Made by a program: the position numbers and the translations under genes
The notes under the pieces: generated by a model
Database searches by the model: none
What the model was told of the DNA's origin: nothing
The model's input: the letters and a program-made list of their open reading frames with translations, nothing else
Shown: positions 1 through 64,000 of the stretch, piece by piece
Numbering within the stretch: the stretch's first letter is position 1
Layout of the letters: the number at the start of each line of letters is the position of its first letter
Source of the DNA: an uncultured Pseudomonadales bacterium
Lineage (GTDB): Bacteria; Patescibacteriota; Microgenomatia; UBA1400; PJMF01
NCBI GenBank assembly: GCA_964432115.1
Contig: CAYSMC010000033.1
Location: forward strand, 1,123 to 65,122
DNA: 64,000 bases
Direction: 5' to 3'

Positions 1-63
1 TTAGAAAGAGCTGTACATTGGGCGACTAGTTTTAAGCTATTTCCTAAATTCATTAGAAAATTT

Positions 64-669
64 ATGGCTCAATTTAGTCGTAAACTACTAGGTTTAATGA
101 AAGCGCTTGATCAAGCTGAAAAAACTTCTATCTCACAAAGAGAAATTATTAGAATGTCTATCCAAAATATGGTTCATAAAAAAAACAGAACCGTTATCAC
201 AATTGGTGGCATGAGTATTGGTATTGGGGCAATTGTTTTTTTGGTATCAATAGGATTTGGCTTGCAAGATTTAGTAGTTTCTAGAATTGCTAAGTTAGAA
301 GAAATGAGACAGGCAGACATAATGCCTGATGCTCAGGGACAAGTATTCATTGATGACGGATCGCTTAGCGAATTTCAAAAAATTGGTGGAGTGGAAGAAG
401 TTTATCCTCTTATTTCGCTTGTGGGTCGAGTGAACATTAATAACTCAGTAACAGACGCCGTAGTTCATGGAGTAACAGGTGATTATTTAACTAATTCAGC
501 AATGAAGCCAATTAAAGGTGCTTTTTTTGAAAATAATCAAATTGCAAGAGAGCTTGATTCTGATGTGGGAGAGGTAGCTGGTATAGCTACATCGATCTAT
601 GAAGAGGCTGCTTATCAAAAAGGGGTATCTATTCAGGATTTGTTTTTTACCATAGATGCAGATACTTGA
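64..669 (+). CDS. ABC-transporter permease of the FtsX/MacB (LolCE-like) family, N-terminal part: TM1 plus the start of the periplasmic domain; ends at in-frame TGA 667-669
   Basis: N-terminus (RTVITIGGMSIGIGAIVFLVSIGFG) is the typical TM1 of MacB/FtsX permeases and is followed by the conserved MacB-type periplasmic-domain start. The ORF continues in the same frame after the TGA, see 670..1965. Confidence 0.6.
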   Translation: MAQFSRKLLGLMKALDQAEKTSISQREIIRMSIQNMVHKKNRTVITIGGMSIGIGAIVFLVSIGFGLQDLVVSRIAKLEEMRQADIMPDAQGQVFIDDGSLSEFQKIGGVEEVYPLISLVGRVNINNSVTDAVVHGVTGDYLTNSAMKPIKGAFFENNQIARELDSDVGEVAGIATSIYEEAAYQKGVSIQDLFFTIDADT

Positions 670-1965
670 TTGAGGGTTCGTTCTGGGCCAGGAACAGAGT
701 ATCCAATTATTGGATATACTAGAAGAATTGAAGGAAGCCAAGAGGGTGAAGAAGTTTGGGGCAGTTATTATCAATCTGAAGATGGGGCTGGGGAAGCTGC
801 TGTTGATAGTTCGGGAAATAATCTCGGACGTTGGATTAAAAGCAATTTTCCAATATGGAAGTCAACTGGATGTATAGATGATGATAACGTTGTTGAAGAA
901 GAGGGTTTATTAGCAGAATGTGAAGCTGGCTATCAAAAGATTGAAACGGTTGATGGACAAATGTGGATGGAGGGCTATATAGCAGAAATTGCTGTTTCGC
1001 TGCAAGAATTGCCCGACTTAGTTGATCCAAGAGTTTTGGGAGAAACAACTGAATTGGGAGATAATCAAGAAATTGCAACAGCCAGCGCAATTGATCAAGA
1101 GATAGTCGAATTTCTACAAGCAACGAACTCTTCTGAACTGCAATCAGTAACTAAGATTCCTCTAGATGCACGGGCTCAAAGACAAGCAGTAATTAATGAA
1201 TCGATGGCGCAAGTTTTAGGGATGACAGACGAATCTCCTATTGGAAAAGTTTTTCAAATTTCTTTTATTTTAGTAGAGGAAACTATGTCTGATGAGCAAG
1301 ATCAGAAGGTAGAGACAGAACCTGATACTTATGAAATTGTGGGTGTTTTATCTGGTGGTCAGAATCCGATTATTTATGTGCCATTTATTGATTTAAGGAG
1401 TTTAGGTATTGATCGTTTTTCGCAAGCTAGAATCGATGTAGAAAATACAGATGTTTTGCAAGAAGCCAGAGTTAAGGTGGAGGCTATGGGTTATGGTACT
1501 AGTTCTGTTGCAGATACTGTAAAACAAGTTGAAGATTTATTTGCCTCTTTGCGTCTGGTGCTGGGAACACTAGGAATGGTTGCTTTAGCAGTCGCAGCTC
1601 TCGGTATGTTTAACACGCTAACAATATCATTATTAGAGAGAACTAGAGAAGTGGGAGTATTAAAATCGATGGGAATGAAATCTAAAGAAGTGAAAAACTT
1701 ATTTCTAACAGAATCAATGATCATGGGCTTTTTTGGTGGAATAATTGGCATTATGTTTGGCATATTATCAGGAAAATTGCTTAGTTTAATTTTGTCATTG
1801 TTTTCTTTAATGAAGGGTGTGGGTTTCATTAATGTAGTTCATTTGCCGTTTAGTTTTGCTCTCACTATTATTCTCTTATCCTTAATGGTGGGTTTTGTTA
1901 CCGGATATTATCCAGCTAAAAGAGCAACAAAAATCTCAGCCCTTAATGCTCTACGTTATGAGTAA
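670..1965 (+). CDS. FtsX/MacB-family permease, C-terminal part, same frame as 64..669: SH3b-like/acidic insert followed by the canonical 3-TM FtsX domain
   Basis: The C-terminal roughly 130 aa (LRLVLGTLGMVALAVAALGMFNTLTISLLERTREVGVLKSMGMKSKEV...GYYPAKRATKISALNALRYE) is a textbook FtsX domain. The segment right after the TGA (RVRSGPGTEYPIIG) resembles a bacterial SH3 (SH3b) motif and is followed by a D/E-rich region. Confidence 0.6.
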   Translation: MRVRSGPGTEYPIIGYTRRIEGSQEGEEVWGSYYQSEDGAGEAAVDSSGNNLGRWIKSNFPIWKSTGCIDDDNVVEEEGLLAECEAGYQKIETVDGQMWMEGYIAEIAVSLQELPDLVDPRVLGETTELGDNQEIATASAIDQEIVEFLQATNSSELQSVTKIPLDARAQRQAVINESMAQVLGMTDESPIGKVFQISFILVEETMSDEQDQKVETEPDTYEIVGVLSGGQNPIIYVPFIDLRSLGIDRFSQARIDVENTDVLQEARVKVEAMGYGTSSVADTVKQVEDLFASLRLVLGTLGMVALAVAALGMFNTLTISLLERTREVGVLKSMGMKSKEVKNLFLTESMIMGFFGGIIGIMFGILSGKLLSLILSLFSLMKGVGFINVVHLPFSFALTIILLSLMVGFVTGYYPAKRATKISALNALRYE

Positions 1966-2004
1966 AAATTTGAACTTTTCGGAGAGTCAGCAGAATTGTT
2001 TTAA

Positions 2005-2385
2005 TTAAAAAAACAGCAATAAATATAACATTTGTATTAACATTTTTTTAAGTTCCTCAACAGTTTTAGCTTTTTTTAATTCTTTGATTTGATGGCCATT
2101 GAGTTGTACGTAATTTTCTACTCCGGCTTTTTTTGCCACTCTCATTTGAGCAGCTTTATGTCCATTGTTGTTGTCGTTTTTGCCGTTGCCAATTTCTACA
2201 TGCACGCTTTGATTGGTTTCTGGATCAGTTACAAAAAAATCCGGATGAGTAACCACTTTATCTTTTCTACCGTTATGATTTTTTACTGGCTCATCAATTC
2301 TAATTGTCTTAGCATCTTTTACAATAAAGCCTGCAGCCTTTGCTTGCTTTTCAAAAATTATCTCTAATGAGTGTCTTCTGCCCAT
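2005..2385 (-). CDS. hypothetical small protein; possible PD-(D/E)xK / Hjc-like nuclease fold
   Basis: 126-aa ORF. The N-terminal pattern RRHSLEIIFEKQAKAAGF and the HPDFFV...VHVEIGNGK stretch loosely resemble Hjc/Mrr-type restriction-endonuclease-fold proteins. I recognise no firm family. Confidence 0.35.
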   Translation of the reverse strand: MGRRHSLEIIFEKQAKAAGFIVKDAKTIRIDEPVKNHNGRKDKVVTHPDFFVTDPETNQSVHVEIGNGKNDNNNGHKAAQMRVAKKAGVENYVQLNGHQIKELKKAKTVEELKKMLIQMLYLLLFF

Positions 2386-2400
2386 ATCTTTAAAAATGAA

Positions 2401-3897
2401 TTACTTAATATATCTTAATCTACCTTCAACCTGACTTTGAATGTTTTGGTGAGTGCGCAAGTATTCTTCTAGTATTTGTTGGGCAGAAGTGCTAACAACT
2501 TTTGACTCGCCATGTTCTAACAGTTCTTTTTCAGAAATATTTAGATAAGCCTGACTATTACTAAAGTGATAGCCTTGAAGAGTCAGGGTGTAAATTGTTG
2601 TATTGTTAACATTTTTATTATTAATTTTTAAACTGCTCAATTTTTTTTGACCCTCATTGTAAACGGCTTCAACCTCTTTATTGATTTGATAACATTCACC
2701 CTCACTATTGCGATTGCTCGGACGCATAATGTAAGCAAAAATTTGCTTTAATTGTTGACCACTAACTTGAAAACGAGTTAAAGCGTCATCGTAGGGAAAA
2801 CAGGCAATAAAGTCTTTTAATCTTACTAAAGGACCCAGTTCTTTAACCCTGATTGAACCACTACCCACCAACATCACATCTGTTCCACTGGATTGAGTAA
2901 AAGCATCGGCTATTAAATTGCCCAAACTAGTTTCGATTTCTCGCTTGGGGTGGGTCAATTTAGTCGCGGTTTTGCATACTAAAGTATTATATTTTTCATC
3001 AACCTTTTTTTTGAAAGATTGAATAAATTTTTCTAAATCGTGGTCTGGTTCTGCTAAACTTTCATCAATGGGAATTAATTGCCAGTGGTAATCGACAATG
3101 CTGTTGGTGTCGTCATCAACAATAATGTCAAAGCGGCCAATTTGATCAGAACCTACTCCAGCCTGAGCGATTAAAACATTATTAACCATAGCTGGTTCTT
3201 TGAGTACGGTGTGAGAATGGCCACCAATAATCATATCCACACCCCACTCAGGATCCAACAGTTTAGCCAATTTTATATCAGACTCGTAACCAATGTGAGT
3301 TAGTAAAATAGTGAGATCAATGTCATCATTTTTGTAGGCATTGCAAATTTTTCCAACTTCTTGGCTTGCTTCTTCCAAATCAATAAAGCTACCAATTAGT
3401 TGGTCTTGTTTTAAGGAATCCATAATTTTCTCTGTGATAATGCCAGTAAATAAAACATCAAAACCATCCTTTTTTAAAATTAAATAAGGATTCATTAAGC
3501 GTTTGTTATATTTTTTAATGTAGAGATTAGCATTAACAATCGGAAAATTAGCCATTTTTTCTAAAAATAAAAGATGGGGTAAACCATAATCTAATTCATG
3601 ATTGCCTAAAGTAACAACATCAGGCGCCAAATAATTCATAATTTCTATGGTAGAAATACCTTTGTATTGACTGTCGATCAGTGAGCCTTGCAGCATGTCA
3701 CCGGCAATTAAATAAAAAACATTTTTTTCTTCAGCGCGGACTTTATTAATATATCCAGATAAAAGTGCTAAGCCACCCATTAACTTTCCCTTTTTTCCTT
3801 GGACTTCAGCCAGAAAATCACCATGAATGTCATTGGAATGTAAAATGGTAAATTTTTTTAAATTTTTTGGTAGCGCTTTTTTACTGTGTTTTAGCAT
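2401..3897 (-). CDS. bifunctional metallophosphatase / 5'-nucleotidase (UshA/CpdB-like)
   Basis: Calcineurin-like phosphoesterase motifs (HSNDIHGD, GDMLQG, GNHELD, GGHSH) are followed by a C-terminal 5'-nucleotidase substrate-binding domain. Confidence 0.8.
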   Translation of the reverse strand: MLKHSKKALPKNLKKFTILHSNDIHGDFLAEVQGKKGKLMGGLALLSGYINKVRAEEKNVFYLIAGDMLQGSLIDSQYKGISTIEIMNYLAPDVVTLGNHELDYGLPHLLFLEKMANFPIVNANLYIKKYNKRLMNPYLILKKDGFDVLFTGIITEKIMDSLKQDQLIGSFIDLEEASQEVGKICNAYKNDDIDLTILLTHIGYESDIKLAKLLDPEWGVDMIIGGHSHTVLKEPAMVNNVLIAQAGVGSDQIGRFDIIVDDDTNSIVDYHWQLIPIDESLAEPDHDLEKFIQSFKKKVDEKYNTLVCKTATKLTHPKREIETSLGNLIADAFTQSSGTDVMLVGSGSIRVKELGPLVRLKDFIACFPYDDALTRFQVSGQQLKQIFAYIMRPSNRNSEGECYQINKEVEAVYNEGQKKLSSLKINNKNVNNTTIYTLTLQGYHFSNSQAYLNISEKELLEHGESKVVSTSAQQILEEYLRTHQNIQSQVEGRLRYIK

Positions 3898-3921
3898 AAA
3901 TGTATTTTAATTAATATCTTT

Positions 3922-4272
3922 TTATTTCTTTGCTTTTGTTTTACGTTCCTCAATTTTTTTAAGAGTATACATAATACGATCGTGTAGATTAATATTTTTA
4001 ATTCGAGCAAAACGTAGAATTGTAACCAACAAATCCCCAAGTTCTTGTTCATATGATTCATCGGTTTGTGCTGCAATATTGGTTTTTTTCCGTCCATGTT
4101 CAGCTAAATAAGCACGTGACATTTCTCCTAATTCTTCAAGCAGGCTCAAAATCATGATTGAGCCAAATTCTTTAGAATAGCGCTTGCCTTTGTCAATTCT
4201 ATCTAGAACTTTAAAATATTCCCCAAAGGGGGTGTCGTGGTAGGGTTGGGTTTTTTTTGCTTGCTTACTCAT
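3922..4272 (-). CDS. MazG-like nucleoside-triphosphate pyrophosphohydrolase
   Basis: 116-aa all-alpha protein with the MazG EExxE-type motif (LLEELGEMSRAYLAEHGRK, ELGDLLVTILRFA). Confidence 0.7.
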   Translation of the reverse strand: MSKQAKKTQPYHDTPFGEYFKVLDRIDKGKRYSKEFGSIMILSLLEELGEMSRAYLAEHGRKKTNIAAQTDESYEQELGDLLVTILRFARIKNINLHDRIMYTLKKIEERKTKAKK

Positions 4273-4403
4273 AAAAGTATCTTATCAGCCAATACAAACA
4301 ATGTCGAATGATTTTTGTCTATGTCTAACAGCACAGTTATTAATAGCCAAATATCGCTTTTTATTTTTTTTGTTTTATAAAAATAAACAATAAATAAGAG
4401 TTT

Positions 4404-5030
4404 TCAAACTAATGGCACAAATCTAACTAAACCAAAACTTTCTTGTTCAAAGCCAGAGTTTGTTTTTTTAACTCTAATAATTTTTTGGCCATTTATTATT
4501 TTTAGGGGTAAAACAATTCTGCCGCCAATAGCTAGTTGCTCCTTCCAAGCCTCCGGAATATCTGAGCTAGCTGCGGCTGATTTGATGGCATCAAAGGGCG
4601 CTTCAGAAGACAAACCTAAACGTCCGTCTCCTTGTATGACTGTAACGTTTGTGTAGCCCAGTTTATTTAATCTTTCTTTTGCTTCTTCTGCTAAACTTTC
4701 TATTGTTTCTATTGTAAAGACTTCTTGACAAAGATAGCTAAGAATCGCAGCTTGATAGCCAGAGCCAGTGCCAATGTCTAATACTTTTTCGTTGCCGGTT
4801 AGTTGGAGAAGTTGACACATTTTGGCGACCACGTAGGGTTGAGAGATAGTTTGATTTTTACTGATTGGTAGAGGATTGTCACTGTAGGCTTGATCTTGCA
4901 GTGAAGCTGGTATAAATTTTTCTCTAGGAACTTTTTTGAAAGCGGCCAAAACCTGCTGATTAGTAATATCTCTAGCTTGCAATTGACTGCAAACCATTGC
5001 CTCTCTTCGTTGTTTGAAGACATTTAACAT
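4404..5030 (-). CDS. pcm: protein-L-isoaspartate O-methyltransferase
   Basis: SAM-binding motif VLDIGTGSGYQAAILS and PIMT family motifs (ISQPYVVA, GGRIVLP). Confidence 0.85.
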   Translation of the reverse strand: MLNVFKQRREAMVCSQLQARDITNQQVLAAFKKVPREKFIPASLQDQAYSDNPLPISKNQTISQPYVVAKMCQLLQLTGNEKVLDIGTGSGYQAAILSYLCQEVFTIETIESLAEEAKERLNKLGYTNVTVIQGDGRLGLSSEAPFDAIKSAAASSDIPEAWKEQLAIGGRIVLPLKIINGQKIIRVKKTNSGFEQESFGLVRFVPLV

Positions 5031-5055
5031 AAAGGAGTTAACTTACGTTATCTTA

Positions 5056-6660
5056 TCATGAAGCGAAAAACATTAACTCAGTGTTGTATGGAGGCAGGTT
5101 AATTTTAAGATTTTTTTCATCATTTTCAAGATGAGAGTAAAGATTTTCGTTGAGCTGATAAGTGCTGATAGCCTGATAATTATTTTGTTGAGGTATTTGT
5201 GCCTGAGTATGGTCTTTGCCCATATTAATGCACACTAAAGCTTTTATTGCTCGATCACTAGATATTACTTCTAACACTGCCAAATTTGATGCTTGTTTAT
5301 GAATTTTAGTCATTGACCACTGACCTTCACGAAAGAGTTTTGATTGTTTGAGTTGTAGTAAATTTTGATAATAACTTTTTAATTGATAATCTTTCTCTTC
5401 TTGAGGGGAACGAGTAATCTGCATTGGTGGCCTAATAGCTCTTCCTTCTTCTTGACCCTGATTGATAAGTAGCATGGTATTAGGCAAAAAACTGATTAAA
5501 GCGGCTGCTGCTTGAGAGAAATCTTTACCCATGATTTTTGTAGCGCGCTCTTCATCATGATTTTCTAGGTAGACTGTGTCTCTGCAAGTTCGCTGATCGT
5601 TAGCACAATGAAGCAAATGAGCGATATGCTCTTTTAAATTATGACAATTTTCCCCGCGAGCTACTCTTAGTAAGTGCTTATAAAGTTCGTCACGATAGAT
5701 ATAATCAAAATTTTCTGCCAAAAGATCCTTTCCCCAATACGCCTCCGCCATAAAATCAAAAGATTTTCCCAAAGACGTTGCTTTGGCTTTGGCTTGAGGA
5801 ATGGCCTCATGCCAAAATGGATGTTTGGTAATGAAATCACATTCTTCATTGTTCAAAGTCCAGCCCCAAGTATGTAGAAAAGTAGAGGGATTGAGCAACA
5901 TTGCCATGTCGCATCTCAAACCATCAACGTGATCAACTAATGATAGCAATTGCTTAGTCATGGCTTGATGAACTTCTGGACGACCATAGTTAAGCTGCAA
6001 GGTATCGGCCCACTCTGGGTAATTGGGATCTTTACCATGAGCTAAGTAGTGAGCTTGACCCCGCCCATTGTCAACGGCTTGGTAAAAATTAGGATGAGCC
6101 TGATATTGCCACTCGGAACCTTGAATAAAATATTCTGGATGCTCAATGGTCCAAGGATGATCTACAGCTGTGTGATTAGGTACAAAATCAATAAAAACTT
6201 TTTTATCTTTACTATGCAGTTTTTCTACCATATGATCCCAAGTTTGCCAATCTTTTACTAAATGTGGATTTGGCAAATAGTTGGCAACGGCAAAAGGACT
6301 GGCAACCACATCTTTTTCAGCATCTATATCTGGGAGAGCATAGGTATACTGATGAGTGTATTTTTTGGCGTGATTGGCGCTAAATTGACTGGGTAAATAA
6401 ATACCCATAAACCAAAAAATGTCATAATTAGCCAATTTTTCTGCCCACGCCTCATCAGGAATAGTATCAAGGGTTATTACTTTTTGATATTGTTGACTCA
6501 GTTCATTTAACCATAGCCGAGTATTAATCAAGTTAAGACTAAGTTGTTGGTCTTTTTTAGGGCTGGCTTGCAAACAATCGACAAGACGTTGATCAAAAAT
6601 TTCAGGAGAAATTAGTTTTTTTTCTGCTAGCTTATTACCTGTAATCTCTTTATTTATCAT
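5056..6660 (-). CDS. glycoside hydrolase family 13 (alpha-amylase family) enzyme
   Basis: GH13 conserved regions are present: FVPNHTA (region I), LRCDMAML (region II nucleophile), FMAEAYW (region III acid/base), LENHDEER (region IV). Confidence 0.8.
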   Translation of the reverse strand: MINKEITGNKLAEKKLISPEIFDQRLVDCLQASPKKDQQLSLNLINTRLWLNELSQQYQKVITLDTIPDEAWAEKLANYDIFWFMGIYLPSQFSANHAKKYTHQYTYALPDIDAEKDVVASPFAVANYLPNPHLVKDWQTWDHMVEKLHSKDKKVFIDFVPNHTAVDHPWTIEHPEYFIQGSEWQYQAHPNFYQAVDNGRGQAHYLAHGKDPNYPEWADTLQLNYGRPEVHQAMTKQLLSLVDHVDGLRCDMAMLLNPSTFLHTWGWTLNNEECDFITKHPFWHEAIPQAKAKATSLGKSFDFMAEAYWGKDLLAENFDYIYRDELYKHLLRVARGENCHNLKEHIAHLLHCANDQRTCRDTVYLENHDEERATKIMGKDFSQAAAALISFLPNTMLLINQGQEEGRAIRPPMQITRSPQEEKDYQLKSYYQNLLQLKQSKLFREGQWSMTKIHKQASNLAVLEVISSDRAIKALVCINMGKDHTQAQIPQQNNYQAISTYQLNENLYSHLENDEKNLKINLPPYNTELMFFAS

Positions 6661-6847
6661 TATTAAATTTATAAAAAAACAAAGCTAAAACTTGTTTAAT
6701 TTAGCACTGTCTTAATTGATTGTAAATCTCTGAAGAAATTGAAAGCAATGACAGAAACCTTATTTTTCCAGAATCAAAGAAATAGAATTTATAGTTAAAT
6801 TAAATAAAGAGTCTAGATCTTTTTATTAACTATGCTAGACTAAATTA

Positions 6848-7735
6848 GTGGAAGAAAACCCTCAAGTAAATCAAATATTAGATTTGGATTCAGAAAATAG
6901 TCCTATTGTTAATTATCCAGATCAACCCAATAACAATAAACAGAACACTGACAAGGATAAGTTTACAAAATTCCTAAAACTTGCTTTAGTTTTTTTTGCA
7001 ATAATGTTTGTGATTTTAAGCTCTATCTTTGCGTATAAGACTTATTTTTCTTTACCAGCTATTCAATCTTATGAAGAATGTGTTGTTGCTAAGGGAAGCT
7101 CTATTCAAGAATCTTATCCTCCAGTTTGCATTACTAAGAGTGGGCTTAGTTTTACTCAAGAATTAAGTAATTTAATTCCTCCCTCTGTTACTGAAGCACC
7201 AGTTTTGATAGGAGCTGAGGAATGTTATGAGCAAGCCATCAATCTTAAATGTCCAGAGGGAGTTAACTGCATGTTGTTGGCTCCTGAGGATTCTTTCTGC
7301 CAGTGCATGGGGGGCTTTTTGGAAAGAGCTGAAGATTCTACTTTTTGTATTATTGATGAAATAGAATATGGGGGAATATCTTTTGCCGAACTAGATCAAG
7401 GATGGTATTGGGCCAGTTTTAGTGACAAAAAACCTGGAACTCCAGTTGGCTGGGTGTTTAGCAACGCCGGGACACGCAGTGAGGGTTGGTATAAACCCGA
7501 GTCAATAGGGGAAGCCGATTATCTTCTTACAGCTGCTGAAGGCTCTTGTTCAGAAGACTCACAGTGTTATTGGGCAGATCAGGGTTGTGGAGGTGGACAT
7601 GGGGTGTGTACCAACAATCCAGAAAAATATGAAGATTTAATGAGTACTTGTGAGATAAATGAAAAATTCCCAGCAAATTTGGGTTACAGTTGTGGATGTG
7701 TTGAAGCTTTGGGTCAATGTGCTTGGAAAAAATAA
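6848..7735 (+). CDS. hypothetical membrane-anchored, Cys-rich extracytoplasmic protein
   Basis: Single TM (LKLALVFFAIMFVILSSIFAY) followed by a Cys-rich domain (about 20 Cys). GTG start; the true start is uncertain. Confidence 0.45.
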   Translation: MEENPQVNQILDLDSENSPIVNYPDQPNNNKQNTDKDKFTKFLKLALVFFAIMFVILSSIFAYKTYFSLPAIQSYEECVVAKGSSIQESYPPVCITKSGLSFTQELSNLIPPSVTEAPVLIGAEECYEQAINLKCPEGVNCMLLAPEDSFCQCMGGFLERAEDSTFCIIDEIEYGGISFAELDQGWYWASFSDKKPGTPVGWVFSNAGTRSEGWYKPESIGEADYLLTAAEGSCSEDSQCYWADQGCGGGHGVCTNNPEKYEDLMSTCEINEKFPANLGYSCGCVEALGQCAWKK

Positions 7736-7774
7736 GCTTGTTGTTACATTGCAAATTTTGTTATACTGAAAGCT

Positions 7775-8530
7775 ATGACAAATATTAAACCTGCCCCTTC
7801 TCAAAATAGCTTTAATGATCCAGTTATGCCGACCGTTGACTTCAATTCACAGCCAGCTATCAAAACTGCTGTTCAATCACCAACGCCAGATGCTAAAGCT
7901 CCAGTTGCCAATCAAGTTCACGTGCCTAAAGAGCAAATAAATATTAATAAAAACAGAGCTTCAAAAACTGATTCAAATAAACTGTGGATAATCCTGTTAG
8001 TGCTTATTGCAACAATTATTGGTTTTTGGATTGGATATTTTACTAATGAATATTTTTTTCGGAATGATTCTAATCCAAACAATCTTATTGGTGAGGATGG
8101 GCAGACAGCTCCAATTGTTCCACCAACTGTAGAACCAGTTGCTGACCCCACATCAGAACCAGTTGAGGTTAATAAAGAATATATTGTTTTTAAAGATGAA
8201 GAGAATTATTTAAACGATGGCCTAAATTTTATTTCTGATGAACAATGTGTTGAAGATGAAATTGCTATTTTAAAAGCTATTGGGGATGATTATTTAACCA
8301 TTCAAATAAACGAATGGACTTTGCAAGAAGATTCTGGTGAATATCTTGCCGAATTAGTTGATTTTCAAGTTAAAGATCAAGAATGTATTGCAGTTAGACC
8401 AATTTGTCCTAATGTGTTAATTGAGCGTTGTTTCTCTTTAGAAAATATTGATGGGGTCTATCATCTTGATTACGAATTTAGGGAAGGGGAGATGATGCCT
8501 CAGAGTCCTGATCTAGAATCAGAACTTTAA
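7775..8530 (+). CDS. hypothetical membrane-anchored protein
   Basis: Pro/Ala-rich N-terminus, one TM (LWIILLVLIATIIGFWIGYF), acidic C-terminal domain with 4 Cys. No family recognised. Confidence 0.45.
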   Translation: MTNIKPAPSQNSFNDPVMPTVDFNSQPAIKTAVQSPTPDAKAPVANQVHVPKEQININKNRASKTDSNKLWIILLVLIATIIGFWIGYFTNEYFFRNDSNPNNLIGEDGQTAPIVPPTVEPVADPTSEPVEVNKEYIVFKDEENYLNDGLNFISDEQCVEDEIAILKAIGDDYLTIQINEWTLQEDSGEYLAELVDFQVKDQECIAVRPICPNVLIERCFSLENIDGVYHLDYEFREGEMMPQSPDLESEL

Positions 8531-8585
8531 GCTATTTTCATTCTTGAGCTTTGTGAGAGACTAACTTATATTGCAATATCTGAGT

Positions 8586-9914
8586 ATGTCAAAAAAGAAA
8601 TCCATTTTTATTGTTGTCGTTATTTTTTCTTTAGTTGTGGGTTTGACTGTGGGCCTGTTAATCAGTCATTATCGTGAGCAAATTCCCTTTATTAAAAATT
8701 TAATCAATAAACAATCAGTTAATGAGGAGAGCGAAAACACTTATTTAGCTTTTTTACAAGAGATTCGAGAAATAATTTTTGAAAATTATTGGGACAAAAT
8801 AAATGAGGCTCAATTTATTAAATTACATGTTTTAGCTATTGAAAAACTAACTGGAACTACTTTGGGTGATGGAATAGAAAATTATGAAGATTTAGACCAA
8901 AAAATTCTTGATCTATTAAATGAATATCAAGAAGAAGAGCTTAAACAAGATTTTACTGCCCAATTAGCAGATCTGGTTTTGACTAATTTAGAACCTTTTG
9001 GTCGGAGCCGACTTTATTCTCAGCAACTTGAGCAAGAATTAGTTGAGCGCGTAAGCAATATTGATCCTGAAGCTGATCATTACCAAGCTTTAGGTGTAGA
9101 AAAGAATGCATCGAGCGAAGAGATTAATCAGGCTTATGAGGAACAGCAGGAGATTTTGATAGAAGATGATGGTGAGGAGGCTCGAGCCAAACTAGCAGTC
9201 ATCCAACAAGCTCATAAAACTTTAGCTGATGAAGCTAATAGAAATCGTTATGATGAGGCAGGAGTTAATCCGACCATGGAGTGGCGTTTATTAAGTCCCG
9301 AAGTTTTCTATTTACATATAAAACAATTTTCTCCAAATACTGTTCAAGAACTTTTAGAGGTAACACAAAAAGTCGATGATCGGAGTGAAGAATTAGATTC
9401 TCTAATTTTAGATTTGAGAGCCAATGTTGGTGGGGCTATTGATGGTTTGCCATATTTTTTGGGTCCGTTTATAGGTCCAAACCAATATGCCTATCAATTT
9501 CTTCAACAGGGAGAGATTACTGATTACAAAACACGTAGTGACTGGTTGCCTTCTCTCATGCGCTATAAAAAAGTAGCAGTCCTAATTGACGATCAAGTGC
9601 AATCGACCGCAGAGGTAATGGCCAGTGTTTTAAAAAAATACAATGTCGGGGTATTGATCGGCAGCACTACTATGGGTTGGGGTACTGTAGAACGAGTGTT
9701 TCCTATCGAAAGGCAAATTAGTGACAGCAAACAATATTCGGTTTTTCTAGTGCATCATTTAACTTTACGTGAAGATGGGGTGGTAATTGAAGGTAATGGA
9801 GTTAATCCCATGATTAATGTTAAAGACGTTGGTTGGCAAAGACAGTTGGAGAGATATTTTGGTGATTCAGCTATTGTGCCGGCAATTATGGAACAATTTG
9901 CCGTTCAGGAATAA
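8586..9914 (+). CDS. S41-family C-terminal processing peptidase (Ctp/Tsp-like) with an embedded J-like domain
   Basis: N-terminal TM anchor. S41 motifs LILDLRANVGG and AEVMASVL...GSTTMGWGT. Residues around DHYQALGVEKNASSEEINQAYEE...RYDEAG align to the DnaJ J-domain but have IED where the HPD motif should be. Confidence 0.65.
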   Translation: MSKKKSIFIVVVIFSLVVGLTVGLLISHYREQIPFIKNLINKQSVNEESENTYLAFLQEIREIIFENYWDKINEAQFIKLHVLAIEKLTGTTLGDGIENYEDLDQKILDLLNEYQEEELKQDFTAQLADLVLTNLEPFGRSRLYSQQLEQELVERVSNIDPEADHYQALGVEKNASSEEINQAYEEQQEILIEDDGEEARAKLAVIQQAHKTLADEANRNRYDEAGVNPTMEWRLLSPEVFYLHIKQFSPNTVQELLEVTQKVDDRSEELDSLILDLRANVGGAIDGLPYFLGPFIGPNQYAYQFLQQGEITDYKTRSDWLPSLMRYKKVAVLIDDQVQSTAEVMASVLKKYNVGVLIGSTTMGWGTVERVFPIERQISDSKQYSVFLVHHLTLREDGVVIEGNGVNPMINVKDVGWQRQLERYFGDSAIVPAIMEQFAVQE

Positions 9915-9976
9915 AAACAGTAATTTTTTCTTGGTGAAATTAATTATGTATTAACGCAACTCAACTCGTTTAAGTT

Positions 9977-10471
9977 TTATATTTTGTTTAGACCCTCATC
10001 TATAGCCAACTTAATGAGTTCTTGAAACACAGTTGGATCAACTGTGTAAATAATAGCGAAAGCATTCACAAAAATAATTCCAGCCAACCAGCGAGTAAAT
10101 CGTCCTCGATTATTGCTAATTAAAACGACAGATAAAACTGCCATTAGGGTGGGACTAATAACCTGGATATTTCCCAGAGGCACACGATACCCGCGGATAT
10201 AAGTAGTGGATTTACCTAAAAATTCTGCTAAATCAAGGTCGATATTAAAGAAAACAAAAACTAATTCAGCAATTAATAAAGCCAACATTCCCCAAGCAGC
10301 AGCTTTAGTACTTTTACCTTCAGTTCGATAAACTTCATAAATAGCGGTGGGAATGAGTAAGATAATTGGAATCAGAGCTTGCTGGTATAACAATCCCAAA
10401 ATAATACCGACAATTGACAAAATAGTTAAAAAAATACAAATGGGAGTAGCGTTTTTAGTAGGTTTTGCCAT
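9977..10471 (-). CDS. hypothetical integral membrane protein (4 TM)
   Basis: 164-aa hydrophobic ORF with no recognisable family. Confidence 0.45.
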   Translation of the reverse strand: MAKPTKNATPICIFLTILSIVGIILGLLYQQALIPIILLIPTAIYEVYRTEGKSTKAAAWGMLALLIAELVFVFFNIDLDLAEFLGKSTTYIRGYRVPLGNIQVISPTLMAVLSVVLISNNRGRFTRWLAGIIFVNAFAIIYTVDPTVFQELIKLAIDEGLNKI

Positions 10472-10628
10472 ATGATTGTTAGTATAACATCACAAAAAAT
10501 ATCAAATTGAAGAAAAAACCGGAATCAGGCGATTAATCTTGAAATCAAGCCTTGTTTTTACTCAAAAAATTTTCTATACTGGTAGCAGTTAACAACTACT
10601 AGATTTTATCAATAAAGACCTGCCATTC

Positions 10629-12269
10629 ATGCTTAGGATTTTCAATTTACTGTATCAGAAAAAAACTAAACTCATTTCGCAAAGAGTTTACTTTTGTGAG
10701 TACGGAGCTTTTGTTTATTTAATAGTTCAAGATAAAGATACAGGAAAAATTATTAAATCGGCTAAAAGCAAAGATGGCTTTTTGTTCCGTAAGGTAAGGG
10801 TAAAAGAGGAAGTGGTCAAGCAGTATCCTCAATTAAAAAAGAAAAGACGAGCTTTTATTAGAGAGCGTTATGTGGATCATTTAGCTCCAGCCAGTGAGTT
10901 TATTGATAAATCCAAAATTAGTGTACAAAATGCTTTTAGAACTCCAGAGGGAGTGTTATTGTTTTACCATTATCATAATTATCAGTCCTATCAAGTTGGT
11001 GTAGCTGGTTTCACACATGATGACAATCCCCAATTAATTTGGCGCCATCACCAACCTGTTTGGGAGATGTATGATCAAGTGGCTGATAAAAAAATTGAAT
11101 TTATTGATTTGATAGAAATCAATGGTCAACTAATTGCCTATTGGTTAGTAGAAAATGAAGCAGTTTGGGCAACTGTATATCCGAATTATCGAATTACTGA
11201 ACAAATTGAAATTGTTAAAGGTTCACAACTTGATCGACCAAAAGCTAATCCATTAATTAGCCCTAATCCTGCTCACGATTGGGAATCCTTTACCACTTTT
11301 AATCCTGGGGCTCTCTATGACGCTGGAAAAGTTCACTTGTTGTATCGAGCACAAGGTCACGACTATGTTTCTTCGATCGGTTACGCCAGCAGTGCTGACG
11401 GGATACACATCGAGCAACAATTAGAAAAGCCAGTATTTATTCCCACCCAACCTTTTGAAATTCCAATTCAAGCTGGACAAGTCAATATGAAATTCATGTC
11501 TGCAGGTTATGGAGGTTGTGAAGATCCACGTTTAACTAGAATTGACGATCGAATTTACATGACTTATGTTGCTTTTAATGGTTATTCTGAACCACGAATC
11601 GCTATTAGTTCTATTTCGGTCAAAGACTTTCTTGATCATAATTGGTTGTGGACTCATCCAGTTTTGATTTCTCGACCGGGGGTAGTAACAAAGAGTGCTT
11701 GTATTTTGCCAGAAAAAATTGACGGCAAATATGTTATTTTTCATCGAGTTTTTCCCGATATTTTAATTGACTACCGCGACGATTTAGATTTCAATGATGG
11801 TCAATATTTGTCCTCTCAAAAAAAGATAAGTCCGCGCTCAGCTCTATGGTGGGACAGTCGAAAAATTGGTGTGGGTGCTCCTCCGCTTAAAACGAAAGAT
11901 GGATGGTTACTAATCTATCAATCTATTGATGACAAAGAAGGTCATCCATATAAGGTTGGAGCAATGTTGCTTGATTTGAACGATCCTAGCGAGGTTTTAC
12001 ATCGTTCTCGACAACCAATTCTTGAACCACAAGAATGGTATGACAATGATGGTTTTAAAGCAGGGGTGGTTTATCCTTGTGGCGCAGTGATTATTGGTGA
12101 AACTCTCTTTGTTTATTATGGAGGAGCAGATTCTAGAGTGTGCGTGGCCACTGCTAATTTAGAAGAGTTTTTAAATCAGCTTAAAAAAGAAGGTGAGGCA
12201 AAAGTTGAACCAACTGTAATTACCAAATTAGATCAAAAAAGTTTAGCTAAAAAAGGCTTTTTTTCGTAA
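10629..12269 (+). CDS. GH130-family glycoside phosphorylase-like protein (beta-mannoside phosphorylase family, DUF377) with a roughly 190-aa N-terminal extension
   Basis: GH130 signature SAGYGGCEDPRLTRIDDRIYMTY together with FNPGALYD and GAPPLKTKDGWLLIYQS, which are typical 5-bladed propeller motifs. Confidence 0.7.
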   Translation: MLRIFNLLYQKKTKLISQRVYFCEYGAFVYLIVQDKDTGKIIKSAKSKDGFLFRKVRVKEEVVKQYPQLKKKRRAFIRERYVDHLAPASEFIDKSKISVQNAFRTPEGVLLFYHYHNYQSYQVGVAGFTHDDNPQLIWRHHQPVWEMYDQVADKKIEFIDLIEINGQLIAYWLVENEAVWATVYPNYRITEQIEIVKGSQLDRPKANPLISPNPAHDWESFTTFNPGALYDAGKVHLLYRAQGHDYVSSIGYASSADGIHIEQQLEKPVFIPTQPFEIPIQAGQVNMKFMSAGYGGCEDPRLTRIDDRIYMTYVAFNGYSEPRIAISSISVKDFLDHNWLWTHPVLISRPGVVTKSACILPEKIDGKYVIFHRVFPDILIDYRDDLDFNDGQYLSSQKKISPRSALWWDSRKIGVGAPPLKTKDGWLLIYQSIDDKEGHPYKVGAMLLDLNDPSEVLHRSRQPILEPQEWYDNDGFKAGVVYPCGAVIIGETLFVYYGGADSRVCVATANLEEFLNQLKKEGEAKVEPTVITKLDQKSLAKKGFFS

Positions 12270-12330
12270 CCAGAGATTCAAGTTAAATATTAGTTACTGC
12301 AATAATAAGTTTTAAAAATAGAAAGCATTT

Positions 12331-14271
12331 ATGAGTCAAGCCAAGCAAGGTCTACAGTTTGAAAGACATCAAAAAAATCCAATTTTGTCTCCCAAGTCTG
12401 GTAAAGACTGGCAGGCTCGAGCGGTTTTTAACCCCAGCGTTGTCAAAGAAACTGAGGACAGCTACCATATGTTGTATCGGGCAGTGTCTAATGAAAAAGA
12501 ACAGACTGGTCAGTGGATGAGTTTGTCAACTATTGGCTATGCTGCAAGCAGAAATGGGCTTGATTTTTCAAACACTAGACAATTAATTGTGCCTGAATAT
12601 GATTGGGAAAAATTTGGCTGTGAAGATCCTCGAGTGACTTTTATTGATGGTCAATATTTTATTTTTTACACTGCCCTTTCAGATTTTCCTCATAGCGCAG
12701 ATGGCATTAGGGTGGCGGTAGCGATTAGCGATGATTTAAGAACTATTAAAGAAAAACATTTAGTCACTCACTTCAACGCTAAGGCCATGGCTTTATTCCC
12801 CGAAAAAATTAATGGTCAGTATGTAGCTGTTTTAACTCCAAATACCGATTTACCACCAGCCATGATTGCTGTTGCAAAATTTGATGAATTGGAAGATATT
12901 TGGTCGCCAGGATATTGGGAAAAATGGTATGAATGTATTGATCGTCATCAAATTAATTTGGAGCGTATTGACACTGACCAAATTGAAGTAGGAGGAGTGC
13001 CGATCAAGACTGAGGATGGTTGGTTGTTGCTCTATGCTCATATTCAAAACTATCCAACCGAAAACAAGCGAATTTTTGGTATCGAGGCAGCATTGCTAGA
13101 TTCAAAAAATCCTCAGGAGATTAAAGTTAGAACCAAGGGGCCCCTTCTAACCCCAGGTGTTAAATATGAGGCTGATGGCATGGTGCCCAATGTTATTTTT
13201 CCTTCATCAGCTTTGATTGAGGGTGATAAATTGCGTTTATATTATGGTGCAGCCGATACTCATTGTTCAGCTGCAGAAATCTCCTTAGCTGATCTAGTTA
13301 AAGAGATGAAAGCCAATCTTTTTAAAGAGAGCTATCACTTGGTCAAATATCATCGCAATCCAATTTTGATACCTCGCAGTGAAAATTTTTGGGAAGCCAA
13401 TTCAGTGTTTAATCCAGCTGCAGTATATGTCGGTGACAAATTTTATGTAGTTTATCGAGCCCAATCGCCGGACAATACTTCAACTTTGGGTTTGGCAGAA
13501 AGTGATGACGGCTTTAATTTCAAGCGTTACCACGAACCAATTTATGTACCACGAAAAGAATTCGAACAAAAAAGAGAACCAGGGAGATTATCTGGCTGTG
13601 AAGATCCTCGTATTACTCGCCTAGGAGATGAATTTTTGATGTTCTATACCGCCTACGATGGTATTAATCCACCAAGAGTAGCTCTAAGTTTAATTGCGGT
13701 CAATGATTTTGTTAATCATAACTGGCAATGGTCCGAACCCATAGTTATATCTTCACCAGAAATCGATAATAAAAACAGTTGCCTATTCCCAGAAAAAGTT
13801 AGAGGGCGCTATGTAATCTTACATAGAATGGCTGGTAAAGAGATTGCTATTGATTATCTTGATGATTTAAGTGAGTTGCAAACTGAAGGAGTGTGGTTGG
13901 AAAAAGAACAATCAATTGCTCCTAGAACAGAACACTGGGATGGTTTAAAAATTGGTATTGCTGGGCCACCACTTTTGGTAGATCAAGGATGGTTGCTGCT
14001 TTATCATGGTGTGTCAGATATTGATCATCATTATCGAGTGGGTTTCATGCTTTTAGATAGAGATGATCCAGGCAAAGTTTTGTATCGCTCACCTTATCCA
14101 ATTCTCAAACCAACTGAAGAATTTGAAAGAATTGGTGATGTTGATAATGTGGTGTTTCCCTGCGGGGCAGTGATTGTGAAAGGCACGTTGTTTGTCTACT
14201 ACGGCGGGGCAGATAAGGTGGTTTGTGTAGCCACAGCTGATTTAAGTGAGTTATTGGCGCAAATTAAGTAA
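12331..14271 (+). CDS. tandem-duplicated GH130-family glycoside phosphorylase-like protein
   Basis: Two complete GH130 repeats, each with a GCEDPR(V/I)T motif (FGCEDPRVTFIDGQYF and SGCEDPRITRLGDEFL). It is a paralogue of the upstream gene. Confidence 0.75.
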   Translation: MSQAKQGLQFERHQKNPILSPKSGKDWQARAVFNPSVVKETEDSYHMLYRAVSNEKEQTGQWMSLSTIGYAASRNGLDFSNTRQLIVPEYDWEKFGCEDPRVTFIDGQYFIFYTALSDFPHSADGIRVAVAISDDLRTIKEKHLVTHFNAKAMALFPEKINGQYVAVLTPNTDLPPAMIAVAKFDELEDIWSPGYWEKWYECIDRHQINLERIDTDQIEVGGVPIKTEDGWLLLYAHIQNYPTENKRIFGIEAALLDSKNPQEIKVRTKGPLLTPGVKYEADGMVPNVIFPSSALIEGDKLRLYYGAADTHCSAAEISLADLVKEMKANLFKESYHLVKYHRNPILIPRSENFWEANSVFNPAAVYVGDKFYVVYRAQSPDNTSTLGLAESDDGFNFKRYHEPIYVPRKEFEQKREPGRLSGCEDPRITRLGDEFLMFYTAYDGINPPRVALSLIAVNDFVNHNWQWSEPIVISSPEIDNKNSCLFPEKVRGRYVILHRMAGKEIAIDYLDDLSELQTEGVWLEKEQSIAPRTEHWDGLKIGIAGPPLLVDQGWLLLYHGVSDIDHHYRVGFMLLDRDDPGKVLYRSPYPILKPTEEFERIGDVDNVVFPCGAVIVKGTLFVYYGGADKVVCVATADLSELLAQIK

Positions 14272-14282
14272 AGTTTAATTAT

Positions 14283-16964
14283 TTAAATTTTATTTTTGCT
14301 GACAATTATTTTTCTGCCCAATTTATATAACTCACCAATCACAAACACTAAAATTGACAGTAAAACACCCTCAGTTATTTCTTTATTACTCAATGGTGTA
14401 AAGTTAAAAATATTAACTAAAAAGCTATTACTTAGAGCTAAATATAGCAAAAATAAGGATGCCGCCACCGCTGCTAGCAGGTATTTGTTTGTAAAAAAGC
14501 CAATGCTAAATACCGAGCGATCAAGCGAGCGCATGTTGAAGATGTTGATTAACTGAGTTAAACAAATCACCAAAAAAGCTCCAGTCCTTGCTTTTTCTAA
14601 GCCTTGAGGTAAAAGATCTATAAACATCCACATTGAACTTGCTACCATGCAAAAAATAATAGGAGTTAAAAAACCCAACATCTTTCTAGACAGAATATTT
14701 TCTTGTTTAGTTCTTGGTGGTTGAGCTAAAACATCTCCGTGTCCTGGTTCTGCAGCTAAAGCAATATCTACTAATCCATCAGTAACAAGGTTTACCCACA
14801 AAATTTGTGAAGCCAACAGTGGCAGAGGAAAACCAAAAGCGATGGAAATAATAATAATCAAATCTTCAGCCAAGTTGGTGGTGATTAAAAAGGCACTGGC
14901 CTGTCTTGTATTAACAAAAACCACTCTGCCTTCCTCAACTGCATCAATTAAAGAAGCAAAATTATCATCAGCTAGCACAATGTCGCTGGCTTCTCTGGCG
15001 ACATCAGTGCCAATTTTACCCATAGCAATGCCAATATTAGCTTTTTTCAGTGCCAAAACATCATTAACGCCATCACCAGTCATGGCTACTGTGTGTCCCA
15101 ATTTTTGCAATCTTTCCAAGATTTTCAGTTTCATATTGGGTGTGAGTCGAGCAAACACTGACACTTCTTCGATTGCTTGATCAAATTCTTCATCATTTAG
15201 CGTTTCTAAGTCATTCCCAGTCATTACTGAGGAATATTCACCAGTTTTCTCATTTTCAGCAATAATGCCAATTTGTTTAGCAATAGCTAAAGCAGTTTCT
15301 TTGTGGTCGCCAGTTTTCATGATGACTCTAATACCCGCTCCCTTTGCTTTTTTAATTGCTTCGGCCACCCCTTGGCGTGGGGGATCGATCATGCCCACAA
15401 AGCCAACAAAAACAAGATTGTTAATGGCATCTACCGAAAGATTTCGTTTGTCACTAGCAGTTGTTTTATAAGCATAAGCAATGACCCTCATAGCTTGAGC
15501 AGAGTATTTTTTAACTTCGTCCAAAGCATTCTGTTTATCTTGCTTGTTAAAATTTTTTATCTCTTTATTGACTAATTGTTTATTACAAAGTTCGATAATT
15601 GCTTCCGGAGCCCCACTGACCTCGATTTCTCTATTTTTTTCCTCTTCAATTAGGACTGCTTTTAGTTTTAATTCTTGATTGAAAGGCAATTGATCTACAA
15701 TTTTAGTTTCTTTTAATTGATCATTAAATTTAGCTTTGTAGGTTAAGATGGTTGAGGCTCCTTCAGTGGGATCACCGCTAATTTGGTAATTGGGCTCTTC
15801 CTTGCTGCCTTTATTAATTAGGCGAGCCCGACTATTTAGTCCAGCAATTGTAATTAATTTTTTTAAGGCATAATTTTTTAGAGGATTAATCGCTTTTTCA
15901 TCTTTGAAAAATTCACCCTCAGGATTCCAGCCAGAACCAGAAACAACAAAAGACTGATTTGTTAAGCAAATTTGTTCAATGGTCATGGTGTTTTGAGTCA
16001 GAGTGCCGGTTTTATCGGTGGCAATTACATCAGTAATACTTAAAGTTTCAGTAGCAGGAAGAGAGCGAACAATAGCTTTTTTATTAGCCATTCTTCTAGC
16101 TCCAGAAGCTAGAATAATGACTAAAACTGCTGGCAAACCCTCTGGAATACCAGAAACTAAAGAAGCTACGGCAAAGGTAAAGATATCAGCAAATGTCATA
16201 TCTCTAAAGAAGTAACCAATCACAAAGGTAAATAAAGCGCCAAAAATTGCAATCACAGACATTTGTTTAGCTAGGCGATCAGTTTTAACTTCAAAATGAG
16301 ATTTTTCTTTTTTAATTTCTCCAAGAGTTTTAGCAATTTGTCCAATAGCGGTGTGATTGCCAGTTTCAGTGACCACAAATTTGCCAAATCCACTAACAAC
16401 AAAAGTACTCATCCATACATAATTTTTGCGATCAGCCAAAGCAGTTTTATTAGCGATAGTTCGAATATTTTTTTCTACAGCAAAGGCTTCACCGGTTAAA
16501 GACGATTCAACTACTTGTAAATTGTTACTTTCAATCAATCTACCGTCAGCTGAAATCCGATCTCCTTCTTCAAGCAAGACAATATCGCCCGGAACTAGCT
16601 CTTTAGATGGAATTTCAATTAATTGTCCCTCTCTAAAAACCTTGCTAGTAGCAACAATAATTTCTTTTAGTGATTCGATAGCTTTATTGGCTTTAAATTC
16701 TTGAGCAAAGCCAATAATGGTGTTAACCAGCAAAACAAACAAGATCACGTAAGTATCAATAGTATGATCAAGAAAATAGGTAATGGTGGCTGCCATTAGC
16801 ATCACCAAGACTAATAAATTATTAAGCTGATGCCAAAGAATACTAAATATTAAATGTTTTGGTTTGTCGTCTGCAATTTCATTACTACCATATTTGTTTT
16901 GTCTTTTATCAACTTCGTCTTTACTTAAGCCTTTTTCTGGATCGGTATTAAATTTTTCTAACAC
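14283..16964 (-). CDS. cation-transporting P-type ATPase (P2-type, Ca2+/Mg2+-like)
   Basis: DKTGTLT phosphorylation motif, TGD, GDGVNDVLALKKANIGIAMG hinge, and 10 predicted TM helices. Confidence 0.9.
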   Translation of the reverse strand: MLEKFNTDPEKGLSKDEVDKRQNKYGSNEIADDKPKHLIFSILWHQLNNLLVLVMLMAATITYFLDHTIDTYVILFVLLVNTIIGFAQEFKANKAIESLKEIIVATSKVFREGQLIEIPSKELVPGDIVLLEEGDRISADGRLIESNNLQVVESSLTGEAFAVEKNIRTIANKTALADRKNYVWMSTFVVSGFGKFVVTETGNHTAIGQIAKTLGEIKKEKSHFEVKTDRLAKQMSVIAIFGALFTFVIGYFFRDMTFADIFTFAVASLVSGIPEGLPAVLVIILASGARRMANKKAIVRSLPATETLSITDVIATDKTGTLTQNTMTIEQICLTNQSFVVSGSGWNPEGEFFKDEKAINPLKNYALKKLITIAGLNSRARLINKGSKEEPNYQISGDPTEGASTILTYKAKFNDQLKETKIVDQLPFNQELKLKAVLIEEEKNREIEVSGAPEAIIELCNKQLVNKEIKNFNKQDKQNALDEVKKYSAQAMRVIAYAYKTTASDKRNLSVDAINNLVFVGFVGMIDPPRQGVAEAIKKAKGAGIRVIMKTGDHKETALAIAKQIGIIAENEKTGEYSSVMTGNDLETLNDEEFDQAIEEVSVFARLTPNMKLKILERLQKLGHTVAMTGDGVNDVLALKKANIGIAMGKIGTDVAREASDIVLADDNFASLIDAVEEGRVVFVNTRQASAFLITTNLAEDLIIIISIAFGFPLPLLASQILWVNLVTDGLVDIALAAEPGHGDVLAQPPRTKQENILSRKMLGFLTPIIFCMVASSMWMFIDLLPQGLEKARTGAFLVICLTQLINIFNMRSLDRSVFSIGFFTNKYLLAAVAASLFLLYLALSNSFLVNIFNFTPLSNKEITEGVLLSILVFVIGELYKLGRKIIVSKNKI

Positions 16965-17095
16965 TTTTTTTGTAGCTAATGCTATAGTAGGGAATTTTGG
17001 GCATACGACTATTTAGTGTAGCAAAATTAGTATCATGAAACAAGCTTTTCCTCTGGTTTTTATGAGGACTAGCTGATAAACTAAAGCGCATAGTT

Positions 17096-18937
17096 ATGTT
17101 TAAGAAAATACTTGAATACACCAAGCCTTATCGCAAAACCCTAATTTTTATTAGTGCTTTAATTGTAGTGATGGCTTTACTCAATCAGGTTGAGCCATTT
17201 ATTACTCGAGCTATTACTGATCGTCTAGTAGACAATCAGGATCGAGGCTTGTTTTCTTATATTGCTATTTTGCTTCTAGTGTTGTTAGTGGTCAAATTAA
17301 TTCAGTCAGGCCTAAATCGTTTGTCTTGGTATTTAACTAATATTTTTGTGATTAAGTTTGAGGCTAGTTTAAAGCAGTTGGGTTTTGATCATTTAATGCA
17401 ACTGTCGCTATCTTTTTATAATGAGCAAGAAACTGGCAAGGTAATGAGCAAGCTTGATCGAGGGGTAAATCGACTGACTTCAATTGTTAATAATTCAGGA
17501 ATGCATTTCATTCCTAGTGTTACTACTGCTTTAATGTCTTTTGCCATAGTTCTTTATTATGAATGGCGCATTGGCGTGATCACAGTCTTGGCCTTTGTGC
17601 CCTATGTGGCGATTAATCGTTGGCGTTTTGAGAAAAACAATAAGTTGGAGCGTCGCGAATATCGCTTATATGACAAGCAGTACGCGCATTTTTGGGAAGT
17701 TTTAAGCTCCATGGAGTTAATCAAATCGTTTCGGGCAGAAGAATTTGAAAAGCGTCGATTACAAGATTTTTTCAAAAAAATTATTAATATTCGCCGAGAA
17801 ATGGAAAAAAATACCAATCGCTCAGTAATTGGCGACATCATTTTGGAGTCATTGAGTTGGGCGATGTACGCTTACATTGTTTATATTACTTGGCAGGGGC
17901 AGATCACCATTGGTACTTTGATTTTATTGGTAGGGTTAATTCAAATGATTCGTCAACCATTATGGCAAATTAACTGGATTTTTTGGGAGGTTAAACGAGC
18001 GCAAATTGGTGCACGAGATTTTTTTAAAATTATGCATGTTAAGCCAGAGATAATTGACCCAGTTAAACCAGTCATAATTAAAAATGTGCGTGGAGAAATT
18101 ATTTTTGATAATGTGTCATTTACCTATCGACAAAATATGCACAATTATTTTGACAAATATTATGAAGAACAAGAACATAACAACACTAAAACAAACAAAA
18201 AAGAAGACTTAAATACTACGGGGTTACAAGTTTTTGATCAAGTTTCTTTCACAATTGAATCTGGTAAAATGACTGCATTTGTTGGTCCTTCCGGAGCCGG
18301 TAAAAGCACCATCGCTAGTTTGTTAATGCGCTTTTTTGATCCCGATGAAGGACGAATTCTCTTAGATGGTGTTGATCTAAAAAAATTTTGTCAACATGAT
18401 TTAAGATCACAAATGGGCTTAGTTAGTCAAAGTGCTTACCTCTTTGCGAGTTCAATTGAGGAAAATTTAAGATATGCTAAACCGCGTGCTACTGAAGAAG
18501 AGATGTGGAGAGCTTGTAGGATTGCCAGAGCTGATGAATTTATTGAAAAGTTTGATCAAGGTTTAAAAACTACTATTGGTGAGCGAGGTGTCAAACTTTC
18601 TGGTGGACAACGCCAAAGATTGTCTTTGGCAAGAACCATACTCCGCGATCCTAAAATTGTTATTTTGGATGAAGCAACTAGTGCTCTAGATTCAGAATCA
18701 GAAATGTATATTCAACAAGCTTTGACTGAAGTTTTGAAAGGGCGGACTTCGATCGTGATTGCTCACCGCTTATCAACGGTTCAACGCTCTGACAAGATCA
18801 TCGTCATTAAGGATCAACATTTATTAGAGCAAGGCACTCACCAACAATTACTCAAAAAAGATGGTTTATATGCGAGTTTGTTTAAAATCCAGTCGGGTGA
18901 TGTGGCAAAATTGAAGGAATGGGATTTGGTTAGATAA
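17096..18937 (+). CDS. ABC transporter ATP-binding/permease fusion (MsbA/exporter type)
   Basis: 6-TM domain followed by an NBD with Walker A GPSGAGKST, signature LSGGQRQRLSLAR and Walker B ILDEATSALD. A roughly 30-aa insert precedes Walker A. Confidence 0.9.
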   Translation: MFKKILEYTKPYRKTLIFISALIVVMALLNQVEPFITRAITDRLVDNQDRGLFSYIAILLLVLLVVKLIQSGLNRLSWYLTNIFVIKFEASLKQLGFDHLMQLSLSFYNEQETGKVMSKLDRGVNRLTSIVNNSGMHFIPSVTTALMSFAIVLYYEWRIGVITVLAFVPYVAINRWRFEKNNKLERREYRLYDKQYAHFWEVLSSMELIKSFRAEEFEKRRLQDFFKKIINIRREMEKNTNRSVIGDIILESLSWAMYAYIVYITWQGQITIGTLILLVGLIQMIRQPLWQINWIFWEVKRAQIGARDFFKIMHVKPEIIDPVKPVIIKNVRGEIIFDNVSFTYRQNMHNYFDKYYEEQEHNNTKTNKKEDLNTTGLQVFDQVSFTIESGKMTAFVGPSGAGKSTIASLLMRFFDPDEGRILLDGVDLKKFCQHDLRSQMGLVSQSAYLFASSIEENLRYAKPRATEEEMWRACRIARADEFIEKFDQGLKTTIGERGVKLSGGQRQRLSLARTILRDPKIVILDEATSALDSESEMYIQQALTEVLKGRTSIVIAHRLSTVQRSDKIIVIKDQHLLEQGTHQQLLKKDGLYASLFKIQSGDVAKLKEWDLVR

Positions 18938-19060
18938 TATAATTTAACAGAAAAAATTGTTCGATAAAAAATTGTTTGTTTTGATTAATTTTTTTGAGTT
19001 TTACCTTATTTTTCATTTAATTTTGTAGTATATTATGATCAAGTCAATGAAAGGATTTTT

Positions 19061-20317
19061 ATGTCTCGTCGAGACTTTTTTAAAATTTTACAACAAGAAG
19101 TAGCTCGGATCGACGCTGCCAGCGTCACCAAAAGACAAGAACATTTAATTGAGGGTTTCACTAAAGAAGCTTCACCTAAAGCTGTAATTAATAACAAACC
19201 GTATCGGATTTTTAACTCTAATGATTATTTGGGGTTGCGTCATCATCGTAAATTAAAAAAAGCTGAGCATCAGATGTCCGAGCTTTGTGGAACTGGTCCT
19301 GGTGCAGTGCGATTTATTTCGGGATCGTTTCAAGTGCATCGCGATTTAGAAAAAGTGCTTGCTAATTTCCATGGCCAAGATGATGCGATGGTTTTTTCAA
19401 GTGCTTTTGCTACCAACTTAGCAGTGTTGTTTAGTCTAATTAAAGGTCAAAGCAAAGATTCTTTACTTACCAGTGAAGCCCTGGTAATTTCTGATGAACT
19501 AAATCATCGCAGTATTATTGATGGTATCCGTTTGGCCAATTTACCCAGTGAGCAAAAGGCTATTTTTAAACATTTAGACCCTCAATCTTTGGAAGAAATT
19601 TTGGCCAAAAATCTTAAAAAATTTAGGCGAGTATTAGTCATTACCGACGGAGTGTTTTCAATGTTAGGTGAATATCAAGACTTGAAAAAGATACGTCGTA
19701 TTATCGATCGTTATGACAAGCAATATCCTGAGGGAGTTGTGTTAGTGGTTGATGATTGTCATGGAGTGGCTGCTTTTGGTAAAACTGGTCGAGGAACGGA
19801 AGAAGTCTCTGGGGCTAGAGCCGATGTGTTGATTGGTACGCTGGGTAAGGGTTTAGGTGCCGATGGCGGCTATGTAGTGGCTAAACAAGCTGTCATTGAT
19901 TATTTACGGGAATCAGCTGCAACCTATATTTATTCAAACTCTATTTCTCCAGGAACTGCTGCCGCCGCATTGATGGCAGTGCAATTAATTGATACCCAAA
20001 CTGGAATTAAATTGCTTAAAAGACTAGCTGATAATTTAGCTTTTATTAAAAAAGAATTGTTAGCATTGGGTTTCCAGTTTGCTGCTGAATCTATTCATCC
20101 TATTCAAGCAATTTTAATTGGTGATACAGCTAAAACCAAAGCATTAACTCAAAAAATGTTTGAGCGAGGTTTTATCCTAACTAACATTAATTATCCAGTA
20201 GTACCTAAAGGCAGAGATGAGATTCGTGTACAAATTAGTGCCAGTCACAATAAAACAGATTTAAAAGCTTTTTTACAAAACATTAAAGAAGTAGCTAAAG
20301 AATTAGAAATTATTTAA
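19061..20317 (+). CDS. PLP-dependent alpha-oxoamine synthase (2-amino-3-ketobutyrate CoA ligase / 8-amino-7-oxononanoate synthase family)
   Basis: Class-II aminotransferase fold with the PLP-lysine motif GTLGKGLGADGGYV and FSSAFATNLAV. Fits the Kbl/BioF family. Confidence 0.75.
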   Translation: MSRRDFFKILQQEVARIDAASVTKRQEHLIEGFTKEASPKAVINNKPYRIFNSNDYLGLRHHRKLKKAEHQMSELCGTGPGAVRFISGSFQVHRDLEKVLANFHGQDDAMVFSSAFATNLAVLFSLIKGQSKDSLLTSEALVISDELNHRSIIDGIRLANLPSEQKAIFKHLDPQSLEEILAKNLKKFRRVLVITDGVFSMLGEYQDLKKIRRIIDRYDKQYPEGVVLVVDDCHGVAAFGKTGRGTEEVSGARADVLIGTLGKGLGADGGYVVAKQAVIDYLRESAATYIYSNSISPGTAAAALMAVQLIDTQTGIKLLKRLADNLAFIKKELLALGFQFAAESIHPIQAILIGDTAKTKALTQKMFERGFILTNINYPVVPKGRDEIRVQISASHNKTDLKAFLQNIKEVAKELEII

Positions 20318-20322
20318 ATAAT

Positions 20323-21438
20323 ATGTTTAAATTTTTAACTCATTTATTTCTTTTAATCGTTGTATTTTTCTTTTTTTCAAAACCAGTTGGCGCTCAACTA
20401 AGAGGAGAAACTCTGGAAGGTAATGTTATAGAAATTGTTGAAACTGGTGAAAAGTTATTTGATGACCAACATTTTCCTTATCAAGTTTTAGAGATTTTAA
20501 TAGAACGGGGAAGTCTAAAGGGTTCACAAATTCAGGTGCTTAATGAATCTGGTTTGGATGCTAATAATTCGAGCGTGATTAATTATCGAGTTTATGAGTT
20601 GGGCGATCGTTTAAGAATATACACTGATTTTAATCAGGAAGAAGAACGCTTTTTTTTAATAGAAGGAGTGGTTAAGCGTCAAGCTTTATTGTGGTTGTTA
20701 ATTTTATTTGTCGTTGCGGTGTTGGTAATCACAGGAAGTTTAGGTTTACTCGCGCTTGTTGGATTAGTGATTTCTTTTTTAGTTATTAGCCGGGTATTGG
20801 TGCCGATGGTTTTGGCAGGTCGACCACCTTTGTTATCAGCTTTGGTTAGTTCGTTTTTAATTATTCCGGCCAGTTTCTATTTAACTCATGGCATTAAAAA
20901 TAAAACCCATAGTGCAGTGTTGGCAACCACTATTTCTTTGTTAATTACCATGTTATTGGCTTTTTATTTTGTTAATTTAACTAATCTAACTGGTTTTGCT
21001 AGTGAAGAAGCAGCTTTTGTTAGCAATATGAGCCAGGGGCAAATAGATTTATTAAGTTTGTTATTCGCTGGTATCATGATTGGAGCACTCGGAGTACTTG
21101 ATGATGTAACTGTTGGTCAAGCGTCTGTAACTGAGCAATTAAGAATAGCCAATCCGCAATTGGATTCTTGGACCCTTTTTGTGCGAAGCATGAAAGTGGG
21201 TCGAGATCACGTTTCATCGATGATTAACACTTTAATTTTAGTTTACGCTGGATCAGCAATGCCGCTTTTAATTTTATTTTTTGATGGTCAGCATAGTTTT
21301 ATTGATGTGATTGAGTTAGAAATTGTTGCTGAAGAAATAGTTAAAACTTTACTTAGCAGTTTAGGTTTGATGTTAGCTGTGCCACTCACCACTTTTTTAA
21401 GTGTTTTTGTATTTAAGTCGGCAAAGGACTTGGATTAA
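20323..21438 (+). CDS. YibE/F-like polytopic membrane protein
   Basis: Signal peptide, an extracytoplasmic N-domain of about 110 aa, then 7-8 TM helices. The architecture resembles YibE/F, but the family call is tentative. Confidence 0.4.
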   Translation: MFKFLTHLFLLIVVFFFFSKPVGAQLRGETLEGNVIEIVETGEKLFDDQHFPYQVLEILIERGSLKGSQIQVLNESGLDANNSSVINYRVYELGDRLRIYTDFNQEEERFFLIEGVVKRQALLWLLILFVVAVLVITGSLGLLALVGLVISFLVISRVLVPMVLAGRPPLLSALVSSFLIIPASFYLTHGIKNKTHSAVLATTISLLITMLLAFYFVNLTNLTGFASEEAAFVSNMSQGQIDLLSLLFAGIMIGALGVLDDVTVGQASVTEQLRIANPQLDSWTLFVRSMKVGRDHVSSMINTLILVYAGSAMPLLILFFDGQHSFIDVIELEIVAEEIVKTLLSSLGLMLAVPLTTFLSVFVFKSAKDLD

Positions 21439-22144
21439 CTTTTTGATTGGCCAATTCAAAAACAATTTGCTCATGACCACGTTGATGTTTGTTGCCTATT
21501 TTTTTTGTAATAATTTGATAGAGATTTTTTAGTGTTCTCTTTCTTGTTGCAAATTGTGTAAACTTTTTATTAAATTTTTCTTGATAAGGAATCATCTCTT
21601 TTTTAATTGCTGGAGTTTCTCGACTGATAGTTTCCGCATCCTTTTTTGTCTGTCGATATTGTCGGGCTTCTTTTTCAATTAAATTAATTTGATTAGCTAT
21701 CAAGAGCTGAAATTGAAATAAAATCTCTTTTTCAAATTTTTCTATTAAAACAGTACCTTGTTGTGCATTGGTTTTACTATCTTGACGAGCTAAAACCTCT
21801 CTCTGTGCCAATTCAGCAAAAACGGTGGCAACTAGAGGGTCTCCTGGAGGACCAAATTTTTCACGCAAGAATAGGGCAGCTACTTGTTCTTTAACTTGCT
21901 GATTTAATTGTAATAATTTTTGCTCTATGAGGTTTGATAGTGTTTGTCCAGAATAAATTAAATTTTGCAACAAACTATTGAGAGTTGTATCAATTTCTTT
22001 TTCCAAAAATTGAGAAATTAATAAGGATTGATCTATATCATTGTCTGTTTTTAATAGTAATATGTCTGCTTGTGAAGTCAGTTTTTCCCACTCTCCTCCG
22101 TACCAATTATTCGCGTATTCGACTGATGAAATATTTTCTTTCAT
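21413..22144 (-). CDS. hypothetical coiled-coil protein
   Basis: 243-aa, Q/E/K-rich, predicted alpha-helical. Good RBS (AAAGGAG) before the ATG at 22144. Confidence 0.4.
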   Translation of the reverse strand: MKENISSVEYANNWYGGEWEKLTSQADILLLKTDNDIDQSLLISQFLEKEIDTTLNSLLQNLIYSGQTLSNLIEQKLLQLNQQVKEQVAALFLREKFGPPGDPLVATVFAELAQREVLARQDSKTNAQQGTVLIEKFEKEILFQFQLLIANQINLIEKEARQYRQTKKDAETISRETPAIKKEMIPYQEKFNKKFTQFATRKRTLKNLYQIITKKIGNKHQRGHEQIVFELANQKVNPSPLPT

Positions 22145-22173
22145 CGCTCCTTTCTTTGGCTAAATTAAGCCAG

Positions 22174-22192
22174 GTTCATCATATTGATGAAC
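22174..22192. promoter_or_regulatory. perfect 8-bp inverted repeat GTTCATCA-TAT-TGATGAAC between the putative -10 and RBS of gene 21413..22144 (minus): candidate operator, or weak bidirectional hairpin
   Basis: Read directly from the sequence. It is followed by TTTTT on the plus strand and lies about 30 nt upstream of the ATG on the minus strand. Confidence 0.35.
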
Positions 22193-22357
22193 TTTTTATA
22201 ATTTGCCGTGGAAAAGCTAGAAAAACGCTTGATGCTCGCCAAGACTTATGAGGCTGAAGACCGGACTTATTCGTTTTAAAACAAATTCACCGTTGCGGCA
22301 CAGTCACGGATTTACACCGTGTTCCACAGCAGAAATAATTTAGCAAAAATCCAAAGA

Positions 22358-23053
22358 CTAAGCAACCGGTAATTTATTTAGTCGGTAGGCTCGAATGAGC
22401 AAATTTTGCAGGGTTTTTTGTAGAACGAGGTTAATTTTGTTAACTATATTAAAATTATTGCTTTTTTCCTGAAAATAAATGGGTTTAGCATAATTAATGA
22501 TGTAAGCCCCTTTCCGATACCAAACAAAATTTTTTTCTTGACCTTTAATATTTATCGTAAATTTTTTTATTTTTTTTGGATTGACACAAATACTAATGGG
22601 AATAATCGGAGCCCGAGTTGCCAAAGCCATGCGAACAGTTCCAGTTTTTAAAGTTTTTAATTTTTTACAGTTTGGACTAACACCTCCCTCTGGAAAAATT
22701 AAAATTGAGCGATTTTTTTTGAGTAAGGCAATTGCCCGTTTAAGAGCTATTTTTCCAGAATTAGGACCGACGGGAATATGACCTGCCCAACTAATTAATT
22801 TATTTAAACCAAAAATTTTAAAAACATCTTCAGTTAAGAGAGCGTGAACCGGCTCTTTAATACTACTCATCACGTACAGAGGATCAAGAGTGCTTGGATG
22901 ATTCACGGCAAAAATTTTTGCACCTCGAGGAAGTTGTTCATTTGCTTTGATTTGTCTTTTTAAATCAATTTTCGTGTAGAGACGAGCTAACGAGCGGCCA
23001 ATAAAATATAAAAAGTTCTCTAAACAATAATTTTTTTTCATTATTTTCAGCAA
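22358..23053 (-). CDS. plsC: 1-acyl-sn-glycerol-3-phosphate acyltransferase (PlsC-family lysophospholipid acyltransferase)
   Basis: Acyltransferase motif I NHPSTLD (HX4D) and motif III FPEGGVS. Confidence 0.75.
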   Translation of the reverse strand: MLKIMKKNYCLENFLYFIGRSLARLYTKIDLKRQIKANEQLPRGAKIFAVNHPSTLDPLYVMSSIKEPVHALLTEDVFKIFGLNKLISWAGHIPVGPNSGKIALKRAIALLKKNRSILIFPEGGVSPNCKKLKTLKTGTVRMALATRAPIIPISICVNPKKIKKFTINIKGQEKNFVWYRKGAYIINYAKPIYFQEKSNNFNIVNKINLVLQKTLQNLLIRAYRLNKLPVA

Positions 23054-23167
23054 TTCATTAGGCCATACTTCTTGAATAACTGCAAGGGTAAGTTTGTTGC
23101 TTGTTTTTTAAAATGTTAAGAGCTATTTGTTTGCAATCACAGAAAAATCATATTAGAATGAAAGTCT

Positions 23168-23908
23168 ATGAAGAAAAGCATATTTTTGATCACTCTGTTT
23201 TTATTAACTTTTATTTTACTTCGTCCAGTTTTGGCTCAACAAGGCAAAACACAAAATATAATTTCTGAGGAAACGGTGATAACTGAAAAACAAATTCAGC
23301 AGCAAGAAAACACTCAAAATCAAGGTGAAGAACAAAATTTGCGTATTGAAAACTCTCTTCAAGGCGAAACCATGGAAGTTGTATTAGAAGGAGACTCGGT
23401 CCAAGAACAAACAACTTCGAATAGAGATGATTCTTTGTCGAGAGTAAAAGGTCAAGGTTTAACCATGAGCGAGGGTGCCCAAATTGTCAAAGAAAGAAAT
23501 AATGATGTAGCCAATCAAGTGCATAAATTGTTAATAGAAAGAGATTTTCGGGGCGGCATTGGTGAACAAGTGAAAACAATTGCTCAAAATCAATTAAAAG
23601 TTCAGGAAGAAGTTCAAAATAGATTAAGTAATTTAGAAAATAGACCCCTCTGGCAACGATTCTTTTTAGGTCAAAATCAAGACAATGTTGATGGTTTGCA
23701 AAATTCTTTAAGAAAAAATCAAGAGTACTTAACGGAATTACAAAGTTTGCTGGAAGATCAAGCTTTAAGTGCCGAAGATCGTTTAGCTGTTGAAGAAGCT
23801 TATTTAGAACTACAGGCTCAACAAGAATTAGTTGAAGTTCATTTGGAAAATATTTTGGGTGAATTTAGTGTTGTTGGTTTTTTTAAAAGATTATTTAATC
23901 GTTCTTAA
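23168..23908 (+). CDS. hypothetical secreted Q/E-rich coiled-coil protein
   Basis: Signal peptide MKKSIFLITLFLLTFILLRPVLA, then a low-complexity helical region. Confidence 0.45.
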   Translation: MKKSIFLITLFLLTFILLRPVLAQQGKTQNIISEETVITEKQIQQQENTQNQGEEQNLRIENSLQGETMEVVLEGDSVQEQTTSNRDDSLSRVKGQGLTMSEGAQIVKERNNDVANQVHKLLIERDFRGGIGEQVKTIAQNQLKVQEEVQNRLSNLENRPLWQRFFLGQNQDNVDGLQNSLRKNQEYLTELQSLLEDQALSAEDRLAVEEAYLELQAQQELVEVHLENILGEFSVVGFFKRLFNRS

Positions 23909-25029
23909 TTGAGAGCTTCTTGAATAAAATTTTGTAGTTCATTCCAATTATTATATCCAGCTTTGGGGACAAGTACGAAGCCATTGGTACTACTACTCGT
24001 GTTTAACACATTTTCTGTACTTAAATTGACATTTCTAATTTCAAACTCATGAGCATTAATTAATAAAGGAGCTAAATATTCCAGAATTTCTAAATCAAAA
24101 TTTGTGTAAACATGTTGTTTAACTTGTTTAAAAAATTGAGAAATATTGCTTAAAGCTTCTAAATCAAATAATTTTTTTCTAATACCATTTAAAACCTCTA
24201 CTTGGCGTCGACTTCGATCAAAGTCACTAGAACTATGACGCGATCGGACATATTTGAGAGCGTCATCCCCCTCCATGTTTTGGACTCCAGCAGGGAAATA
24301 AATTGTTTCATAGCGACAAGCAAATTGTTTTTCCAAATCAAAACCACTAAGAGTAGCTGTTAATTGAGCAATTTCTTCATTACTATAACCACAAGGTTCA
24401 AGTTGTTTGCCCTCAATTGGATACCATTGATCTTCAAAATTTTCTGCTACTTCCACTTCGATACCGCTTAATTCTTGACCAATTAATCGTTGAAAACCAA
24501 CAAAATCTACAGCTATAAAATATTTAATATTAAGATTGGTAACTGTAGACAATAGTTCTTTAGTTGCTTGGCCAGCATTAAGCATGGGTTCTGTACCAGT
24601 CATTTGAGAACTAAAAACATTATTAATTTTTCGGTAAGTACCATTGTTTAAATTGAGTTCTAAATCTCTAGGAATAGAAATAAAAGTGATGATTTGTTGT
24701 ACAAAATCTAGATGAGCAATTTGAATAAGATCAGCTAACATACCTCCTTGATGTCCAGCGCCACCATAGCCGATTAATAAAATATTAAGCTCTTTTTGAT
24801 CATCTGTTTCAATGTGACTAGTGTCTGAATTTAATTGATTGGCAATATTTGTTTTGGTGGTCATCTGCTCTTGATTTTTTTTCTTATTTTTCAAATGATG
24901 ATAAGTAAAGGTGGCAGATACAATAATGATCAAAGTTAAGAAAAATAAAAAAGCCCAGTAAATATTTTTTTGTTTTTGATTAAATTGTTGATATGTTGTG
25001 ACTAAACGCTGTCTAATTTTTTTAATCAT
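23905..25029 (-). CDS. LCP-family (LytR-CpsA-Psr) cell-envelope glycopolymer transferase
   Basis: N-terminal TM anchor and the LCP core (LNILLIGYGGAGHQGG, SIPRDLEL). Confidence 0.75.
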   Translation of the reverse strand: MIKKIRQRLVTTYQQFNQKQKNIYWAFLFFLTLIIIVSATFTYHHLKNKKKNQEQMTTKTNIANQLNSDTSHIETDDQKELNILLIGYGGAGHQGGMLADLIQIAHLDFVQQIITFISIPRDLELNLNNGTYRKINNVFSSQMTGTEPMLNAGQATKELLSTVTNLNIKYFIAVDFVGFQRLIGQELSGIEVEVAENFEDQWYPIEGKQLEPCGYSNEEIAQLTATLSGFDLEKQFACRYETIYFPAGVQNMEGDDALKYVRSRHSSSDFDRSRRQVEVLNGIRKKLFDLEALSNISQFFKQVKQHVYTNFDLEILEYLAPLLINAHEFEIRNVNLSTENVLNTSSSTNGFVLVPKAGYNNWNELQNFIQEALN

Positions 25030-25068
25030 AAGCTTATTTTAGTATAGCTTAAATGATATAATAAGAAT

Positions 25069-25776
25069 ATGTTAAGCAAATCTTTTTTTATTTTACAAAA
25101 TAGTAATTTTCCTTACGATCAATTACGTTTTCCTGGTCAAGCTAGTGATGAGAAGGTCTTGTACTTAACTCGAGAACACTCGCTTTTTTTAATTTTTAGA
25201 TTATTATTCATTCTGCTTATTGGTATTAGTATTATCTTGGCTAGCGTGATTTTAAATAGAGTTATTGGCCAAGTGTTTGCCAGTCAGCTATTATCCATCG
25301 TTTTATTAGGGATGTTATTAGTGTTTCTTTTATTTACGATTGTTGGCTCTTGGTGGGTTTTTACTTTATGGAAAAAATCTGTAGCGATTGTGACTAATAA
25401 ACGTTTGATTAAATTTATTTATACCACTCCCGTGAATCGTTATAATATGAGTTTGCCTTTGGAAATGATTGTAGACACTAGTTCTCATAATCGTGGACTG
25501 TTAAGTTCTTATTTAAAAATTGGTAGTATTACGGCTCGTTCCAGTGCGAGTAGTTCTGGAGTAGCTACTAATGATAATTTGCGAGTGAATAAAAAATATT
25601 TTTATTTAGAAAACATTAAATATTTTGAAGATCTACAACAATATTTAAATAAATTAATTAATACTTTGCACAAACAACCAGCAGAATTAAATAAATTCAG
25701 ACCATTTTTACCCCACTTAAAAGGGCAGGCTAGAGAAGAATTCTTAAGAGCTAATTATCCACAATACGCTAAATAG
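25069..25776 (+). CDS. hypothetical membrane protein (2 TM, cytoplasmic C-domain)
   Basis: ORF with two hydrophobic helices. No family recognised. Confidence 0.4.
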   Translation: MLSKSFFILQNSNFPYDQLRFPGQASDEKVLYLTREHSLFLIFRLLFILLIGISIILASVILNRVIGQVFASQLLSIVLLGMLLVFLLFTIVGSWWVFTLWKKSVAIVTNKRLIKFIYTTPVNRYNMSLPLEMIVDTSSHNRGLLSSYLKIGSITARSSASSSGVATNDNLRVNKKYFYLENIKYFEDLQQYLNKLINTLHKQPAELNKFRPFLPHLKGQAREEFLRANYPQYAK

Positions 25777-25813
25777 TCTTGGTGATGTATTAAGGGAGTG
25801 TTAAACTAACAGC

Positions 25814-26977
25814 ATGAGAGATGATTTTGCCCAAGCTTTAGCCAATTTTCACTATGATTTGCCTAAGAACAAAATTGCCAATCAGCCCCTAGTAAAAAGA
25901 GATCAGTCTAAGCTTTTAGTACTTGATCGGCAAACCGGTTTATTGAGTGATTATCAATTTTTTCAATTAGACCAGCTTTTAACTGATCAAGATGTTTTAG
26001 TGCTTAATGAAAGTAAAGTTTTTCCAGCTCGGCTTTTAGGTAAAAAAGATACGGGTGGAAAAGTTGAATTGTTGTTATTAAAACAAATAGCTAGTGATAG
26101 TTGGCAAGCGATTAGTAAACCATCACTCAAATTAAAGCAACAGTTGTATTTTCCTCCACGAAATTATTTATCAGAGGACAATCTAGATTTAGAAGATTTA
26201 CTACAAGCAACAGTTGTTGTTTGCAGTGATAGTTCTGCTCAAGTTGAAATTAAGTTTAATCGTGATGATGAAGGCTTATGGCAAGCAATTGAAAATTGTG
26301 GTTATACCCCATTGCCACCATATATCAAAAATCAACAAAATGAAGATCTGCGTCGTCAAGAATATCAAACTGTTTATGCAAAACATCTTGGTTCAGCTGC
26401 TGCCCCGACAGCAGGTCTACATTTTACCAAACAATTAATACAAAAAATAAAAAATAAAGGAGTGCAAATTGAAAAGATTGATTTAGCTGTAGGTTTGGGT
26501 ACTTTTGCCAAATTAACGAGAGATAAATGGCAGAGTCAAACTCTCCATCAGGAATATTATCAAATTCAAAACGAAGTTGCTAAGCGCTTAATTAGAGCCA
26601 AAAAAACTGGTAAACGAATTATGGCGGTTGGGACGACTACGGCTCGCGCTTTAGAAAGTGCATTGATTAATATTGAAAAAGTTGAAAAAAAATCAGTCAA
26701 ACCTAAAAAAAATTCTTTATTACTAAAAAGTGGTCAACAAAGTACCAATCTTTTCATTAATCCACCATACAAATTTCAGATGGTTGATGCTTTAATTACT
26801 AATTTTCATTTACCTGAATCAAGTTTGTTAATGATGGTCTCAGCATTTACTAGTCAACCTAATTCGCCTTTTATTTTTGAAAATTTTATTCAATCTGCGT
26901 TGGGCAAAGCTTATCAGCACGCCATACACGCTGATTATCGATTTTTTAGTTTTGGCGACGCGATGTTGATTGTTTGA
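25814..26977 (+). CDS. queA: S-adenosylmethionine:tRNA ribosyltransferase-isomerase
   Basis: N-terminal FHYDLPKNKIANQPLVKRDQSKLLVL, TPLPPYI and a conserved C-terminus. Contains lineage-specific inserts. Confidence 0.85.
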   Translation: MRDDFAQALANFHYDLPKNKIANQPLVKRDQSKLLVLDRQTGLLSDYQFFQLDQLLTDQDVLVLNESKVFPARLLGKKDTGGKVELLLLKQIASDSWQAISKPSLKLKQQLYFPPRNYLSEDNLDLEDLLQATVVVCSDSSAQVEIKFNRDDEGLWQAIENCGYTPLPPYIKNQQNEDLRRQEYQTVYAKHLGSAAAPTAGLHFTKQLIQKIKNKGVQIEKIDLAVGLGTFAKLTRDKWQSQTLHQEYYQIQNEVAKRLIRAKKTGKRIMAVGTTTARALESALINIEKVEKKSVKPKKNSLLLKSGQQSTNLFINPPYKFQMVDALITNFHLPESSLLMMVSAFTSQPNSPFIFENFIQSALGKAYQHAIHADYRFFSFGDAMLIV

Positions 26978-27004
26978 ACTTTTCTTGCTAGGCTGATCAG
27001 GAGC

Positions 27005-28198
27005 ATGTCAAAGACTGAAAAGCAACAACTGAATTTATCTGAAGATAAAAAACTTGTTTTAAAGCAAATTTTGCACTGGTTAGAATTTAAAAGCAATAAA
27101 CAACAATATTTAACAGTGGGCGGTTATGCGGGAACTGGTAAAACCACTTTAATAGCTGTTTTGCGACGCTTACTTTATAAAAAAAATCCTAAATTAAAAG
27201 TGGCTTTTGCTGCTTTTACTGGTAAAGCCACTCGAGTTTTACAAAATTATTTAACCGAATTTGATTTACTTTATAAGCAGGATTCTGTTAGCACCATTCA
27301 TTCTTTAATTTATAGTGTAGTGGAAAATGAGCAGCAGCAAATTATTGCTTGGCGCAAAAAAGATCGTTTAAAAACGGATCTAATTATTATTGATGAAGCA
27401 TCCATGTTGGATCAGGAAATTTGGTTAGATCTTTTATCATATCGCATTCCAATTTTAGCTGTTGGTGATCATGGGCAATTACCACCAATTCATGGTTATT
27501 TTAATTTGATGAAGGAACCAATGTTGCGTTTGGAGAGTATTCATCGTCAAGAGATTAATAACCCCATCATTGATGTGTCAATTTTGGCAAGAACTAAAGG
27601 TAGCATTCCGGTTGCTAGTTATGGTCGAAAAGTAAAAAAATTATTAAAGACTGATCCAGAAACAGCCGAGCAAGTAGAAAATTATTTACAAATGGCAGAT
27701 GAAGAAACTTTAATTGTGTGTGCTTATAACAATACTAGATTAAAACTTAATCAATATTTGCGTTCTCTAAAGGGTTTTGAAGAAGAAGACCCCCAAGCTG
27801 GTGACCGAGTGATTTGTTTGCGCAACAATCACCAGAAACAAATTTATAACGGTATGTTGGGTACTATTGATCGAATTAGACGAATAGATAAAAATTTTTT
27901 TGAACTAATTGTTGATTTTGATGATCAAAATATGACTTATGAGGGTCTGGCAGTAGCTAAACAGTTTAATAGTCCTCAAACGATTAGTTTTAATAGTCAA
28001 GATAGACAATTGTTAAAAAAGGCTGATCTTTTTGATTTTGCCTATGCTCTAACGGTGCATAAGGCCCAAGGCAGCCAGGCTAAGCGAGTTATTGTGTTTG
28101 AAGAGCGATTTAAACAGATGAATGATGAAGATTGGCGACGTTGGTTGTATACAGCTGTCACTCGCGCCGAGGAAGAATTAATTATTATTGGTGATTAA
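27005..28198 (+). CDS. SF1 ATP-dependent DNA helicase, RecD/TraA (AAA_30 + UvrD_C_2) type
   Basis: Walker A GGYAGTGKTT, IIIDEASML, VGDHGQLPPI, and C-terminal ALTVHKAQGSQAKRVIVF. Confidence 0.75.
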   Translation: MSKTEKQQLNLSEDKKLVLKQILHWLEFKSNKQQYLTVGGYAGTGKTTLIAVLRRLLYKKNPKLKVAFAAFTGKATRVLQNYLTEFDLLYKQDSVSTIHSLIYSVVENEQQQIIAWRKKDRLKTDLIIIDEASMLDQEIWLDLLSYRIPILAVGDHGQLPPIHGYFNLMKEPMLRLESIHRQEINNPIIDVSILARTKGSIPVASYGRKVKKLLKTDPETAEQVENYLQMADEETLIVCAYNNTRLKLNQYLRSLKGFEEEDPQAGDRVICLRNNHQKQIYNGMLGTIDRIRRIDKNFFELIVDFDDQNMTYEGLAVAKQFNSPQTISFNSQDRQLLKKADLFDFAYALTVHKAQGSQAKRVIVFEERFKQMNDEDWRRWLYTAVTRAEEELIIIGD

Positions 28199-28265
28199 AT
28201 TATTAATATTTAATTAAATATAACAAATTTTTTAATGATTTAACGTATATAATTAACAAAGATTT

Positions 28266-29018
28266 ATGAGTGTGCGGATCAACAAATTACTAGCCGATTT
28301 AGGTTTAAGTTCTCGTCGAGGGGCCGATCTGTTAGTTGTTGCGGGTAAAGTCAAAATTAATGGTCGTAAGGCAAAATTAGGAGAAAAAGTGAATTTAGCC
28401 AAAGATAAACTAGTGGTGAATGGTGAACTAATTAATCAACAATTATTACAAACAACAATCGATAGAGACAATTATGAATATTGGTTGTTAAATAAACCAC
28501 CAGCAGTAATTTCAGCAATTAGTGATCCGGCCAATCGTCCAACAGTTATTAATTATCTAAAAAATAAAACTCAAGCTCGGTTGTATCCGGTGGGACGTCT
28601 TGACTATGATTCGGAGGGTTTGTTATTGATGACAAACGATGGTGAATTAACTTATTGTTTAACTCACCCCAAATATCAAGTAGAAAAAGAGTATTTAGTT
28701 GATGCTAGGGGAATTTTTAATCAAAATAAAATTATTAGATTAGAAAATGGAGTGCTGTTGGCTGGCAAAAGAGCTAAAGTGGATCAAGTTGAATTGTTAA
28801 ACAAAGAAGGTCGAAATTTGCAATTAAAGTTTGTTCTTCACGAGGGGCGCAAACGCGAGGTTCGCCGACTATGTGCTAAAGTTGGTTGGGAGGTGCAGCG
28901 TTTGGTGAGAGTGCGTTTGGGTAATTTGCAATTAGGCAATTTGCAAGCTGGAACAGTGCGAAAATTAACCGAGCAGGAAATCACAGAATTAAAAAACAGT
29001 GTCAAATTAGAAAAATAA
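28266..29018 (+). CDS. rRNA pseudouridine synthase (RsuA/RluB family, S4 domain + catalytic domain)
   Basis: S4-like N-terminus (INKLLADLGLSSRRGAD) and the catalytic-Asp motif GRLDYDSEGLLLMTNDGEL. Confidence 0.85.
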   Translation: MSVRINKLLADLGLSSRRGADLLVVAGKVKINGRKAKLGEKVNLAKDKLVVNGELINQQLLQTTIDRDNYEYWLLNKPPAVISAISDPANRPTVINYLKNKTQARLYPVGRLDYDSEGLLLMTNDGELTYCLTHPKYQVEKEYLVDARGIFNQNKIIRLENGVLLAGKRAKVDQVELLNKEGRNLQLKFVLHEGRKREVRRLCAKVGWEVQRLVRVRLGNLQLGNLQAGTVRKLTEQEITELKNSVKLEK

Positions 29019-29021
29019 ATA

Positions 29022-29663
29022 ATGCCAAACAATTTTAAATATTTAATTTTTGATTTTGATGGTACTTTAGCCAATACCACAGAAATTTATTTAATAGCTT
29101 TTAATCGGATTCATGCTCGTTTTAATTTGCCAAAGATTGGCAAAAAAGACTGGAACAAGTTCCAGTCAAGCAGCATGAAAGATCTTTGTCTGGAATATAA
29201 TATTGGCCCTGTTAAATTGTTAAAAATGGCTAAAGCAATTAATCAAGAATTTATTTCTTTAATTGCTCAGGCCGATTTTTATCCAGACATCAAGCAAACC
29301 CTATTTAGTTTAAAGAAAAACTATCAATTGGGAATTTTAAGCTCCAATGAGTTAAGCAATATTGAACGATTTTTTACTGATAAGAATTTATCCTTATCTA
29401 GTATTTTTTCTTTCTGGCGTTGTGAGAAAGAATTGTTTGGTAAAGATCGAGCGCTTAAAGCTTTGATGAAGGAACAAGAGATTGATTCGACGCAAATATT
29501 ATATTTTGGAGATCAAGTGAGAGATATCGAAGCTTGTCAACGGGTTGATGTTCAAGTTGCTGCTGTCAGTTGGGGTTTTGTTAGTGAAGAGCTGTTGGCT
29601 AGTGCTAAACCCAATTATTTACTTAATCAACCCAGCGAGATAATGGATTTATTAGCTGTCTAG
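29022..29663 (+). CDS. HAD-superfamily hydrolase (phosphoglycolate-phosphatase-like)
   Basis: Motif I LIFDFDGTLANT and motif III/IV (YFGDQVRDIEA). Confidence 0.7.
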   Translation: MPNNFKYLIFDFDGTLANTTEIYLIAFNRIHARFNLPKIGKKDWNKFQSSSMKDLCLEYNIGPVKLLKMAKAINQEFISLIAQADFYPDIKQTLFSLKKNYQLGILSSNELSNIERFFTDKNLSLSSIFSFWRCEKELFGKDRALKALMKEQEIDSTQILYFGDQVRDIEACQRVDVQVAAVSWGFVSEELLASAKPNYLLNQPSEIMDLLAV

Positions 29664-29717
29664 CTGTTAATTTTTCAGTTACAAGAGTATAATCATACTT
29701 TTGATTTTAGGAAATTC

Positions 29718-31577
29718 ATGCAAATTCGTAATGTTGCTATTATTGCTCATGTTGATCATGGCAAAACCACTTTAATTGATGGGATGCTTAAGCAAACCCA
29801 TGCTTTTCGTGATAATCAAGCAGAAATGTCTCAGGAGACGATTTTAGATAGTAATGATCTGGAACGAGAAAAAGGCATTACTATTTTAGCTAAAAATACT
29901 TCCATTAATTATCGAAGTAAAGCTGGTGAAGAAGTTAAGATCAATATTATTGATACTCCAGGACATGCAGATTTTGCTGGTGAGGTGGAGCGAGTAATTA
30001 GTATGGCTGATGGAGCCATTTTATTGGTTGATGCGGCAGAAGGGCCTTTACCTCAAACTAAATTTGTTCTCCAGCAAGCAATTAAACAAAAAATACCAAT
30101 TATTGTTTTAATTAATAAAATTGATCGTCGAGATAGTGAACCACAGCGGGTTTTAAATCAGGTTGAAGAGTTGTTTTTAAGTTTAGCTGACGACAGTGCT
30201 CAACTGGATTTTCCCGTTTTATATTCAGTTGGCAGAATGGGTAAAATTTGGTCAGAATTACCTGAAAAGAATCAGGCCGAATTTTTAAGTAAAGAAAATG
30301 GTAATTTACAACCCTTGTTTGAAGAAATTATTCACACTATTCCTGCTCCACAAACTAATTCACAAAAGCCGTTTAAAATGCAAGTATCAACTCTTGATTT
30401 TGATTCATATAAGGGCATTTATGCTATTGGCAAAGTTACACAAGGATTAGTTAAAAGTGGTCAGCGCTTAATTATTTTACAAGAACAAGAAAAAGTGGGT
30501 GAAATGACTGTTGCTCATTTAATGGAGAGCGCTGGTTTAGAAAAAAAAGAGATTCAACAATCACGACCAGGAGATATTATCGCTATTACTGGAGCAGACA
30601 AGATTGCTATTGGTCAAACATTGGCAGCTTTAGGTGAAACTGAGGGTTTCCCAATGATCAAAATTACCGAACCAACGCTTAAAATTCAAATTGCCGCTAA
30701 TAGTTCCCCTTTTGTTGGCAGGGAAAGTGAATTTTGCACAGTTCGTCAGTTGGCTGAACGACTCAAACGTGAACAAAAAACTAATTTGGGTTTGCGTATT
30801 GAGCAGAAAGAGGGAGGTATTTTTATTGTAGCGGGACGAGGTGAACTACATTTGTCTATTTTAATTGAAACAATGCGTCGTGAGGGTTATGAAATGGAAG
30901 TTGGTCGTCCTCAAGTTATTTTTAAAGAAATTGATGGAGTTAAGCAAGAACCAGTTGAAGAATTAGTTGTTGAAATTGAACAGGATTATGTGGGAATTAT
31001 CACTGAAGAATTGGGGAAACGTCATGCCCAATTGCAAAGTAGCGTCACTAATCATAGGGGTGTGAGCCGAATGGTTTATCAAATTACTAGCCGCAACCTT
31101 CTTGGTTTTCGTAGCGAAATTTTAACTAAAACTAAAGGCAATGGTTTATTTACCAGTTCTTTCTTACATTATGCTCCCCTGCAAGATAAAAGATTAAAAT
31201 TAAGAAATGGAGCCCTGATTGCTACTGAAACTGGCATGGTTACTGCTTATGCCTTAGAAAGTGTTCAGCAGCGAGGAAAAACCTTTGTTATTCCTGGTGA
31301 ACAGGTTTATGAAGGACAAATAGTTGGTTTGTGCAAGCAAAAAGGCGATTTAGAGGTAAACGTCTGTAAAAGTAAAAAATTAACTAATTTTCGTTCTAAT
31401 GCAGAAGTAATGATAGTGCTCAATACTAGAATCGATTTAAGTCTTGAGCAATCTCTAGATTTTATTGAAAATGATGAATTGCTTGAAGTTACTCCGCAAA
31501 ATCTTCGTTTACGTAAGCGTTATTTAAACAAATTAGAACGTAGTAAAAAAACCACCCAAAGAATTAAGAATTGTTAA
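29718..31577 (+). CDS. typA: translational GTPase TypA/BipA
   Basis: IRNVAIIAHVDHGKTTL, DTPGHADF, NKIDR, plus the EF-G-like domain arrangement and BipA C-terminal domain. Confidence 0.9.
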   Translation: MQIRNVAIIAHVDHGKTTLIDGMLKQTHAFRDNQAEMSQETILDSNDLEREKGITILAKNTSINYRSKAGEEVKINIIDTPGHADFAGEVERVISMADGAILLVDAAEGPLPQTKFVLQQAIKQKIPIIVLINKIDRRDSEPQRVLNQVEELFLSLADDSAQLDFPVLYSVGRMGKIWSELPEKNQAEFLSKENGNLQPLFEEIIHTIPAPQTNSQKPFKMQVSTLDFDSYKGIYAIGKVTQGLVKSGQRLIILQEQEKVGEMTVAHLMESAGLEKKEIQQSRPGDIIAITGADKIAIGQTLAALGETEGFPMIKITEPTLKIQIAANSSPFVGRESEFCTVRQLAERLKREQKTNLGLRIEQKEGGIFIVAGRGELHLSILIETMRREGYEMEVGRPQVIFKEIDGVKQEPVEELVVEIEQDYVGIITEELGKRHAQLQSSVTNHRGVSRMVYQITSRNLLGFRSEILTKTKGNGLFTSSFLHYAPLQDKRLKLRNGALIATETGMVTAYALESVQQRGKTFVIPGEQVYEGQIVGLCKQKGDLEVNVCKSKKLTNFRSNAEVMIVLNTRIDLSLEQSLDFIENDELLEVTPQNLRLRKRYLNKLERSKKTTQRIKNC

Positions 31578-31599
31578 CAATGAGTGTTAAAATAGAGCT

Positions 31600-32807
31600 G
31601 TGTCTGATTTTACAGAACCGCTAGCTTCAATTTTGCGCCCCAAGAATTTAGATGAATTTGTTGGTCAAAATCATTTGGTGGGTCAAGGTAAACCTCTAAG
31701 CGCCATGATTGCTTTGGGCGCACCTTTTTCTTTAATTTTTTGGGGACCTCCTGGAGTTGGTAAAACCACTTTGGCTAAAATTATTGCTAGGGAAACGGGT
31801 CGTTCATTTATCGAATTATCTGCTGTTTCTGCCAGCAAAGCTGATGTTAAAAAAGTGCTGGATCAAACAAGAGAACAAAAGACTTTATTAGAATCTTACC
31901 AAGCACCAGTTCTTTTTTTAGATGAGATTCATCGCTTTAATAAAGCTCAACAAGATTTTTTATTGCCCAGTGTGGAAAGTGGCCAAATAGTATTAATTGG
32001 TGCCACCACGGAGAATCCGTCCTTTGAAGTGATTGCTCCTTTATTATCCAGAATGAGAGTGTTTGTTTTACATCCCCTCAAAAATGAAGAACTAGTTTTA
32101 ATCATTGATAAAGCACTCAAACTTTTAAAAATAAAAAAAATTGCCAAGTCAAGTCAAGAGTTTTTATTAAACTATGCCGATGGTGATGCTCGTAAATTAT
32201 TAACCATCATCGATAATGCTTACGCTCTTTATGGGGATTTAAAATTAACTTCACTAAAAAATGCTTTGCAGTCTAAGCAAATTCTTTACGATAAAAAAGG
32301 CGACGAACACTACAACATTATTAGTGCTTTTATTAAAAGCTTACGAGCTAGCGATGTCGATGCAGCCTTATATTATTTAGCCAGAATGGTCAAGGCTGGA
32401 GAAGATCCTAAATTTATTGCCAGGAGAATGGTGATTTTTGCTAGTGAAGACGTGGGTATGGCTCAACCAACAGCTTTGGTAGTGGCTAATGAAGTGTTCG
32501 AAGCAGTGATGAAAATTGGTTATCCAGAAGCCCAAATTAGTTTGGCTCACGGCGTGGTTTATTTAGCTTTAGCTAAAAAGATCGCAGTGCTTATGATGCT
32601 TATTTCAAAGCGCTGGCAGATGTAGAAAAATATGGCAATTTGTCCATCCCGTTTAAATTGCGCAATGCGCCCACAAAATTAATGAAAAATTTAAAATATG
32701 GTGAAGGCTATGTTATGTATAAACCAGGAAAAGATCAAAGAGAAGAAAGTTATTTACCCGATAAAATTAAAGGAAAAAGATATTATCAAAGTAAATCGAA
32801 AGGTTAA
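31600..32807 (+). pseudogene. rarA: replication-associated recombination protein A (RarA/MgsA AAA+ ATPase), disrupted by a 1-nt frameshift in a poly-A tract near 32575-32580
   Basis: Frame 1 (31600..32625) gives the AAA+ domain (FWGPPGVGKTTLAKIIA...AHGVVYLALAKK). Continuing in the 0 frame gives the conserved C-terminus ([45 protein letters not shown]...[12 protein letters not shown]) to TAA at 32805-32807. Adding one A to the AAAAA run restores one ORF. Confidence 0.7.
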
Positions 32808-32808
32808 A

Positions 32809-33546
32809 ATGTCTGATCAAAATTTACAAAATTGTTGTTTAAACTGTCAATGCCAGGTTTGTAAGCATTCTGCTGGTAATGGTGCGAATAGCGTTTCAAG
32901 CTTTCCCCTAATTGGTGATAAGTTTCCTGATTTAGAAGCTCATAGCACTCATGGTCGTTTATCTTTCCCCAAAGATTTAATGGGCAAATGGACAGTGTTG
33001 TTTAGTCATCCAGCAGATTTTACTCCGGTCTGTACCACTGAATTTGTATCTTTTGCTAAATACGCTCCCCAATTTAAAAAAATTAATACTCAGCTAATAG
33101 GTCTATCAATTGATCAAGTTTTTTCTCACATTAAATGGGTGGAATGGATCCAGGAAAATTTAGATATTAAGATTCCCTTTCCTATCATTTCAGATAATAC
33201 TGGTCGAGTGGGCAAGCGCCTCGGCATGATTCATGAAAAACAAGGGACAGATACAGTGCGAGCAGTATTTGTGATGGACGACAAAGCAGTTATTCGTTTG
33301 ATTCTCTATTATCCTCAAGAAGTGGGACGCAACATGGCAGAAATTTTGCGGGCAGTTAAGGCCCTGCAGTTTTCCACCGCTAATAAAGTAGCGATGCCGG
33401 CCAACTGGCCTGAAAACGAATTGGTAGGTGATCATGTTATTGTGCCACCAGCTAAGACTGAAGTTGAGGCCAAAGCCAGAGCGGGTAAAAGAGATTGTTA
33501 TGATTGGTGGTTTTGTCATAAAAAGGTAGTAGCCAAGAAAAAATAA
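32809..33546 (+). CDS. 1-Cys peroxiredoxin (Prx6-like) with a Cys-rich N-terminal extension
   Basis: Peroxidatic motif FTPVCTTE in a thioredoxin fold. The roughly 30-aa N-terminal tag is [23 protein letters not shown]. The start is chosen right after the rarA stop; the upstream start at 32698 would overlap the rarA C-terminus. Confidence 0.85.
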
Positions 33547-33595
33547 TTTCATTTGTTCTAATTTTTAAACTAGCTTATAATAACAACTTGAGTGC

Positions 33596-33669
33596 GCGCC
33601 CATAGCTCAGCTGGATAGAGCGTTTGTTTGCGGAACAAAAGGCCAGAGGTTCGAATCCCCTTGGGCGCA
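33596..33669 (+). tRNA. tRNA-Arg, anticodon loop reads UU-GCG-GA (anticodon GCG)
   Basis: Hand-folded cloverleaf: acceptor GCGCCCA/TGGGCGC, D-arm GCTC/GAGC with A20, anticodon stem TTTGT/ACAAA, T-arm with TTCGAAT loop, discriminator A73, and no encoded CCA. Confidence 0.7.
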
Positions 33670-33758
33670 CAGTTTATTTCATAATTTGCTAATTTAGTTT
33701 CAACTATGTAATTTTTAATAAAATGGTTTTTTTAATTAAGCTGGGTTAAAATAGACAA

Positions 33759-33956
33759 ATGACACCCAGAGAACATAATGATTCTTTTTTAGCTGGTCTT
33801 TTACGAAAAAAAGCCGCAGTAGAAGAAATAGAAAATGAAACTGGAGCTAATGTAAATTCAGCCCTTAAGGAAGTTGATCGGCAAATTAGTCAGTGCTTAT
33901 CTGGTGGTAACCCGATTAAAGGTAAAGGAGTGACTAAATCTGGAGAGTTAGATTAA
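33759..33956 (+). CDS. hypothetical small protein (65 aa) between two tRNA genes
   Basis: ORF only, with no homology recognised. It may be spurious. Confidence 0.25.
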   Translation: MTPREHNDSFLAGLLRKKAAVEEIENETGANVNSALKEVDRQISQCLSGGNPIKGKGVTKSGELD

Positions 33957-33961
33957 AGCTA

Positions 33962-34045
33962 GGAAGGGTCGCATAGTGGCTATTGCATCAGCCTCGAAAA
34001 CTGACGCCTTTTTGGGCATCGCGGGTTCGAGTCCCGCCCCTTCCG
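33962..34045 (+). tRNA. tRNA-Ser (anticodon CGA), type II with long variable arm
   Basis: Acceptor GGAAGGG/CCCTTCC, 3-bp D-stem, anticodon loop CT-CGA-AA, long variable arm, T-loop TTCGAGT, and G73. Confidence 0.7.
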
Positions 34046-34055
34046 CTCTAACTTT

Positions 34056-34721
34056 ATGAAAAAATTAATTATCTCAGACACCCATCTTTCCAGATTTAAT
34101 AAAAAACAATTTAGTTTTTTGCGTGATTTAATTAAATCTGTAGATGAGGTGATTATTAATGGTGACTTTTGGGATAGTTGGTGTATCTCTTTTGAAAAAT
34201 TTGTCAATTCAAAGTGGCAACAATTATTTGATTTACTGCTTGAAAAAAACACTATTTATATTTATGGCAATCACGATCCTAAACACTTGTGTGATGAGCG
34301 TTGCTCATTATTTGCTGTGAAAACTTGTAATAGTTATCAATTTGAATTATTGGGTCAAAAATTTCATTGTGAACATGGTCATCATTTAATGACTCATTTT
34401 AACATGAGTAACTTTATTAATATTTATTATAAATTACTACATCGTCAACCCAAAGTACTTTGTTATTTAATTGCTGAATTTGAGCGCCTACTTTTTTATG
34501 TGTTTCCCAACACCAACAGGCACTCCAAAGTTGGTCAGCACACTAATCAAATTCTTAGAAAAAATTTGCACCATAAATATATTAATATTTATGGTCACTC
34601 TCACTGTGCAGATTTAGATTTGGAGAATAATTTTGTTAATAGTGGTTCTATTATGTGTAAAAATGCGAGTTATGTATTGATTGATAATAAAAAAATTAGA
34701 TTAGAACGCATGAGATATTAA
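34056..34721 (+). CDS. metallophosphoesterase (calcineurin-like MPP superfamily)
   Basis: MPP motifs ISDTHL, INGDFWD, GNHD and GHSH. Confidence 0.7.
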   Translation: MKKLIISDTHLSRFNKKQFSFLRDLIKSVDEVIINGDFWDSWCISFEKFVNSKWQQLFDLLLEKNTIYIYGNHDPKHLCDERCSLFAVKTCNSYQFELLGQKFHCEHGHHLMTHFNMSNFINIYYKLLHRQPKVLCYLIAEFERLLFYVFPNTNRHSKVGQHTNQILRKNLHHKYINIYGHSHCADLDLENNFVNSGSIMCKNASYVLIDNKKIRLERMRY

Positions 34722-34745
34722 TTTTTTTCCGCTATAATTCTATTT

Positions 34746-35552
34746 ATGAAAAGTAGACAAAAAAAATTAGGTTTAGCTCTTGGTGGTGGTGGTTGGCGAG
34801 GCTTAGCTCACATCGGGGTCATTAAAGAATTATTAAAAAACGAAATTGAAATTAGTTATATTGCTGGTAGCAGTGCTGGAGCGTTAGTGGGTGGGATGTA
34901 TGCTGCTTTTCAAGATATTGACAAAGTAGAAGCCATATTTCGTGAAAACATGAATTATCGCCGCCTACTTTATGCTTTTTCTGATCCCAAACCAAAGTGG
35001 GGCATTTTTGCTGGGGATAAGATGCAGGATCTTTTTGAAAAATATTTAGGTAAACGTCAAATTGAAGATTTAAAAATCCCCTTTTGTGCTTTGGCTTGTG
35101 ACTTATTGACTGGTCAAGCGGTAGAGTTGCATAGAGGTAAATTAAGCAAAGCCATTCATGCCAGTATATCTGTACCATTTTTCTTAAAACCAGTTAAGTG
35201 GGGCAAGATGCGCTTGATTGATGGTGCGGCGGCTGTGCCCATACCAGTTAAAACAGTTAAACAAATGGGAGCTGAAATAGTGATTGCCGTTAATTTGCAA
35301 AAAAATCATTTTCCAATGATCGACCACAAAATTTCTGCTTTTAAAACTGCTTTAAAAACCTCTCAAGTGATGCTTTATCATTTGGCGGAATATAATCAAG
35401 AATCAGCCGATTTAGTGTTGTTGCCTGATATAGATGAAAATGGCGATTATAAAAATCCATTTTTAGGATTTGTCAAACGCGGTGATGTTTTTATTGATGG
35501 TGAAGAGGTGGTTAAAGAGAATATTGAAGAGATAAAAAAATTATTGTTTTAA
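34746..35552 (+). CDS. patatin-like phospholipase
   Basis: Oxyanion-hole motif GGGGWRG, nucleophile elbow GSSAG, and catalytic Asp in DGAAA. Confidence 0.85.
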   Translation: MKSRQKKLGLALGGGGWRGLAHIGVIKELLKNEIEISYIAGSSAGALVGGMYAAFQDIDKVEAIFRENMNYRRLLYAFSDPKPKWGIFAGDKMQDLFEKYLGKRQIEDLKIPFCALACDLLTGQAVELHRGKLSKAIHASISVPFFLKPVKWGKMRLIDGAAAVPIPVKTVKQMGAEIVIAVNLQKNHFPMIDHKISAFKTALKTSQVMLYHLAEYNQESADLVLLPDIDENGDYKNPFLGFVKRGDVFIDGEEVVKENIEEIKKLLF

Positions 35553-35577
35553 ATAAATTATAAAAAAGTTAAAAAAA

Positions 35578-36315
35578 ATGACTCAAATTACCAAAAAAAT
35601 TATTTTAACCATTAAAAAATCGGCAAATTCCCACAAGGCTCAACATTTTCAGCGTTTTTTTAAAACTGGAGTTGGAGAATATGGTGAAGGAGATTTGTTT
35701 TTAGGTTTAACTGTTCCAGAACAAAGATTGATTGTCAAAAAATTTGCTGATCAAATTGTTCTTGAGGATTTAGCTATTTTAATTGTTAGTCCATATCATG
35801 AAATTCGTTTAGTTTCATTATTATTATTGGTTGAACTTTTTCAACAAGCTCGTGATCAGAAAGAAAAAAAACAATTAGTTGACTTTTATTTAGCTCATTC
35901 TACTTATATTAATAATTGGGATTTGGCTGATTTGTCTGCATATAAAATTGTGGGCCAGTATTTATTTGAAATAAATCAGGAAAAAAATTCTCAAAAAACT
36001 CCAAAGGTATTAATTAAACTAGCAAGATCAAGTTTGCTATGGGATAGGCGCATTGCAATATTATCTACTTTTCCTTTTGTCAAAGCTGGACAATTTTTAC
36101 CCACTTTAGAATTAGCCAAAATCTTAATTAATGATCAAGAAGATTTAATGTACAAGGCGGTTGGTTGGTTATTGCGAGAAGTTGGCAAGCAAGACGAAAA
36201 AATCTTAACTGATTTTTTAGATCAATATACTTTGCAAATGCCTCGCACTATGTTGCGTTACGCCATTGAAAAATTTCCTGATGAAAAGAGGCAATCTTAT
36301 TTAAAGAAAAACTAA
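35578..36315 (+). CDS. DNA alkylation repair protein (AlkD/AlkC-like HEAT-repeat glycosylase family)
   Basis: All-alpha HEAT-like repeats with the family N-terminal pattern (FQRFFKTGVGEYGEGDLFLGLTVPEQR) and WDxxD (NWDLADL). Confidence 0.75.
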   Translation: MTQITKKIILTIKKSANSHKAQHFQRFFKTGVGEYGEGDLFLGLTVPEQRLIVKKFADQIVLEDLAILIVSPYHEIRLVSLLLLVELFQQARDQKEKKQLVDFYLAHSTYINNWDLADLSAYKIVGQYLFEINQEKNSQKTPKVLIKLARSSLLWDRRIAILSTFPFVKAGQFLPTLELAKILINDQEDLMYKAVGWLLREVGKQDEKILTDFLDQYTLQMPRTMLRYAIEKFPDEKRQSYLKKN

Positions 36316-36548
36316 TTAGGTCGATGAAAATAAAAAGTCGTGTTTTGCTGCGGTATGTTTTTTATTGAAAATCTTTTGGCAAAATCTGTTGTTAATTCAG
36401 GGATAAGGACTTGAATTGCTCCAGGTAAATATTCGAGCACTATTGCTTGCAAATTTTTTTTAGCGATATAGTAATCATCATCTTCATGAAGTCCTTGATT
36501 AAGCATGCTGCCAGCCGGAATAAGAATTTTCTCCTGATTTTTTCCCAT
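36312..36548 (-). CDS. hypothetical small protein (78 aa)
   Basis: ORF convergent with and overlapping the alkD-like stop. No homology recognised. Confidence 0.3.
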   Translation of the reverse strand: MGKNQEKILIPAGSMLNQGLHEDDDYYIAKKNLQAIVLEYLPGAIQVLIPELTTDFAKRFSIKNIPQQNTTFYFHRPN

Positions 36549-36664
36549 ATTTTATTATATCAATTAATATCAAATTTTGTAAGAAACAATAAAATTAATT
36601 TATTTTTTTTATCTACTTAAGGCTTTTAGCTTAAGGAAAAAACGCTATAATAAGACATCTTTAA

Positions 36665-36747
36665 GGAGGTGTCGCATAGCGGTCAATTGCACACGCTTGG
36701 AAAGCGTGAGCCTCGCGGCTTCAAGGGTTCGAATCCCTTCACCTCCG
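36665..36747 (+). tRNA. tRNA-Ser (anticodon GGA), type II
   Basis: Acceptor GGAGGTG/CACCTCC, anticodon stem CACGC/GCGTG, loop TT-GGA-AA, long variable arm, T-loop TTCGAAT, and G73. A TATAAT box lies about 20 nt upstream. Confidence 0.75.
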
Positions 36748-36826
36748 CAGTCAAGAATAAATAAAGTGAATTCTTGACTCGTACCCGAATGGTACACTGC
36801 CGATTAGTAATATTATTGGATTAATT

Positions 36827-38314
36827 ATGAAAAAAATAATCATTGCTATTTTAGGAATTGCTTTATTAATTGTTGGAGTTTGGTTTTTTTGTAAAAACAA
36901 AAGATTAGAAAGTTTAAATAAAGAGTCAATAGTTTTGCAAGAAACTTATGATATCTCCAAAGAATATCTGTCTTTGCGTTATCGCACTGATAATATTTTG
37001 GTCAATGCTAGGGAATATGCAGACTATGTCACCTGGGATGCAGACATGACTCAACTAATTAAGGATTGGGAAGAGTTAGCTAAAGAAACAGAAGAATTGG
37101 AACAATCGGCCACCAATATTGCCGACACAGTCGCCAGCAATTTTAAGTTAGTGCAAAAAACTCATGCCTACTCTGCTCAAGAAATTTCAAACATCTACGA
37201 TAAAGCGCCGAAATTTAAGGGTATCGCTGCCATAGCCAAACATCTTAATGTGGATGCCAAAAGAGCCCAAATCATTTTAGATTCAGCTCAAGCTCAAATT
37301 AACTCTGGTGTTTTTAGCGAAGAAGGAGATGCTTTTGAAAATTTGGAAAATACAGCCATAGTGGTCAAAGATGGTTGTAAGGTAGCTGGTTTTGTTGGCG
37401 GAGTAGTTATAACAGGAGGTGCAGCTGGATTTGCCGCTGCCGGTACAATGACTCAAGTTGGGGTAGTCATTGTTGGTGCTGATCTAGCACTAGAAGTGAC
37501 TGAAGATGGAGCACAAATTGCATTTGGAGATAAGAACAAAGTCTCTTCTTTTGTCAAAGATGTTAGAACAGTGACTGAGCCCATTGCCACCGTCATTTCA
37601 ATCACTAGTATTCCTAGTAATTTAAGTAGCGCCTATGGCAAATTTGATAGTATCATGGTTGGACTAGAGCAATTCAGAGAATCAGCTCAGGAAGGTAAAG
37701 TAATTGGTGTAGACCTAAAGAATTTTGCCTATCAAAAACCCTTCCAACGCATCCGTCAAACAAAATACCCAGGAACAGTGACTGCTGCTGAATTGGAAAT
37801 GGCCGAAGTCGAAACTTGGTTGCAGAGTCTAAACCAAGAGTATAAACCCATGACTCAAGAAGAGGTCAAAGAATTTTTATCAAGCTCAGCTAAAGACACT
37901 CAGCAAGAGCAAGCAATTGAAGAACAAGAATTTGTAGAAGAAGTTGGTCCGGTACAAGAAACTGACAAAGATTTCTCTACTGGATCACAGGCAATGGCTG
38001 GCACTTATAGTGGGAGCGCGATCCTGCAACACGTCGAAGAAGACGTGGAGGCTGATGAAAGTCTGGCAGTGACCTTACAACTCAATGAGTCCGGTACTGG
38101 TACGGCGACAGTGTATGGCTATAGTGGGGATGCACAATACGCAGGCAATAATGTTAGTTTTTCTGTAACAATGAAGGAGAACGGCGCGGCGGTGAATTGT
38201 TCGTTTAAGGGTAAGGCAAGCCACAGTGGTAGCCAGACTGTAATTAGTGGTGATTTGTACTGCAGCATGATGGGCATTACTTTTGCTACTTATTCTTGGA
38301 GTGCTCAGAAGTAA
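36827..38314 (+). CDS. hypothetical membrane-anchored extracytoplasmic protein (helical N-domain, Gly/Ala-rich middle, Ser/Thr/Gly-rich C-terminus)
   Basis: N-terminal signal-anchor MKKIIIAILGIALLIVGVWFF. No family recognised. Confidence 0.45.
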   Translation: MKKIIIAILGIALLIVGVWFFCKNKRLESLNKESIVLQETYDISKEYLSLRYRTDNILVNAREYADYVTWDADMTQLIKDWEELAKETEELEQSATNIADTVASNFKLVQKTHAYSAQEISNIYDKAPKFKGIAAIAKHLNVDAKRAQIILDSAQAQINSGVFSEEGDAFENLENTAIVVKDGCKVAGFVGGVVITGGAAGFAAAGTMTQVGVVIVGADLALEVTEDGAQIAFGDKNKVSSFVKDVRTVTEPIATVISITSIPSNLSSAYGKFDSIMVGLEQFRESAQEGKVIGVDLKNFAYQKPFQRIRQTKYPGTVTAAELEMAEVETWLQSLNQEYKPMTQEEVKEFLSSSAKDTQQEQAIEEQEFVEEVGPVQETDKDFSTGSQAMAGTYSGSAILQHVEEDVEADESLAVTLQLNESGTGTATVYGYSGDAQYAGNNVSFSVTMKENGAAVNCSFKGKASHSGSQTVISGDLYCSMMGITFATYSWSAQK

Positions 38315-38329
38315 GCAACACTACAAATT

Positions 38330-40054
38330 ATGTCAACAAAACCATCTTGCTATCAAATAATTTGTCAGCAATGGCAAAAACACAAGTATTTTTTTTCTTT
38401 TTTATTGTTAATTATCTTGGCTATTATTTTAAGATTACCTTTTTTAAGTATTTTTCCACCAGCCATGGTGCAGGATGAAGTGGGCTTGGGGTATTCAGCT
38501 ATCAGTATTGCTGAAACTGGCAAGGATGAATGGGGAGAAACTTATCCTCTATTATTTAAATCATTTGGTGAATATAAATTGCCAGTGTTTGTTTATGTGA
38601 CTGCTATTTTATATAAAATAATTGGCTGGCAACAGGTGTTGCCAAGAATTACTTCTGCCCTGGCCGGTGTAATTTTAGTTTTCTTGACTGTATTATGGGT
38701 TCGACAGCTAACTAAATCCAAAAAATTAGCCTTATTAGCCGGATTAATATTGGCTACTAGTCCTTGGACTATTCATCTCAGCAGAATGGCTTTGGAAAGC
38801 AATTTGGCTTTAGTTTTTTTTATGGCTGCTCTATTGATGATTAGTTCACAAAAATCGTCTTTAAAAGTGATACTGGCTGCCATCTTTTTTAGTTTAAGCA
38901 GTTACACTTATAATGCTTATAAATATTTAGTGATTTTATTTTTAACTTCATACATTGTCGGCATTCTTCTTTTTTATTACAAAAAAATTACAAGTCAAAA
39001 ACAACTCCTAAAAAATCTGCTGGCTATTTTATTAATTTCTAGCTGTTTGTCTTTACTCATCTTTTTTGCCAAAGGAACAACTGTAAGGCTCGATCAAACT
39101 TTTTTATTAAATTCAGAACAACAACTTGGTTTATATAAACATTATGAAAACAATTGTCATCTCGCTCTTAATGCAATTAGTCCCCGTTTAAATGTACTTT
39201 GCAGACTGCAGTACAATAAATTTTCTAGAGCGATACTTATAGTTGTGGACAGTTATACTAAACATTTATCTCCAGGTTTTTATTTTTTTTCTGGAGATAG
39301 TGAACCAGGTAGAAACCCTACCCAAACTGGTCAATTTTATGCTCCACTGTTAGTTTTTTGTTTATTTGGAGTAGTAACTATGATCAAAAATCCAAAAAAA
39401 TATTTACTAATTATTGTTGGTTTTTTAACCGCTCTTTTGCCATCTGCCGTGTCTGGTAATCCTCACGCAATTAGATTATCGGCAGCCATTCCCTTCGTTT
39501 TATTGATGATTATATGGGGTTATCAGTCTGTGCAGAAATTAATCTTACGTAAAAAATTATTTGATTGGCTGTTTGTCTTGTTGATTTTATTATCAACAAT
39601 TTTTTATTCTATAAAATATATGGCTAGTACTTATGTGGCTTGGGAAAATACCGGAACCTATTTATCCTTTGCTAAAAAAATTGCCAAGCTAAGTTATGAC
39701 TATGCCGAGCGAGGTTATGTGGTTTATGCTGATTTTAACCTCTATCCAGAGCCACATATTTATTATGCTTATTGGAATAAAATTGATCCATTAATTGCTC
39801 AGCAATCTTTTGTTAATGTGTTAAATGAAGCAGATGGTTTTTCACGACCTAGACAGTTTGGCGATCAGGTGTTTTTTGAGAAAGGTGATACAGATCTTAT
39901 AAATTGTCAAAGTGATACCATTCCTTTAATTGTTTATTTTAGAAAAGAACCAATTTCGGGTGTTCAGGCTGTGCAAATTATCAGGGACAATGCCAATATA
40001 TATGATTTTGCTTATGTTTATGAAAGTTGGCAATTTTGTTCAATTGAGAATTAA
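38330..40054 (+). CDS. GT-C fold glycosyltransferase (PMT/ArnT-like, GT39/GT83 family)
   Basis: About 11 TM helices with a DE motif in the first extracytoplasmic loop (MVQDEVGLGYSA...GKDEWGETYP), which is characteristic of ArnT/PMT-type lipid-linked sugar transferases. Confidence 0.6.
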   Translation: MSTKPSCYQIICQQWQKHKYFFSFLLLIILAIILRLPFLSIFPPAMVQDEVGLGYSAISIAETGKDEWGETYPLLFKSFGEYKLPVFVYVTAILYKIIGWQQVLPRITSALAGVILVFLTVLWVRQLTKSKKLALLAGLILATSPWTIHLSRMALESNLALVFFMAALLMISSQKSSLKVILAAIFFSLSSYTYNAYKYLVILFLTSYIVGILLFYYKKITSQKQLLKNLLAILLISSCLSLLIFFAKGTTVRLDQTFLLNSEQQLGLYKHYENNCHLALNAISPRLNVLCRLQYNKFSRAILIVVDSYTKHLSPGFYFFSGDSEPGRNPTQTGQFYAPLLVFCLFGVVTMIKNPKKYLLIIVGFLTALLPSAVSGNPHAIRLSAAIPFVLLMIIWGYQSVQKLILRKKLFDWLFVLLILLSTIFYSIKYMASTYVAWENTGTYLSFAKKIAKLSYDYAERGYVVYADFNLYPEPHIYYAYWNKIDPLIAQQSFVNVLNEADGFSRPRQFGDQVFFEKGDTDLINCQSDTIPLIVYFRKEPISGVQAVQIIRDNANIYDFAYVYESWQFCSIEN

Positions 40055-40127
40055 AGCAATTACTAAAAAATATTGCATTTTTGTCCTTCTCAAGCTATAA
40101 TGTCCCATAATGTTAAATAACAAGACG

Positions 40128-40931
40128 ATGGTCAAATTTTATCAAAAGGCCCCCGTCAAATTTCTGTTAAAAAAAACTAAAGGTCTGAAAAAGTTGGCTG
40201 TGACTTCTTTTGCTTTCAGCATAATATTTTTATTGTTAAGCAATCCTTTTCTTAGTTGGCAAGGAATTAAGAATTTACCAAATATACTTAATAAATCAAA
40301 AGAGATCATCTCAACTATTCCTGAATTTATCAAAAATTTGCCAGAGGAAGCAGAAAAAAATACTTTTGCTTTCTTTGATTGGACTAAGATGCAGTTAGAT
40401 AATGCTTGGCCAATTTTTGCCAGAGAAAAAGAAGAGAGTCAAGAAGCGGGTCAGAGTGCCTCAACACAAGTGATAGATACACCCGATTACGCCACTTTGC
40501 CTTTTTATATCGAAATTCCCAGCTTAAAAATATATGAAGAGGTGCACGCCAATATTGATCCCAATGAAGCCAAAGAATATCAAATAGCTTTGGAAAATGG
40601 AGTAGCTCACGCACTCAACTCAGCTTTTCCAGGTCAAGACAAGTTGATTTATATCTTTAGTCATTCCACCAATGGCATTTGGAATGTTGAGGCATACAAT
40701 GCTGTTTTTTATCAAATTAAAGATTTGGCCATTGGCGATCAGGTAATTTTGCATCTGGGCGATGAACAATTTATTTATGAGGTTAGCGCTCAAGATATAG
40801 TAGCCAGTAGTGAAGTAGATTTTGTTAATAATTTAAAAGAAGAGAACATCTTATTATTGCAAACCTGTTGGCCTCCGGGAACTAGTTGGCAGCGTTTATT
40901 TGTCAGTGCTGTGCCTGTGCTAGGCGAATAG
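40128..40931 (+). CDS. sortase-family transpeptidase
   Basis: N-terminal TM anchor and catalytic triad context: IFSHST (His), LLLQTCWP (TLxTC Cys), QRLFVSA (Arg). These align to SrtA LAGHTF / QLTLITC / RKIFVA. Confidence 0.75.
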   Translation: MVKFYQKAPVKFLLKKTKGLKKLAVTSFAFSIIFLLLSNPFLSWQGIKNLPNILNKSKEIISTIPEFIKNLPEEAEKNTFAFFDWTKMQLDNAWPIFAREKEESQEAGQSASTQVIDTPDYATLPFYIEIPSLKIYEEVHANIDPNEAKEYQIALENGVAHALNSAFPGQDKLIYIFSHSTNGIWNVEAYNAVFYQIKDLAIGDQVILHLGDEQFIYEVSAQDIVASSEVDFVNNLKEENILLLQTCWPPGTSWQRLFVSAVPVLGE

Positions 40932-40943
40932 TATCCCATAATA

Positions 40944-40972
40944 TTGACAATTAATAATTATAAATATATAAT
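40944..40972 (+). promoter_or_regulatory. consensus sigma70-type promoter TTGACA-N17-TATAAT inside a shared 18-nt motif ATCCCATAATATTGACAA
   Basis: Read directly: TTGACA 40944-40949, 17-nt spacer, TATAAT 40967-40972. It lies about 40 nt upstream of the ATG at 41011. Confidence 0.55.
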
Positions 40973-41010
40973 ATATGCTCATAAATAATAAAATATCAAT
41001 TAGAGTACCT

Positions 41011-41688
41011 ATGAAAAAAATAATTTCTTACCTTTTAATAGTGATCGGTCTTTTTCTATTAGCTATAAATGTAGCTAATGCTAGAGAGTGTCACACTGTT
41101 TATGGTGGTGGTGAAGTCTGTGAAAACGGTGACATTAGTTTGGACAAAAAAGTTTTTAATCCCGAAGCTAATGAATATTGGGATAATATTGCTGCTAGTT
41201 CTTACACTTTTGCTCCTAATCAAGAAGTAAAATTTAGACTACGTATTAAAAATATTGCTGACGTTGAAGTCGATGGCGTTCGTTTGGAAGACGATTTTGC
41301 TCGTTTAGTTGATTATATGGTTTACATCGGCGCCGATGGCGAAAGTTATCCAATTGAGTTTGAAGACAATGTGCTCAAATTTGATTTTGATGATGTCGCT
41401 GCTGGTCAAGAAATTACCGTGTATTTTAACGCTCATTTTAAAGCCGAAAGTGAATTACCAGTTGGGACTACTTGTATCACTAATAAAGCTAAAGTTTATT
41501 CCAAAGAAGATGATGTAAGCGACAGCGATTATGCCAGTTTCTGTGTCAAAGCAGATGAGGGGCAAATTATTAGTGAAGTTACTCCAGATACTGGTTTTGA
41601 TTTAAGCACTATTTTAGCTCTCGAGGCTGTAGCCTTGGCTGGTTTAGGTGCTTTTGCCCTAACAAAAGCTAAGAAAATTAGTAAATAA
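41011..41688 (+). CDS. cell-surface protein with a sortase sorting signal (TPDTG motif + hydrophobic segment + basic tail)
   Basis: Signal peptide MKKIISYLLIVIGLFLLAINVANA. C-terminus EVTPDTGFDLSTILALEAVALAGLGAFALTKAKKISK matches the LPXTG-like tripartite sorting signal. It sits next to the sortase gene. Confidence 0.55.
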   Translation: MKKIISYLLIVIGLFLLAINVANARECHTVYGGGEVCENGDISLDKKVFNPEANEYWDNIAASSYTFAPNQEVKFRLRIKNIADVEVDGVRLEDDFARLVDYMVYIGADGESYPIEFEDNVLKFDFDDVAAGQEITVYFNAHFKAESELPVGTTCITNKAKVYSKEDDVSDSDYASFCVKADEGQIISEVTPDTGFDLSTILALEAVALAGLGAFALTKAKKISK

Positions 41689-41712
41689 TTGTTTTAATTA
41701 AAAATGAAAAAA

Positions 41713-41739
41713 CCCTTCTTTTACAGAAGGGTTTTTTTT
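41713..41739 (+). terminator. Rho-independent terminator (CCCTTCT-TTTAC-AGAAGGG + T8)
   Basis: 7-bp GC-containing stem, 5-nt loop and TTTTTTTT, immediately after the stop of 41011..41688. Confidence 0.6.
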
Positions 41740-41818
41740 AAAATAAAAGAAACATGTGTGAGGCTTAATTATTTATTGTTTAGCCTGGAAAGGAATCTCA
41801 ATTTAACATCCCATAATA

Positions 41819-41847
41819 TTGACAAAAATGACTTTATTTGATATACT
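41819..41847 (+). promoter_or_regulatory. second copy of the shared motif, with promoter TTGACA-N17-TATACT, heading a roughly 340-nt leader before gene 42195
   Basis: ATCCCATAATATTGACAA is repeated exactly at 41807-41824. -35 at 41819-41824 and -10 at 41842-41847. Confidence 0.5.
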
Positions 41848-42194
41848 TTTACATACTTATCAAATCTTTTTATTAGAGAACAGATTTTGACATTCCAATC
41901 TTTTTTCCCAACCCCTCGTGTCGAAAATTGTTCTCTACTTGAAAGAGTAGAAGAAGGAGCTCTTAAGTAAGGTCTTAAAACCTGAGAATCGCTTTCAGAG
42001 TTTTGAGTCACTTACAAAAAGAGACGCACCTTAACAAGGAGGAAAAGAATGCCCTAGGCATTTTGGTCCAGCTTTTGTGACAATCATTGCAATGTGGTTG
42101 TTAGAGAAGCTGGTCCAATTGTGCCGAAAGGCAAGGGACGAGCCGGTGGCCACTGACGTGCAGTGGAAACTTTCGCGCTAAAAAGGAGAATGCC

Positions 42195-43130
42195 ATGCGC
42201 AAAAAAATGTTTATTTTGGTTTGTGTACTTTTAGTGGCGAGCTTGCTCGCCGCCTGCAAACCGCAGGTTACCGTCAATGTTCCAGAGCAAAAACCACCAG
42301 ATGTTGTGGTAAATGTTCCAGAACAGGAACCTCCGTCAATCAATGTGGAGGTGATTGTTCCCAAAACATCAAAAGAAGCAGAACCGGTTGAAGAACCAGA
42401 GTTGGTTGAAGAACCCGAGCTCGTTGAAGCTTCTGAAGCCATAGTCGTCCAAAATTGGGCTAAATGCCCATTGGAGGACAAAGGCGTTCGCCTCGAATTT
42501 GATGGTCCGAATGATGGTGAATTTTACCTCATTTCTGGCCTCAGCGAGGATTTTGCAGTCTATGAAGGCTGTAATTTCCTATTCGAGGGCCGTCAATTTT
42601 TGACCGAAGAACACCATATTTGGGTCTTCCAAGATCCAGATTGGCAATTGAAGGTTCGAGAGGGTAGCCTCTGGGCTTATCCCTCAGACTGGAACATGGT
42701 TGACTTCTCAACTGAGAAGCCGCCGATCGTAGCCGAGTTCGTAACCGCGAAGCGGCAAAATCAGTTGATTAACGGCTATGACTGGGTAATTTTTGTCCAC
42801 GACGGTGAGATTCTTTATGAATTTCCCGTTGGGCAAGATACGCCCAAAGTAGTTTTACCCGACAACGCCGACTTCACAGAACCCGAACCACTCGTGGTTC
42901 AAGGCGTCTGGGATGGTGAGATGTTTGATGCCTCAATTGGGGCAGAAAATACAATCACCGTTTCGATGTTGGATGGACAATTGTTTTATTGGGCGAATGC
43001 CCAAGACAACATTGTCTACAAAACCGTTGAAGCCTGGATCATGCCGTCAGCATGGTCGCTCGAACAGATTGAGAGTTGGGCAGAACAAAATTTTCCCAAC
43101 CAAAGTTTGGTCGAATACAACGGCGGCTAA
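42195..43130 (+). CDS. lipoprotein (lipobox LLAAC) with tandem VNVPEQxPP / EEPELV repeats; GC-rich relative to surroundings
   Basis: Signal peptide plus Cys lipobox MRKKMFILVCVLLVASLLAAC. GC is clearly elevated versus neighbours. It is followed by a 9-bp GC hairpin at 43144-43175. Confidence 0.55.
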   Translation: MRKKMFILVCVLLVASLLAACKPQVTVNVPEQKPPDVVVNVPEQEPPSINVEVIVPKTSKEAEPVEEPELVEEPELVEASEAIVVQNWAKCPLEDKGVRLEFDGPNDGEFYLISGLSEDFAVYEGCNFLFEGRQFLTEEHHIWVFQDPDWQLKVREGSLWAYPSDWNMVDFSTEKPPIVAEFVTAKRQNQLINGYDWVIFVHDGEILYEFPVGQDTPKVVLPDNADFTEPEPLVVQGVWDGEMFDASIGAENTITVSMLDGQLFYWANAQDNIVYKTVEAWIMPSAWSLEQIESWAEQNFPNQSLVEYNGG

Positions 43131-43228
43131 TCTTTCCTCCTTGCCCACGTCTACCTCTAGAAAAGAAGACGTGGGTAAAGCAAAGCTCATCAAATAGCAT
43201 TGGTGATTTTTGCTTTACTAAAAAAATC

Positions 43229-44608
43229 ATGAAATTAACTAAGAAAACCTACCAGCGTTTTAATGATCCAGCTACTTTACTGCTAGTATCTAGTTTTCCG
43301 CTGCAGGGTGAGGAAATTGCCAAGCGCAATGCGGTTTCACGTTATAGCAAATTTTTACTTGAGCATTTTCCAGATCAGCAACAAGTGGTGGTGCTGTGTG
43401 AGCAGGTCACAGGTCAAAATAATCAAGCTTATTTGCTCAAAGATAATATTTTAGTGATTCCTACTTACACTATCAATTCACTGAAACTTTTTGCTCAATT
43501 AAACCAGCAATTTAAGCGTTTTCCTCAAGTTAAAAACATTCTTTTACAATTTGAATTTAGTTTATTTGGTAAAGAAATTATTACCTTTTTATTGCCCTTT
43601 TTCTTTATTTGGCAGCGCTTGTTTGGTAAAAAGGTTTATACCATGCTTCATCAGGTGGTTTTGGATTTATCTACTTTATCAGGACAGGTAGCTTTGCCTG
43701 CCAGTTCAATCAAAACCTTGTTTTTTAATGGGGTGATGCGTCTTTTTTACAGTATTTTAGGCTTAGCTAATCAACAGGTTTTAGTTCATGATCAATTTTT
43801 AGCTGACAAATTACGTTTCTTAGTGCCTCAGCGCAAGTTAGTCATTATTCCTCATGGAATCAATGGTTATCGGGGCTTTAAACAGCTACAAAAAGATAGT
43901 TTTAAGAGAAGTTTGGGTTGTAAAGCTAGCGATCAATTAGTTTTAGCTTATGGTTATCATTCTTGGTATAAAGGTACGGATTGGTTAATAAAAAACTTTT
44001 TGCGTTTAAAAAAATCTGGTCAGTTAGCAAAAAACACCAAGTTATTGTTAGCTGGAGATGTGGCTCCTACTCAAAAAAATCAGCTTCATTTACAAGATTT
44101 TTACCATAATCTCAGCAAGTTGATTGAAAACAATGGTCAAGACATTATTCACACTGGTTTTGTACCAGAAAAAGAGGTGGCGAAGATCTTTGCTATTGCC
44201 GATTTGGTGGTTTTTCCTTATCGCGCGCGCATGTCTAGTTCTGGAGCTTTAGCTTTAGCGCTGCAATATCGCAAGCCTTTTATTTGTTCCAAGTTTTTTG
44301 CCGAAAATTTAGTGACTGATGAGTTGAAAAAACTGGCTGAAAAAAACAAAATCGCTACTGATCGATTGCTGTTTGATTTAAATTATTCTTCTTTTACTAA
44401 AGTTTTCTTAAATAATTGGCAGAATCAATCTCTAAGTAAAAAAATGACTGCTTTTGGTCGCCAGGTATCCAAAGCTCATGAGTGGAGCGAGGTTGCTTTG
44501 CAATATTTAACTGTTATTGAGCAAGCTAAAAAACAAGCCGTCAGAGCTACTAAGGTGCAAAAAGTTTACTTTTGGCAAAGACCAGCTTATTCCCAAGCTG
44601 GCACTTAA
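43229..44608 (+). CDS. GT-B fold glycosyltransferase (GT4-like)
   Basis: C-terminal GT4-type nucleotide-sugar-binding region (LLLAGDVAP...GFVPEKEVAKIFAIADLVVFPY...SSSGALALALQYRKPFICS). Start chosen at the first ATG after the upstream gene. Confidence 0.6.
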   Translation: MKLTKKTYQRFNDPATLLLVSSFPLQGEEIAKRNAVSRYSKFLLEHFPDQQQVVVLCEQVTGQNNQAYLLKDNILVIPTYTINSLKLFAQLNQQFKRFPQVKNILLQFEFSLFGKEIITFLLPFFFIWQRLFGKKVYTMLHQVVLDLSTLSGQVALPASSIKTLFFNGVMRLFYSILGLANQQVLVHDQFLADKLRFLVPQRKLVIIPHGINGYRGFKQLQKDSFKRSLGCKASDQLVLAYGYHSWYKGTDWLIKNFLRLKKSGQLAKNTKLLLAGDVAPTQKNQLHLQDFYHNLSKLIENNGQDIIHTGFVPEKEVAKIFAIADLVVFPYRARMSSSGALALALQYRKPFICSKFFAENLVTDELKKLAEKNKIATDRLLFDLNYSSFTKVFLNNWQNQSLSKKMTAFGRQVSKAHEWSEVALQYLTVIEQAKKQAVRATKVQKVYFWQRPAYSQAGT

Positions 44609-44634
44609 GCTGAATTTTTGTATACAATTAAGTT

Positions 44635-47600
44635 ATGAAATTTTTTTCTCTATTAAAAAAAGTCTGGCCCCAGCTTTTTTTATTTCTTCTAGTAACCCTT
44701 CTTGTTTATCTGAATTTTACTCCAGCTACTTATTTAATTGGCTGGGATAATCTACAGGTTGAACTTGATCTCGGCATTAATCTAGAAAGAGCTTTTAATG
44801 TCTCTTGGCAGGAATATCAGGGCTTAGGTTTATTAGGAGGCATGGGACATGGAGCAGATCTAGTCAGGCAGATTTTGTTGTGGCCTTTTTCGCTTATCTT
44901 AAAGCAAAATTGGCTGCGTTATTTTTGGAATTATTTGGCTTTATTGTCTGGTGTTTGGGGGGCTTATAGTTTATTTGCTTATTTATTAAAGAATAATAAA
45001 CAATATCAACTTTTGGCTTTACTCGGCGCTAGTTTTTATCTATTAAATCTTGGCACGGTGCAAAATTTCTACGTTACTTTTGAGCCTTTTGCCGCTTTTT
45101 TTGCTTTTTTTCCCTGGTTAATTTATTACTTTTTAACTTATCTTGAACGATCCAACAAAAAAAATCTGCTGGGCTTTATCGCTTTTTCTTTATTAGGAAC
45201 AATTTTTGGCTATGTGCAGACGGTTTTTATTGTTTATCTGCTAGTTTTGTTATTAATCATGGCTTTTTTTCTGTTCAAGAAAAAAATTACTTGGAAAAAA
45301 GTAGGCTTAATTTTATTAGTGGTTTTTTTGACCAATGCTTTTTGGTTATTGCCGGTGGTTTATTTCACGATTTTTGCAAGTGCCACCACCCTAGCAGCCA
45401 AGATTAACTTGATGTCTACTGAGGTGACCTTTTTAAAAAATAACCAGTTTGGTAGTTTTACTAATTTGGCCACACTTAAAGGTTTTTGGCTTGATCATAC
45501 TGATTTTAACCAGTGGGGCAACAGTGTTTATTTAATGGATGTTTGGAAAAGCCATTTAAATCAGGGATGGCTGGCAGTTTTAACTTGGCTTTATTTTGCC
45601 TTATTAGTTCTTGGTATTGGATCATTATTTTTGGCTAAAAAGAGCCAGTCGCATTTGCGTCACAGCCATTTGTCAATTTTAGTGGTTTTTTTGTTTACGG
45701 CTTTTATTTTGGCCGGTTCCAATCCACCCTTAGCTTTTGTTTATGACTTTTTGCGCCAAGTGGTGCCTTTATTTGGTCAAATATTTCGCTCAGCCTTTAC
45801 CAAATGGATCGTTCCCTACAGCTTATTTTATAGCTTGTTGTTGACTTTTGGTTTAGCTTTTCTTTTTTCTTTTTTCAAAAAGAAAATCTGGCAATTTCTT
45901 ATAGCCGGCGCATTTTTCTTATCTTTAATTTTTTATTCCTTACCTAGTTTTACTGGTAATTTCTTTTATTCTCGCTTGCGAGTGAGTGTTCCCGATGCCT
46001 ATTTTCAAGTGTTTGATTATTTTAAAAATGAGGCGCCAGAGAGTAGTCGGATTGCTAATTTGCCTCAGCATACTTTTTATGGTTGGCAATGGAATGATTG
46101 GGGTTATCGTGGCTCTGGTTTTATTTGGTACGGGATTAAACAGCCAATTTTAGATCGGGCTTTTGATGTCTGGAGTGAGGCCAGCGAGCGCTATTATTGG
46201 CAATTACAGGCAGCGCTAGATAAAAAGGATATTGCTGCATTGGAAAATGTTTTAGCTCAATATGCAGTTGATTATTTGCTACTTGATGAATCAATTATTA
46301 ATCGCAATACCAAAAAGCCTTTTAATTATCAGGCACTCAAAGAGTTTTTACAAAGTGCAGACAATATCGAATTAATTGAGCAATATGATTTTATAAGTAT
46401 TTATCGGGTTAATAATCAAGCACAAGAAAAGAGCCAGGACTTTATTACTTTGTATAAAGATTTGCCTTTGCTAGCCAATGACTATCGTTTTGCTTGGTCT
46501 GATCAAGCCTTTAGTGACTTTGGCCATTATTTAACTATGGATAATCATAATTTCTCTATTGAAGATCTGAATATTGATGCCATTTATCCCTTTCCCGCCC
46601 TGTTTAGCAACCATTGGCAGGAGGATTTAGAATTTTCTTTAACCAAAGATGACAGCTACTTTTATCTAAGTAGTTTGAAAGACAGCCCAAGCGCCGATTT
46701 TCAATTGCAGTTAGCAGATTTGATGAAATCTGAAGAGCAGTTGCCTTTTCGCTTAACTTGGGTAGTGGAGGATAATTTGGCGAAACTCAATTTTAGCTTG
46801 CTAGCCCCAGAAATTATTGATAGCCAGCAAGTAACTCATTTTACTCTAGAGAAAGAATTTATTTTTGATGCGCGATTGTGTATGGCTAGCGAAACTTGTT
46901 ATATCAACATCAATAATCAGCTACTTACTCAATTAGGTGAGAGTGGTGAACTGGATTTATTATTAAGCACCAGTGTTCCCAACAGCATTGCCCTTAGTAG
47001 CGAGCAAAAAACTGCTTATTTCGACTATGCTTTTTTTGATTTAAATCTTTACAATTTGATCGTTGAGCAAAAACCCTATCGGGGAGATAGCCAGCTAAAA
47101 GTTAAAATCCCCAAAGTCATCTTGCAAAGCAATGTGTTAGTTAGTGAACTTAATCTTTTTGAGCCAGTCGATTGTCGGCCACTGCAAGAAGGTTTGGTGG
47201 CTAAAGAACAGTGGGATGAGGGGACTTTTTATCAGGCGGTTGGCACTAGTGTTTGTGATCATTTCTATTTGGCTAATTTAGCTCATAATTTAGGCTATCT
47301 GATTAAGCTAGATGCGCAGAATTTAGCTAGTTTGCCAGCCATTTTTGCGGTGCAGTCAGACAGCATTGGTCGTAGTCCTTTAGAGACCTATTTAAGTGAG
47401 GGAGTTAATTACCACATATTGCCTCCGACTGAGGATTTCAATCAAGGTTACACCCTGTATTTTTCCACTGATTCTTATGGTTGGGAAATCAATAATAACC
47501 TAATCAAGTCTGTGGAAGTTTTCTTTTTCCCCTACAATTTCCTAAAAGAATTGCGCTGGCAAAAAACTCAAGCACCGGTTTTGCCCAATCAGTTGAGTAA

Positions 47601-47925
47601 TTGTGATTTTAGCGTTAACAAAAAAGCTCTTTGGTTATATCAAATTGATTTGCCAACTAATTGTGATGCTCAATATTTAAGCTTAGCTCAGGCTTATGAC
47701 GGGGCTTGGTTGGCTTACCAAGATGGGCAAAGACTTAAACAAGCCAAAGTAAATAATTGGGCCAATGCTTGGTTCTTAGACAATCAAGACAGTGAAAGTC
47801 GAATTTATCTTTTCTTTTGGCCACAATTACTTCAATATTTTGGCTTTTTACTGATCGTTATTAGTTTATTTTTCTTATTGCTAAAATTGCGAAAAAAGCG
47901 ACCAGATCGTTTAAAAAGCAATTAA
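44635..47925 (+). CDS. very large polytopic membrane protein (about 14 TM N-terminal region + roughly 600-aa extracytoplasmic domain + C-terminal TM); putative GT-C/YfhO-like glycan polymerase or transferase
   Basis: 1096-aa ORF. The hydrophobic N-terminal half resembles GT-C family membrane glycosyltransferases. No specific family recognised. Confidence 0.55.
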   Translation: MKFFSLLKKVWPQLFLFLLVTLLVYLNFTPATYLIGWDNLQVELDLGINLERAFNVSWQEYQGLGLLGGMGHGADLVRQILLWPFSLILKQNWLRYFWNYLALLSGVWGAYSLFAYLLKNNKQYQLLALLGASFYLLNLGTVQNFYVTFEPFAAFFAFFPWLIYYFLTYLERSNKKNLLGFIAFSLLGTIFGYVQTVFIVYLLVLLLIMAFFLFKKKITWKKVGLILLVVFLTNAFWLLPVVYFTIFASATTLAAKINLMSTEVTFLKNNQFGSFTNLATLKGFWLDHTDFNQWGNSVYLMDVWKSHLNQGWLAVLTWLYFALLVLGIGSLFLAKKSQSHLRHSHLSILVVFLFTAFILAGSNPPLAFVYDFLRQVVPLFGQIFRSAFTKWIVPYSLFYSLLLTFGLAFLFSFFKKKIWQFLIAGAFFLSLIFYSLPSFTGNFFYSRLRVSVPDAYFQVFDYFKNEAPESSRIANLPQHTFYGWQWNDWGYRGSGFIWYGIKQPILDRAFDVWSEASERYYWQLQAALDKKDIAALENVLAQYAVDYLLLDESIINRNTKKPFNYQALKEFLQSADNIELIEQYDFISIYRVNNQAQEKSQDFITLYKDLPLLANDYRFAWSDQAFSDFGHYLTMDNHNFSIEDLNIDAIYPFPALFSNHWQEDLEFSLTKDDSYFYLSSLKDSPSADFQLQLADLMKSEEQLPFRLTWVVEDNLAKLNFSLLAPEIIDSQQVTHFTLEKEFIFDARLCMASETCYININNQLLTQLGESGELDLLLSTSVPNSIALSSEQKTAYFDYAFFDLNLYNLIVEQKPYRGDSQLKVKIPKVILQSNVLVSELNLFEPVDCRPLQEGLVAKEQWDEGTFYQAVGTSVCDHFYLANLAHNLGYLIKLDAQNLASLPAIFAVQSDSIGRSPLETYLSEGVNYHILPPTEDFNQGYTLYFSTDSYGWEINNNLIKSVEVFFFPYNFLKELRWQKTQAPVLPNQLSNCDFSVNKKALWLYQIDLPTNCDAQYLSLAQAYDGAWLAYQDGQRLKQAKVNNWANAWFLDNQDSESRIYLFFWPQLLQYFGFLLIVISLFFLLLKLRKKRPDRLKSN

Positions 47926-47950
47926 TTTCTTAATTTGCTATACTAAAGTT

Positions 47951-50092
47951 GTGCTAAAAAACCATCTCTTATTAAAAATTAAAACCAGCAAGGACAGTGA
48001 CGAGACTGAAGAAGCAGCAGTTCAGCTGTTTTCGACTCTTCCCAAGTTAAAAAATAGCTTATTTGACAAGTTGCAGGGCAAGAATGAGAGTTTAAGTTTT
48101 GAAATTTTGGTTAAAGAGCAAAACATTCATTTTCTAGTTCAGGTGCCGGCCAGACTCTTAGAATATTTCAAAGGAGCAATCCAGGCCAGTTATCCTGAGG
48201 CGGTGATTGAAAAAATGATTACTGATCCGGTAGATCTGTTTTTTGCTAAAGATCAGCAATTGACTGTAGCCAGCTTGAAATTAAAAAATCATAGTTACTT
48301 GCCGCTTAAAACCTATCAAGATTTTAGTGAGATCGATCCTTTATCGACGTTGATGTCGACCTTGTCTAAAAATCAAGGGCAGGACGCTATTTTAGTGCAA
48401 GTATTGTTATCTAATGACTTGGGTTTAATGTTGGGAAAGCAAAGTTTATCTAGCGAAGACTTAGTTGATCACCCTCAACAAGCTTTAATTAAGCAAAAAA
48501 TGGAACAGCGCCAATTAAGAGCTGCTTTTAAAATTGCGGTAGTGACTGATGATAAAAAAAGAAGCAAACTGCTGTTAAGCAATATTGCCGCTGCTTATCA
48601 AGCCACCTCCAAAAGTGAAAGCAATGAGTTGGCTTTAAAAAAATGCCATTTATTTAAAAAATGCTTTTTAAAAAGCATGAAAAAGCGCAGTTTGAAGATG
48701 TCTCCTAGTTTGATTTTAAGTGTTGATGAATTGGCTACGCTTTATCATTTTCCTAGCCAAAAATTAAGTAATATTAAGAATATTTCCTGGGGTAAGAAAA
48801 TCCTTGGTGAAGCGCCAGATAATTTACCGATAGTTAGTGCTGACAGTTCAGATAAAACTAAAAACGAAATTAATATTATTGGCGAGACTGTTTATAAAAA
48901 TCGCTCTGTCAAATATGGCTTATTAAATGCTGATCGGCGTCGTCATGTCTATGTGATTGGTAAAACTGGTACTGGTAAATCTACTTTGTTGGCTAACATG
49001 GCCATTAATGATCTCAAGCACAATAAGGGCTTGTGTGTTATTGATCCGCATGGGGATTTAGTTGAAACCTTACTAGATTATATTCCCAAGCATCGCATTA
49101 ATGACGTGGTTTATTTTGATCCAGCCGATACTGAGCGAACGGTGCAAATTAACCTCTTTGAGGGGGAGAATGTTGTTCACCGCGAGCTAATTGCGTCTGG
49201 AATAATTTCTGTCTTTAAAAAACTTTATGGTTACTCTTGGGGGCCAAGACTTGAGTATATTTTGCGCAATTGTCTGCTAACTTTATTAAAAAGCGAAAAA
49301 GCCAAGTTATCTGACGTTGTAGATCTGCTAACCGATGAAAAATTCCGCGAAAAAGTTATCAGCAAACTTAATGATCCAATTCTCAAAAACTTTTGGGTCA
49401 ATGAATATAACAAAATGCACGATCGCCAGCGCCAAGAACAGATTGCTTCAATCCTCAACAAAGTTGGTCAATTTGTCTCTTCGCCACTGGTGCGCAATGT
49501 GGTTAATACCACCCAGTCTTCTTTTAGCATTGAACAATTAATGGACGAGGGCAAGATTTTATTGATTAATTTATCTCAAGGACGTTTGGGTGAGGATAAT
49601 GCCACTCTGTTGGGGGCAATGATGATTACTAAAATTCAATTAGCGGCCATGGCTAGAGTCAATACTAGTGAAGAAAAGCGCCGAGATTTTTATCTTTATG
49701 TTGATGAGTTTCAAAATTTTGCTACCGATGCTTTTGTCAAAATTTTGTCTGAAGCCCGTAAGTATCGACTTAATTTAATTTTGGCTAACCAATATATTGA
49801 TCAAATTCCTGAGGAAGTGCGCAATGCTATTTTTGGTAACTGTGGCAATATTATTAGTTTTGTGATGGGGGCTGGTGATGCTAACTATTTTCAAGCTGAA
49901 TATGGTGGACTTTATACTCAAGATGATTTGCTTAATTTAGATAAATATCAAGTCATTAATAAAATTTCGATTGATAATGTGCTGAGTCGACCCTTTCCTG
50001 CCTATACTTTACCTTTGGCGAGCAGTAAAAACCAAAATCGAGCAAAGGTGATTCGCAATAGTCGGGAACGCTACGCTAAAAAAAAATATTAG
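47951..50092 (+). CDS. P-loop ATPase of the TraD/VirD4/HerA (type IV secretion system DNA-binding / DUF87) superfamily with a roughly 300-aa N-terminal domain of unknown function
   Basis: Walker A YVIGKTGTGKST followed by VIDPHGD, Walker B LYVDEFQNFA, and a C-terminal RKYRLNLILANQ sensor region. No TM segments. GTG start. Confidence 0.6.
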   Translation: MLKNHLLLKIKTSKDSDETEEAAVQLFSTLPKLKNSLFDKLQGKNESLSFEILVKEQNIHFLVQVPARLLEYFKGAIQASYPEAVIEKMITDPVDLFFAKDQQLTVASLKLKNHSYLPLKTYQDFSEIDPLSTLMSTLSKNQGQDAILVQVLLSNDLGLMLGKQSLSSEDLVDHPQQALIKQKMEQRQLRAAFKIAVVTDDKKRSKLLLSNIAAAYQATSKSESNELALKKCHLFKKCFLKSMKKRSLKMSPSLILSVDELATLYHFPSQKLSNIKNISWGKKILGEAPDNLPIVSADSSDKTKNEINIIGETVYKNRSVKYGLLNADRRRHVYVIGKTGTGKSTLLANMAINDLKHNKGLCVIDPHGDLVETLLDYIPKHRINDVVYFDPADTERTVQINLFEGENVVHRELIASGIISVFKKLYGYSWGPRLEYILRNCLLTLLKSEKAKLSDVVDLLTDEKFREKVISKLNDPILKNFWVNEYNKMHDRQRQEQIASILNKVGQFVSSPLVRNVVNTTQSSFSIEQLMDEGKILLINLSQGRLGEDNATLLGAMMITKIQLAAMARVNTSEEKRRDFYLYVDEFQNFATDAFVKILSEARKYRLNLILANQYIDQIPEEVRNAIFGNCGNIISFVMGAGDANYFQAEYGGLYTQDDLLNLDKYQVINKISIDNVLSRPFPAYTLPLASSKNQNRAKVIRNSRERYAKKKY

Positions 50093-50390
50093 TGAACAAG
50101 TATCTTCCAGTAATCGCCAAAAAAACGTTGAGCCTTGGTGGGTTTATATAGTTGAGTGCAGTGATGGCTCTTACTATACGGGTATTAGTAATAATATTAA
50201 TAAGAGACTGAATAAACACAATTTGGGCAATGGAGCTAAATATACCAAACTAAGAAAACCCGTTGCTTTAGTTTACTTTGAAAAACATGCTGATCGATCA
50301 ACTGCGGCCAAGAGAGAATATCAAATCAAACAGCTGACCCGTCAAGAAAAAGAACAACTAGTTGTTGGTTTTTTATACACTAAGCTTTGA
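50093..50390 (+). pseudogene. GIY-YIG nuclease-family small protein (UPF0213/YhbQ-like), frameshifted in an A7 run (50119-50125); GTG start directly after the ATPase stop
   Basis: Frame 0 encodes EPWWVYIVECSDGSYYTGISNNINKRLNKHNLGNGAKYTKLRKPVALVYFEKHADRSTAAKREYQIKQLTRQEKEQL, with the GIY-YIG core (YIV...YTG, R..KH, E). A plausible N-terminus MNKYLPVIAKK sits in frame +1 from the GTG at 50093. One extra A joins the two frames. Confidence 0.55.
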
Positions 50391-51327
50391 TTTTCTTTTT
50401 GACTCCCTCATATAGAGCCTCAGTCATCTTGTTTAAATCAAACTGTTCTTGCCAGCCCCAATCTTCACGTGCCACGTTGTCGTCTATAGTTTTTGGCCAA
50501 CTATCAGCAATCGCTTGTGTGTGGTTGGGTTGATAATCAACCGTAAAATCTGCTTGTATCTTTTGAATGGCGGCAACTAACTCAGCTGGGGTGAAGCTAA
50601 TGGCACTAAAATTATAACTGGTACGCACGGTCAAATTTTCAGCTGGTGCCTCCATGAGTTTAATAGTACCCTCAATAGCATCATCCATATACATCATTGG
50701 TAGGCGAGTGTCTGGTTTAAGTGGGCAAACGTAGTGACCCTCTTTGATGGCGGCATAAAAAATGTGAATAGCATATTCAGTAGTGCCATCTCCTGGATCA
50801 GCCTGATAACCGTTTAAGCCCGGATAACGGAGACTGCGAAAATCAACCCCATATTTAAGATGATAATATTGACCCAGTAGCTCTCCTGCCACCTTATTTA
50901 CTCCATACATGGTCGTTGGTTCTAATACGGTGTGTTGGGGGGTGTTTTGCGTGGGTGTAGTCGGTCCAAAAGCGGCAATTGATGATGGCCAAAAGACTTT
51001 TAGTTGATATTTAACCGCTAAGTCTAAAATATTTTTCAATCCGCCCATATTAACATTCCAAGCTAGTTGAGGATTTTTTTCACCGCCAACTGATAAAATG
51101 CCGGCTAAATGATAAATCGTGTCAATCTGATATTGCTCAATTAATTCTTCTAAATGCGCCAGATCAGTAACATCACCTTTTTCTAAAATACCAATAAAAT
51201 TATCAGTCAGAGTTTTTCTAGCTAAGGCAACAACTCTATCCTGACCATACTTTTTTTGTAGAGCAGGTACTAATTCTGAACCAACTAACCCAAAAGCTCC
51301 AGTTACCAAAATCTTATTTTTTGTCAT
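50380..51327 (-). CDS. tdh: NAD-dependent epimerase/dehydratase-fold L-threonine 3-dehydrogenase-like enzyme
   Basis: Rossmann motif VTGAFGLVGSELVPAL. The pattern ILSVGGEKNPQLAWNVNMGGLKNILDLA...VFWPSSIAAFGP closely matches SDR-type L-threonine dehydrogenases. Confidence 0.7.
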   Translation of the reverse strand: MTKNKILVTGAFGLVGSELVPALQKKYGQDRVVALARKTLTDNFIGILEKGDVTDLAHLEELIEQYQIDTIYHLAGILSVGGEKNPQLAWNVNMGGLKNILDLAVKYQLKVFWPSSIAAFGPTTPTQNTPQHTVLEPTTMYGVNKVAGELLGQYYHLKYGVDFRSLRYPGLNGYQADPGDGTTEYAIHIFYAAIKEGHYVCPLKPDTRLPMMYMDDAIEGTIKLMEAPAENLTVRTSYNFSAISFTPAELVAAIQKIQADFTVDYQPNHTQAIADSWPKTIDDNVAREDWGWQEQFDLNKMTEALYEGVKKKIKA

Positions 51328-51430
51328 ATAAAATAAAGATAGGCGACAAAGTAGCTTTGGTCAAGAATTAAAGCTGTGTTTTTTCATCAAAAGATTGGAT
51401 AAAATAATCCAATTTGGCAAATCTCTCAAT

Positions 51431-52615
51431 TTAAATACTGTTTTTTTCTAATTTAACCCGCAGTGTCTGTTTTTCACCCTCTCTCCAGATCTCTAGCTCT
51501 ACTTCACTACCAACGCGAATTTCGTTAAGTAATTTGGGGAGAGTTTCAGCTTCTGTAATTTTTTGACCATTAAATTTAATAATGATGTCACCAGCCCGTA
51601 AACCGGCTTGATCAGCATTAGAGTCTTTGAATACCTCTTGAATATAGGCGCCTTGTGGTACTTCATTGACGAGAGCAGCTTTCTCGGAAATTAAAGTATA
51701 TGACACTCCCAAAACAGCTCGATCAAATTCGCCAGTAGCCTTAAAATTTTCAAGAGAGTTTTTGACGATATTGATAGGTAAGGCAAAACCAATGTTATCA
51801 GCACCGGCAGAAGTAGCAACATTGACTGCTATTACTTCACCTCGAGCGTTGATTAATGGTCCACCAGAATTGCCAGGATTAATGGCGGCATCTGTTTGAA
51901 TAATATTATCTAAATTTTCTTGTTGACCACCAAAAGCATTACTGGTGGTAATCCCACGACCAACTCCTGAAATAATACCTCTAGTGACAGTGTTGCGAAA
52001 CTCGCCAAGAGCGGTGCCAATAGCGATCACCGATTCTCCAATTTGAATCTGATCCGAGTCTCCGAGTTTTAATGCGGGTAAGTTCAACTCCTTTACCGCC
52101 AAAATTGCTAAATCATTTATTGGATCGCGATAAATATCACTAACTTGATAAACCCGATCTTCATAATCATAAACTAAGTAGTTGAGATTAAAGTCACTAA
52201 CCACATGTCGATTGGTTATGACAAATAATCGATTATTTTCTTCAGCCAAAACTACAAAACCAGTGCCAATGTCTTGCTCGATGGTTGCAAAATCATCGGC
52301 ATTGGGTTGTTGATAAAACTGTTTAAATAAAGAGCCAAAACCAAAGGGATTAAAACTGGAACTACTAGGTTGAAGCACACTTTTCTCTGCACTAATAGTC
52401 ACCACTGACGGACCAACGGTTTTCACTACTTCGCTAATACTCAACTGATCATCACTAAAACTAGTGATTTGTTGTTTGGTTTCCGAGTTTTTAAATTGAT
52501 TATTTTTTTCAAGAAAATTTGGTAAAAGTTTTTCTATTTGATCAGTACTGCTTAGATAAACACCGCCAGTAAAGGCAAGCAAGATTAATATGATCAAAAC
52601 AATAGTTTTTTTCAT
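51431..52615 (-). CDS. htrA: HtrA/DegP-family serine protease (trypsin domain + PDZ)
   Basis: N-terminal TM anchor, catalytic His/Asp/Ser (GNSGGPLIN), and a C-terminal PDZ domain. Confidence 0.85.
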   Translation of the reverse strand: MKKTIVLIILILLAFTGGVYLSSTDQIEKLLPNFLEKNNQFKNSETKQQITSFSDDQLSISEVVKTVGPSVVTISAEKSVLQPSSSSFNPFGFGSLFKQFYQQPNADDFATIEQDIGTGFVVLAEENNRLFVITNRHVVSDFNLNYLVYDYEDRVYQVSDIYRDPINDLAILAVKELNLPALKLGDSDQIQIGESVIAIGTALGEFRNTVTRGIISGVGRGITTSNAFGGQQENLDNIIQTDAAINPGNSGGPLINARGEVIAVNVATSAGADNIGFALPINIVKNSLENFKATGEFDRAVLGVSYTLISEKAALVNEVPQGAYIQEVFKDSNADQAGLRAGDIIIKFNGQKITEAETLPKLLNEIRVGSEVELEIWREGEKQTLRVKLEKNSI

Positions 52616-52648
52616 AGTTCTGGCTCCTTAATTAATTAATTTTAATAA

Positions 52649-53065
52649 TTAATCATTTTTCTCAGCAATTTTAAGCTTTTTGGGTTCAGCAATTTTTTGT
52701 TTCTTAAATTTAATTTTAAGAATGCCCTTGCTTAACTCAGCTTGGGGTTCGCTTTGCTGATCGATTTGGCCGGGAACTGCAACCTTGTAGGAATAGCTCC
52801 AGTTAGCCTTGGAATAATGCTTTTTATCTTTGTGGCCTTCTTCTTTTTCGGCTTCAGCCTTAATCCAAAGTACACCTTTGTTAAAGCTTAGATCAATTTG
52901 GTCAGCTTTGACTCCAGCTACATTGGCTTCAACCACCACCTGATTATCTTTTTCATAGATGTTAAGGTGTTGACGCTGATTGCTGTCATGCAGAAAATCA
53001 TCTTCCCAAACGTCTGGCCAACTATCCAATAAAGATTGGTAGGGACGCCATTGAATTAGATTCAT
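52649..53065 (-). CDS. Hsp20 / alpha-crystallin family small heat-shock protein
   Basis: Alpha-crystallin domain pattern (HLNIYEKDNQVVVEANVAGVKADQIDLSF...GVLWIKAE...AVPGQID...AELSKGILKIKF). RBS AAAGGAG upstream. Confidence 0.85.
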   Translation of the reverse strand: MNLIQWRPYQSLLDSWPDVWEDDFLHDSNQRQHLNIYEKDNQVVVEANVAGVKADQIDLSFNKGVLWIKAEAEKEEGHKDKKHYSKANWSYSYKVAVPGQIDQQSEPQAELSKGILKIKFKKQKIAEPKKLKIAEKND

Positions 53066-53103
53066 GATTTCACTCCTTTCTTTAATTAACTAATAATCTG
53101 TTT

Positions 53104-53130
53104 TTAGCAGTCATCTTTTACGACTGCTAA
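53104..53130. promoter_or_regulatory. CIRCE-like inverted repeat TTAGCAGTC-N9-GACTGCTAA (HrcA-operator-like) in the hsp20-htrA promoter region
   Basis: Differs from the CIRCE consensus TTAGCACTC-N9-GAGTGCTAA by one compensatory change per arm. On the minus strand it lies between a TTGACA-like -35 (complement of 53155-53160) and the RBS/ATG of hsp20. It also overlaps the divergent promoter (TATAAT 53132-53137) of gene 53176. Confidence 0.55.
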
Positions 53131-53175
53131 GTATAATTTAACAATTGAATAAAAAATTGTCAAGGGTTTTTATTA

Positions 53176-53706
53176 ATGATTAAATTCAGCTCATATTTTT
53201 TGTTAGCTGTGTTACAATTTTGCTCTATGGTTAAAAGGAATTCTGCAAAAATTTTATCAATTTTAATGGGTTTGACTGGCGGATTAGTGGTTATTTTTTT
53301 CATTTTAGCTTCTTTATTTCCTGATCTAGATTTACCAACTCTGAGTGATTTGTTAAAGCAAAACAATAATCAAGAAAATAATTTAGAGCAAGTTATAGAT
53401 CACAATGAAAATGCTTTAGAATCAATTGAGTTAATAGCTGACGAAGCCAAGCTAATTGCTTTAACTGCCACCGAAGATAACACTCAAGCTTGGGAATTAT
53501 TAATTAATAATCATCAAATTATTTATCAAGAGTATGACTCTGGTATCTTTTTAGAAGGCATTGATGGTTTAAAAAGTGATCAACAACATTTTTGGGCAAT
53601 CTATGTCAATGGAGGAAAAAGCGAACTAGGAATTTCTGACACTATTCTGAATGAAGGTGATCTACTTGAATTAAAATATGAAGCAATTGAAGAATCATTT
53701 AATTAG
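53176..53706 (+). CDS. DUF4430-domain secreted/anchored protein (putative transcobalamin-like ligand-binding protein often paired with ECF-type transporters)
   Basis: N-terminal TM/signal (ILSILMGLTGGLVVIFFILASLF) and a C-terminal DUF4430-like core (IFLEGIDGL...WAIYVNGGKSELGISDTILNEGDLLELKYE). Confidence 0.5.
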   Translation: MIKFSSYFLLAVLQFCSMVKRNSAKILSILMGLTGGLVVIFFILASLFPDLDLPTLSDLLKQNNNQENNLEQVIDHNENALESIELIADEAKLIALTATEDNTQAWELLINNHQIIYQEYDSGIFLEGIDGLKSDQQHFWAIYVNGGKSELGISDTILNEGDLLELKYEAIEESFN

Positions 53707-54166
53707 TACTGTGGGGGTTTTGGCCATTAGAATTGGCAAAATTTTGCCAGCCAACTTTAGTCCTCTCGGATCTTTTGGCTTTTTTTCCAGTAATCCAAGT
53801 TTTTATTTTTTATCAATTTTGCTTTTTGATTATTTTTTTGGCGGTTTTTATCAGGGACAGATTTGGGTTTATCTGGCTTTTAGTATTTATCCACTATTTG
53901 GCTATATAAGTCGCGACAAAATTAAGAAACAAGTGCTCTTGCTACCTCTGGCCTCTCTTTTGTTTTTCTTAATTTCTAACTTTGGGGTATGGCTGAATTG
54001 GTATCCTAAAAATATTGAGGGATTAATTCGATGCTACATATTGGCTTTACCCTTTTACGGACGCACCTTGATGGGTGATTTAATTTTTGGCTATGTTTAT
54101 TTAATTTTTAAAAAATACAAAATAGTGAAAAAGAGCGCTAGATTTTTGATTGAGAATTCTAACTAG
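53678..54166 (+). CDS. small polytopic membrane protein (5 TM), ECF-transporter S-component-like
   Basis: Hydrophobic 150-160-aa ORF immediately downstream of the DUF4430 gene. The start may be the GTG at 53714. Family assignment is tentative. Confidence 0.4.
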   Translation: MKQLKNHLISTVGVLAIRIGKILPANFSPLGSFGFFSSNPSFYFLSILLFDYFFGGFYQGQIWVYLAFSIYPLFGYISRDKIKKQVLLLPLASLLFFLISNFGVWLNWYPKNIEGLIRCYILALPFYGRTLMGDLIFGYVYLIFKKYKIVKKSARFLIENSN

Positions 54167-54168
54167 TT

Positions 54169-54510
54169 TTATTTCTTTTTATCTAATTTTTCTAAACCCA
54201 AACCTTTAACACCAAAATAAACTACTGCAGCTATAATTGTAAAATTAATTAAAGTGGCAATAAAATTACCCCAAGCAACTTCAGCCGAACCGATTTGCCA
54301 AACTGCTTGAGAAAAATCTACTTTACCCAGCAATAAACCTAAAAGAGGATTGATTAAATCATTAACGATTGAATCAACGACTGAACGAATTGACCCACCT
54401 AAAATAAAACCGATGGCTAAACCAACCACACCCTGATTGCGAATAAATTCTAAAAAACCCAAGGCTGGTTTTTTGACAATGTTTTTAGGTTTAATTTTAT
54501 TTTGATTCAT
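54169..54510 (-). CDS. mscL: large-conductance mechanosensitive channel
   Basis: FLEFIRNQGVVGLAIGFILGGSIRSVVDSIVNDLINPLLG is the canonical MscL TM1/TM2 pattern. Confidence 0.85.
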   Translation of the reverse strand: MNQNKIKPKNIVKKPALGFLEFIRNQGVVGLAIGFILGGSIRSVVDSIVNDLINPLLGLLLGKVDFSQAVWQIGSAEVAWGNFIATLINFTIIAAVVYFGVKGLGLEKLDKKK

Positions 54511-54580
54511 ATAAAGACATTATAACAAATCTGATTCATATTTTCTTATTTTAGTATTGAGATATAATTAACGACTAATT

Positions 54581-55570
54581 ATGCTAACCACACCCGTTAG
54601 TAAATTAGCAATTAAGAAAATTGCTATTTTATATTCTGATGCTAAGCGTCAGTATTTTCCCACTGAACAGCTATATATTACTGAAGCTGAGGTCAAAGGG
54701 CGGGCTCAACTTATTGCTAAAATTTTGAAAAAGAAAGGTTTTTTGGTCGAACTTTTTCCCGGTGATGCTTGTTTACACGAGGCTTTATTAAAATTTAAAC
54801 CAGATAGAGTAATTAATTTGGTGGATTCAGTTTATGGCAAAGAGTATTTGGCTGGTACTATTCCAGCCACCTTAGAACTTTTGCAAATTCCTTATACTGG
54901 CAGTGGTATGTTAGCGATTTCAATTAACGCCAATAAGTATTTAAGTAAATCTTTGTTAGAACAATATGGAGTTACCACTCCCAAGTACCAATTAATTAGG
55001 CATTCCGCAGACGAAATCGATGAGGAATTAGATTTTCCCTTGTTTGTTAAACTTAATGAAAATCATGGCTCTCTAGAAGTTTCAGATGTATCGGTATGTT
55101 TTGATGAAAAAATGGCCAAAAAACAAATCGATTATTTATATAAAACCTATCAACAGCCGATTTTGCTAGAGGAATTTATTGCTGGTAGAGAAATTACAGT
55201 GGTTTTGGTTGAAGGTGGTAATATTAAAATTTATGCGGCTGAAAAAATTTTTCATCGTTCTAGTGACGATCCATTCAAAAAAATTGTTACTTTTGATGAT
55301 AATTGGGTATCGGCAGAAGAAACTATTACTTATCAAAAATATGAATTACCCGACTCAGTTAAAAAAGCGGCCAAAACTGCTTTCAACATTTTAAAAATTG
55401 AAGATTATGCAAAATTTGATTTTCGTTTAGATGAGGCCGGACGTCATTATTTAATTGATGTCAACGTCAATCCTGCGCTTGGTCCAAGTGAAACTTGCGC
55501 TATTGCTAGCATTTTAGAACTTTATGGTGTTTCTTTTTATACTTTATTGGATAGGTTGATTAACAACTAG
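54581..55570 (+). CDS. ddl: D-alanine--D-alanine ligase family ATP-grasp enzyme
   Basis: ATP-grasp motifs (FPLFVKLNENHGSLEVSDV, LEEFIAGREITVVLV, DFRLDEAGRHYLIDVNVNPALGP) with a Ddl-type N-terminal domain. Confidence 0.7.
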   Translation: MLTTPVSKLAIKKIAILYSDAKRQYFPTEQLYITEAEVKGRAQLIAKILKKKGFLVELFPGDACLHEALLKFKPDRVINLVDSVYGKEYLAGTIPATLELLQIPYTGSGMLAISINANKYLSKSLLEQYGVTTPKYQLIRHSADEIDEELDFPLFVKLNENHGSLEVSDVSVCFDEKMAKKQIDYLYKTYQQPILLEEFIAGREITVVLVEGGNIKIYAAEKIFHRSSDDPFKKIVTFDDNWVSAEETITYQKYELPDSVKKAAKTAFNILKIEDYAKFDFRLDEAGRHYLIDVNVNPALGPSETCAIASILELYGVSFYTLLDRLINN

Positions 55571-55573
55571 CTT

Positions 55574-56317
55574 GTGTCTAAAAGCATTTCTTATCACATC
55601 AAAAAAGTAGATGATTATTGTTTGAGAGATAATCGCTGGTTATCGTTGGATTGGCGGTTGCGCACAGACAATTTAATTCAATTAGAGAAAGAATTACAAG
55701 AGGCGAGGCTGTATGCCAAAAAAAAATTTGTTAATAAAATTGAAATTTTATTAACTGTTAAAATACCAGATCGCTTAAGTGAATTTTTATACAGGCAAAC
55801 TTTTAAACCGGCTTTGGTTGAATTAAAATTTGATTTGGAAAAATTTGTTCAGTCATCATTTGTTATTCCCAATCTAAATTTTACTACTCAGATTAAAAAT
55901 AAAAATTTGTTAAAGAAATTATTGCTTGAACAAGCTAGTTTTCATTATCAAAATTTACCAGATTATTATTTGTCTCCACAGGAAATCAATTGGTTTTTTT
56001 ATTTGAGGCAAATTAACATAGACGCCACAAAGGAGAATGGTTTATGCTATTTAATTCAAGATAAAAAATGTTTCAGCGCTTTGGTTTTGGGAGAATATTT
56101 AGCTAAAACTGCTTTTATTTGGGAATTGGTAGTTAGTCAGGAAAAACGCCAGTTTCATTTAGGAACTTTTTTGCTTAATCAATATTTAGCCAAGCTAAAG
56201 ATTCTAGGTGTAACGAGAATTTATTTAGAAACGATGACTGAGTCTTATGCTAGAAGTTGGTATCAACATCAGGGATTTATTGACGTTAGTCAATCTTGGT
56301 TTTGTCGGTTAAAATAG
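55574..56317 (+). CDS. hypothetical protein with a GNAT-like C-terminal acetyltransferase fold
   Basis: The C-terminal 100 aa (ALVLGEYLAKTAFIWELVVSQEKRQFHLGTFLLNQYLAKLKILGVTRIYLETMTESYARSWYQHQGF) match GNAT motifs A/B. GTG start. Confidence 0.4.
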   Translation: MSKSISYHIKKVDDYCLRDNRWLSLDWRLRTDNLIQLEKELQEARLYAKKKFVNKIEILLTVKIPDRLSEFLYRQTFKPALVELKFDLEKFVQSSFVIPNLNFTTQIKNKNLLKKLLLEQASFHYQNLPDYYLSPQEINWFFYLRQINIDATKENGLCYLIQDKKCFSALVLGEYLAKTAFIWELVVSQEKRQFHLGTFLLNQYLAKLKILGVTRIYLETMTESYARSWYQHQGFIDVSQSWFCRLK

Positions 56318-56398
56318 TTTAATCTGCAAAAAAAAACTTATTTATTCGTCCTGATCTCAATTGCCTTTTTTAGTCTCATTTATTTATTAATAATTGCG

Positions 56399-57322
56399 GT
56401 GGGTAAACAATCTTTATTGCTTCAATCCGATCAAAATTTTAGTCCAAGTCCAGCGCCAATGACTTTTTCTTTAATTGTGGGTGGTGATTTAATGTTTGAT
56501 CGCCACATTCGCACTAAAGCTGAAGCTAAGGGTAATTATGATTTTATTTTTGAGCAACAGTTGAGTGATTTTTTGCATAGTGCCGACTATGTTTTAGCTA
56601 ATTTAGAGGGACCAATTACTCTGGAGAAATCAGTTAGTCAGGCTAGTTCACCAGGTGGTCCAGGCAATTATACCTTTACTTTTTCTCCAGATATTATTCC
56701 AGCTTTGCAAAATAATAATTTAACCCTGCTTAATCTTGGCAACAATCATATTTTAAATTTTGGGGTTGAAGGTTTAGATAGTACACGTCAATATTTAAAC
56801 GATGCTCAAATAAAATATTTTGGAGATGTAGGCGTTGATCAAAATGAACAGCGTTATTATTTTTTGGAACTGTTTGGACAAAAAATTGCTTTAATCAGTT
56901 ACAATCAATTCACCGAAAGCGCAAAAAATAAGACATTGGCCGATATTGCTCAAGCTAAAAAACAAGGAGCCAGCTTAATTTTACTGTTTAGTCATTGGGG
57001 TAATGAATATGTTTCAGAAGCTAATCAAGTTATTGTTAATTTGGCTCATGAATTTATTGATGCCGGAGTTGATTTAATTGTTGGCGGACATCCTCATGTT
57101 GTACAAAATCAAGAAACATATCGAGATAAGACCATTTATTATTCTTTGGGCAATTTTGTCTTTGATCAATATTTTTCCAAAGAAACCCAAGAGGGATTAT
57201 TACTAAAAATCAATTTTCTTTTTGATCCACACTTGACGACCTGGACTTATCAAGTTGAAGAAAAAAAAGTACAAATGGATCGAGATGGAATTACTAGATT
57301 ACAGACGGAATTAACTCAATAA
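56399..57322 (+). CDS. CapA/PgsA-family protein (poly-gamma-glutamate-synthesis-type metallophosphatase fold)
   Basis: CapA motifs ANLEGPIT, LGNNH, FSHWGNEY and GGHPHVVQ. A hydrophobic segment (FVLISIAFFSLIYLLIIAV) lies in frame just upstream of the GTG without any canonical start codon, so the start is uncertain. Confidence 0.7.
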   Translation: MGKQSLLLQSDQNFSPSPAPMTFSLIVGGDLMFDRHIRTKAEAKGNYDFIFEQQLSDFLHSADYVLANLEGPITLEKSVSQASSPGGPGNYTFTFSPDIIPALQNNNLTLLNLGNNHILNFGVEGLDSTRQYLNDAQIKYFGDVGVDQNEQRYYFLELFGQKIALISYNQFTESAKNKTLADIAQAKKQGASLILLFSHWGNEYVSEANQVIVNLAHEFIDAGVDLIVGGHPHVVQNQETYRDKTIYYSLGNFVFDQYFSKETQEGLLLKINFLFDPHLTTWTYQVEEKKVQMDRDGITRLQTELTQ

Positions 57323-57326
57323 ATTT

Positions 57327-58115
57327 ATGTCACAAGCAGCAACCATAATTAAAGCTTTAGCTTGGGAAGAACAAAGGAAAAATGATTTTCGGGCTGGGCG
57401 ATATTTAGCCGTCAGACAGTCTTACCAAGAACAACAAGATTTTTTAGCCGATCATAATCGACCAAGTTTTTGGGATAAACGGTTTATAGAACAGAAAAAG
57501 AATCAAGCACAAGCTTTTGCCTATGAGTCAGCAATGGAAAAATGGCGTATAGAAAAAGTTTTAAGTAAAATTAATTATCAGCAAAGCATGTTGAATTTAG
57601 GAGTAGGCTCTGGTCGTTTAGAGGCGCGGCTTTTGCCAAAAATTAAGCCAGATCAGTATTTAGGTACCGATATTACCAAACACACACTAGCACAACTACG
57701 CCGCGCCTTCCCTCAATTTCATTTTCGCAGCGCTCAATTAGATAAATTACCTTTAGCTGACCATAGTTTTGATCAGGTTTTATTTCTCGAAGTTTTAGAA
57801 CATATTCGACCCAATCGAACCCTTCAAGTTTTAGCGGAAATCAATAGGGTGTTGAAAAAAAATGGACAGTTGTTTATTTCGGTACCAGTCAATGAGGGTT
57901 TAGAAAAAATGTTGCCGCAAAACCCCAATGCTCATCAGCGACTTTACTCATTACCACTGTTACTTTTTGAACTTGCCCAAAGTGGTTTTTTTGTTAGAAA
58001 AGTTTATCAAGCCAGTGCTTTTTCGACACACTTTAAAATTAAACATTTAATTAATTGTTTATTCAAACTGCGCCAAACAAATAATTATTTATTAATCGCT
58101 GAGAAAAAAACTTAA
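57327..58115 (+). CDS. class I SAM-dependent methyltransferase
   Basis: Motif I LNLGVGSGRL, motif II DQVLFLEVLEHI, motif III NGQLFISVP. Confidence 0.7.
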   Translation: MSQAATIIKALAWEEQRKNDFRAGRYLAVRQSYQEQQDFLADHNRPSFWDKRFIEQKKNQAQAFAYESAMEKWRIEKVLSKINYQQSMLNLGVGSGRLEARLLPKIKPDQYLGTDITKHTLAQLRRAFPQFHFRSAQLDKLPLADHSFDQVLFLEVLEHIRPNRTLQVLAEINRVLKKNGQLFISVPVNEGLEKMLPQNPNAHQRLYSLPLLLFELAQSGFFVRKVYQASAFSTHFKIKHLINCLFKLRQTNNYLLIAEKKT

Positions 58116-58202
58116 GAAAACAATCAACACAGTAAGTATGAATTAACATAATTCTTATTATAATTGACTTTTCTCAATAAAAAGTATATTTTACAGCTAA
58201 AG

Positions 58203-60020
58203 ATGTCGCAAATACAAGAGGTTAAAGACGCGAATAATATTGTTGAGATTGTTGGCGAAAAAATTGATTTAAAGCCCTCAGGTGGTAGTTTTAAGGCTCG
58301 TTGCCCTTTTCACAGTGAAAAGACTCCTTCCTTTTTTGTTCACCCAGAAATGCAACGCTATCGTTGTTTTGGTTGTGGTGCTACGGGTGATGTTTTAGAT
58401 TTTTTACAAAATTATGATGGGATGACTTTTTATGAAGCCCTAAGGTACTTGGCCGATCGCGCCTCGATTACTTTAAAAGATTTTAGTCGGACCAATGAAG
58501 ATGAAGAGCGAGAACAATTATTGGGTATTTTAAATTTGGCCAAAGAATATTATCACTATTTGCTAACTAAGCACGAAGCCGGTCAAGAAGCTTTAGCTTA
58601 CTTAAAAAAACGAGGAACTAACAGTCAGTCAATTAAACTATTTTATTTGGGTTATTCTTTACAAAGTTGGGATGGTTTAATCAAGTATTTGCATCAAAAA
58701 AAGAAATACCCTTTAGAATTAATTGCCAAAACTGGCCTAATTATTCAGGGTAAAGGTGGTCGTTATTATGATCGTTTTCGAGGACGACTCATGTTTCCCT
58801 TAAAAAATCATCGAGGTCAAGTGGTGGGTTTTTCTGGACGACTGTTGGATGCTCAGGCAAAAGAAGCTAAATATATTAATAGTCCAGAGACCAGTTTATA
58901 TCATAAATCAAAATTACTCTATGGTTACAGTGAATTATTTAGGGAAATTAGGAAAACTGATAAAGTGGTGGTGGTAGAGGGTGAATTTGATGTTATTTCT
59001 TCTGCTCAAGCTCATGTCAATAATGTAGTAGCAATCAAAGGTAGTGCCTTAACCAGCGATCAAATAGAATTACTAGCTAGAGTGGCCCAGACGGTGATTT
59101 TGGCCTTTGACCAAGATGAAGCGGGGATAACAGCTTGTAAAAGAGCAATTACTTTAATCAAAGATAAGGATTTAGATTTACGGGTTATTGATTTTCAATT
59201 TTTAAACAATTTAGCAAAATCCAAAGATCTCAAAGATCCAGACGATTTTGCTCGACAAGAGCCAAAATTATGGCGGCAAGCTGTTGACGAAGCGATTTCT
59301 ATTTATAGTTTTTTACTCAACATCGCTTTGGCTAGTCATGATGCTGATAGTCCAGATGGAAAACGAAAAATTATTGACGATTTAGCTCCCGTTATCGATG
59401 GCATTAATCATCTAGTAGAGAAAGAATTTTATTTACAAAAATTAGCAGAAAAATTAAATGTTAAATTGGATTTAATTAAAGAGGATGTGGCTCGAGTTGC
59501 TCAACGAAAAAATGCAAAAACGGGCTTGGTTAAAAAGAAAAAAGTTGTTGACAACAATTCTAAGCAGAGTAAGAGTCACCAACAAATTATGGAAGAATAC
59601 TTATTGTTTTTACTTTTCCAGCTTGAAGAAAAAACATTTATTAAAGAAGTCAAAGAGATCTCATTATTAAATTGGCAAACTCCAGGTTTGAGTAATATTG
59701 TTGAATTGCTCGCTCAGCAACTAAAAAATTTTGACTTAGAAAAATTTAGCAAAAAACTGGCTGAGGATTTAAAAGAAAAGCTTATGGAATTGTTACTTAA
59801 TCCAGAATTTCAAAAAAATATTAAAAATGTTAAATTGGAAAAAGAGTGGCGGATCATTTTAGCTCAAGTTAAGAAAAATATAGTTCACGCTGAAATTGAG
59901 GAAATTAACCAAGAAATTAAAGAATTGGATAAGAAAAATAAAAAAACTAGTAGTGAAGAATTACGCTTAGATGAACTATTAGAGCAAATTGTTAAGAAAC
60001 AAAATCAATTAAAAAGTTGA
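58203..60020 (+). CDS. dnaG: DNA primase
   Basis: CHC2 zinc finger (CPFHSEKTPSFFV...YRCFGCG), RNA-polymerase domain and Toprim (VVVVEGEFDVIS...DQDEAG). Start chosen at the ATG preceded by an RBS rather than 58164. Confidence 0.85.
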   Translation: MSQIQEVKDANNIVEIVGEKIDLKPSGGSFKARCPFHSEKTPSFFVHPEMQRYRCFGCGATGDVLDFLQNYDGMTFYEALRYLADRASITLKDFSRTNEDEEREQLLGILNLAKEYYHYLLTKHEAGQEALAYLKKRGTNSQSIKLFYLGYSLQSWDGLIKYLHQKKKYPLELIAKTGLIIQGKGGRYYDRFRGRLMFPLKNHRGQVVGFSGRLLDAQAKEAKYINSPETSLYHKSKLLYGYSELFREIRKTDKVVVVEGEFDVISSAQAHVNNVVAIKGSALTSDQIELLARVAQTVILAFDQDEAGITACKRAITLIKDKDLDLRVIDFQFLNNLAKSKDLKDPDDFARQEPKLWRQAVDEAISIYSFLLNIALASHDADSPDGKRKIIDDLAPVIDGINHLVEKEFYLQKLAEKLNVKLDLIKEDVARVAQRKNAKTGLVKKKKVVDNNSKQSKSHQQIMEEYLLFLLFQLEEKTFIKEVKEISLLNWQTPGLSNIVELLAQQLKNFDLEKFSKKLAEDLKEKLMELLLNPEFQKNIKNVKLEKEWRIILAQVKKNIVHAEIEEINQEIKELDKKNKKTSSEELRLDELLEQIVKKQNQLKS

Positions 60021-60057
60021 AATACTCAAGTAATTTGCTTCTTGCCAAGATACCCCC

Positions 60058-60339
60058 ATGGGGTATAATAAAAATATGGATTTTGCAAAAAAGAAACTTA
60101 GTTTAACTAGTGAAGATAAAACAATTACCCAACTCAAACGCATTCGTGGTCAAGTTGACGGTTTGATTCGGATGTATCAAAACGAAAGATCTTGTGTCGA
60201 AATAGCGCACCAAATCACAGCAGCTCGCAATTCGCTGTCGCGAGTTGCTCGCGATGTCTTGACTAACGCCGCTAATCACTGTATTAAAGAAAAAGATCAA
60301 AGCCAATTAAATTCAATTTTAAAAGAATTATTAAAGTAA
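60058..60339 (+). CDS. CsoR/RcnR/FrmR-family (DUF156) metal- or thiol-sensing transcriptional repressor
   Basis: LKRIRGQVDGLIRMY...CVEIAHQITAARNSLSRVARDVLTNAANHCI follows the CsoR-family helix bundle with the conserved Cys (RSCVE) and His/Cys (NHC) sensing positions. Confidence 0.7.
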   Translation: MGYNKNMDFAKKKLSLTSEDKTITQLKRIRGQVDGLIRMYQNERSCVEIAHQITAARNSLSRVARDVLTNAANHCIKEKDQSQLNSILKELLK

Positions 60340-60360
60340 TAAATAGATAGAAAGGTGTCT

Positions 60361-60699
60361 ATGCCAGCACAACATTTAGATAGTAGTAATTTTCAAGCCA
60401 CGCTAGACAGCGCGTCAACACCAGTTTTAGTTGATTTTTTTGCAGAATGGTGTGGCCCGTGTCAGATGGCTGCGCCAATAATTGATAAATTGGCCGATGA
60501 TTACAAAGATAAAATGATTATTGCTAAACTTAATGTCGATGAAGCACAGGATGTGGCAATGCAATTTAACGTGATGAATATTCCTACTGTTATTGTTCTC
60601 AAGAAAGACGATGATGGTAAAATGGTGGAGTTTGATCGCAAAATTGGTTTCCCAGGAGAAAGTGGTTACCAAAAAATGATTGATGAAGCGCTTGCTTAG
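60361..60699 (+). CDS. trxA: thioredoxin
   Basis: WCGPCQ active site in a thioredoxin fold. ATG with RBS AAAGG upstream. Confidence 0.85.
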   Translation: MPAQHLDSSNFQATLDSASTPVLVDFFAEWCGPCQMAAPIIDKLADDYKDKMIIAKLNVDEAQDVAMQFNVMNIPTVIVLKKDDDGKMVEFDRKIGFPGESGYQKMIDEALA

Positions 60700-60740
60700 A
60701 TCGATCAATTTGTTTAAATTATTAGTTAATTGGAAAGAGT

Positions 60741-61817
60741 ATGCAAAATTTAACAGTGGCTATTATTGGTTCAGGACCAGCCGGTCTGACAGCAGGAATT
60801 TATTTGGGTCGAGCTTTATTAAAACCCACCTTGTTTAGTGGCTTGAATATTGGTGGTCAGTTAATGTTTACTCGCGATGTTGAAAATTTTCCTGGTTTTC
60901 CAGATGGAATGCGTGGTCCAGAATTTATGATGAATTTAAAAAAACAAGCAACTAAATTTGATACAGAAATTCATCATGAGCAAATCACGGCCGTGGATTT
61001 TAATCAAGAACCTTTTCGCTTGTGGACTTCTTTACCAAACAACATGGAGTTTAAGGATCTACAAGATTTATCAAAGCAAGAACTGTTAAAAGTCACTGAA
61101 TTAATTAAAAAAAATCAGGAAGCAGATTATAGTGCTCGTAGTGTATTGATTACTACTGGAGCTGAACACATTAAACTTGCTGTTCCTGGAGAAAAAGAAT
61201 TTTTGGGTAAGGGTGTGGGTTTTTGTGCGGTTTGTGATGGAGCTTTTTATCGAAATAAAAAAGTATTTGTAGTGGGTGGAGGTGATACTGCTTTGGGTGA
61301 TGCCTTAGTGTTGAGTAAATTCACCGACCAAGTATTTATTATTCATCGTCGAGATCAATTTCGTGCTAGTAAAATTTTGCAAAAGCAAGTTTTAGCTGAT
61401 GAAAAATTTAAAATTTTATGGAATACAGAAGTTAAAGAGATAATTGGTGATAAACAGCGAATTACTGCTTTAAAACTTGCGCGAGAAGGAAAAGAGGAAA
61501 AAGTTGTTGCTGATGGAATATTTGTTGCTATTGGTTATAATCCCAACAGCACTTTGTTTACAAATCAGCTAAAAATGGATGATCATGCTTATATTATGAC
61601 TAGGCAATTTGGTAGTGAAATAGCTGTCAAGGAATTAATTCAAGACCATGAAGAAAGTTCAGCTAATTATTTTCCAACAATGACTTCGGTGCCTGGGGTA
61701 TTTGCCGCGGGTGATATAACCGATAGTCGTTATCATCAGGCAATAGTTGCAGCGGGTTCTGGAGCAATGGCTGCTATCGACGTTGAACGCTGGTTGGAAA
61801 TGATCAATGACGGTTAA
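60741..61817 (+). CDS. trxB: thioredoxin-disulfide reductase (with a roughly 35-aa lineage-specific insert)
   Basis: FAD motif IIGSGPAGLTAGIY, redox-active CAVC, NADPH motif VVGGGDTALGDA, and C-terminal FAAGDITD. Confidence 0.85.
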   Translation: MQNLTVAIIGSGPAGLTAGIYLGRALLKPTLFSGLNIGGQLMFTRDVENFPGFPDGMRGPEFMMNLKKQATKFDTEIHHEQITAVDFNQEPFRLWTSLPNNMEFKDLQDLSKQELLKVTELIKKNQEADYSARSVLITTGAEHIKLAVPGEKEFLGKGVGFCAVCDGAFYRNKKVFVVGGGDTALGDALVLSKFTDQVFIIHRRDQFRASKILQKQVLADEKFKILWNTEVKEIIGDKQRITALKLAREGKEEKVVADGIFVAIGYNPNSTLFTNQLKMDDHAYIMTRQFGSEIAVKELIQDHEESSANYFPTMTSVPGVFAAGDITDSRYHQAIVAAGSGAMAAIDVERWLEMINDG

Positions 61818-61826
61818 AAAATATGC

Positions 61827-62702
61827 TTATTGTTGCTCGATAAATTTTTTAATTTCCTGCCACATGATTTCATCATCTCTAGCAACAGTCAGATTGGCCA
61901 GCAACCAACCCAAAGGATAACCGCCATCGAGATATTCTCCCTGAGGTTGGTGAATGACTACTTTTTCAGTCAGAGCAAGTTGGTTAACAGTATCGGTAAT
62001 ATACAGCTCTCCAGATTGAGGATTGGTTTGTTGCACATCGATTAAATCAAAAACTGATTGAGGTAGAATGTATTTACTGATGTTAGCGAGATTAGATGGA
62101 GCAGTACCCGGTTTAGGTTTTTCAATTAAAGCTTGTAAATAACGAAAGTTATTTTCTTGAGCTAGTTGTGTTACTCCATAGCGATGCAGTGATTCATCTG
62201 GTTTTTCAATGCAGGTGACCAAACCGCTAGCTCCAGATTTTTCATAGGTATCGATCATAGCTGCCACTTCGCTTCGACCATTGTGGTTATAAATAAAGTC
62301 ATCACCCATTAAAACCAAAAATGCTGCTTCATCTTTTAAATATTCTTTGGCTAATTGGACAGGAACAGCAGTGCCATAATCGTCGGCATCACTTTGCCTA
62401 ATAAAATGAAAATTAGCTTTTTGATGAATATTTTTGATTGAGTCATAAAGTTCTAATTTATTATTTTTTTTCAGATATTGATATAGTCTTTGATTTTCTC
62501 GATAATAATGCAGGACTTGGTAGTTATGTTCACTGATGACAAAAATAATATCGCTAATGCCAGCCTTGATACAGTCTTCTACCACGTAGTCGATAAGTGG
62601 TCGATCTAAAATAGGTAGCATCTCTTTTTGAATAGTTTTACTGATGGGTAAAAATCTGGTGCCAAAACCAGCTGAAGTAATGACTGCTTTATTAATTTTC
62701 AT
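61827..62702 (-). CDS. galU: UTP--glucose-1-phosphate uridylyltransferase
   Basis: KAVITSAGFGTRFLPISKTIQKEMLPI N-terminal motif and the rest of the nucleotidyltransferase fold. Confidence 0.85.
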   Translation of the reverse strand: MKINKAVITSAGFGTRFLPISKTIQKEMLPILDRPLIDYVVEDCIKAGISDIIFVISEHNYQVLHYYRENQRLYQYLKKNNKLELYDSIKNIHQKANFHFIRQSDADDYGTAVPVQLAKEYLKDEAAFLVLMGDDFIYNHNGRSEVAAMIDTYEKSGASGLVTCIEKPDESLHRYGVTQLAQENNFRYLQALIEKPKPGTAPSNLANISKYILPQSVFDLIDVQQTNPQSGELYITDTVNQLALTEKVVIHQPQGEYLDGGYPLGWLLANLTVARDDEIMWQEIKKFIEQQ

Positions 62703-62743
62703 ATTTTATCTTTTTAACACATTTTTGTATAATTGTTAAGTTT

Positions 62744-63358
62744 ATGCAGTTTATTTTAGCATCACAATCACCCCAACGGGCAAGGCTTTTAGCAACTTTA
62801 CCTTATCGATTTAAAATTTATCCAGCAAATATTGATGAATCAACAATTATTTTTAAAAATCATCAAGATAAAGCCAAAAAAATTGCTCTAGCTAAAGCTG
62901 AAGCAGTAATGCGAAATATTACAGGCGAGGCAATTATTGTAGCTGCTGATACCTTTTGTGTGTGTCGAGGTAAAATTTTAGAAAAACCAAAAACTAAAGC
63001 TGACGCAAGAAAGATGTTGGAATTCCAGAGTAGTCAAAAAATTCGGGCTATAACTGGTTATGCTTTTGTTTATCAAAATTCTCCAGAAAAAATTATTGAG
63101 AATGCCAGTGTTGCTACTAAAGCTTGTTTTCGTCAGTTGTCATCAATTGAGATCGAGAACTATATTAGTTATCAACCTGTTTTGACATGGTCAGCTGCTT
63201 TTAGTCCCGCTTACGATGCGGGAATGGCTTTGTTGGCTTGGTCAAAAGGTAATTTAACGGCTTTTACTCATGGTTTACCCATTAACTTGCTGGTTAGATT
63301 TATTAATCGACAGTTAAAATTAAGCGTAAATAACAAACATTACTCCCACAAACCATAA
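62744..63358 (+). CDS. maf: Maf-family nucleoside-triphosphate pyrophosphatase
   Basis: ILASQSPQRARLL N-terminal motif plus ADT..V...ILEKP. Confidence 0.8.
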   Translation: MQFILASQSPQRARLLATLPYRFKIYPANIDESTIIFKNHQDKAKKIALAKAEAVMRNITGEAIIVAADTFCVCRGKILEKPKTKADARKMLEFQSSQKIRAITGYAFVYQNSPEKIIENASVATKACFRQLSSIEIENYISYQPVLTWSAAFSPAYDAGMALLAWSKGNLTAFTHGLPINLLVRFINRQLKLSVNNKHYSHKP

Positions 63359-64000
63359 AAAAACAGTCAATAATAGTGTTTTGTCTTTTAATAGCACATC
63401 TACTGGGGCTTCGCCACGATTTTCTTCATAAACCAATTGTAAATAGCGCATAATTCCAAAAATTACAAAAGGTAGGGTTAGCATTAATAATTTTTGTGAT
63501 TGGAGAGTGCGCGGTAAATTAACTACTAGATTGGGAAAACGTTCATATAATAAATTTAAACCATCACCTGGAGAATTTTGAAAAGCAAAAAGTGCGTAAG
63601 TGAGCCAAGTAGAAGTAGCGAAAATACTGGTGTATTGATCTAAAAGACGAATGCTGTAAGTATCTAAACTTTTTCTCACAAAAGATAATTTATGTTCGGT
63701 CATCAGAGTTCTTTCACTTTGTCTTTTACCAACTGCCATGAATAAAGACATAGAAATGACCGTTAATAAAAACCACACGCTCATGTGGAGGTTGACGACC
63801 ACTGCTCCAGCATAGACTCGAATCAAAAATCCCCCGGCAATGGAAATGATGTCCAAAATTGCAATTTGCTTAAAATAAATTGAGTAAATAATTTGTAATA
63901 ATAAATAAGCAAAAATTAAAATTTTAAAAATAGACGGAAGAGGTAAACATAGCCAAAAAACCAGAGCCAAACAAAAAGCTATGGCAAAAATAGCCATGGG
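63320..64000 (-). CDS. UbiA-family prenyltransferase (decaprenyl-phosphate phosphoribosyltransferase-like), 5'-partial: N-terminus lies beyond the window end
   Basis: Polytopic membrane protein with UbiA-type motifs (ILDIISIAGGFLIRVYAGAVVV...). Only about 225 aa of an expected 290 or so lie in the window. Confidence 0.6.
   Translation of the reverse strand, partial: PMAIFAIAFCLALVFWLCLPLPSIFKILIFAYLLLQIIYSIYFKQIAILDIISIAGGFLIRVYAGAVVVNLHMSVWFLLTVISMSLFMAVGKRQSERTLMTEHKLSFVRKSLDTYSIRLLDQYTSIFATSTWLTYALFAFQNSPGDGLNLLYERFPNLVVNLPRTLQSQKLLMLTLPFVIFGIMRYLQLVYEENRGEAPVDVLLKDKTLLLTVFLWFVGVMFVIYA

Follow-up and report, generated by a model that had tools for sequence, protein, structure and literature searches.

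A TGA codon inside an SH3b-like module of a Microgenomates MacB/FtsX-type ABC permease: a probable young nonsense mutation

Gene organization at the locus

The first two kilobases of the window, the whole 64-kb stretch of DNA from an uncultured, ultra-small bacterium analysed here, encode most of a MacB/FtsX-type permease whose reading frame is broken by one in-frame stop codon. Frame 1 is open from base 1 to a TGA at 667-669 and again from 670 to a TAA at 1963-1965. The gene start was placed from two JGI contigs that match the window at 99.98% identity, L001 (IMG 3300001533, 23 kb) and L002 (IMG 3300077563). Both contigs put the permease ATG 110 nt before window base 1, so that the window lacks the first 37 codons of the gene. 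The window and these contigs together yield a full permease gene of 259 codons, the TGA, and 431 codons. Directly upstream, outside the window, both contigs carry an ABC ATPase gene (ABC_tran) that overlaps the permease gene by 8 nt and ends past its ATG. On L001 and L002, IMG (JGI) annotates two genes that are fragments of this one permease gene.

The 5' fragment occupies positions 1..666 on the plus strand, with the frame open from base 1, and corresponds to codons 38-259 of 691. This fragment covers the N-terminal helices and TM1 and runs through the first half of a MacB-type extracytoplasmic domain. TM1 (TVITIGGMSIGIGAIVFLVSIGFGL) lies at approximately 190..264 (plus strand) and consists of hydrophobic residues that hardly vary in alignments A1 and A3. 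This stretch falls within the long helix 108-143 of the structure model for the homologue P0001, and the TM1 boundaries are putative. An acidic insert of about 208 aa (residues 221-428; 550..1173, plus strand) lies within the extracytoplasmic domain. It includes an SH3b-like beta module (residues 245-376; 622..1017, plus strand) with two invariant cysteines around a variable acidic loop. The in-frame TGA (667..669, plus strand) stands at residue 260, in place of a conserved tryptophan codon. The 3' part of the gene (670..1965, plus strand) comprises codons 261-691 plus the TAA and encodes the rest of the SH3b-like module, a linker, the second extracytoplasmic half, and TM2-TM4. These last helices make up the FtsX-type C-terminal transmembrane domain (1570..1938, plus strand), which matches Pfam PF02687.

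A sequence-only reading of this DNA had proposed that ORFs 64..669 and 670..1965 form one MacB/FtsX-type permease parted only by the TGA, and the present analysis agrees. The two ORFs share a frame, their fusion matches both FtsX and MacB_PCD, and 118 full-length homologues are uninterrupted at the junction. The full-length relatives listed cover 94-100% of the fusion, which argues, well beyond chance, that the two ORFs are one gene. Two details of that reading need correction. The first ORF does not start at 64 but extends beyond the 5' end of the window, up to the ATG placed from L001 and L002. Nor does the TGA mark the exact beginning of the insert, which starts about 40 codons earlier, near residue 221; the stop falls inside the module. 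The value for annotation is that the two ORFs are one gene and that the window lacks the gene start.

Placement of the permease family

The fused product scores 68 bits against Pfam FtsX (cut-off 25.5) and 67 bits against Pfam MacB_PCD (PF12704; cut-off 27), the latter in two stretches with the insert between them. Taken alone, the 5' fragment aligns to MacB_PCD profile positions 1-116 of 207 at 46 bits, and the 431-aa ORF reaches 69.8 bits against PF02687 (cut-off 25.5) over its residues 301-423. A database search with the fusion returned 481 significant relatives, and the full-length matches listed span 640-760 aa. Structural comparison relied on a predicted full-length model of P0001, a homologue with 85% identity (pLDDT 82.6). 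MacB gave the best Foldseek match to this model (5GKO, E 2e-19), with MacB entries ranging from 2e-19 to 1e-17. Further matches were the MacB entries 5LIL and 5NIK, then Spr0694-0695 (5XU1), LolCDE, YtrEF, and HrtBA.

More specific models are not reached. The NCBIfam MacB equivalog NF007826 gives 81 bits against a cut-off of 966, the LolCE model TIGR02212 gives 71-73 bits against 362, and the FtsX models TIGR00439, NF038346, and NF038347 give 22-37 bits against cut-offs of 225-255. Since no NCBIfam equivalog is reached, profile scores class the permease as a type VII ABC member and not as MacB, LolCE, or FtsX proper.

The order of ATPase followed by permease recurs in four related loci (L003, L110, L111, and L112), so that an ATPase gene lay immediately before the permease in all contexts examined, and the ATPase is fused to the permease in P0088, P0098, P0108, and P0116. 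No membrane-fusion protein gene was found near the permease in the loci examined. The conserved unit is the ATPase plus the permease. Profile matches and the predicted structure assign the protein to the MacB/FtsX/LolCE type VII "mechanotransmission" superfamily, as the 4-TM permease partnered by a separate ATPase in a two-gene ABC system. The present copy lacks an uninterrupted reading frame, since the window, L001, and L002 all carry the TGA at 667-669.

The acidic insert and its SH3b-like module

Splitting the MacB_PCD match into two halves, the insert runs from a linker through the SH3b-like module to a second, disordered linker and a helix. Aspartate and glutamate account for 20% of residues 221-428, compared with 12.6% of the whole protein. 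The acidic, flexible linkers flanking the module have low pLDDT and are predicted to be disordered in the full-length P0001 model. The D/E-rich segment described earlier is thus acidic as supposed, but it is not peculiar to this locus, as hundreds of Microgenomates homologues contain it.

Strand 1 of the module lies upstream of the TGA, and the stop replaces the conserved tryptophan just before strand 2. Invariant W, G, and Y positions characterize the module across homologues. The sequence-only reading had also suggested an SH3b-like motif after the stop, and here the evidence divides. The search of the fusion with Pfam models placed FtsX and MacB_PCD above their thresholds and SH3_3 (PF08239) below, at 13.8 bits against a cut-off of 27. 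Among 38 homologues, 12 gave any SH3_3 match, the best of them at 19.6 bits against the same cut-off, over a 16-residue motif. A profile of the module found no match among PDB sequences. The predicted fold, however, is that of an SH3b beta-barrel: an AlphaFold2 model of the 132-residue module, computed from a 38-sequence alignment headed by the 85%-identical homologue, has a mean pLDDT of 86. The module is hence best described as SH3b-like at the level of its predicted fold, with a sequence below the family threshold. The acidic loop bracketed by the two invariant cysteines is of low confidence in the model, and this pair probably forms an extracytoplasmic disulfide.

The module may have a cell-wall-binding role. 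By analogy with mechanotransmission in the superfamily, the ATPase would hydrolyse ATP to shift the outer domain. The SH3b-like module there could anchor this domain to the wall, or it could display a polymer or enzyme of the wall.

Distribution across the Microgenomates

A profile of the module retrieved only 148 clusters (50% identity) among 1.84 billion representative sequences, and ordinary SH3b proteins were not reached. Most of these clusters hold proteins that measure 600-1,000 aa and have the module some 200-400 residues from the N-terminus, deeper in those with a fused ATPase; the smaller remainder are short or fragmentary. Some members carry two tandem copies of the module. In one relative (L033), the module is missing in frame, which indicates that it is a discrete unit. 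The relatives belong to Shapiro-, Woese-, Collier-, Davies-, Roizman-, Gottesman-, Pace-, and Beckwithbacteria, a spread that indicates conservation of the module-bearing permease across the Microgenomates (CPR/Patescibacteria). At the level of fold, the domain idea put forward earlier is essentially correct; it describes a conserved family trait and not something special to this locus.

Nothing specific was found in the literature on SH3b inserts in MacB/FtsX permeases or in CPR bacteria. This by-product of the analysis is more useful than the stop codon itself: a Microgenomates-wide MacB-type permease with an unannotated, cysteine-bracketed SH3b-like module, an architecture not found in the literature searched. 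The envelope of CPR bacteria is poorly understood, and these organisms live attached to other cells. Against this background, a wall-binding-like module on a mechanotransmitting ABC system becomes a concrete candidate for a part in wall remodelling, surface anchoring, or export across the wall.

Authenticity of the stop codon

The source is metagenome-derived, and one base separates TGA from the ancestral TGG. A sequencing or assembly error, with a true TGG codon and an intact gene, was accordingly among the explanations offered for the stop. Several observations make this account very improbable. The same TGA occurs in three assemblies, two IMG datasets among them, and the stop site lies outside any homopolymer. 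Moreover, the assemblies are not copies of one consensus, as position 2475 is T in the window and C in both L001 and L002. At least two distinct consensus sequences therefore carry the TGA, and a random assembly or sequencing error is unlikely for this reason.

The source genome was not present among the GTDB representative genomes. The JGI metagenome collection was scanned in two ways. An exact-pattern scan for the TGA site gave 0 matches, and a protein-based scan recovered relatives of at most 50% identity and one C-terminal fragment at 94% (L105), with no further contig of the same species. L001 and L002 are perhaps non-independent samplings of the population.

Ancestral state and age of the mutation

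The residue replaced by the stop is strongly conserved. In an alignment of 118 full-length homologues (640-760 aa), the column for residue 260 holds tryptophan in 115 and phenylalanine in the remaining 3. The homologous codon in 87 related DNA loci is TGG in 74, TTT or TTC in 12, and TAT in 1; none has TGA. The closest relative, L003 (82% nucleotide and 85% amino acid identity), has TGG at the site. The orthologue comparison proposed earlier thus returns a sense codon in relatives, and the tryptophan found in homologues and in the closest relative points to a lineage-specific G-to-A transition, TGG to TGA, at an ancestral Trp codon. Among the options first raised for the stop, a real nonsense change is the best supported.

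Comparison with L003 also bears on the age of the event. Within the permease, dN/dS is 0.14 in the N part, 0.086 in the C part, and 0.11 across the SH3b-like region; the adjoining ATPase gene gives 0.047. No second lesion was found in the 2,073 nt of the permease gene compared with L003. Low dN/dS values and the lack of further lesions suggest that the gene was under purifying selection until recently and that its disruption is recent.

As a separate observation, another relative (L030) shows a frameshift and an in-frame TGA at an invariant glycine.

Genetic code and termination

Some CPR lineages (Gracilibacteria and Absconditabacteria) read UGA as sense. This precedent, and the tryptophan aligned with the stop, speak for a local or global reassignment of UGA (to Trp as in code 4, to Gly as in code 25, or to selenocysteine). 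The window itself speaks against such a reading. Four genes besides the permease end in TGA, and each either completes its Pfam profile or has TAA or TAG directly after the stop. In QueA, the TGA comes one residue past the end of the profile (322/322), and the next gene is an unrelated helicase; in PCMT, it comes at profile position 206/210. The amylase gene has TGA followed directly by TAA, and the DnaG gene also ends in TGA. Across the 51 window ORFs, 236 TGG codons stand against this single in-frame TGA. No other in-frame stops or split genes were found among these ORFs, and wherever else two ORFs abut in one frame, they belong to unrelated genes.

The organism uses the standard code, and TGA is a working terminator. 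Recoding, whether global or local, is ruled out by stop-codon usage, by the profile coverage at the ends of the TGA-terminated genes, and by the TGG counts; for global recoding, this confirms the earlier exclusion. Selenocysteine insertion was also rejected: there is no SECIS-like hairpin near the TGA, and the site is W, F, or Y in homologues and never C. RNA folding around the stop shows no structure beyond shuffled controls (z = -0.44), which disposes of a structured readthrough signal as well. Taken together, UGA reassignment in any form has next to no probability.

The 64-kb window carries neither tRNA-Trp nor prfB, and no release-factor gene was found among the ORFs scanned. Its only tRNA genes are tRNA-Arg(gcg), tRNA-Ser(cga), and tRNA-Ser(gga).

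Consequences of the stop

The favoured interpretation, to which we assign a probability of about 0.7, is a young TGG-to-TGA nonsense mutation that has produced a pseudogene or a strongly reduced-expression (hypomorphic) allele, rather than recoding or a split at a domain boundary. We infer that the event is recent and that function has been lost or reduced. A single G-to-A change would have turned the conserved Trp codon inside the SH3b-like module into TGA. Under the standard code, translation should therefore mostly end after residue 259. The product of termination at codon 260 would comprise TM1 and half of the outer domain. Because near-cognate decoding of UGA inserts tryptophan, a small amount of exactly wild-type protein may persist.

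How much such leakage matters separates this interpretation from its nearest rival. Natural misreading of UGA by near-cognate tRNA-Trp(CCA) might yield reduced amounts of wild-type permease, sufficient for the allele to be tolerated or even fixed. In E. coli, the endogenous tRNA-Trp(CCA) gives background UGA readthrough, and tRNA-Trp variants with a 4-bp anticodon stem increase it (PMC13092985). The stop here is precisely TGG to TGA at a Trp position, both halves are intact and bear the mark of past purifying selection, and at least two distinct consensus sequences have the TGA. Nevertheless, the base after the stop is U, and UGA-U is considered a comparatively efficient termination context in E. 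coli. There is also no stimulatory RNA structure, and TGA in 0 of 87 related loci means that nothing about the site is conserved or programmed. Typical background readthrough amounts to about one per cent or less. Readthrough with tryptophan at a low level is possible; a functionally leaky allele is unlikely, though it deserves some weight, and ranks below plain loss or strong reduction of function.

Two further points touch on this subject. At least two consensus sequences that differ slightly share the allele, with both halves otherwise perfectly intact, which would also fit a tolerated, still-functional allele. An unusually leaky UGA is possible in this organism, as neither tRNA-Trp nor prfB lies in the window.

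A stronger form of the same idea would have the lineage decode UGA ambiguously, as a terminator and, at 667-669, as a usable Trp codon; either a weak RF2 or a tRNA-Trp prone to readthrough, such as one whose anticodon stem has 4 bp, would allow it. We regard such ambiguous decoding as highly improbable. If true, it would represent an intermediate stage of stop-to-Trp reassignment in an otherwise standard-code CPR bacterium. A search of the literature on UGA readthrough in CPR bacteria returned nothing specific.

The junction also invites the view that the gene is functionally split, with re-initiation at the TTG at 670 and assembly of two polypeptides into a working permease. That codon follows the stop directly (TGATTG). 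Shine-Dalgarno sites occur at only 7 of 37 gene starts in this genome, so a missing one is no counter-argument. However, the break lies within a small beta module, just before its second strand, and a split at this site occurs in none of the 118 homologues and none of the 87 related loci. A C-terminal piece would, moreover, have to move about 280 acidic residues across the membrane without a signal peptide or TM1. Under Sec/YidC topology rules, this demand makes a separately initiated, exported C-terminal piece implausible, and a working split gene has only a very slight chance of being correct.

On the favoured reading, there is nothing unusual in the stop codon itself, a single nonsense mutation in a metagenomic lineage. 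Tolerance of the truncation in one lineage hints that cells can do without the system in some conditions.

Comparison with known systems

MacB of E. coli, A. baumannii, and A. actinomycetemcomitans (5GKO, 5LIL, and 5NIK) shares with this permease four TM helices, a MacB_PCD domain between TM1 and TM2, an FtsX-type C-terminal TM bundle, and a partner ABC ATPase. Differences lie in the ATPase, which is a separate gene here and fused only in a few homologues, and in the surroundings, as the loci examined have no adjacent membrane-fusion protein gene. The permease additionally possesses an N-terminal helical extension of about 90 aa and the acidic insert of about 200 aa with its SH3b-like module.

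Gram-positive MacB-like systems offer a closer parallel in gene organization. Spr0694-0695 (5XU1), YknYZ (5F9Q), YtrEF (9O9X), and HrtBA (7W78) likewise consist of separate genes for an ATPase and a 4-TM permease in a monoderm-type envelope. They match the P0001 model at E values of 3e-17 to 5e-08, with only 10-15% sequence identity. No SH3b-like insert in these four systems is described in the literature searched, including a review of B. subtilis ABC transporters (PMC11466899).

FtsEX, which regulates peptidoglycan hydrolases in cell division, is also a member of the type VII superfamily. It acts on cell-wall enzymes through an extracytoplasmic loop, and an analogous loop mechanism would fit a wall-binding module here. 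FtsX structures nevertheless align over the TM region only (approximately 180-200 columns), and the extracytoplasmic domain of the permease is of the MacB_PCD type instead of FtsX ECL1.

Among SH3b wall-binding domains (lysostaphin, 4LXC/6RK4; phage endolysins; NlpC/P60 accessory domains; InlB GW), resemblance centres on the N-terminal motif of the module, (L/I)RVRxxPS...(I/L)GY, which recalls the start of SH3_3. Unlike these domains, the module has long extra loops and a conserved cysteine pair, and it is inserted in a transporter loop instead of being appended to a hydrolase. The wall-teichoic-acid exporter TagGH (5BND) has an extracellular SH3b-like domain (PMC11466899). As an ABC system that handles wall polymers and exposes such a module on the outside of the cell, it sets a precedent. 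TagGH differs in being a type V exporter whose module is a C-terminal appendage of the ATPase subunit, carried behind an extra TM helix, whereas the module described here is an insert within a MacB-type domain.

The SH3b-like module among relatives of the permease

The sequence comparison indicates that the SH3b-like module is a discrete unit, dispensable in some lineages, because one member of the permease family (locus L033, MAG CAZUOO010000001.1, 3449-5017) retains a single continuous frame but has none of the module, query residues 224-321 being missing. In each of five homologous permeases of 830-870 aa (P0121, P0123, P0125, P0127, and P0128), two segments align to the SH3b-like profile, a pattern suggestive of tandem duplication of the module in these proteins.

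A further permease relative (locus L030, MAG CAZENT010000010.1, 3797-5238) carries a frameshift in an A5GA5 run and, where an invariant Gly is expected, a TGA codon in frame (LRSL*I). TGA ends none of the eight long ORFs of this locus. The relative represents either a second decayed copy or poor assembly.

Many of the MAG records with a Microgenomates-type permease gene are titled 'Gammaproteobacteria' or 'Pseudomonadales' (loci L004, L007-L009, L013-L015, L017, L019, L025, L027, L029, L030, and L034), and isolates named HK-STAS-PATE-n are among the records so titled. These titles look taxonomically wrong.

Gene content and gene starts of the window

Position 2475 is the sole mismatch of the window against the two near-identical JGI contigs, L001 and L002, over the 4.8-8 kb compared. 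The window has T where the contigs have C, a difference that translates into Ile/Val in a 5'-nucleotidase-like gene (2401-3897, minus strand). Between this gene and the permease gene, and convergent to the latter, lies a 126-aa ORF (2005-2385, minus strand) that is a gene call in both JGI contigs and has no Pfam match.

Of 37 gene starts spread over the window (e.g., those at 7775, 25069, 28266, 40110, and 54581), only 7 possess a Shine-Dalgarno-like motif, and at many of the starts a TATAAT-like box lies 6-15 nt 5' of the ATG. Together, the rarity of the former and the proximity of the latter suggest that mRNAs of the window are leaderless or possess a very short leader.

Other genes of the window include an ORF that joins an S41 peptidase with a DnaJ (J) domain (8571-9914), an unusual pairing, and two neighboring GH130 (mannoside phosphorylase-type) genes (10629-14271), the second of which has two regions of match to the GH130 profile. 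Further downstream, in 44635-50092, an ORF of 1,096 aa that matches no Pfam family precedes a gene for a VirD4/TraG-like coupling protein, assigned by TrwB_AAD_bind and DUF87.

Surroundings of the ATPase-permease pair in the P0040 lineage

In the lineage of the homologous permease P0040 (loci L111, 6217-14380, and L112, 4433-12597), the ATPase-permease pair has a secreted protein of ~1,500 aa on one side and, on the other, a type IV secretion-like cluster, which comprises TrbC, TrbL, a TraC-like protein, a VirB4-like ATPase, and an M23 peptidase.

Follow-up and report, generated by a model that had tools for sequence, protein, structure and literature searches.

The analysed window (64 000 nucleotides of contig CAYSMC010000033.1) is ordinary chromosomal DNA (~35 % GC), which encodes, among others, DnaG, BipA, GH130 enzymes, a P-type ATPase and a homologue of a type IV secretion system (T4SS) coupling protein. 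A complete open reading frame (ORF) on the forward strand at positions 8586 to 9914 encodes a membrane-anchored relative of the bacterial tail-specific (S41/Ctp) proteases, in which Pfam matches to PF00226 (four-helix J fold) and PF03572 (S41 core and cap) were found. Domains, fold and substitutions were read from the sequence and from structure prediction. The features of the gene, and the tRNA genes of the window, are as follows:

8586..9914, + strand: J-like/S41 fusion protein, complete ORF (442 aa plus stop)
8592..8669, + strand: predicted signal-anchor/transmembrane helix, aa 3-28 (AF2 helix; hydrophobicity and flank charge in the family)
8733..8984, + strand: predicted N-terminal four-helix bundle, aa 50-133 (secondary structure, PF22694 matches)
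8985..9053, + strand: N-L-x-P-F-G-R-S-R-L-Y motif (aa 134-144) and cap-like helix (aa 146-156) (conservation, secondary structure)
9075..9263, + strand: J-like domain, aa 164-226 (four-helix J fold, HPD absent, acidic helix II)
9159..9167, + strand: I192-E193-D194, the tripeptide aligned to HPD (J-domain alignment)
9264..9833, + strand: S41 peptidase core and cap hairpin, aa 227-416 (PF03572, alignments)
9603..9605, + strand: Ser340 at the nucleophile position, in "QS(S/T)AEVM" (invariant; aligns to CtpA S302)
9678..9692, + strand: W365-G-T367-V-E369, with Trp at S+25 (catalytic Lys), Thr at S+27 and Glu at S+29 (triad Gln), all invariant
9753..9755, + strand: His390 in the second strand of the cap hairpin (conserved in 119/120 and 92/99)
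33596..33670, + strand: tRNA-Arg (GCG)
33962..34046, + strand: tRNA-Ser (CGA)
36665..36748, + strand: tRNA-Ser (GGA)

No other Rfam family was found in the window at gathering score. An alternative in-frame start codon (TTG) for the S41 gene lies at 8571; the relatives start at an ATG with "MSKKK".

Two orphan genes (6848-7735 and 7775-8530, both +) lie directly upstream of the S41 gene, with gaps of 39 and 55 nt. Each encodes a product with one predicted transmembrane segment and no Pfam match, and the product of 6848-7735 is rich in cysteine (16 Cys in 295 aa, 5.4 % versus a window mean of 0.8 %). An operon of surface proteins, made up of these two and the S41 gene, is possible; the neighbour directly upstream is common to only 5 of 83 related loci and is thus lineage-specific. 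Around the S41 gene there is also a small carbohydrate-processing cluster, which is made up of an alpha-amylase family gene upstream (5056-6660, -) and two tandem Glyco_hydro_130 genes downstream (10629-12269 and 12331-14271, both +), the second with two GH130 domains. Elsewhere in the window, an ORF of 1096 aa without a Pfam match (44635-47925, +) directly precedes the gene of the TrwB/VirD4-type type IV secretion coupling-protein homologue (47951-50092, +; TrwB_AAD_bind, TraG-D_C), and this pair may belong to the patescibacterial T4SS (PMC12102498).

A protein search returned a 100 % identical protein of 442 aa (P0001), and the identical protein is encoded on three independent contigs from three samples. 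At least 886 related protein clusters were retrieved (E<=1e-3); the best 120 of these 886 are all ~425-450 aa long and carry the same two Pfam domains. By scanning one genome per GTDB species, at least 186 encoding genomes were identified, with the same architecture. The fusion of a J-like domain with an S41 protease, which the preliminary description had proposed to be looked for in related genomes, was thus recovered there in quantity; the misassembly that it had also considered is contradicted by the single uninterrupted ORF, the three contigs and the related clusters. The AF2 model (pTM 0.82) keeps its confidence across the domain junctions.

The names of the cluster sources include Woesebacteria, Shapirobacteria, Microgenomates and Patescibacteria, and the titles of the 186 genomes include Shapiro-, Woese- and Roizmanbacteria, WWE3 and a few Parcubacteria-type names. 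Many of the metagenome-assembled genomes with such a gene (loci L004, L006-L012, L019, L024 and others) bear the titles "uncultured Pseudomonadales", "Gammaproteobacteria" or "Clostridia bacterium", which seem to be placeholders or wrong taxonomy and provide no evidence for the family outside the Patescibacteria. The architecture, described at the outset as unusual, is so in comparison with characterised proteases, but within this large Microgenomates family it is the rule. A conserved gene neighbour was not found at 83 loci (the best neighbour cluster occurs in 12 of the 83), and neither was an nsr-type operon (NsrRK two-component system, NsrFP ABC transporter). A second S41 or J-domain gene was absent from 857 kb of flanks, and the window holds no paralogue. 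With no conserved neighbours and no paralogue, the gene context gives no functional lead.

The N-terminus consists of KKK followed by ~22 uncharged residues, and the "MSKKK" start is typical of a signal-anchor. Among 117 members, the short N-flank of the transmembrane helix contains 3.3 K/R with hardly any acidic residues, and the 15-residue C-flank contains 3.4 K/R and 1.3 D/E. The K/R counts alone are balanced across the helix (3.3 versus 3.4); judged by the difference in net charge, N-in/C-out is favoured in 73 % of the members and the opposite in 10 %. A few members carry long hydrophilic N-extensions (30-130 aa) ahead of the helix, which are compatible with N-in. A search of the members for a lipobox or a cleavable signal peptide gave one chance match, in a doubtful N-terminal extension. 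The ectodomain is free of cysteine in 96 % of the members, which is weak evidence of export, because 12 of 52 proteins encoded in the window are Cys-free as well. The Ctp and NSR enzymes that have been characterised in bacteria lie outside the cytoplasm (PMC3808539, PMC4698656). From the sequence features of the anchor we infer that an extracytoplasmic location is quite likely. The predicted membrane anchor in front of the J-like domain and the S41-fold core is upheld as originally described, and export, which had been stated as a fact, is probable from the charge distribution in 73 % of the members and falls short of proof given the opposite charge in 10 %.

The predicted order of elements after the anchor is helices (52-133), a strand (142-145), a helix (146-156), the J-like domain (164-226), core strands from residue 231 and a hairpin (367-373/384-394). 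For CtpB the published order is alpha1-alpha2, beta-a, cap helix alpha3, PDZ, core and beta-n/beta-o (PMC3808539). In the predicted structure the domain order of the J-like/S41 protein is a copy of that of CtpB, with the J-like domain in the place of the PDZ domain. The first two helices of the bundle correspond to CtpB_N-like helices and helices 100-133 are an additional pair; PF22694 (CtpB_N-like) was matched by 23 of 107 members, and the alignment with the N-terminus of CtpA is weak. The N-L-x-P-F-G-R-S-R-L-Y motif is nearly invariant. Judged by secondary-structure order and published topology, and not by a residue-level alignment, the motif and the cap-like helix would be the topological equivalents of strand beta-a and cap helix alpha-3 of CtpB, and likewise of the GGG-x-His98 segment of NSR. 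A profile of the N-terminal bundle and cap motif gave only chance matches to PDB sequences (E>0.3).

A PDZ domain was matched by none of 107 members at E<=0.01, and in the alignment with CtpA an unaligned CtpA segment (64-160), which contains the PDZ domain, stands opposite query residues 99-225. In CtpB the PDZ domain is the gate of the protease tunnel and ties active-site assembly to binding of the substrate C-terminus (PMC3808539); in Prc the role of the PDZ domain is stimulatory (PMC6686036). The J fold offers no peptide groove, so recognition of substrate C-termini of the PDZ type would be lost in the family.

The embedded J-like domain without HPD was confirmed by the PF00226 match and the predicted four-helix J fold. 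HPD was never found at the II-III loop in 120 clusters, 15 distant representatives (50 % identity) and 83 genome loci, and the aligned position is highly variable (KKD, EKE, QED, SAT and others). For comparison, 85 HPD-bearing J-domain stretches from other proteins, found with the same 71-residue query, were used: the net charge of helix II is -1.46 +/- 1.68 in the family versus +2.49 +/- 1.43 in these J-domains. Conservation of the module is lower than that of the core (entropy of 2.0 versus 1.22 bits); conservation of >=90 % is limited to fold-core residues (L169, A209, L213, Y222) and the surface drifts. The II-III loop ranges from ~7 to 22 residues, and in three species genomes (loci L053, L065 and L083) a deletion that runs from the end of helix II through this loop into the start of helix III leaves a module of 50 aa. 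These deletions amount to a natural experiment, by which that part of the module is dispensable. With HPD absent, helix II acidic and the loop dispensable, the earlier statement that the domain cannot stimulate Hsp70 probably holds. The role as a protein-protein interaction module, suggested in the preliminary description, is putative: with its fold core conserved and its surface drifting, the domain would be better explained as a structural lid in the PDZ slot than as a surface conserved for docking. The high pLDDT across the domain together with the pTM value suggests that, in the model, the J-like domain is fixed in orientation.

Other proteins were found with the J-like query as well. P0121 (679 aa) carries six HPD-bearing J-domains in a row, and P0122, P0123 and P0124 are tandem J-domain proteins too; P0125 (802 aa) has HPD-less J-like repeats (e.g. 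EET/EEM/VDV), and the HPD-less arrays carry two to three. We know of no description of multi-J arrays of the P0121/P0125 kind.

In the S41 core, D276-L-R-x-N280-x-G282-G283 is invariant and corresponds to the oxyanion-hole motif of S41 enzymes. The register against P. aeruginosa CtpA was fixed by the S302A mutant entry 7rqh; in this alignment Ser340 falls on the nucleophile, Trp365 on Lys327 and Glu369 on Gln331. S340, W365 and E369 are each present in 120/120 family clusters, which were retrieved without a motif filter. The invariance of W365 and E369 in the genome-derived set is partly circular, as one of the two scan patterns held GWGT[VI]E; the cluster set supplies the unbiased evidence. 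Ser340, the "QS(S/T)AEVM" helix and D276-x-x-x-N280-x-G282-G283 stay invariant down to ~30 % identity. The triad of CtpB is Ser309-Lys334-Gln338, and the exchange Q338E alone kills its activity (PMC3808539). With Trp for Lys and Glu for Gln, the canonical Ctp mechanism is excluded, and the Ser/Lys dyad that had been read into this region had to be abandoned.

His390 was considered as a replacement base and was downgraded, being N, R, S, K or Y in 7 of 99 diverse members. A conserved His N-terminal to the core was not found in the 120 clusters. By secondary-structure register, the place of NSR His98 would be taken by the almost invariant segment G139-R140-S141-R142, and a partner His for a Ser-His dyad of the NSR type was not assignable by sequence in the family.

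CtpB (B. subtilis) and CtpA (P. aeruginosa), of MEROPS family S41A, have an inserted PDZ domain, a catalytic Lys and the triad Gln, whereas the J-like/S41 proteins have a J-like four-helix module, Trp and Glu. A further difference is the additional pair of helices at aa 100-133, within the N-terminal bundle, and the C-terminal dimerisation domain of the CtpB type is absent, the protein stopping ~25 residues past the core. SaNSR (PDB 4y68), an S41 protease, has a TM anchor and no PDZ; it carries a "TASSAEM" motif and a Ser236-His98 dyad, with Tyr261, Thr263 and Asn265 at S+25, S+27 and S+29 (PMC4698656). The family resembles NSR in its TM anchor, N-terminal helical bundle, cap and core and in lacking PDZ; unlike NSR, it has an insert, the J-like domain, after the cap helix. 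W365, T367 and E369, which follow TQSSAEVM, have the same spacing as in NSR, as read from the residue numbers of that paper. In sequence comparison, IRBP, CtpB and CtpA (E 1e-16 to 1e-14) stand closer to the core than NSR does; the hmmsearch match to NSR is weak (NSR chain 110-262 against core profile positions 6-147, E=0.003), and the NSR-like spacing may be convergent. IRBP (retinol-binding protein 3), with the same fold and with neither catalytic Lys nor PDZ, was the top match of the core (E=4.8e-16); its modules lack a Ser at the aligned nucleophile position, whereas Ser340 and the oxyanion motif are invariant in the family.

CPAF and tricorn protease are S41 relatives reported to use Ser-His(-Glu) catalysis, the His being contributed by a segment N-terminal to the core; their overall architecture is unrelated to that of the family, in which that segment holds no conserved His. 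J-like proteins without HPD are known in structural roles (Pam16/Tim16, plant J-like proteins, NdhU, mitoribosomal mL77). They are separate subunits, or membrane proteins in Hsp70-containing compartments; the module of the present family, in contrast, forms part of a bacterial protease into which it is fused, and its location is probably extracytoplasmic, where neither Hsp70 nor ATP is expected.

The protein is best read, at a probability of about 0.6, as an active, single-pass, N-anchored S41 peptidase homologue of the Ctp/NSR type, likely extracytoplasmic, with the J-like domain in place of PDZ and with a non-lysine base. It would be a surface peptidase tethered to the membrane, with envelope or secreted proteins or peptides as putative substrates, and its substrate tunnel would be built from the helical bundle, the cap sheet and the core. 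The J-fold module would most likely serve as a rigid lid or tunnel wall, or as a lineage-specific recognition surface, replacing the mobile PDZ gate. It appears to have retained only those residues that hold the four-helix fold, and with HPD and the basic face of helix II lost it would not act on Hsp70. Ser340 would attack the substrate, aided by a general base other than lysine on the three-stranded cap sheet, for which Glu369, the invariant Arg140/Arg142 segment and His390 are candidates. Catalytic competence is what we infer from the G-[W/Y]-x-T-x-[E/N] spacing, which is as in the Ser-His enzyme NSR, together with invariant Ser340 and NxGG. Against this reading, both triad changes would inactivate a classical Ctp enzyme, as expected of a pseudo-enzyme.

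The main alternative, considered somewhat unlikely, is a pseudo-protease, whose S41 fold would, like that of IRBP, serve for binding or as a scaffold; an envelope ligand or protein would be bound uncleaved, and the J-like domain would be a further structural element. This would accommodate these same exchanges (Q338E being sufficient to abolish CtpB activity), the top match of the core to IRBP and the failure to assign an invariant His or Lys as the base. If the enzyme is active, a resistance protease like NSR, which would inactivate a lantibiotic or another antimicrobial peptide at the surface, would be a subtype of the active-protease reading. An improbable assignment, it is opposed by the 83 loci, which hold neither an nsr-type operon nor another conserved neighbour, by the weak similarity to NSR (E=0.003) with no assignable equivalent of His98, and by the near-universal presence of the gene across a large clade, which is housekeeping-like and unlike an accessory resistance gene.

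The inverted N-out/C-in topology, in which a cytoplasmic J-like domain would recruit or regulate DnaK without stimulation and clients would be delivered to the S41 domain, could draw on the balanced K/R counts, on the 10 % of members with N-out net charge and on the existence of cytoplasmic S41 relatives (tricorn). It is nevertheless very improbable: the "MSKKK plus hydrophobic" start is a classic signal-anchor, the charge is N-in in 73 % of the members, the N-extensions of 30-130 aa fit N-in, and an extracytoplasmic location holds for the bacterial Ctp and NSR enzymes that have been characterised (PMC3808539, PMC4698656). Moreover, with HPD absent, helix II acidic and the loop deleted in some genomes, no Hsp70-binding determinants are left. 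An assembly or gene-calling chimera of a dnaJ fragment and a ctp gene can practically be dismissed in view of the identical protein on three contigs from three samples, the constant architecture in at least 886 clusters and at least 186 species genomes, the uninterrupted ORF and the confident AF2 model across the junctions.

A relevant published description of a DnaJ/S41 fusion, or of Ctp proteases of the candidate phyla radiation, was not found in a literature search; databases already annotate proteins of the family with both Pfam domains. The largest survey of J-domain proteins excluded HPD-less sequences and those from unclassified organisms (PMC10410713), so families like the present one were overlooked. 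J-like proteins without HPD are known, and so are S41 enzymes that lack the Lys; what is new is their combination in Patescibacteria, the J fold in the PDZ slot and Trp/Glu for Lys/Gln. A more specific proposal, possible but with the odds against it, is that the family constitutes an undescribed, Patescibacteria-confined S41 subclass, with the J fold as an extracytoplasmic lid and Ser340 working with a base that is neither Lys nor His (Glu369, possibly with Arg140/Arg142).

For annotation, the labels "DnaJ domain-containing protein" and "curved DNA-binding protein CbpA" are misleading for this family. If active, the protein would represent a third solution to gating and catalysis in S41, beside the PDZ-gated Ser-Lys-Gln (Ctp) and the PDZ-less Ser-His (NSR) enzymes, and a clear bacterial case of a J fold in a structural role outside the Hsp70 system, probably extracytoplasmic. 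Should the subclass proposal be true, an active envelope protease with new gating and recognition logic would be added to the cell-surface biology of the Patescibacteria, which is largely unknown. That hundreds of small Microgenomates genomes retain the gene points to an important function in the envelope, in a group with almost no experimental biology.

Follow-up and report, generated by a model that had tools for sequence, protein, structure and literature searches.

The window, by which we mean the whole 64,000-nucleotide stretch of DNA that was analysed, encodes a peroxiredoxin whose N-terminus is packed with cysteines. We tentatively favour, with somewhat less than even confidence, the reading that this protein is an archaeal-type, thioredoxin-dependent Prx6 carrying a translated, disordered and metallothionein-like N-terminal tail that binds metal, where “metallothionein-like” refers to composition only. 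The original prediction had described a 1-Cys peroxiredoxin with a cysteine-rich tag and had offered two functions for that tag, a built-in resolving or relay thiol and a metal-binding site. The evidence presented here disfavours the first and points, indirectly, to the second.

Gene structure and probable translation of the tail

The prx open reading frame (32809..33546, forward strand) starts with ATG and encodes 245 amino acids plus a stop codon. The cysteines of its product are C9, C10, C13, C15 and C18 (with His20 adjoining), C75, C230 and C236. The features discussed below are as follows.

32798..32803, + strand: Shine-Dalgarno motif GAAAGG, 5 nt before the ATG (from the sequence)
32809..32901, + strand: Cys-rich N-terminal tail, residues 1-31 (sequence, start-codon scan, AlphaFold2, Pfam)
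32833..32868, + strand: core of the putative thiolate cluster, C9-C10-x2-C13-x-C15-x2-C18-x-H20 (alignment with relatives)
32902..33543, + strand: peroxiredoxin core (thioredoxin fold and C-terminal arm), residues 32-245 (Pfam, NCBIfam, PDB matches, AlphaFold2)
33031..33033, + strand: codon of the peroxidatic Cys75, in FTPVCTTE (sequence, alignment with solved homologues)
33496..33516, + strand: C230-x5-C236 (CYDWWFC), candidate resolving pair (alignment with ApTPx C207/C213)
60355-60699, + strand: trxA, with WCGPC (Pfam Thioredoxin, 92.1 bits)
60741-61817, + strand: trxB (Pfam Pyr_redox_2, 141.2 bits)

The Cys-rich tail is very likely translated, because its start codon is the sole one available, the Shine-Dalgarno motif is conserved, and the reading frame is kept among relatives. 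Specifically, a start-codon scan found no further in-frame ATG, GTG or TTG from 32809 up to Met58; every orthologous locus, whether tagged (L001-L006 and L081) or untagged (L007), has GAAAGG 5-7 nt upstream of its start codon; and the tag frame is open, with no stop, in 19 DNA loci from independent assemblies (about 21 tag alleles). One tagged protein (P0004) recurs unchanged on at least 23 contigs. As for the proposed check on whether relatives conserve the upstream start, they share the same ATG, the same GAAAGG and the Cys-rich module. Two ways in which the tag might have been spurious, namely initiation at a downstream Met and a tag that is only the 3' end of rarA, do not apply: ATG 32809 is the only possible N-terminus, and the rarA frame ends at a stop at 32805-32807, with the whole tag downstream of it.

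Other accounts of this region were considered and rejected. A longer start at ATG 32698 would yield a protein of 282 amino acids, but relatives have stops 3-28 codons 5' of the conserved ATG and no alternative start. The tail contains no hydrophobic stretch, as a signal peptide or lipoprotein would, and its in-frame fusion to the enzyme at every locus excludes a RiPP precursor or an attenuation leader. A scan for promoters and terminators around prx returned counts equal to those of shuffled controls.

The peroxiredoxin core and its probable reductant

As predicted, the core is Prx6-like, with profile matches well above their cut-offs: Pfam AhpC-TSA at residues 35-164 (E 1.8e-30, 105.9 bits against a cut-off of 26), Pfam 1-cysPrx_C at residues 185-225 (42.5 bits, cut-off 21.1) and NCBIfam PRK13189 at residues 30-240 (339.8 bits, cut-off 211). 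The best solved homologues (6q5v, 3w6g and 2cv4, E 1e-85 to 1e-78) have just 3-5 residues ahead of the PLIGxKFP strand, which leaves query residues 1 to about 29 unmatched. In an AlphaFold2 monomer, built from a 42-sequence alignment, the core has pLDDT values mostly above 90, and residues 1-30 fall below 50, are predicted to be disordered and show no secondary structure. Structure prediction had been proposed as a way to examine metal ligation in the tag, and on ligation geometry the model is silent. The closest solved homologues are decameric rings, and we expect the window protein to assemble likewise.

Across 42 homologues, T72, C75 and R151 are invariant, and C75 aligns with the peroxidatic cysteine of the solved structures. 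Among the same family members, tagged or untagged, C236 is invariant and C230 is present in at least 90%. The pair aligns with C207/C213 of Aeropyrum pernix ApTPx and C205/C211 of Pyrococcus horikoshii PhPrx; SiPrx (6q5v), a true 1-Cys homologue, has no Cys at either position. The window protein therefore falls outside the mechanistic definition of a 1-Cys peroxiredoxin, which has no conserved second cysteine, and carries instead the three-Cys signature of the ApTPx/PhPrx type (peroxidatic Cys plus C-x5-C in xDWWFC, here CYDWWFC at residues 230-236). This alignment makes the “1-Cys” label mechanistically doubtful. Overall, the core can be aligned over its whole length with enzymes of the type of ApTPx (2cv4), PhPrx (3w6g) and Thermococcus TkPrx (E 1e-78 to 1e-79), and it has in common with them the peroxidatic motif DFTPVCTTE, the CxDWWFC pair and the domain that forms the C-terminal arm. 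In contrast to the window protein, which is bacterial (Patescibacteria) and mesophilic, these enzymes carry no Cys-rich N-tail.

In ApTPx, activity depends on the two C-terminal Cys, and thioredoxin reduces the disulfide between C50 and C213 (PMC7465337). By analogy, thioredoxin is the expected reductant here as well, and the TrxA and TrxB encoded in the window are probably the external reductant of the peroxiredoxin. Since C230/C236 are conserved and trxA and trxB are at hand, no built-in resolving thiol is needed; since close orthologues at the same locus have lost the tag, the catalytic cycle can run without it.

The trxAB genes had also been described as CsoR-regulated. Both are present, and a CsoR-family regulator (60058-60339) lies upstream of them. 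The Cu(I) fingerprint of CsoR is x-C-H-C, in which the His precedes the second Cys by four residues. In the regulator, NAANHC aligns with RHANHC of Geobacillus CsoR (4m1p) and places an Ala at C-4, where the Geobacillus protein has its ligand His; the best solved matches (7mq1-3) likewise lack that His. Without this ligand, we see no copper link in the regulator.

Composition, distribution and variation of the tail

The Cys-rich tag is real and missing from canonical relatives, as had been proposed. It is carried by the 11 closest of the best 120 database homologues, and the other 109 have either no N-terminal extension or a short, Cys-free one. Cysteine makes up 0.80% of the window proteome (19,429 residues, 53 long ORFs), for which only 1.5e-4 ten-residue windows with at least five Cys are expected; prx is the sole one of the 53 long ORFs with such a cluster, which is therefore not a chance occurrence. 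Averaged over about 21 alleles, the tags are 22% Cys, a 28-fold enrichment over the 0.8% of the window proteome. Their Cys-Cys gaps span 0-4 residues only (18 CC, 38 CxC, 24 CxxC, 14 CxxxC and 3 Cx4C), with 94 of the 97 at three residues or fewer. Aromatic residues are rare (two in 17 tags), and S, N, Q, D and K are abundant. In relatives, the block that matches the tag of the window protein reads CC-x2-C-x-C-x2-C-x-C; C18 never varies, and at column 20 at least 90% of the tagged relatives have Cys where the window protein has His. His also stands beside Cys in further alleles (CHDKHC, CNCHDG, NCHCQSC), and Cys-Pro pairs and CxxC spacings occur in several, e.g., CCPDCPCQDCQC and CPEQCPSQC. The codons at aligned Cys columns alternate between TGT and TGC among relatives. 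These synonymous changes, together with the Cys enrichment, indicate that the tail has been selected for Cys.

Operationally, the tail has the make-up of a metallothionein (high Cys, CC/CxC/CxxC spacings and few aromatics), and it belongs to none of the curated families. Pfam searches with isolated tails (five Cys-rich and one Met/His-rich) returned no family at E values up to 10. A tag-only profile search of a 5.8-billion-protein collection gave four word-sharing candidates and no match, through an index that is probably ill-suited to low-complexity queries. A zinc ribbon was rejected, as the tail has no paired, spaced CxxC knuckles.

In a neighbour-joining core tree that carries no bootstrap support, the tagged proteins fall into a single clade, made up of positional orthologues from Patescibacteria (Woesebacteria-like). 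The gene order at these loci is typA-rarA-prx-patatin. Among positional orthologues with a neighbouring RarA that is 90-94% identical, the tag Cys count ranges from 0 to 16. The tag is resized by in-frame tandem repeats of 15 nt (CQCQG) and 12 nt, and it was lost at least twice among close orthologues. Such dose-like variation in Cys number is more easily reconciled with a capacity function than with a positional, catalytic one. The losses also imply that any benefit of the tail is conditional.

More distant family members carry tails of their own. Archaeal homologues have Met/His-rich N-extensions (e.g., MCQMEMPMKKHMGEMGMGHMGMHHAGMMHHMG); these, together with two further Cys-tag alleles, were found in a profile search with the N-terminal 78 residues, whose matches were mostly truncated proteins. 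One Met/His-tailed archaeal homologue (P0199) adjoins genes for DUF2098, DUF2117 and ADP-PFK, and its gene context holds no metal genes beside it. Met/His motifs are known to bind Cu (PMC9117721). N-terminal tails rich in Cys are likewise present on true 1-Cys Prx6 proteins that are distantly related (41-46% identical) and come from Methanomassiliicoccaceae, Bacteroidales and one further cluster; the Bacteroidales tail has an ambiguous start codon and is probably an independent case. The tail carriers found (Patescibacteria, Methanomassiliicoccaceae, Bacteroidales and Entamoeba) are anaerobes or microaerophiles. The names of isolates point to anaerobic digesters and sludge as habitats. In the literature, we found no description of a Cys-rich, metal-binding-like tail for bacterial or archaeal peroxiredoxins.

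The closest precedent for a Cys-rich peroxiredoxin N-terminus is the 29-kDa Cys-rich EhPrx (Eh29, P19476) of Entamoeba histolytica. It is a ring-forming peroxiredoxin from an organism that is anaerobic or microaerophilic, and its N-extension is crowded with Cys (residues 4-28: NQQKECCKK..QEKECCKECCCPRI; PMC5493030). The length of this extension differs between Entamoeba species, and a cryo-EM map of an Entamoeba peroxiredoxin shows central density that may be the Cys-rich residues 1-23 (PMC13532219). EhPrx is a eukaryotic protein of the Prx1, typical 2-Cys subfamily, unlike the Prx6-type window core; a PDB search with its sequence gave human Prx1/2 as the best matches and no EhPrx chain. Its tail also differs, being rich in Lys and Glu, containing CC and CCC runs and being partly helical (C24-E39). 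Given the two different cores, the tails must be of independent origin; the resemblance is one of convergence and extends to composition only.

Proposed metal binding and rival functions of the tail

Several of these features suggest that the tail binds metal. CC and CxC are poor disulfide formers and classic thiolate-cluster motifs, and metal-free metallothioneins are disordered. The disorder of apo-metallothioneins is also described in PMC13578184. Like metallothioneins such as bacterial SmtA/BmtA and mycobacterial MymT, the tail is short, about 20-30% Cys, built of CC/CxC/CxxC spacings and poor in aromatics; occasional His ligands, disorder in the metal-free state and modular repeat expansion are further shared traits (PMC13578184). 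Unlike them, it is not free-standing and matches no Pfam metallothionein family. The replacement of Cys by His at a conserved Cys column is ligand-conservative and favours metal binding. The Met/His tails of archaeal homologues, in which no thiol chemistry is possible, favour it as well, and the recurrence of Cys-rich tails on distant Prx6 proteins counts in the same direction. On the other side, free thiophilic metals should be scarce in sulfidic habitats such as digesters and sludge, which would count against a metal-binding tail. No metal-homeostasis gene was found beside prx or in the annotated parts of the window (about half of the ORFs scanned).

We thus propose the following mechanism. 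A Patescibacteria (Woesebacteria-like) lineage would have grafted an accessory disordered module onto the peroxiredoxin N-terminus, leaving a catalytic cycle that would be self-sufficient, with the peroxidatic C75, the C-terminal pair C230/C236 and TrxA/TrxB from the same window. The tail would bind soft metal ions, presumably Zn(II) and/or Cu(I), in thiolate clusters. With 10-12 tails per ring, at least 50 thiols (up to about 160 in relatives) would gather in the lumen and could serve there, next to the peroxidase sites, as a thiolate store that buffers metal and is probably sensitive to peroxide. In-frame expansion and contraction of repeats would tune its capacity fast, and loss of the module would leave a working enzyme. 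The lumenal position is suggested by analogy with Leishmania mTXNPx, whose N-termini line the ring interior (PMC6368585), an arrangement documented for Prx1-type rings only, the window protein being of the Prx6 type.

An engineered counterpart exists. N-terminal poly-His tags on SmPrxI and human PrxIII are located at the pore of the ring; they bind Ni2+ as well as metal nanoparticles and alter ring stacking to a degree tuned by tag length (PMC8023583). As in our proposal, a metal-binding peptide sits on a peroxiredoxin N-terminus; these tags differ in being artificial, in using His instead of Cys, and in being mounted on Prx1-type rings.

The strongest rival, which we consider rather unlikely, is a redox-active thiol tail without metal, serving as a sacrificial or relay pool, forming inter-subunit disulfides that lock or stack rings, or acting as a chaperone switch. 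Fusion to a thiol peroxidase would suit such a role, extra thiol buffering could pay in anaerobic or microaerophilic carriers, and the Cys-rich and Met-rich tails both offer oxidisable sulfur. Leishmania peroxiredoxin N-termini bind chaperone clients (PMC6368585), and differences in N-extension length between Entamoeba species reportedly track catalytic efficiency (PMC13532219). However, the conserved C-terminal Cys pair and the TrxA/TrxB available from the window make an extra resolving thiol superfluous, the dominant CC and CxC spacings are unfavourable for disulfides, and neither the His at the conserved Cys column nor the His-rich Met/His tails suit disulfide chemistry. A relay would moreover want a fixed geometry, and both the number and the positions of the cysteines shift among close orthologues. 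The resolving or relay thiol of the original prediction is disfavoured on these grounds, and by the existence of tail-less orthologues.

A neutral, low-complexity insertion, produced by replication slippage and tolerated at an exposed N-terminus, or one acting only on expression (initiation context, Cys-codon pacing), is decidedly unlikely. Hypervariable length, tandem repeats, at least two clean loss events in close orthologues and predicted disorder with no recognisable domain are what it would produce. Yet the Cys enrichment has been held, with synonymous Cys-codon changes, while the cores of the tagged clade diverged to about 68% identity, and the window allele keeps the CC-x2-C-x-C-x2-C pattern with no tandem repeat at all. 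Cys-rich tails have also arisen independently on distant Prx6 proteins and on the Entamoeba Prx1. Useless free surface thiols are normally costly and purged, which counts further against neutrality.

An iron site (an Fe-S cluster or a rubredoxin-like Fe(Cys)4, possibly bridging subunits, as an O2/H2O2 sensor or electron entry) is very unlikely: the anaerobic hosts, the sufficient Cys density and the Cys-Pro pairs and CxxC spacings of several alleles would allow it, but no allele has a canonical CxxCxxC...CP or a paired CxxC...CxxC knuckle, ligand number and spacing are not conserved, the low-complexity, repeat-driven evolution is unlike that of known Fe-S sites, peroxiredoxin chemistry needs no one-electron carrier, and an exposed Fe centre beside a peroxide-binding site invites Fenton chemistry.

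Returning to the metal-binding tail, a bolder extension, to which we give little credence at present, is that the ring acts as a peroxide-gated metal depot or redox switch. Here, lumenal multinuclear Zn(II)/Cu(I)-thiolates would be oxidised by the peroxidase sites, and oxidative stress would lead to metal release and/or a change in assembly or chaperone state. Capacity would be tuned by repeats at the population level, and the arrangement would have been reached independently by anaerobes of three domains (Patescibacteria, Methanomassiliicoccaceae and Entamoeba). A model for such a switch is Hsp33, whose Cys cluster holds Zn when reduced and releases it upon peroxide oxidation, converting oxidant sensing into a change of function. 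Hsp33 differs in having a fixed CxC...CxxC four-Cys domain that is not hypervariable, and it has no sequence relationship to the tail.

Few antioxidant enzymes have been studied as thoroughly as the peroxiredoxins, whose ring serves as a nanotechnology scaffold through N-terminal metal-binding tags. Our results suggest that N-terminal tagging has occurred repeatedly in nature, in CPR bacteria, Methanomassiliicoccaceae, probably Bacteroidales, archaea with Met/His tails, and Entamoeba. If the tails bind metal, they would define a natural peroxiredoxin-metallothionein fusion, tie peroxide defence to metal buffering in minimal-genome organisms without glutathione, and give a bacterial system in which the role of the Entamoeba Cys-rich region, a question of 35 years' standing, becomes tractable. 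Such tails can also be lost in annotation: at least one public Bacteroidales entry is trimmed through the use of a downstream Met (225 instead of 256 amino acids).

The peroxiredoxin gene and its start

The gene (prx) and its ribosome-binding site lie on the forward strand, and the window has a GC content of 35%.

32798-32803, + strand: Shine-Dalgarno GAAAGG, 5-7 nt ahead of the prx ATG
32809..33546, + strand: prx, ATG start, 245 codons plus stop

The translated protein opens with a 31-residue Cys-rich tail, continues with FPLIGDKFP... and later reaches FTPVC75TTE, which holds the peroxidatic cysteine. Its cysteines are residues 9, 10, 13, 15, 18, 75, 230 and 236, with His20 just past the cluster. 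Pfam places AhpC-TSA at residues 35-164 and 1-cysPrx_C at residues 185-225, and NCBIfam PRK13189 matches residues 30-240 with 339.8 bits (cut-off 211). The best solved relatives, Sulfolobus SiPrx (6q5v), Pyrococcus PhPrx (3w6g) and Aeropyrum ApTPx (2cv4), begin 3-5 residues ahead of the first strand, leaving residues 1 to ~29 without a counterpart. The window's 53 long ORFs total 19,429 residues, of which 0.80% are cysteine; 1.5e-4 stretches of 10 residues with at least five cysteines are expected among them, and prx alone has one. The cluster is therefore not a chance occurrence, and the original prediction had its position and content right.

From 32809 to Met58, a residue already within the fold, the frame offers no further ATG, GTG or TTG. 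The frame is open 5' as far as an ATG at 32698 in the rarA 3' end; this candidate start was rejected, as in relatives a stop closes the frame a few codons 5' of the conserved ATG and alternative starts are absent. GAAAGG stands 5-7 nt before the ATG in every orthologous locus, the tail-less orthologue included, so the upstream start is conserved in relatives, as had been proposed for checking. Independent assemblies of genomes and metagenomes supply 19 DNA loci in which the Cys-rich block is in frame and free of stops, and one tagged protein (P0004) occurs identically on at least 23 contigs. Together, these observations make translation of the tail as well supported as genomics allows.

After CYDWWFC the protein ends in a Lys-rich stretch (33517-33543, HKKVVAKKK), and the prx clade and some untagged relatives are also Lys-rich at the C-terminus (...KKK or ...KKKKKV). 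Upstream, rarA/mgsA (31600-32807) is split by a frame change near 32585-32640:

31600..32625: rarA part 1, matching MgsA_C positions 2-82
32640..32807: rarA part 2, in another frame, matching MgsA_C positions 100-153

The frameshift lies near an A-run (gctaaaaagatc), and RarA is intact in relatives (408 aa); the split comes from a sequencing error in the homopolymer or else marks a recent pseudogene.

Catalytic cysteines and history of the tail

The enzyme had been labeled a Prx6-like 1-Cys peroxiredoxin whose tag might supply a resolving or relay thiol. By sequence it does belong to the Prx6 subfamily, yet it is probably not a strict 1-Cys enzyme. The CYDWWFC cysteines C230 and C236 align with C207/C213 of ApTPx and C205/C211 of PhPrx; all 42 family members compared, tagged or untagged, have C236, and at least 90% have C230. 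In ApTPx all three cysteines matter, and NADPH, thioredoxin reductase and thioredoxin reduce the C50-C213 disulfide (PMC7465337). Since TrxA (WCGPC) and TrxB are both encoded in the window, no additional built-in resolving thiol appears to be required. Natural orthologues without the tail exist, so the tail is dispensable.

Candidatus Woesebacteria and "Paceibacterota" MAGs supply the nearest homologues. Cys-rich N-termini occur on the eleven nearest database proteins and at six loci (L001-L006), and homologues at ~68% identity and below are untagged. On a neighbor-joining core tree (no bootstrap), the tagged proteins form a single clade with untagged sisters, and untagged P0005 and P0009/L007 are nested within it, which points to a single gain followed by two or more losses. 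The order typA-rarA-prx-(phosphoesterase)-patatin is kept across tagged and untagged loci, identifying them as positional orthologues.

Between these loci, identity is 85-90% for TypA and 90-94% for RarA; the tail, by contrast, is hypervariable, with five cysteines in the window allele, 0 to 14 across genome loci, and 7 to 16 inside one 90%-identity cluster. A 15-nt unit, TGTCAGTGCCAAGGT, encoding CQCQG, varies between 1.6, 2.6 and 3.6 copies depending on the sample (L081 at 6031-6084, L004, L088/L089/L092 and L091) in otherwise near-identical genes, and is thus an in-frame copy-number polymorphism within the coding Cys cluster. The CxxxC array of L005 is built from a 12-nt unit; the window tail allele contains no tandem repeat.

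Composition and possible function of the tail

Across 17 tail alleles, cysteine accounts for 22% of residues, followed by Ser, Asn, Gln, Asp, Ala and Lys, with two aromatic residues in total. Such a Cys-rich, aromatic-poor make-up is the operational signature of metallothioneins. Gaps between cysteines are of 0 residues (18 cases), 1 (38), 2 (24), 3 (14) and 4 (3); CC and CxC spacing favors metal-thiolate clusters and disfavors disulfides. The window has His at position 20, where at least 90% of tagged relatives have Cys, and other alleles also place His beside Cys, a pattern that would keep ligand chemistry rather than disulfide chemistry.

We tentatively propose, at somewhat less than even confidence, an accessory metallothionein-like tail. 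It would bind soft metals, Zn and/or Cu(I), through thiolate clusters in or at the ring pore, with a capacity set by repeat dynamics, and the thioredoxin-dependent peroxidase cycle would run without it. The closest solved homologue is a toroidal decamer. In the Prx1-type ring of Leishmania mTXNPx, N-termini line the interior (PMC6368585), and engineered N-terminal His tags at a Prx1-type pore bind Ni2+ and nanoparticles and change stacking in a manner dependent on tag length (PMC8023583). If, as we infer, Prx6-type rings place their N-termini likewise, a ring would carry 50 thiols with the window allele and up to about 160 with the longest.

Several points weaken the metal-binding proposal. 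The tail falls in no curated metallothionein family, neither the surroundings of prx nor the annotated half (approximately) of the window yielded any metal gene, close relatives have lost the tail, and sulfidic digesters are presumably poor in thiophilic metals. A metal-free, redox-active thiol tail serving as sink, relay, cross-linker or chaperone switch is possible though doubtful, the spacing and the His substitutions speaking against it. A neutral low-complexity insertion would suit the hypervariability and is improbable beside the core pattern common to the tails, [C/S]C-x2-C-x-C-x2-C-x-C, with C18 invariant and Cys codons differing synonymously (TGT/TGC) in aligned columns. An iron or Fe-S site is very improbable. 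In the suggested structure prediction, AlphaFold2 gave pLDDT >90 for the core but <50 for residues 1-30, without secondary structure. The tags matched no Pfam family.

Parallel tails and neighboring genes

An exhaustive profile search over 1.84 billion representatives revealed Cys-rich N-tails on distant Prx6 proteins, 41-46% identical and lacking the C-terminal Cys pair.

P0272 (with P0401), Methanomassiliicoccaceae: MSKDKCCEDSECCWDVPS
P0255 (with P0389), Bacteroidales: ...ECELCNCKCYCYEDCKCDD
P0264 cluster: MHEHDKKCHCDCIK

These appear to be true 1-Cys Prx6 proteins whose tails are independent of the window clade. The NCBI start of P0255 is a downstream Met (225 aa, against 256 aa in other gene calls), which drops a 31-residue stretch with seven cysteines. 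All carriers of Cys-rich tails are anaerobes or microaerophiles. Archaeal family members bear Met/His-rich N-extensions instead (P0181, MCQMEMPMKKHMGEMGMGHMGMHHAGMMHHMG; P0146, P0199, P0183, L120/L121), which resemble Cu-binding motifs and cannot exchange thiols. Truncated metagenome fragments make up most of these sequences, and in the single context examined (L085) the neighbors were archaeal housekeeping genes, with no gene for metal handling among them. Further Met/His-extended members are P0149, P0185 and P0204; the L120/L121 stretch lies at about 1300-1500. Other N-terminal additions, on the Prx6-type proteins P0382, P0241 and P0369 from the representative search, are a ubiquitin fusion (MQIFVKTLTGK...LRLRGG) and 65-residue Lys/Glu-rich and 69-residue Lys-rich extensions. 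The family's N-terminus evidently tolerates many add-ons, judging from these sequences.

Full-text literature searches found no description of bacterial or archaeal peroxiredoxins with tails of this Cys-rich kind, and public annotation names the tagged proteins merely "peroxiredoxin". The published precedent, the Entamoeba histolytica 29-kDa "cysteine-rich" peroxiredoxin, belongs to another subfamily; its residues 4-28 read NQQKECCKK..QEKECCKECCCPRI (PMC5493030), the region is described as a probable contributor to activity (PMC4009108), and central density in the decamer cryo-EM map may be residues 1-23 (PMC13532219). The other nearest item is a thioredoxin-metallothionein chimera, TrxA of Runella, reported in 2026; on the paper's figures its Trx half is 96% identical to enterobacterial TrxA and its metallothionein half 98% to Synechococcus SmtA (PMC13578184), which leads us to suspect that this "natural" gene is not native and stems from a contaminating expression construct. 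The window enzyme itself is ordinary; the undescribed part is its hypervariable, recurrent, thiolate-rich N-tail, which is directly testable.

The trxAB operon had been described as CsoR-regulated.

60058-60339: CsoR-family repressor, upstream of trxA-trxB (Pfam, 70.9 bits)

The family assignment held, but the repressor, with cysteines C46 and C75, carries Ala where CsoR has its Cu-ligand His, four residues ahead of C75 (window NAANHC, Geobacillus CsoR RHANHC), so it provides no copper link. Its best solved matches are 7mq1-3, a persulfide-sensing CstR. The repressor resembles a CstR-like sensor of thiols or persulfides rather than a copper sensor.

Two tRNA genes follow prx:

33596-33670: tRNA-Arg(GCG)
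33962-34046: tRNA-Ser(CGA)

The 65-aa ORF between them (33759-33956) had no family match and may not be a gene. Elsewhere, a 447-aa ORF (8571-9911) shows an unusual pairing: a J-domain-like segment at residues ~168-233, matched by the DnaJ model, and a C-terminal-processing peptidase region of family S41 at residues ~215-425.

Follow-up and report, generated by a model that had tools for sequence, protein, structure and literature searches.

Does the 18-nt sequence that occurs twice, letter for letter, in a sortase locus of an uncultured member of the Patescibacteria act as a control site for cell-surface genes, or is it a chance repeat in AT-rich DNA? We addressed this question in the window, i.e. 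the whole 64-kb stretch of DNA that was analysed, and by comparison with approx. 20 orthologous Patescibacteria loci, the sortases of which are 49–80% identical.

Copies of the motif in the window

The exact 18-mer ATCCCATAATATTGACAA was found in two copies in the 64-kb window, both on the + strand, at 40933–40950 (copy A) and 41808–41825 (copy B), each composed of the 10-mer ATCCCATAAT, a single A, TTGACA and a final A, matching exactly and conserved in the orthologues. The identical pair had already been recognised in an earlier reading made from the sequence only (hereafter, the sequence-only reading), albeit with coordinates, 40934–40951 and 41807–41824, that were each 1 nt off. A third copy with three or fewer mismatches was absent from the window (0.14 expected). 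By itself the 18-mer repeat carries little weight, as the AT-rich window contains four different pairs of exactly matching 18-mers; the motif owes its significance to its conservation in approx. 20 other species, which rules out a chance repeat as its explanation.

A shorter word, the 9-mer TCCCATAAT, has three exact occurrences in the window, each on the + strand and within one and the same 1.7 kb, without enrichment of its one-mismatch variants (18 found vs 20.5 expected). Besides copies A and B, it is present at 40103–40111, immediately 3' of the −10 box in the sortase promoter, within copy C (GTCCCATAAT, 40102–40111, + strand). Copy C starts 1 nt after this −10 box, extends across the predicted start (approx. 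−6 to +4) and shares its final two bases with the first two of the sortase ATG (40110–40112); the arrangement TATAAT-R-TCCYATARY recurs in every orthologue. The degenerate copy reported earlier at the sortase start is therefore present (GTCCCATAATG, 40102–40112), but it is located 3' of the sortase −10 box and not 5' of a −35 box.

Three promoters and the sortase substrate

The sortase gene (40110–40931, + strand; 273 aa) matches Pfam PF04203 (E = 9e-18) and NCBIfam sortase_fam above cutoff, and its residues His185, Cys253 and Arg262 are invariant in 31 orthologues. Its predicted promoter (40073–40101, + strand), as read from the sequence, comprises TTGCAT (40073–40078), 17 nt and TATAAT (40096–40101), and the arrangement TTGCtt-N17-TATAAT 5' of the sortase gene was kept in 18 orthologous loci. 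Copy A begins 2 nt past the sortase stop codon and forms part of promoter A (40944–40972, + strand), with TTGACA at 40944–40949, a 17-nt spacer and TATAAT at 40967–40972 (12/12 consensus positions). Promoter B (41819–41847, + strand) joins TTGACA at 41819–41824 by a 17-nt spacer to TATACT at 41842–41847 (11/12, with a TG extended −10). The sequence-only reading had correctly described each 18-mer as carrying TTGACA followed after 17 nt by TATAAT or TATACT, and the two promoters are the best two sigma-70 consensus matches of the entire window, with sigma-70-type hexamers and 16–18 bp spacing that are conserved in the orthologues. The layout of the module is motif, 1 nt, TTGACAA, 16 nt and TAtAaT. 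Also conserved across species are an ATTATAA element in the spacer of promoter A and, at promoter B, the spacer AAAATGACTTATAGTGA together with the first transcribed bases, as placed by the predicted start. Assuming a start 7 nt past the −10 box, the 10-mer ATCCCATAAT would occupy approx. −46 to −37 at A and B, with its centre at approx. −41.5.

Downstream of promoter A lies the gene of a predicted sortase substrate (41013–41688, + strand), 225 aa long from MKKIISY, with an additional in-frame ATG at 40975. The protein has a signal peptide, a weak match to a DUF11/isopeptide-type domain and a C-terminus made up of TPDTG, 22 hydrophobic residues and KAKKISK, i.e. a sorting signal encoded adjacent to a sortase gene. 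That copy A heads a sortase-substrate gene with TPDTG, a hydrophobic stretch and a basic tail had been noted earlier, and the pattern TP[DASE]TG, membrane segment and basic tail was kept in 16 substrate orthologues. In relatives, the mRNAs from promoter A may be leaderless, as an ATG is located 8–9 nt past its −10 box. Transcription unit A is closed by an intrinsic terminator (AAAAAACCCTTCT-tttac-AGAAGGGTTTTTTTT, 41707–41745, + strand) with a 13-bp stem and a T-run, which is symmetrical and hence reads on both strands. The gene content between copies A and B differs among relatives, with extra ORFs and approx. 2.9 kb in loci L015, L017 and L019. In locus L003, a 221-nt replacement eliminates copy A; the alternative sequence had no match anywhere in the window, and the replacement may be an assembly chimera.

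A structured leader RNA with a boxA-like element

Copy B had been thought to head a GC-rich lipoprotein gene. The composition was borne out (47% GC overall; GC3 0.48 vs approx. 0.25 in the genome), but the gene does not follow the promoter directly: approx. 340 nt of structured non-coding RNA precede the lipoprotein ATG at 42195. This leader (41854–42194, + strand, from its predicted start) consists of a conserved 5' core (41868–42048), a variable 3' domain (42050–42180) and a Shine–Dalgarno sequence, GGAG (42185–42188). Its MFE z-score was −7.95, and compensatory changes were observed at 15 of 36 pairs, with a covariation score of 0.40 vs 0.24 after shuffling (0/500 reached 0.40) and vs 0.05–0.12 for slid partners. 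Searches of Rfam 15 returned nothing at the gathering score and only microRNA-type noise at E up to 10, and a match was likewise absent for the leaders of L014 and L019 and for 20 other loci. Matches of a sequence HMM of the leader core were confined to the sortase clade, whereas the covariance model extends further and matched directly 3' of motif promoters at the independent loci L118, L153 and L123; weaker matches in L062 and L035, which appear to fall in coding sequence, were dropped. The leader is a candidate for a new, previously undescribed structured RNA carrying a boxA-like element.

The boxA-like element itself (GCACCTTAACA, 42026–42036, + strand) is the most invariant piece of the leader. 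It agrees at 9 of 11 positions, C4 and T6 included, with GYTCTTTAANA, the boxA consensus derived for gamma-proteobacteria (PMC5725501). Matches at 11/11 positions were found in L015, L017 and the L020 minus-strand transcript, and the Patescibacteria rRNA spacer of L066 contains GCTCTTTGACAA. The element is unpaired in the consensus fold and partly paired in the single-sequence MFE structure; boxA-like words occurred at 0.71 per kb 3' of motif promoters vs 0.31 per kb in the background.

Translation of the downstream ORF (42195–43130, + strand) gives a lipoprotein of 311 aa with the lipobox LLAAC, for which no family was found in Pfam or NCBIfam. A horizontal origin from another phylum was considered and rejected, as all 20 homologues appear, by their source names, to belong to the same Patescibacteria clade. 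The region 3' of promoter B is mosaic between lineages, and the recombination breakpoint between L014 and L025 falls exactly within boxA (98% identity downstream vs 62% upstream).

Conservation of the motif in Patescibacteria and beyond the sortase loci

In the orthologous loci (16–18 species per site class), the core RTCCYATARY is conserved to the same degree as the −35 and −10 hexamers. Its left edge is sharp, with unconserved sequence directly to its left, and a single nucleotide separates it from TTGACA in all A and B copies of the sortase clade. Distant lineages place it 0–6 nt away from the −35 box, a spread that sits uneasily with a strict class II contact. At five sortase loci from further afield, a YCYATAR core is found 1–8 nt 5' of the TTGACA that directly follows the sortase gene, corresponding to 5 of 18 such post-sortase sites vs approx. 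1% of TTGAC[AT] sites overall. When 1.3 Mb of Patescibacteria loci were scanned for strong promoter-like sites, 46 of the 134 sites carried the motif, nearly all of them in sortase loci. These alignments support the view that the motif is non-random, promoter-embedded and under strong purifying selection.

The variable positions of the motif co-vary among the three copies of a genome: all three read AGT in L015 and L017, AAC in L016, and CCCATAAT in the subclade of the window. Position 4 was identical in 45 of 53 within-genome pairs, compared with 27.8 after permutation (0/2000 permutations reached 45), in a test that ignores phylogeny and covers only approx. three independent events. Concerted change in three copies would be expected if one trans-acting factor read them all. 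Against a single-factor reading, the concerted variation could also have arisen by gene conversion.

A pattern search for the 18-mer, which the sequence-only reading had advocated genome-wide, gave no extra match in the 64-kb window. In metagenomes the 18-mer was found in 104 distinct contexts, 61 of them with a −10 box at 16–18 nt (approx. 12% expected, by our own estimate), mostly 5' of envelope-protein genes, namely those of secreted proteins or lipoproteins; among 20 matches in viral contigs, taken as a control, three had such a −10 box and just one was promoter-like. Approximately 45 of the 61 promoter-context sites lie outside sortase loci, and signal-peptide, lipobox or membrane N-termini are encoded at 26 of the 49 promoter-context sites that have a callable downstream ORF (sortase loci included). 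None of the window's three tRNA genes is preceded by the motif, and the tRNA/23S promoter of L066 lacks it too. Judged from its distribution in these sequences, the motif is no general promoter feature.

A putative regulator site shared by three transcription units

A word placed next to two −35 boxes and on a third start site is very likely a real and undescribed control site. We propose that RTCCYATARY is a cis-regulatory element, through which a putative factor would help promoters A and B and limit the sortase promoter, and that boxA would recruit NusB/NusE-type factors; for this explanation as a whole, the arguments seem to us about evenly balanced. Its observed part comprises conservation, position, association and RNA structure, to which we add by inference the factor, the direction of regulation, the transcription start sites and the binding of Nus factors. 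Promoter A would drive the sortase substrate gene, and promoter B the boxA-bearing leader RNA, followed by the lipoprotein gene and probably by the envelope genes downstream. A single DNA-binding factor would read all three copies, aiding RNA polymerase at A and B from a class II activator position (approx. −41.5) and, in a repressor-type position on the sortase start site, occluding or limiting initiation at that weaker promoter. With such a shared factor, the three units would be coupled, the sortase being kept scarce and its substrate abundant, and the boxA of the nascent unit B leader would recruit NusB/NusE-type factors.

As in class II activator sites of the CRP/FNR type (−41.5), the 10-mer abuts the −35 box and has its centre at approx. 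−41.5 if transcription starts 7 nt past the −10 box, and an extra copy on a start site would turn the same factor into a repressor there, as with many dual regulators. Unlike the CRP/FNR sites, the motif lacks dyad symmetry, has only 10 conserved bp and is unrelated in sequence, and its promoters are already of consensus type. Promoters A and B, being near-consensus, may need no activator.

As would an operator, the motif occurs in three copies per locus at defined positions in approx. 20 species, with unconserved flanks, and at further promoters in metagenomes. It is neither a clear palindrome nor a repeat; a palindromic operator, TCCTATAGGA, was tried and rejected in 0.9 Mb of distant loci (415 matches vs 428 in shuffled sequence; 50 vs 43 next to −35 boxes). 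No candidate regulator gene was found in or near the locus, where the neighbouring genes encode glycosyltransferases, membrane proteins and a VirD4-like ATPase. Neither a Pfam domain nor a DNA-binding domain was present in the additional short ORFs of L012, L013, L020 and L024, and a search for DNA-binding domains among the window's short ORFs yielded none near the locus, just a CsoR-like repressor 18 kb away. In Gram-positive sortase and pilus islands of the RlrA, EbpR and RofA/Nra type, sortase and substrate are similarly co-controlled from several promoters in one locus; unlike these islands, the present locus shows no regulator gene, has unrelated binding sites, and belongs to Patescibacteria with a TPxTG signal. 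The small cell-surface regulon suggested by the sequence-only reading holds insofar as the motif links sortase, TPxTG substrate and lipoprotein unit in many genomes, except that the sortase copy is at the predicted start and not 5' of a −35 box.

Alternative explanations

Without a dedicated regulator, RNA polymerase itself could read the motif as an intrinsic element of promoter strength, either through a UP-like alpha-CTD contact or as an extended −35, wherever maximal transcription is needed; we consider this explanation rather unlikely. The proximal UP subsite of E. coli rrn P1 lies at −46 to −37, which is also the position of the motif; the motif is always accompanied by a consensus −35 and often by an extended −10, and many unrelated metagenome promoters carry it. 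The likeness to rrn P1 extends to a very strong promoter with an element just 5' of its −35 box and, in unit B, a structured leader with boxA, but the element contains an invariant TCC dissimilar to A-tract UP elements and the unit is a lipoprotein operon, not rRNA. Neither an A/T-rich tract at −38 to −59 nor presence at stable-RNA promoters, the two marks of UP elements, was found, the motif being missing at the tRNA promoters of the window, the tRNA/23S promoter of L066 and most other strong promoter-like sites. Moreover, a copy on the sortase start site cannot serve as a UP element, and lineage-specific concerted changes are hard to square with a highly conserved polymerase domain. The sequence-only reading had offered a UP element and a regulator site side by side; the regulator site fits better, because of the invariant TCC, the lack of an A-tract and the tRNA promoters without the motif. 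We regard it as improbable that the motif is instead a −10-like element (TCC + TATAAT) bound by sigma-70, forming a tandem promoter at A and B and a promoter-proximal pause site after the sortase −10. In most species it does read TCCTATAAT, with a perfect TATAAT, and the sortase promoter of L027 uses TCCTATAAT as its −10 box, 17 nt past TTGACA. The resulting TATAAT-N4-TATAAT at the sortase promoter resembles known pause-inducing elements, such as those of lambda PR' and lacUV5, in which a −10-like hexamer follows the true −10 by a few nt. Unlike in those elements, the same word also stands 5' of the −35 box at A and B and C is tolerated at the T−7 equivalent, being the last base (TATAAC) in 13 of the 53 copies, whereas T at −7 is, to our knowledge, essentially invariant in functional −10 boxes. 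In addition, the subclade of the window starts the hexamer with C (CATAAT), the invariant TCC plays no part in the recognition of a −10 box, and no conserved −35 or TG lies 5' of the motif. A lineage-wide extended −10, TCC-TATAAT, was rejected, as TCC before TATAAT is just 1.4-fold enriched in distant Patescibacteria.

Finally, the direct repeats might be recombination or cassette-exchange sites, or gene-converted remnants of a promoter duplication, with no regulatory role. The two 18-mers do flank the substrate gene as direct repeats, with variable gene content between the copies among relatives, copy A deleted by replacement in L003, a mosaic region 3' of promoter B and concerted variation that is compatible with gene conversion. 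We nevertheless deem this origin very improbable: the identical stretch stops precisely at the −35 box, with no relation between the flanking sequences, the phase of the motif relative to the −35 box is fixed in approx. 20 species, single-copy promoters elsewhere are headed by the motif, no recombinase is nearby, and the mapped breakpoint falls in boxA, outside the motif.

Implications for the cell surface of Patescibacteria

Our literature searches turned up no account of how transcription is controlled in Patescibacteria (CPR) or of promoter motifs in this group, and nothing relevant on the motif string or on Patescibacteria sortase systems. Control by boxA beyond rRNA is known from the suhB 5' UTR and from CRISPR array leaders (PMC5725501, PMC7665894). 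As in these, boxA is situated here in the 5' leader of a non-ribosomal unit, some distance 5' of the functional part; unlike in these, the boxA-like word lies inside a conserved structured RNA of 340–620 nt in a different phylum. If functional, the boxA leader would widen the reach of Nus-factor control to the envelope genes of a distant phylum.

Patescibacteria are mostly uncultured and reliant on cell-surface contact with their hosts. The word described here links the gene of a sortase, that of the surface protein anchored by it and a leader-RNA/lipoprotein unit, and, being deeply conserved in promoters, offers a handle for the discovery of the putative regulator. In metagenome-assembled genomes, it could indicate which surface proteins are expressed most strongly, and its promoters may be useful as strong native promoters for emerging Patescibacteria genetic systems. 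In a speculative extension, which we hold to be unlikely in its entirety, motif promoter and boxA leader would constitute a conserved surface-protein expression site of the Patescibacteria, where a factor reads RTCCYATARY, the leader loads Nus factors, and variable GC-rich lipoprotein genes and 3' leader domains are swapped downstream of boxA by recombination. Were this the case, these episymbiotic ultrasmall bacteria would possess a dedicated system for varying and over-expressing their cell surface.

Organisation of the sortase locus

The locus opens with a gene for a PMT-like glycosyltransferase, followed by the sortase gene (PF04203, E = 9e-18), a gene for a secreted 225-aa protein ending in TPDTG, a hydrophobic stretch and KAKKISK (with weak DUF11/isopeptide-domain matches), a strong terminator (41707-41745), a promoter-attached motif, an ORF-less stretch of about 340 nt, a lipoprotein gene (42195-43130, lipobox LLAAC, no known family) and, finally, genes for a GT1 glycosyltransferase and large membrane proteins. 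Identical or near-identical DNA is present in JGI and Logan metagenome contigs, one of which, going by its name (MLSed), suggests an origin in Mono Lake sediment; the names attached to sortase homologs are Patescibacteria, Paceibacteria or Microgenomates. In one MLSed contig from the same organism, L003, 221 unrelated nt (L003:7940-8161) stand in place of 277 nt (window 40734-41010), with 99.9% identity elsewhere. With the missing stretch go the sortase C-terminus, including its catalytic Cys, copy A of the motif and the start codon of the substrate gene; the window version is backed by two other samples, and the variant is either a natural knockout or an assembly chimera.

Start codons lie 5-9 nt past good -10 boxes, without a Shine-Dalgarno sequence, in the sortase gene (40096-40112), a 78-aa minus-strand ORF (36548-36583), a CsoR-like gene (60064-60078) and most relatives' substrate genes (A promoters in loci L012-L025), and leaderless mRNAs seem to be common in the lineage. 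The lipoprotein gene, by contrast, has a strong AAGGAG. The window's third-best promoter (60042-60069; TTGCCA, 16 nt, TATAAT) lies upstream of the gene for a CsoR-family metal-sensing repressor (PF02583, ORF 60058/60076-60339) and holds in its spacer the palindrome ATACCCCCATGGGGTAT, which, in that position, is probably an autoregulatory operator of this gene.

A conserved motif abutting the promoters

The 18-mer ATCCCATAATATTGACAA occurs as exact + strand matches at 40933-40950 (copy A, before the substrate gene) and 41808-41825 (copy B), as the sequence-only reading had claimed with both coordinate pairs 1 nt off; the 64-kb window holds no further match at ≤3 mismatches (0.14 expected). The TTGACA and -10 hexamers reported at 17 nt were also found in both: promoter A has TATAAT (consensus score 12/12), promoter B TATACT with a TG extended -10 (11/12), and a scan of the whole window ranked them as its top two sigma-70 consensus matches. 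The 9-mer TCCCATAAT is present in exactly three copies in the 64 kb, all on the + strand and inside 1.7 kb, with no enrichment of one-mismatch variants in the window (18 observed vs 20.5 expected). Copy C (40103-40111, + strand) begins 1 nt downstream of a TATAAT (40096-40101). With TTGCAT 17 nt upstream, this TATAAT is assigned to the promoter of the sortase gene itself, so copy C overlaps the start site predicted there and the first two start-codon bases. The degenerate copy proposed at the sortase start does overlap it, but is sited after a -10 box and not upstream of a -35 box.

An exact 18-mer repeat alone proves little; as a control, the AT-rich window holds four different exact 18-mer pairs. 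One other pair, AATTGTTTTAATTAAAAA (1994-2011 and 41687-41704), lies each time in a 3' intergenic region right behind a stop codon and, being AT-rich, may be due to chance or represent a common 3'-end signal. Another, TGGCTGTGAAGATCCTCG (12615-12632 and 13593-13610, 978 nt apart), falls within a 646-aa ORF (12331-14271) and suggests an internal domain duplication.

Using a sortase profile from 31 orthologs, we obtained 80 genome loci, among them full-length orthologs (L005-L026; 49-79% identity in the locus scan). Sites C, A and B are all present in almost every ortholog locus of sufficient extent: C as TATAAT-R-TCCYATARY at the sortase start, A as RTCCYATARY-N-TTGACAA, conserved spacer ATATACAATTATAAGTA and TATAAT upstream of the TPxTG substrate, and B as the RTCCYATARY word, TTGACAA, spacer AAAATGACTTATAGTGA and TATACT downstream of the substrate gene. 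By per-position information the 10-mer matches the hexamers in conservation, and the adjoining left sequence is unconserved; in the sortase clade, every A and B copy is separated from the -35 box by 1 nt. The three degenerate positions of the 10-mer covary within genomes: with phylogeny ignored, position 4 is the same in 45/53 within-genome pairs vs 27.8 permuted (0/2000 permutations) and position 8 in 49/53 vs 39.7, the concerted variation amounting, by our count, to about three independent events. In five more distant sortase loci (L026, L027, L028, L032 and L066), a TTGACA directly past the sortase gene is preceded at 1-8 nt by a YCYATAR core; this holds for 5 of 18 post-sortase TTGACA sites vs about 1% for TTGAC[AT] sites overall.

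Distribution beyond the sortase loci

The Patescibacteria loci, 1.3 Mb in all, contain 134 strong promoter-like sites; the motif is present at 46, and these are nearly all A and B sites. It is absent from the promoters of the window's three tRNA genes and from that upstream of tRNA-Ala/23S/5S in L066. A palindrome reading of TCCTATAGGA failed a shuffle control.

Metagenome contigs scanned for ATCCYATAATATTGACAA yielded at least 120 loci. In this search, which the sequence-only reading had recommended, 61 of 104 distinct contexts among the matches listed have a -10 box of the form TAnnnT after 16-18 nt, the chance rate being about 12% by our own, not tool-computed, estimate. Viral contigs served as a control; a pattern somewhat looser than the first matched them 20 times, three of these matches having the -10 box and only one being promoter-like. 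The latter (L209:12589-12605, minus strand, contig IMGVR_UViG_3300022538_001038) reads TCCTATAGT-A-TTGACA, 17 nt, TATAGT and then CTATAGGA, so that the motif and its own reverse complement bracket the whole promoter.

Among the matches listed, sortase loci make up about 16 of the 61 contexts, the remainder being other promoters, and a downstream ORF could be called at 49 promoter-context sites (sortase loci counted), 26 of which precede signal-peptide, lipobox or membrane N-termini. Among these 26 are additional sortase substrates of the YGGG type (L124, L125) and lipoproteins behind leaders of 140-440 nt (L111, L112, L118, L123, L143, L185). Near-complete contigs (300-800 kb) carry one or two exact copies each among the matches listed, which points to a small target set per genome.

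A structured leader RNA with a boxA-like element

Copy B had been said to head the lipoprotein gene. That gene does lie downstream, but a conserved ORF-less leader intervenes, the distance from the -10 box to the ATG being about 340 nt in the window and 350-620 nt in relatives. The nucleotide sequence of the stretch is conserved, with indel lengths that are not multiples of three. The RNA (41854-42194, core 41868-42048) folds at -124.6 kcal/mol (z = -7.95 vs shuffles), and its consensus structure from 12 species has 36 pairs, 15 of them with compensatory changes, 91% of cells paired and a covariation score of 0.40 vs 0.24 shuffled (0/500 as high) and 0.05-0.12 with slid partners. No Rfam family matched up to E = 10. 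The leader has been conserved in over 20 genomes and also follows motif promoters in unrelated contigs: a covariance model built on its core matched four places outside the training clade, namely L118 (E = 5e-5), L153 (2e-4) and L123 (0.02), all originally retrieved via the 18-mer only and all with the match immediately 3' of the motif promoter, and the distant sortase locus L066 (5e-6).

The leader's most invariant piece is boxA-like GCACCTTAACA (42026-42036), which agrees at 9 of 11 positions with the consensus GYTCTTTAANA derived for gamma-proteobacteria and keeps both positions at which mutation abolished E. coli boxA function (PMC5725501). The match is 11/11 in L015, L017 and the L020 minus-strand transcript, GCTCTTTGACAA is present in a Patescibacteria rRNA spacer, and the frequency of boxA-like words downstream of motif promoters is roughly double that of the background (0.71 vs 0.31 per kb). 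With this leader between promoter B and the lipoprotein gene, the transcription unit (unit B) reads as a strong promoter, a structured leader with a putative Nus-factor loading site and the lipoprotein gene, probably together with downstream envelope genes.

Directly behind boxA (42037-42060 and orthologs) lie an SD-like AAGGAGG and an ATG, opening in many species a mini-ORF of 2-20 codons (ATG CCC TAG in the window); since its bases also form the hairpin ATGCC-CTA-GGCAT, coding is doubtful. The ACGCA...AAGGAG arrangement recurs immediately upstream of the real start codon. On the strand opposite to the sortase, and 3.3 kb upstream of it, L020 has an extra motif promoter (6702 to about 6400, minus strand; TCCTATAAT-tt-TTGACA, 17 nt, TATAAT; likewise L021:982). 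Its predicted transcript contains a boxA that matches perfectly, GCTCTTTAACA, lacks an ORF over about 800 nt and is possibly a stand-alone non-coding RNA.

Post-leader lipoprotein genes far exceed their own genomes in GC content in every relative (window 42195-43130, L005-L024; GC 0.47-0.58, GC3 0.43-0.71 vs about 0.25) and fall into several unrelated families; homologs of the window's lipoprotein appear confined to the sortase-bearing clade. The region downstream of boxA is a mosaic between lineages. Between L014:12300-12700 and L025:9590-9990, identity reaches 98% over the 3' leader, counted from TTAACAAGG, and the lipoprotein gene start is still similar, whereas identity is 62% in the 5' leader core upstream of boxA and 53% between sortases, placing the breakpoint within boxA; L019 and L023 show a like pattern (86% against 59%). 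In these comparisons boxA appears to be a recombination junction. Such mosaicism and the GC-rich, apparently clade-confined lipoproteins motivate a more speculative reading of motif promoter and boxA leader as a 'surface-protein expression site'.

Possible role of the motif

If transcription starts 7 nt past each -10 box, then at promoters A and B the 10-mer covers -46 to -37. There it is centred on -41.5, where class II activators canonically bind; at the sortase promoter, it falls at about -6 to +4, a position typical of repressor sites. The best-supported reading is a binding site for one putative regulator, which would raise transcription from the substrate and leader/lipoprotein promoters and restrain the sortase promoter. 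In its favour are conservation, a fixed phase, concerted variation, restricted targets and absence from the stable-RNA promoters examined; against it, no regulator gene was found near the locus, the motif has no dyad symmetry, promoters A and B are already consensus, and the spacing drifts in distant lineages.

An UP-like element intrinsic to RNA polymerase is a possible but rather unlikely alternative: the motif would act like a promoter-proximal UP-type element, but does not match the sequence definition of an UP element. We consider a -10-like or pause element improbable, as functional -10 boxes have an essentially invariant T-7, whereas the last base is C (TATAAC) in 13 of 53 copies and the window subclade has CATAAT; moreover, TCC shows no general enrichment before TATAAT in distant lineages (1.4-fold). 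Least probable, in our estimate, are remnants of recombination or gene conversion.

As a putative regulator site, the motif would act like a class II operator, and the unit B leader like the rrn, suhB and CRISPR boxA leaders. The motif resembles no operator that we can name, and the literature searched contained no description of it. What is new is a promoter-attached regulatory site with a boxA-containing leader RNA outside Rfam, the general kind being already known; its significance is moderate and lies chiefly in CPR biology and tool building.
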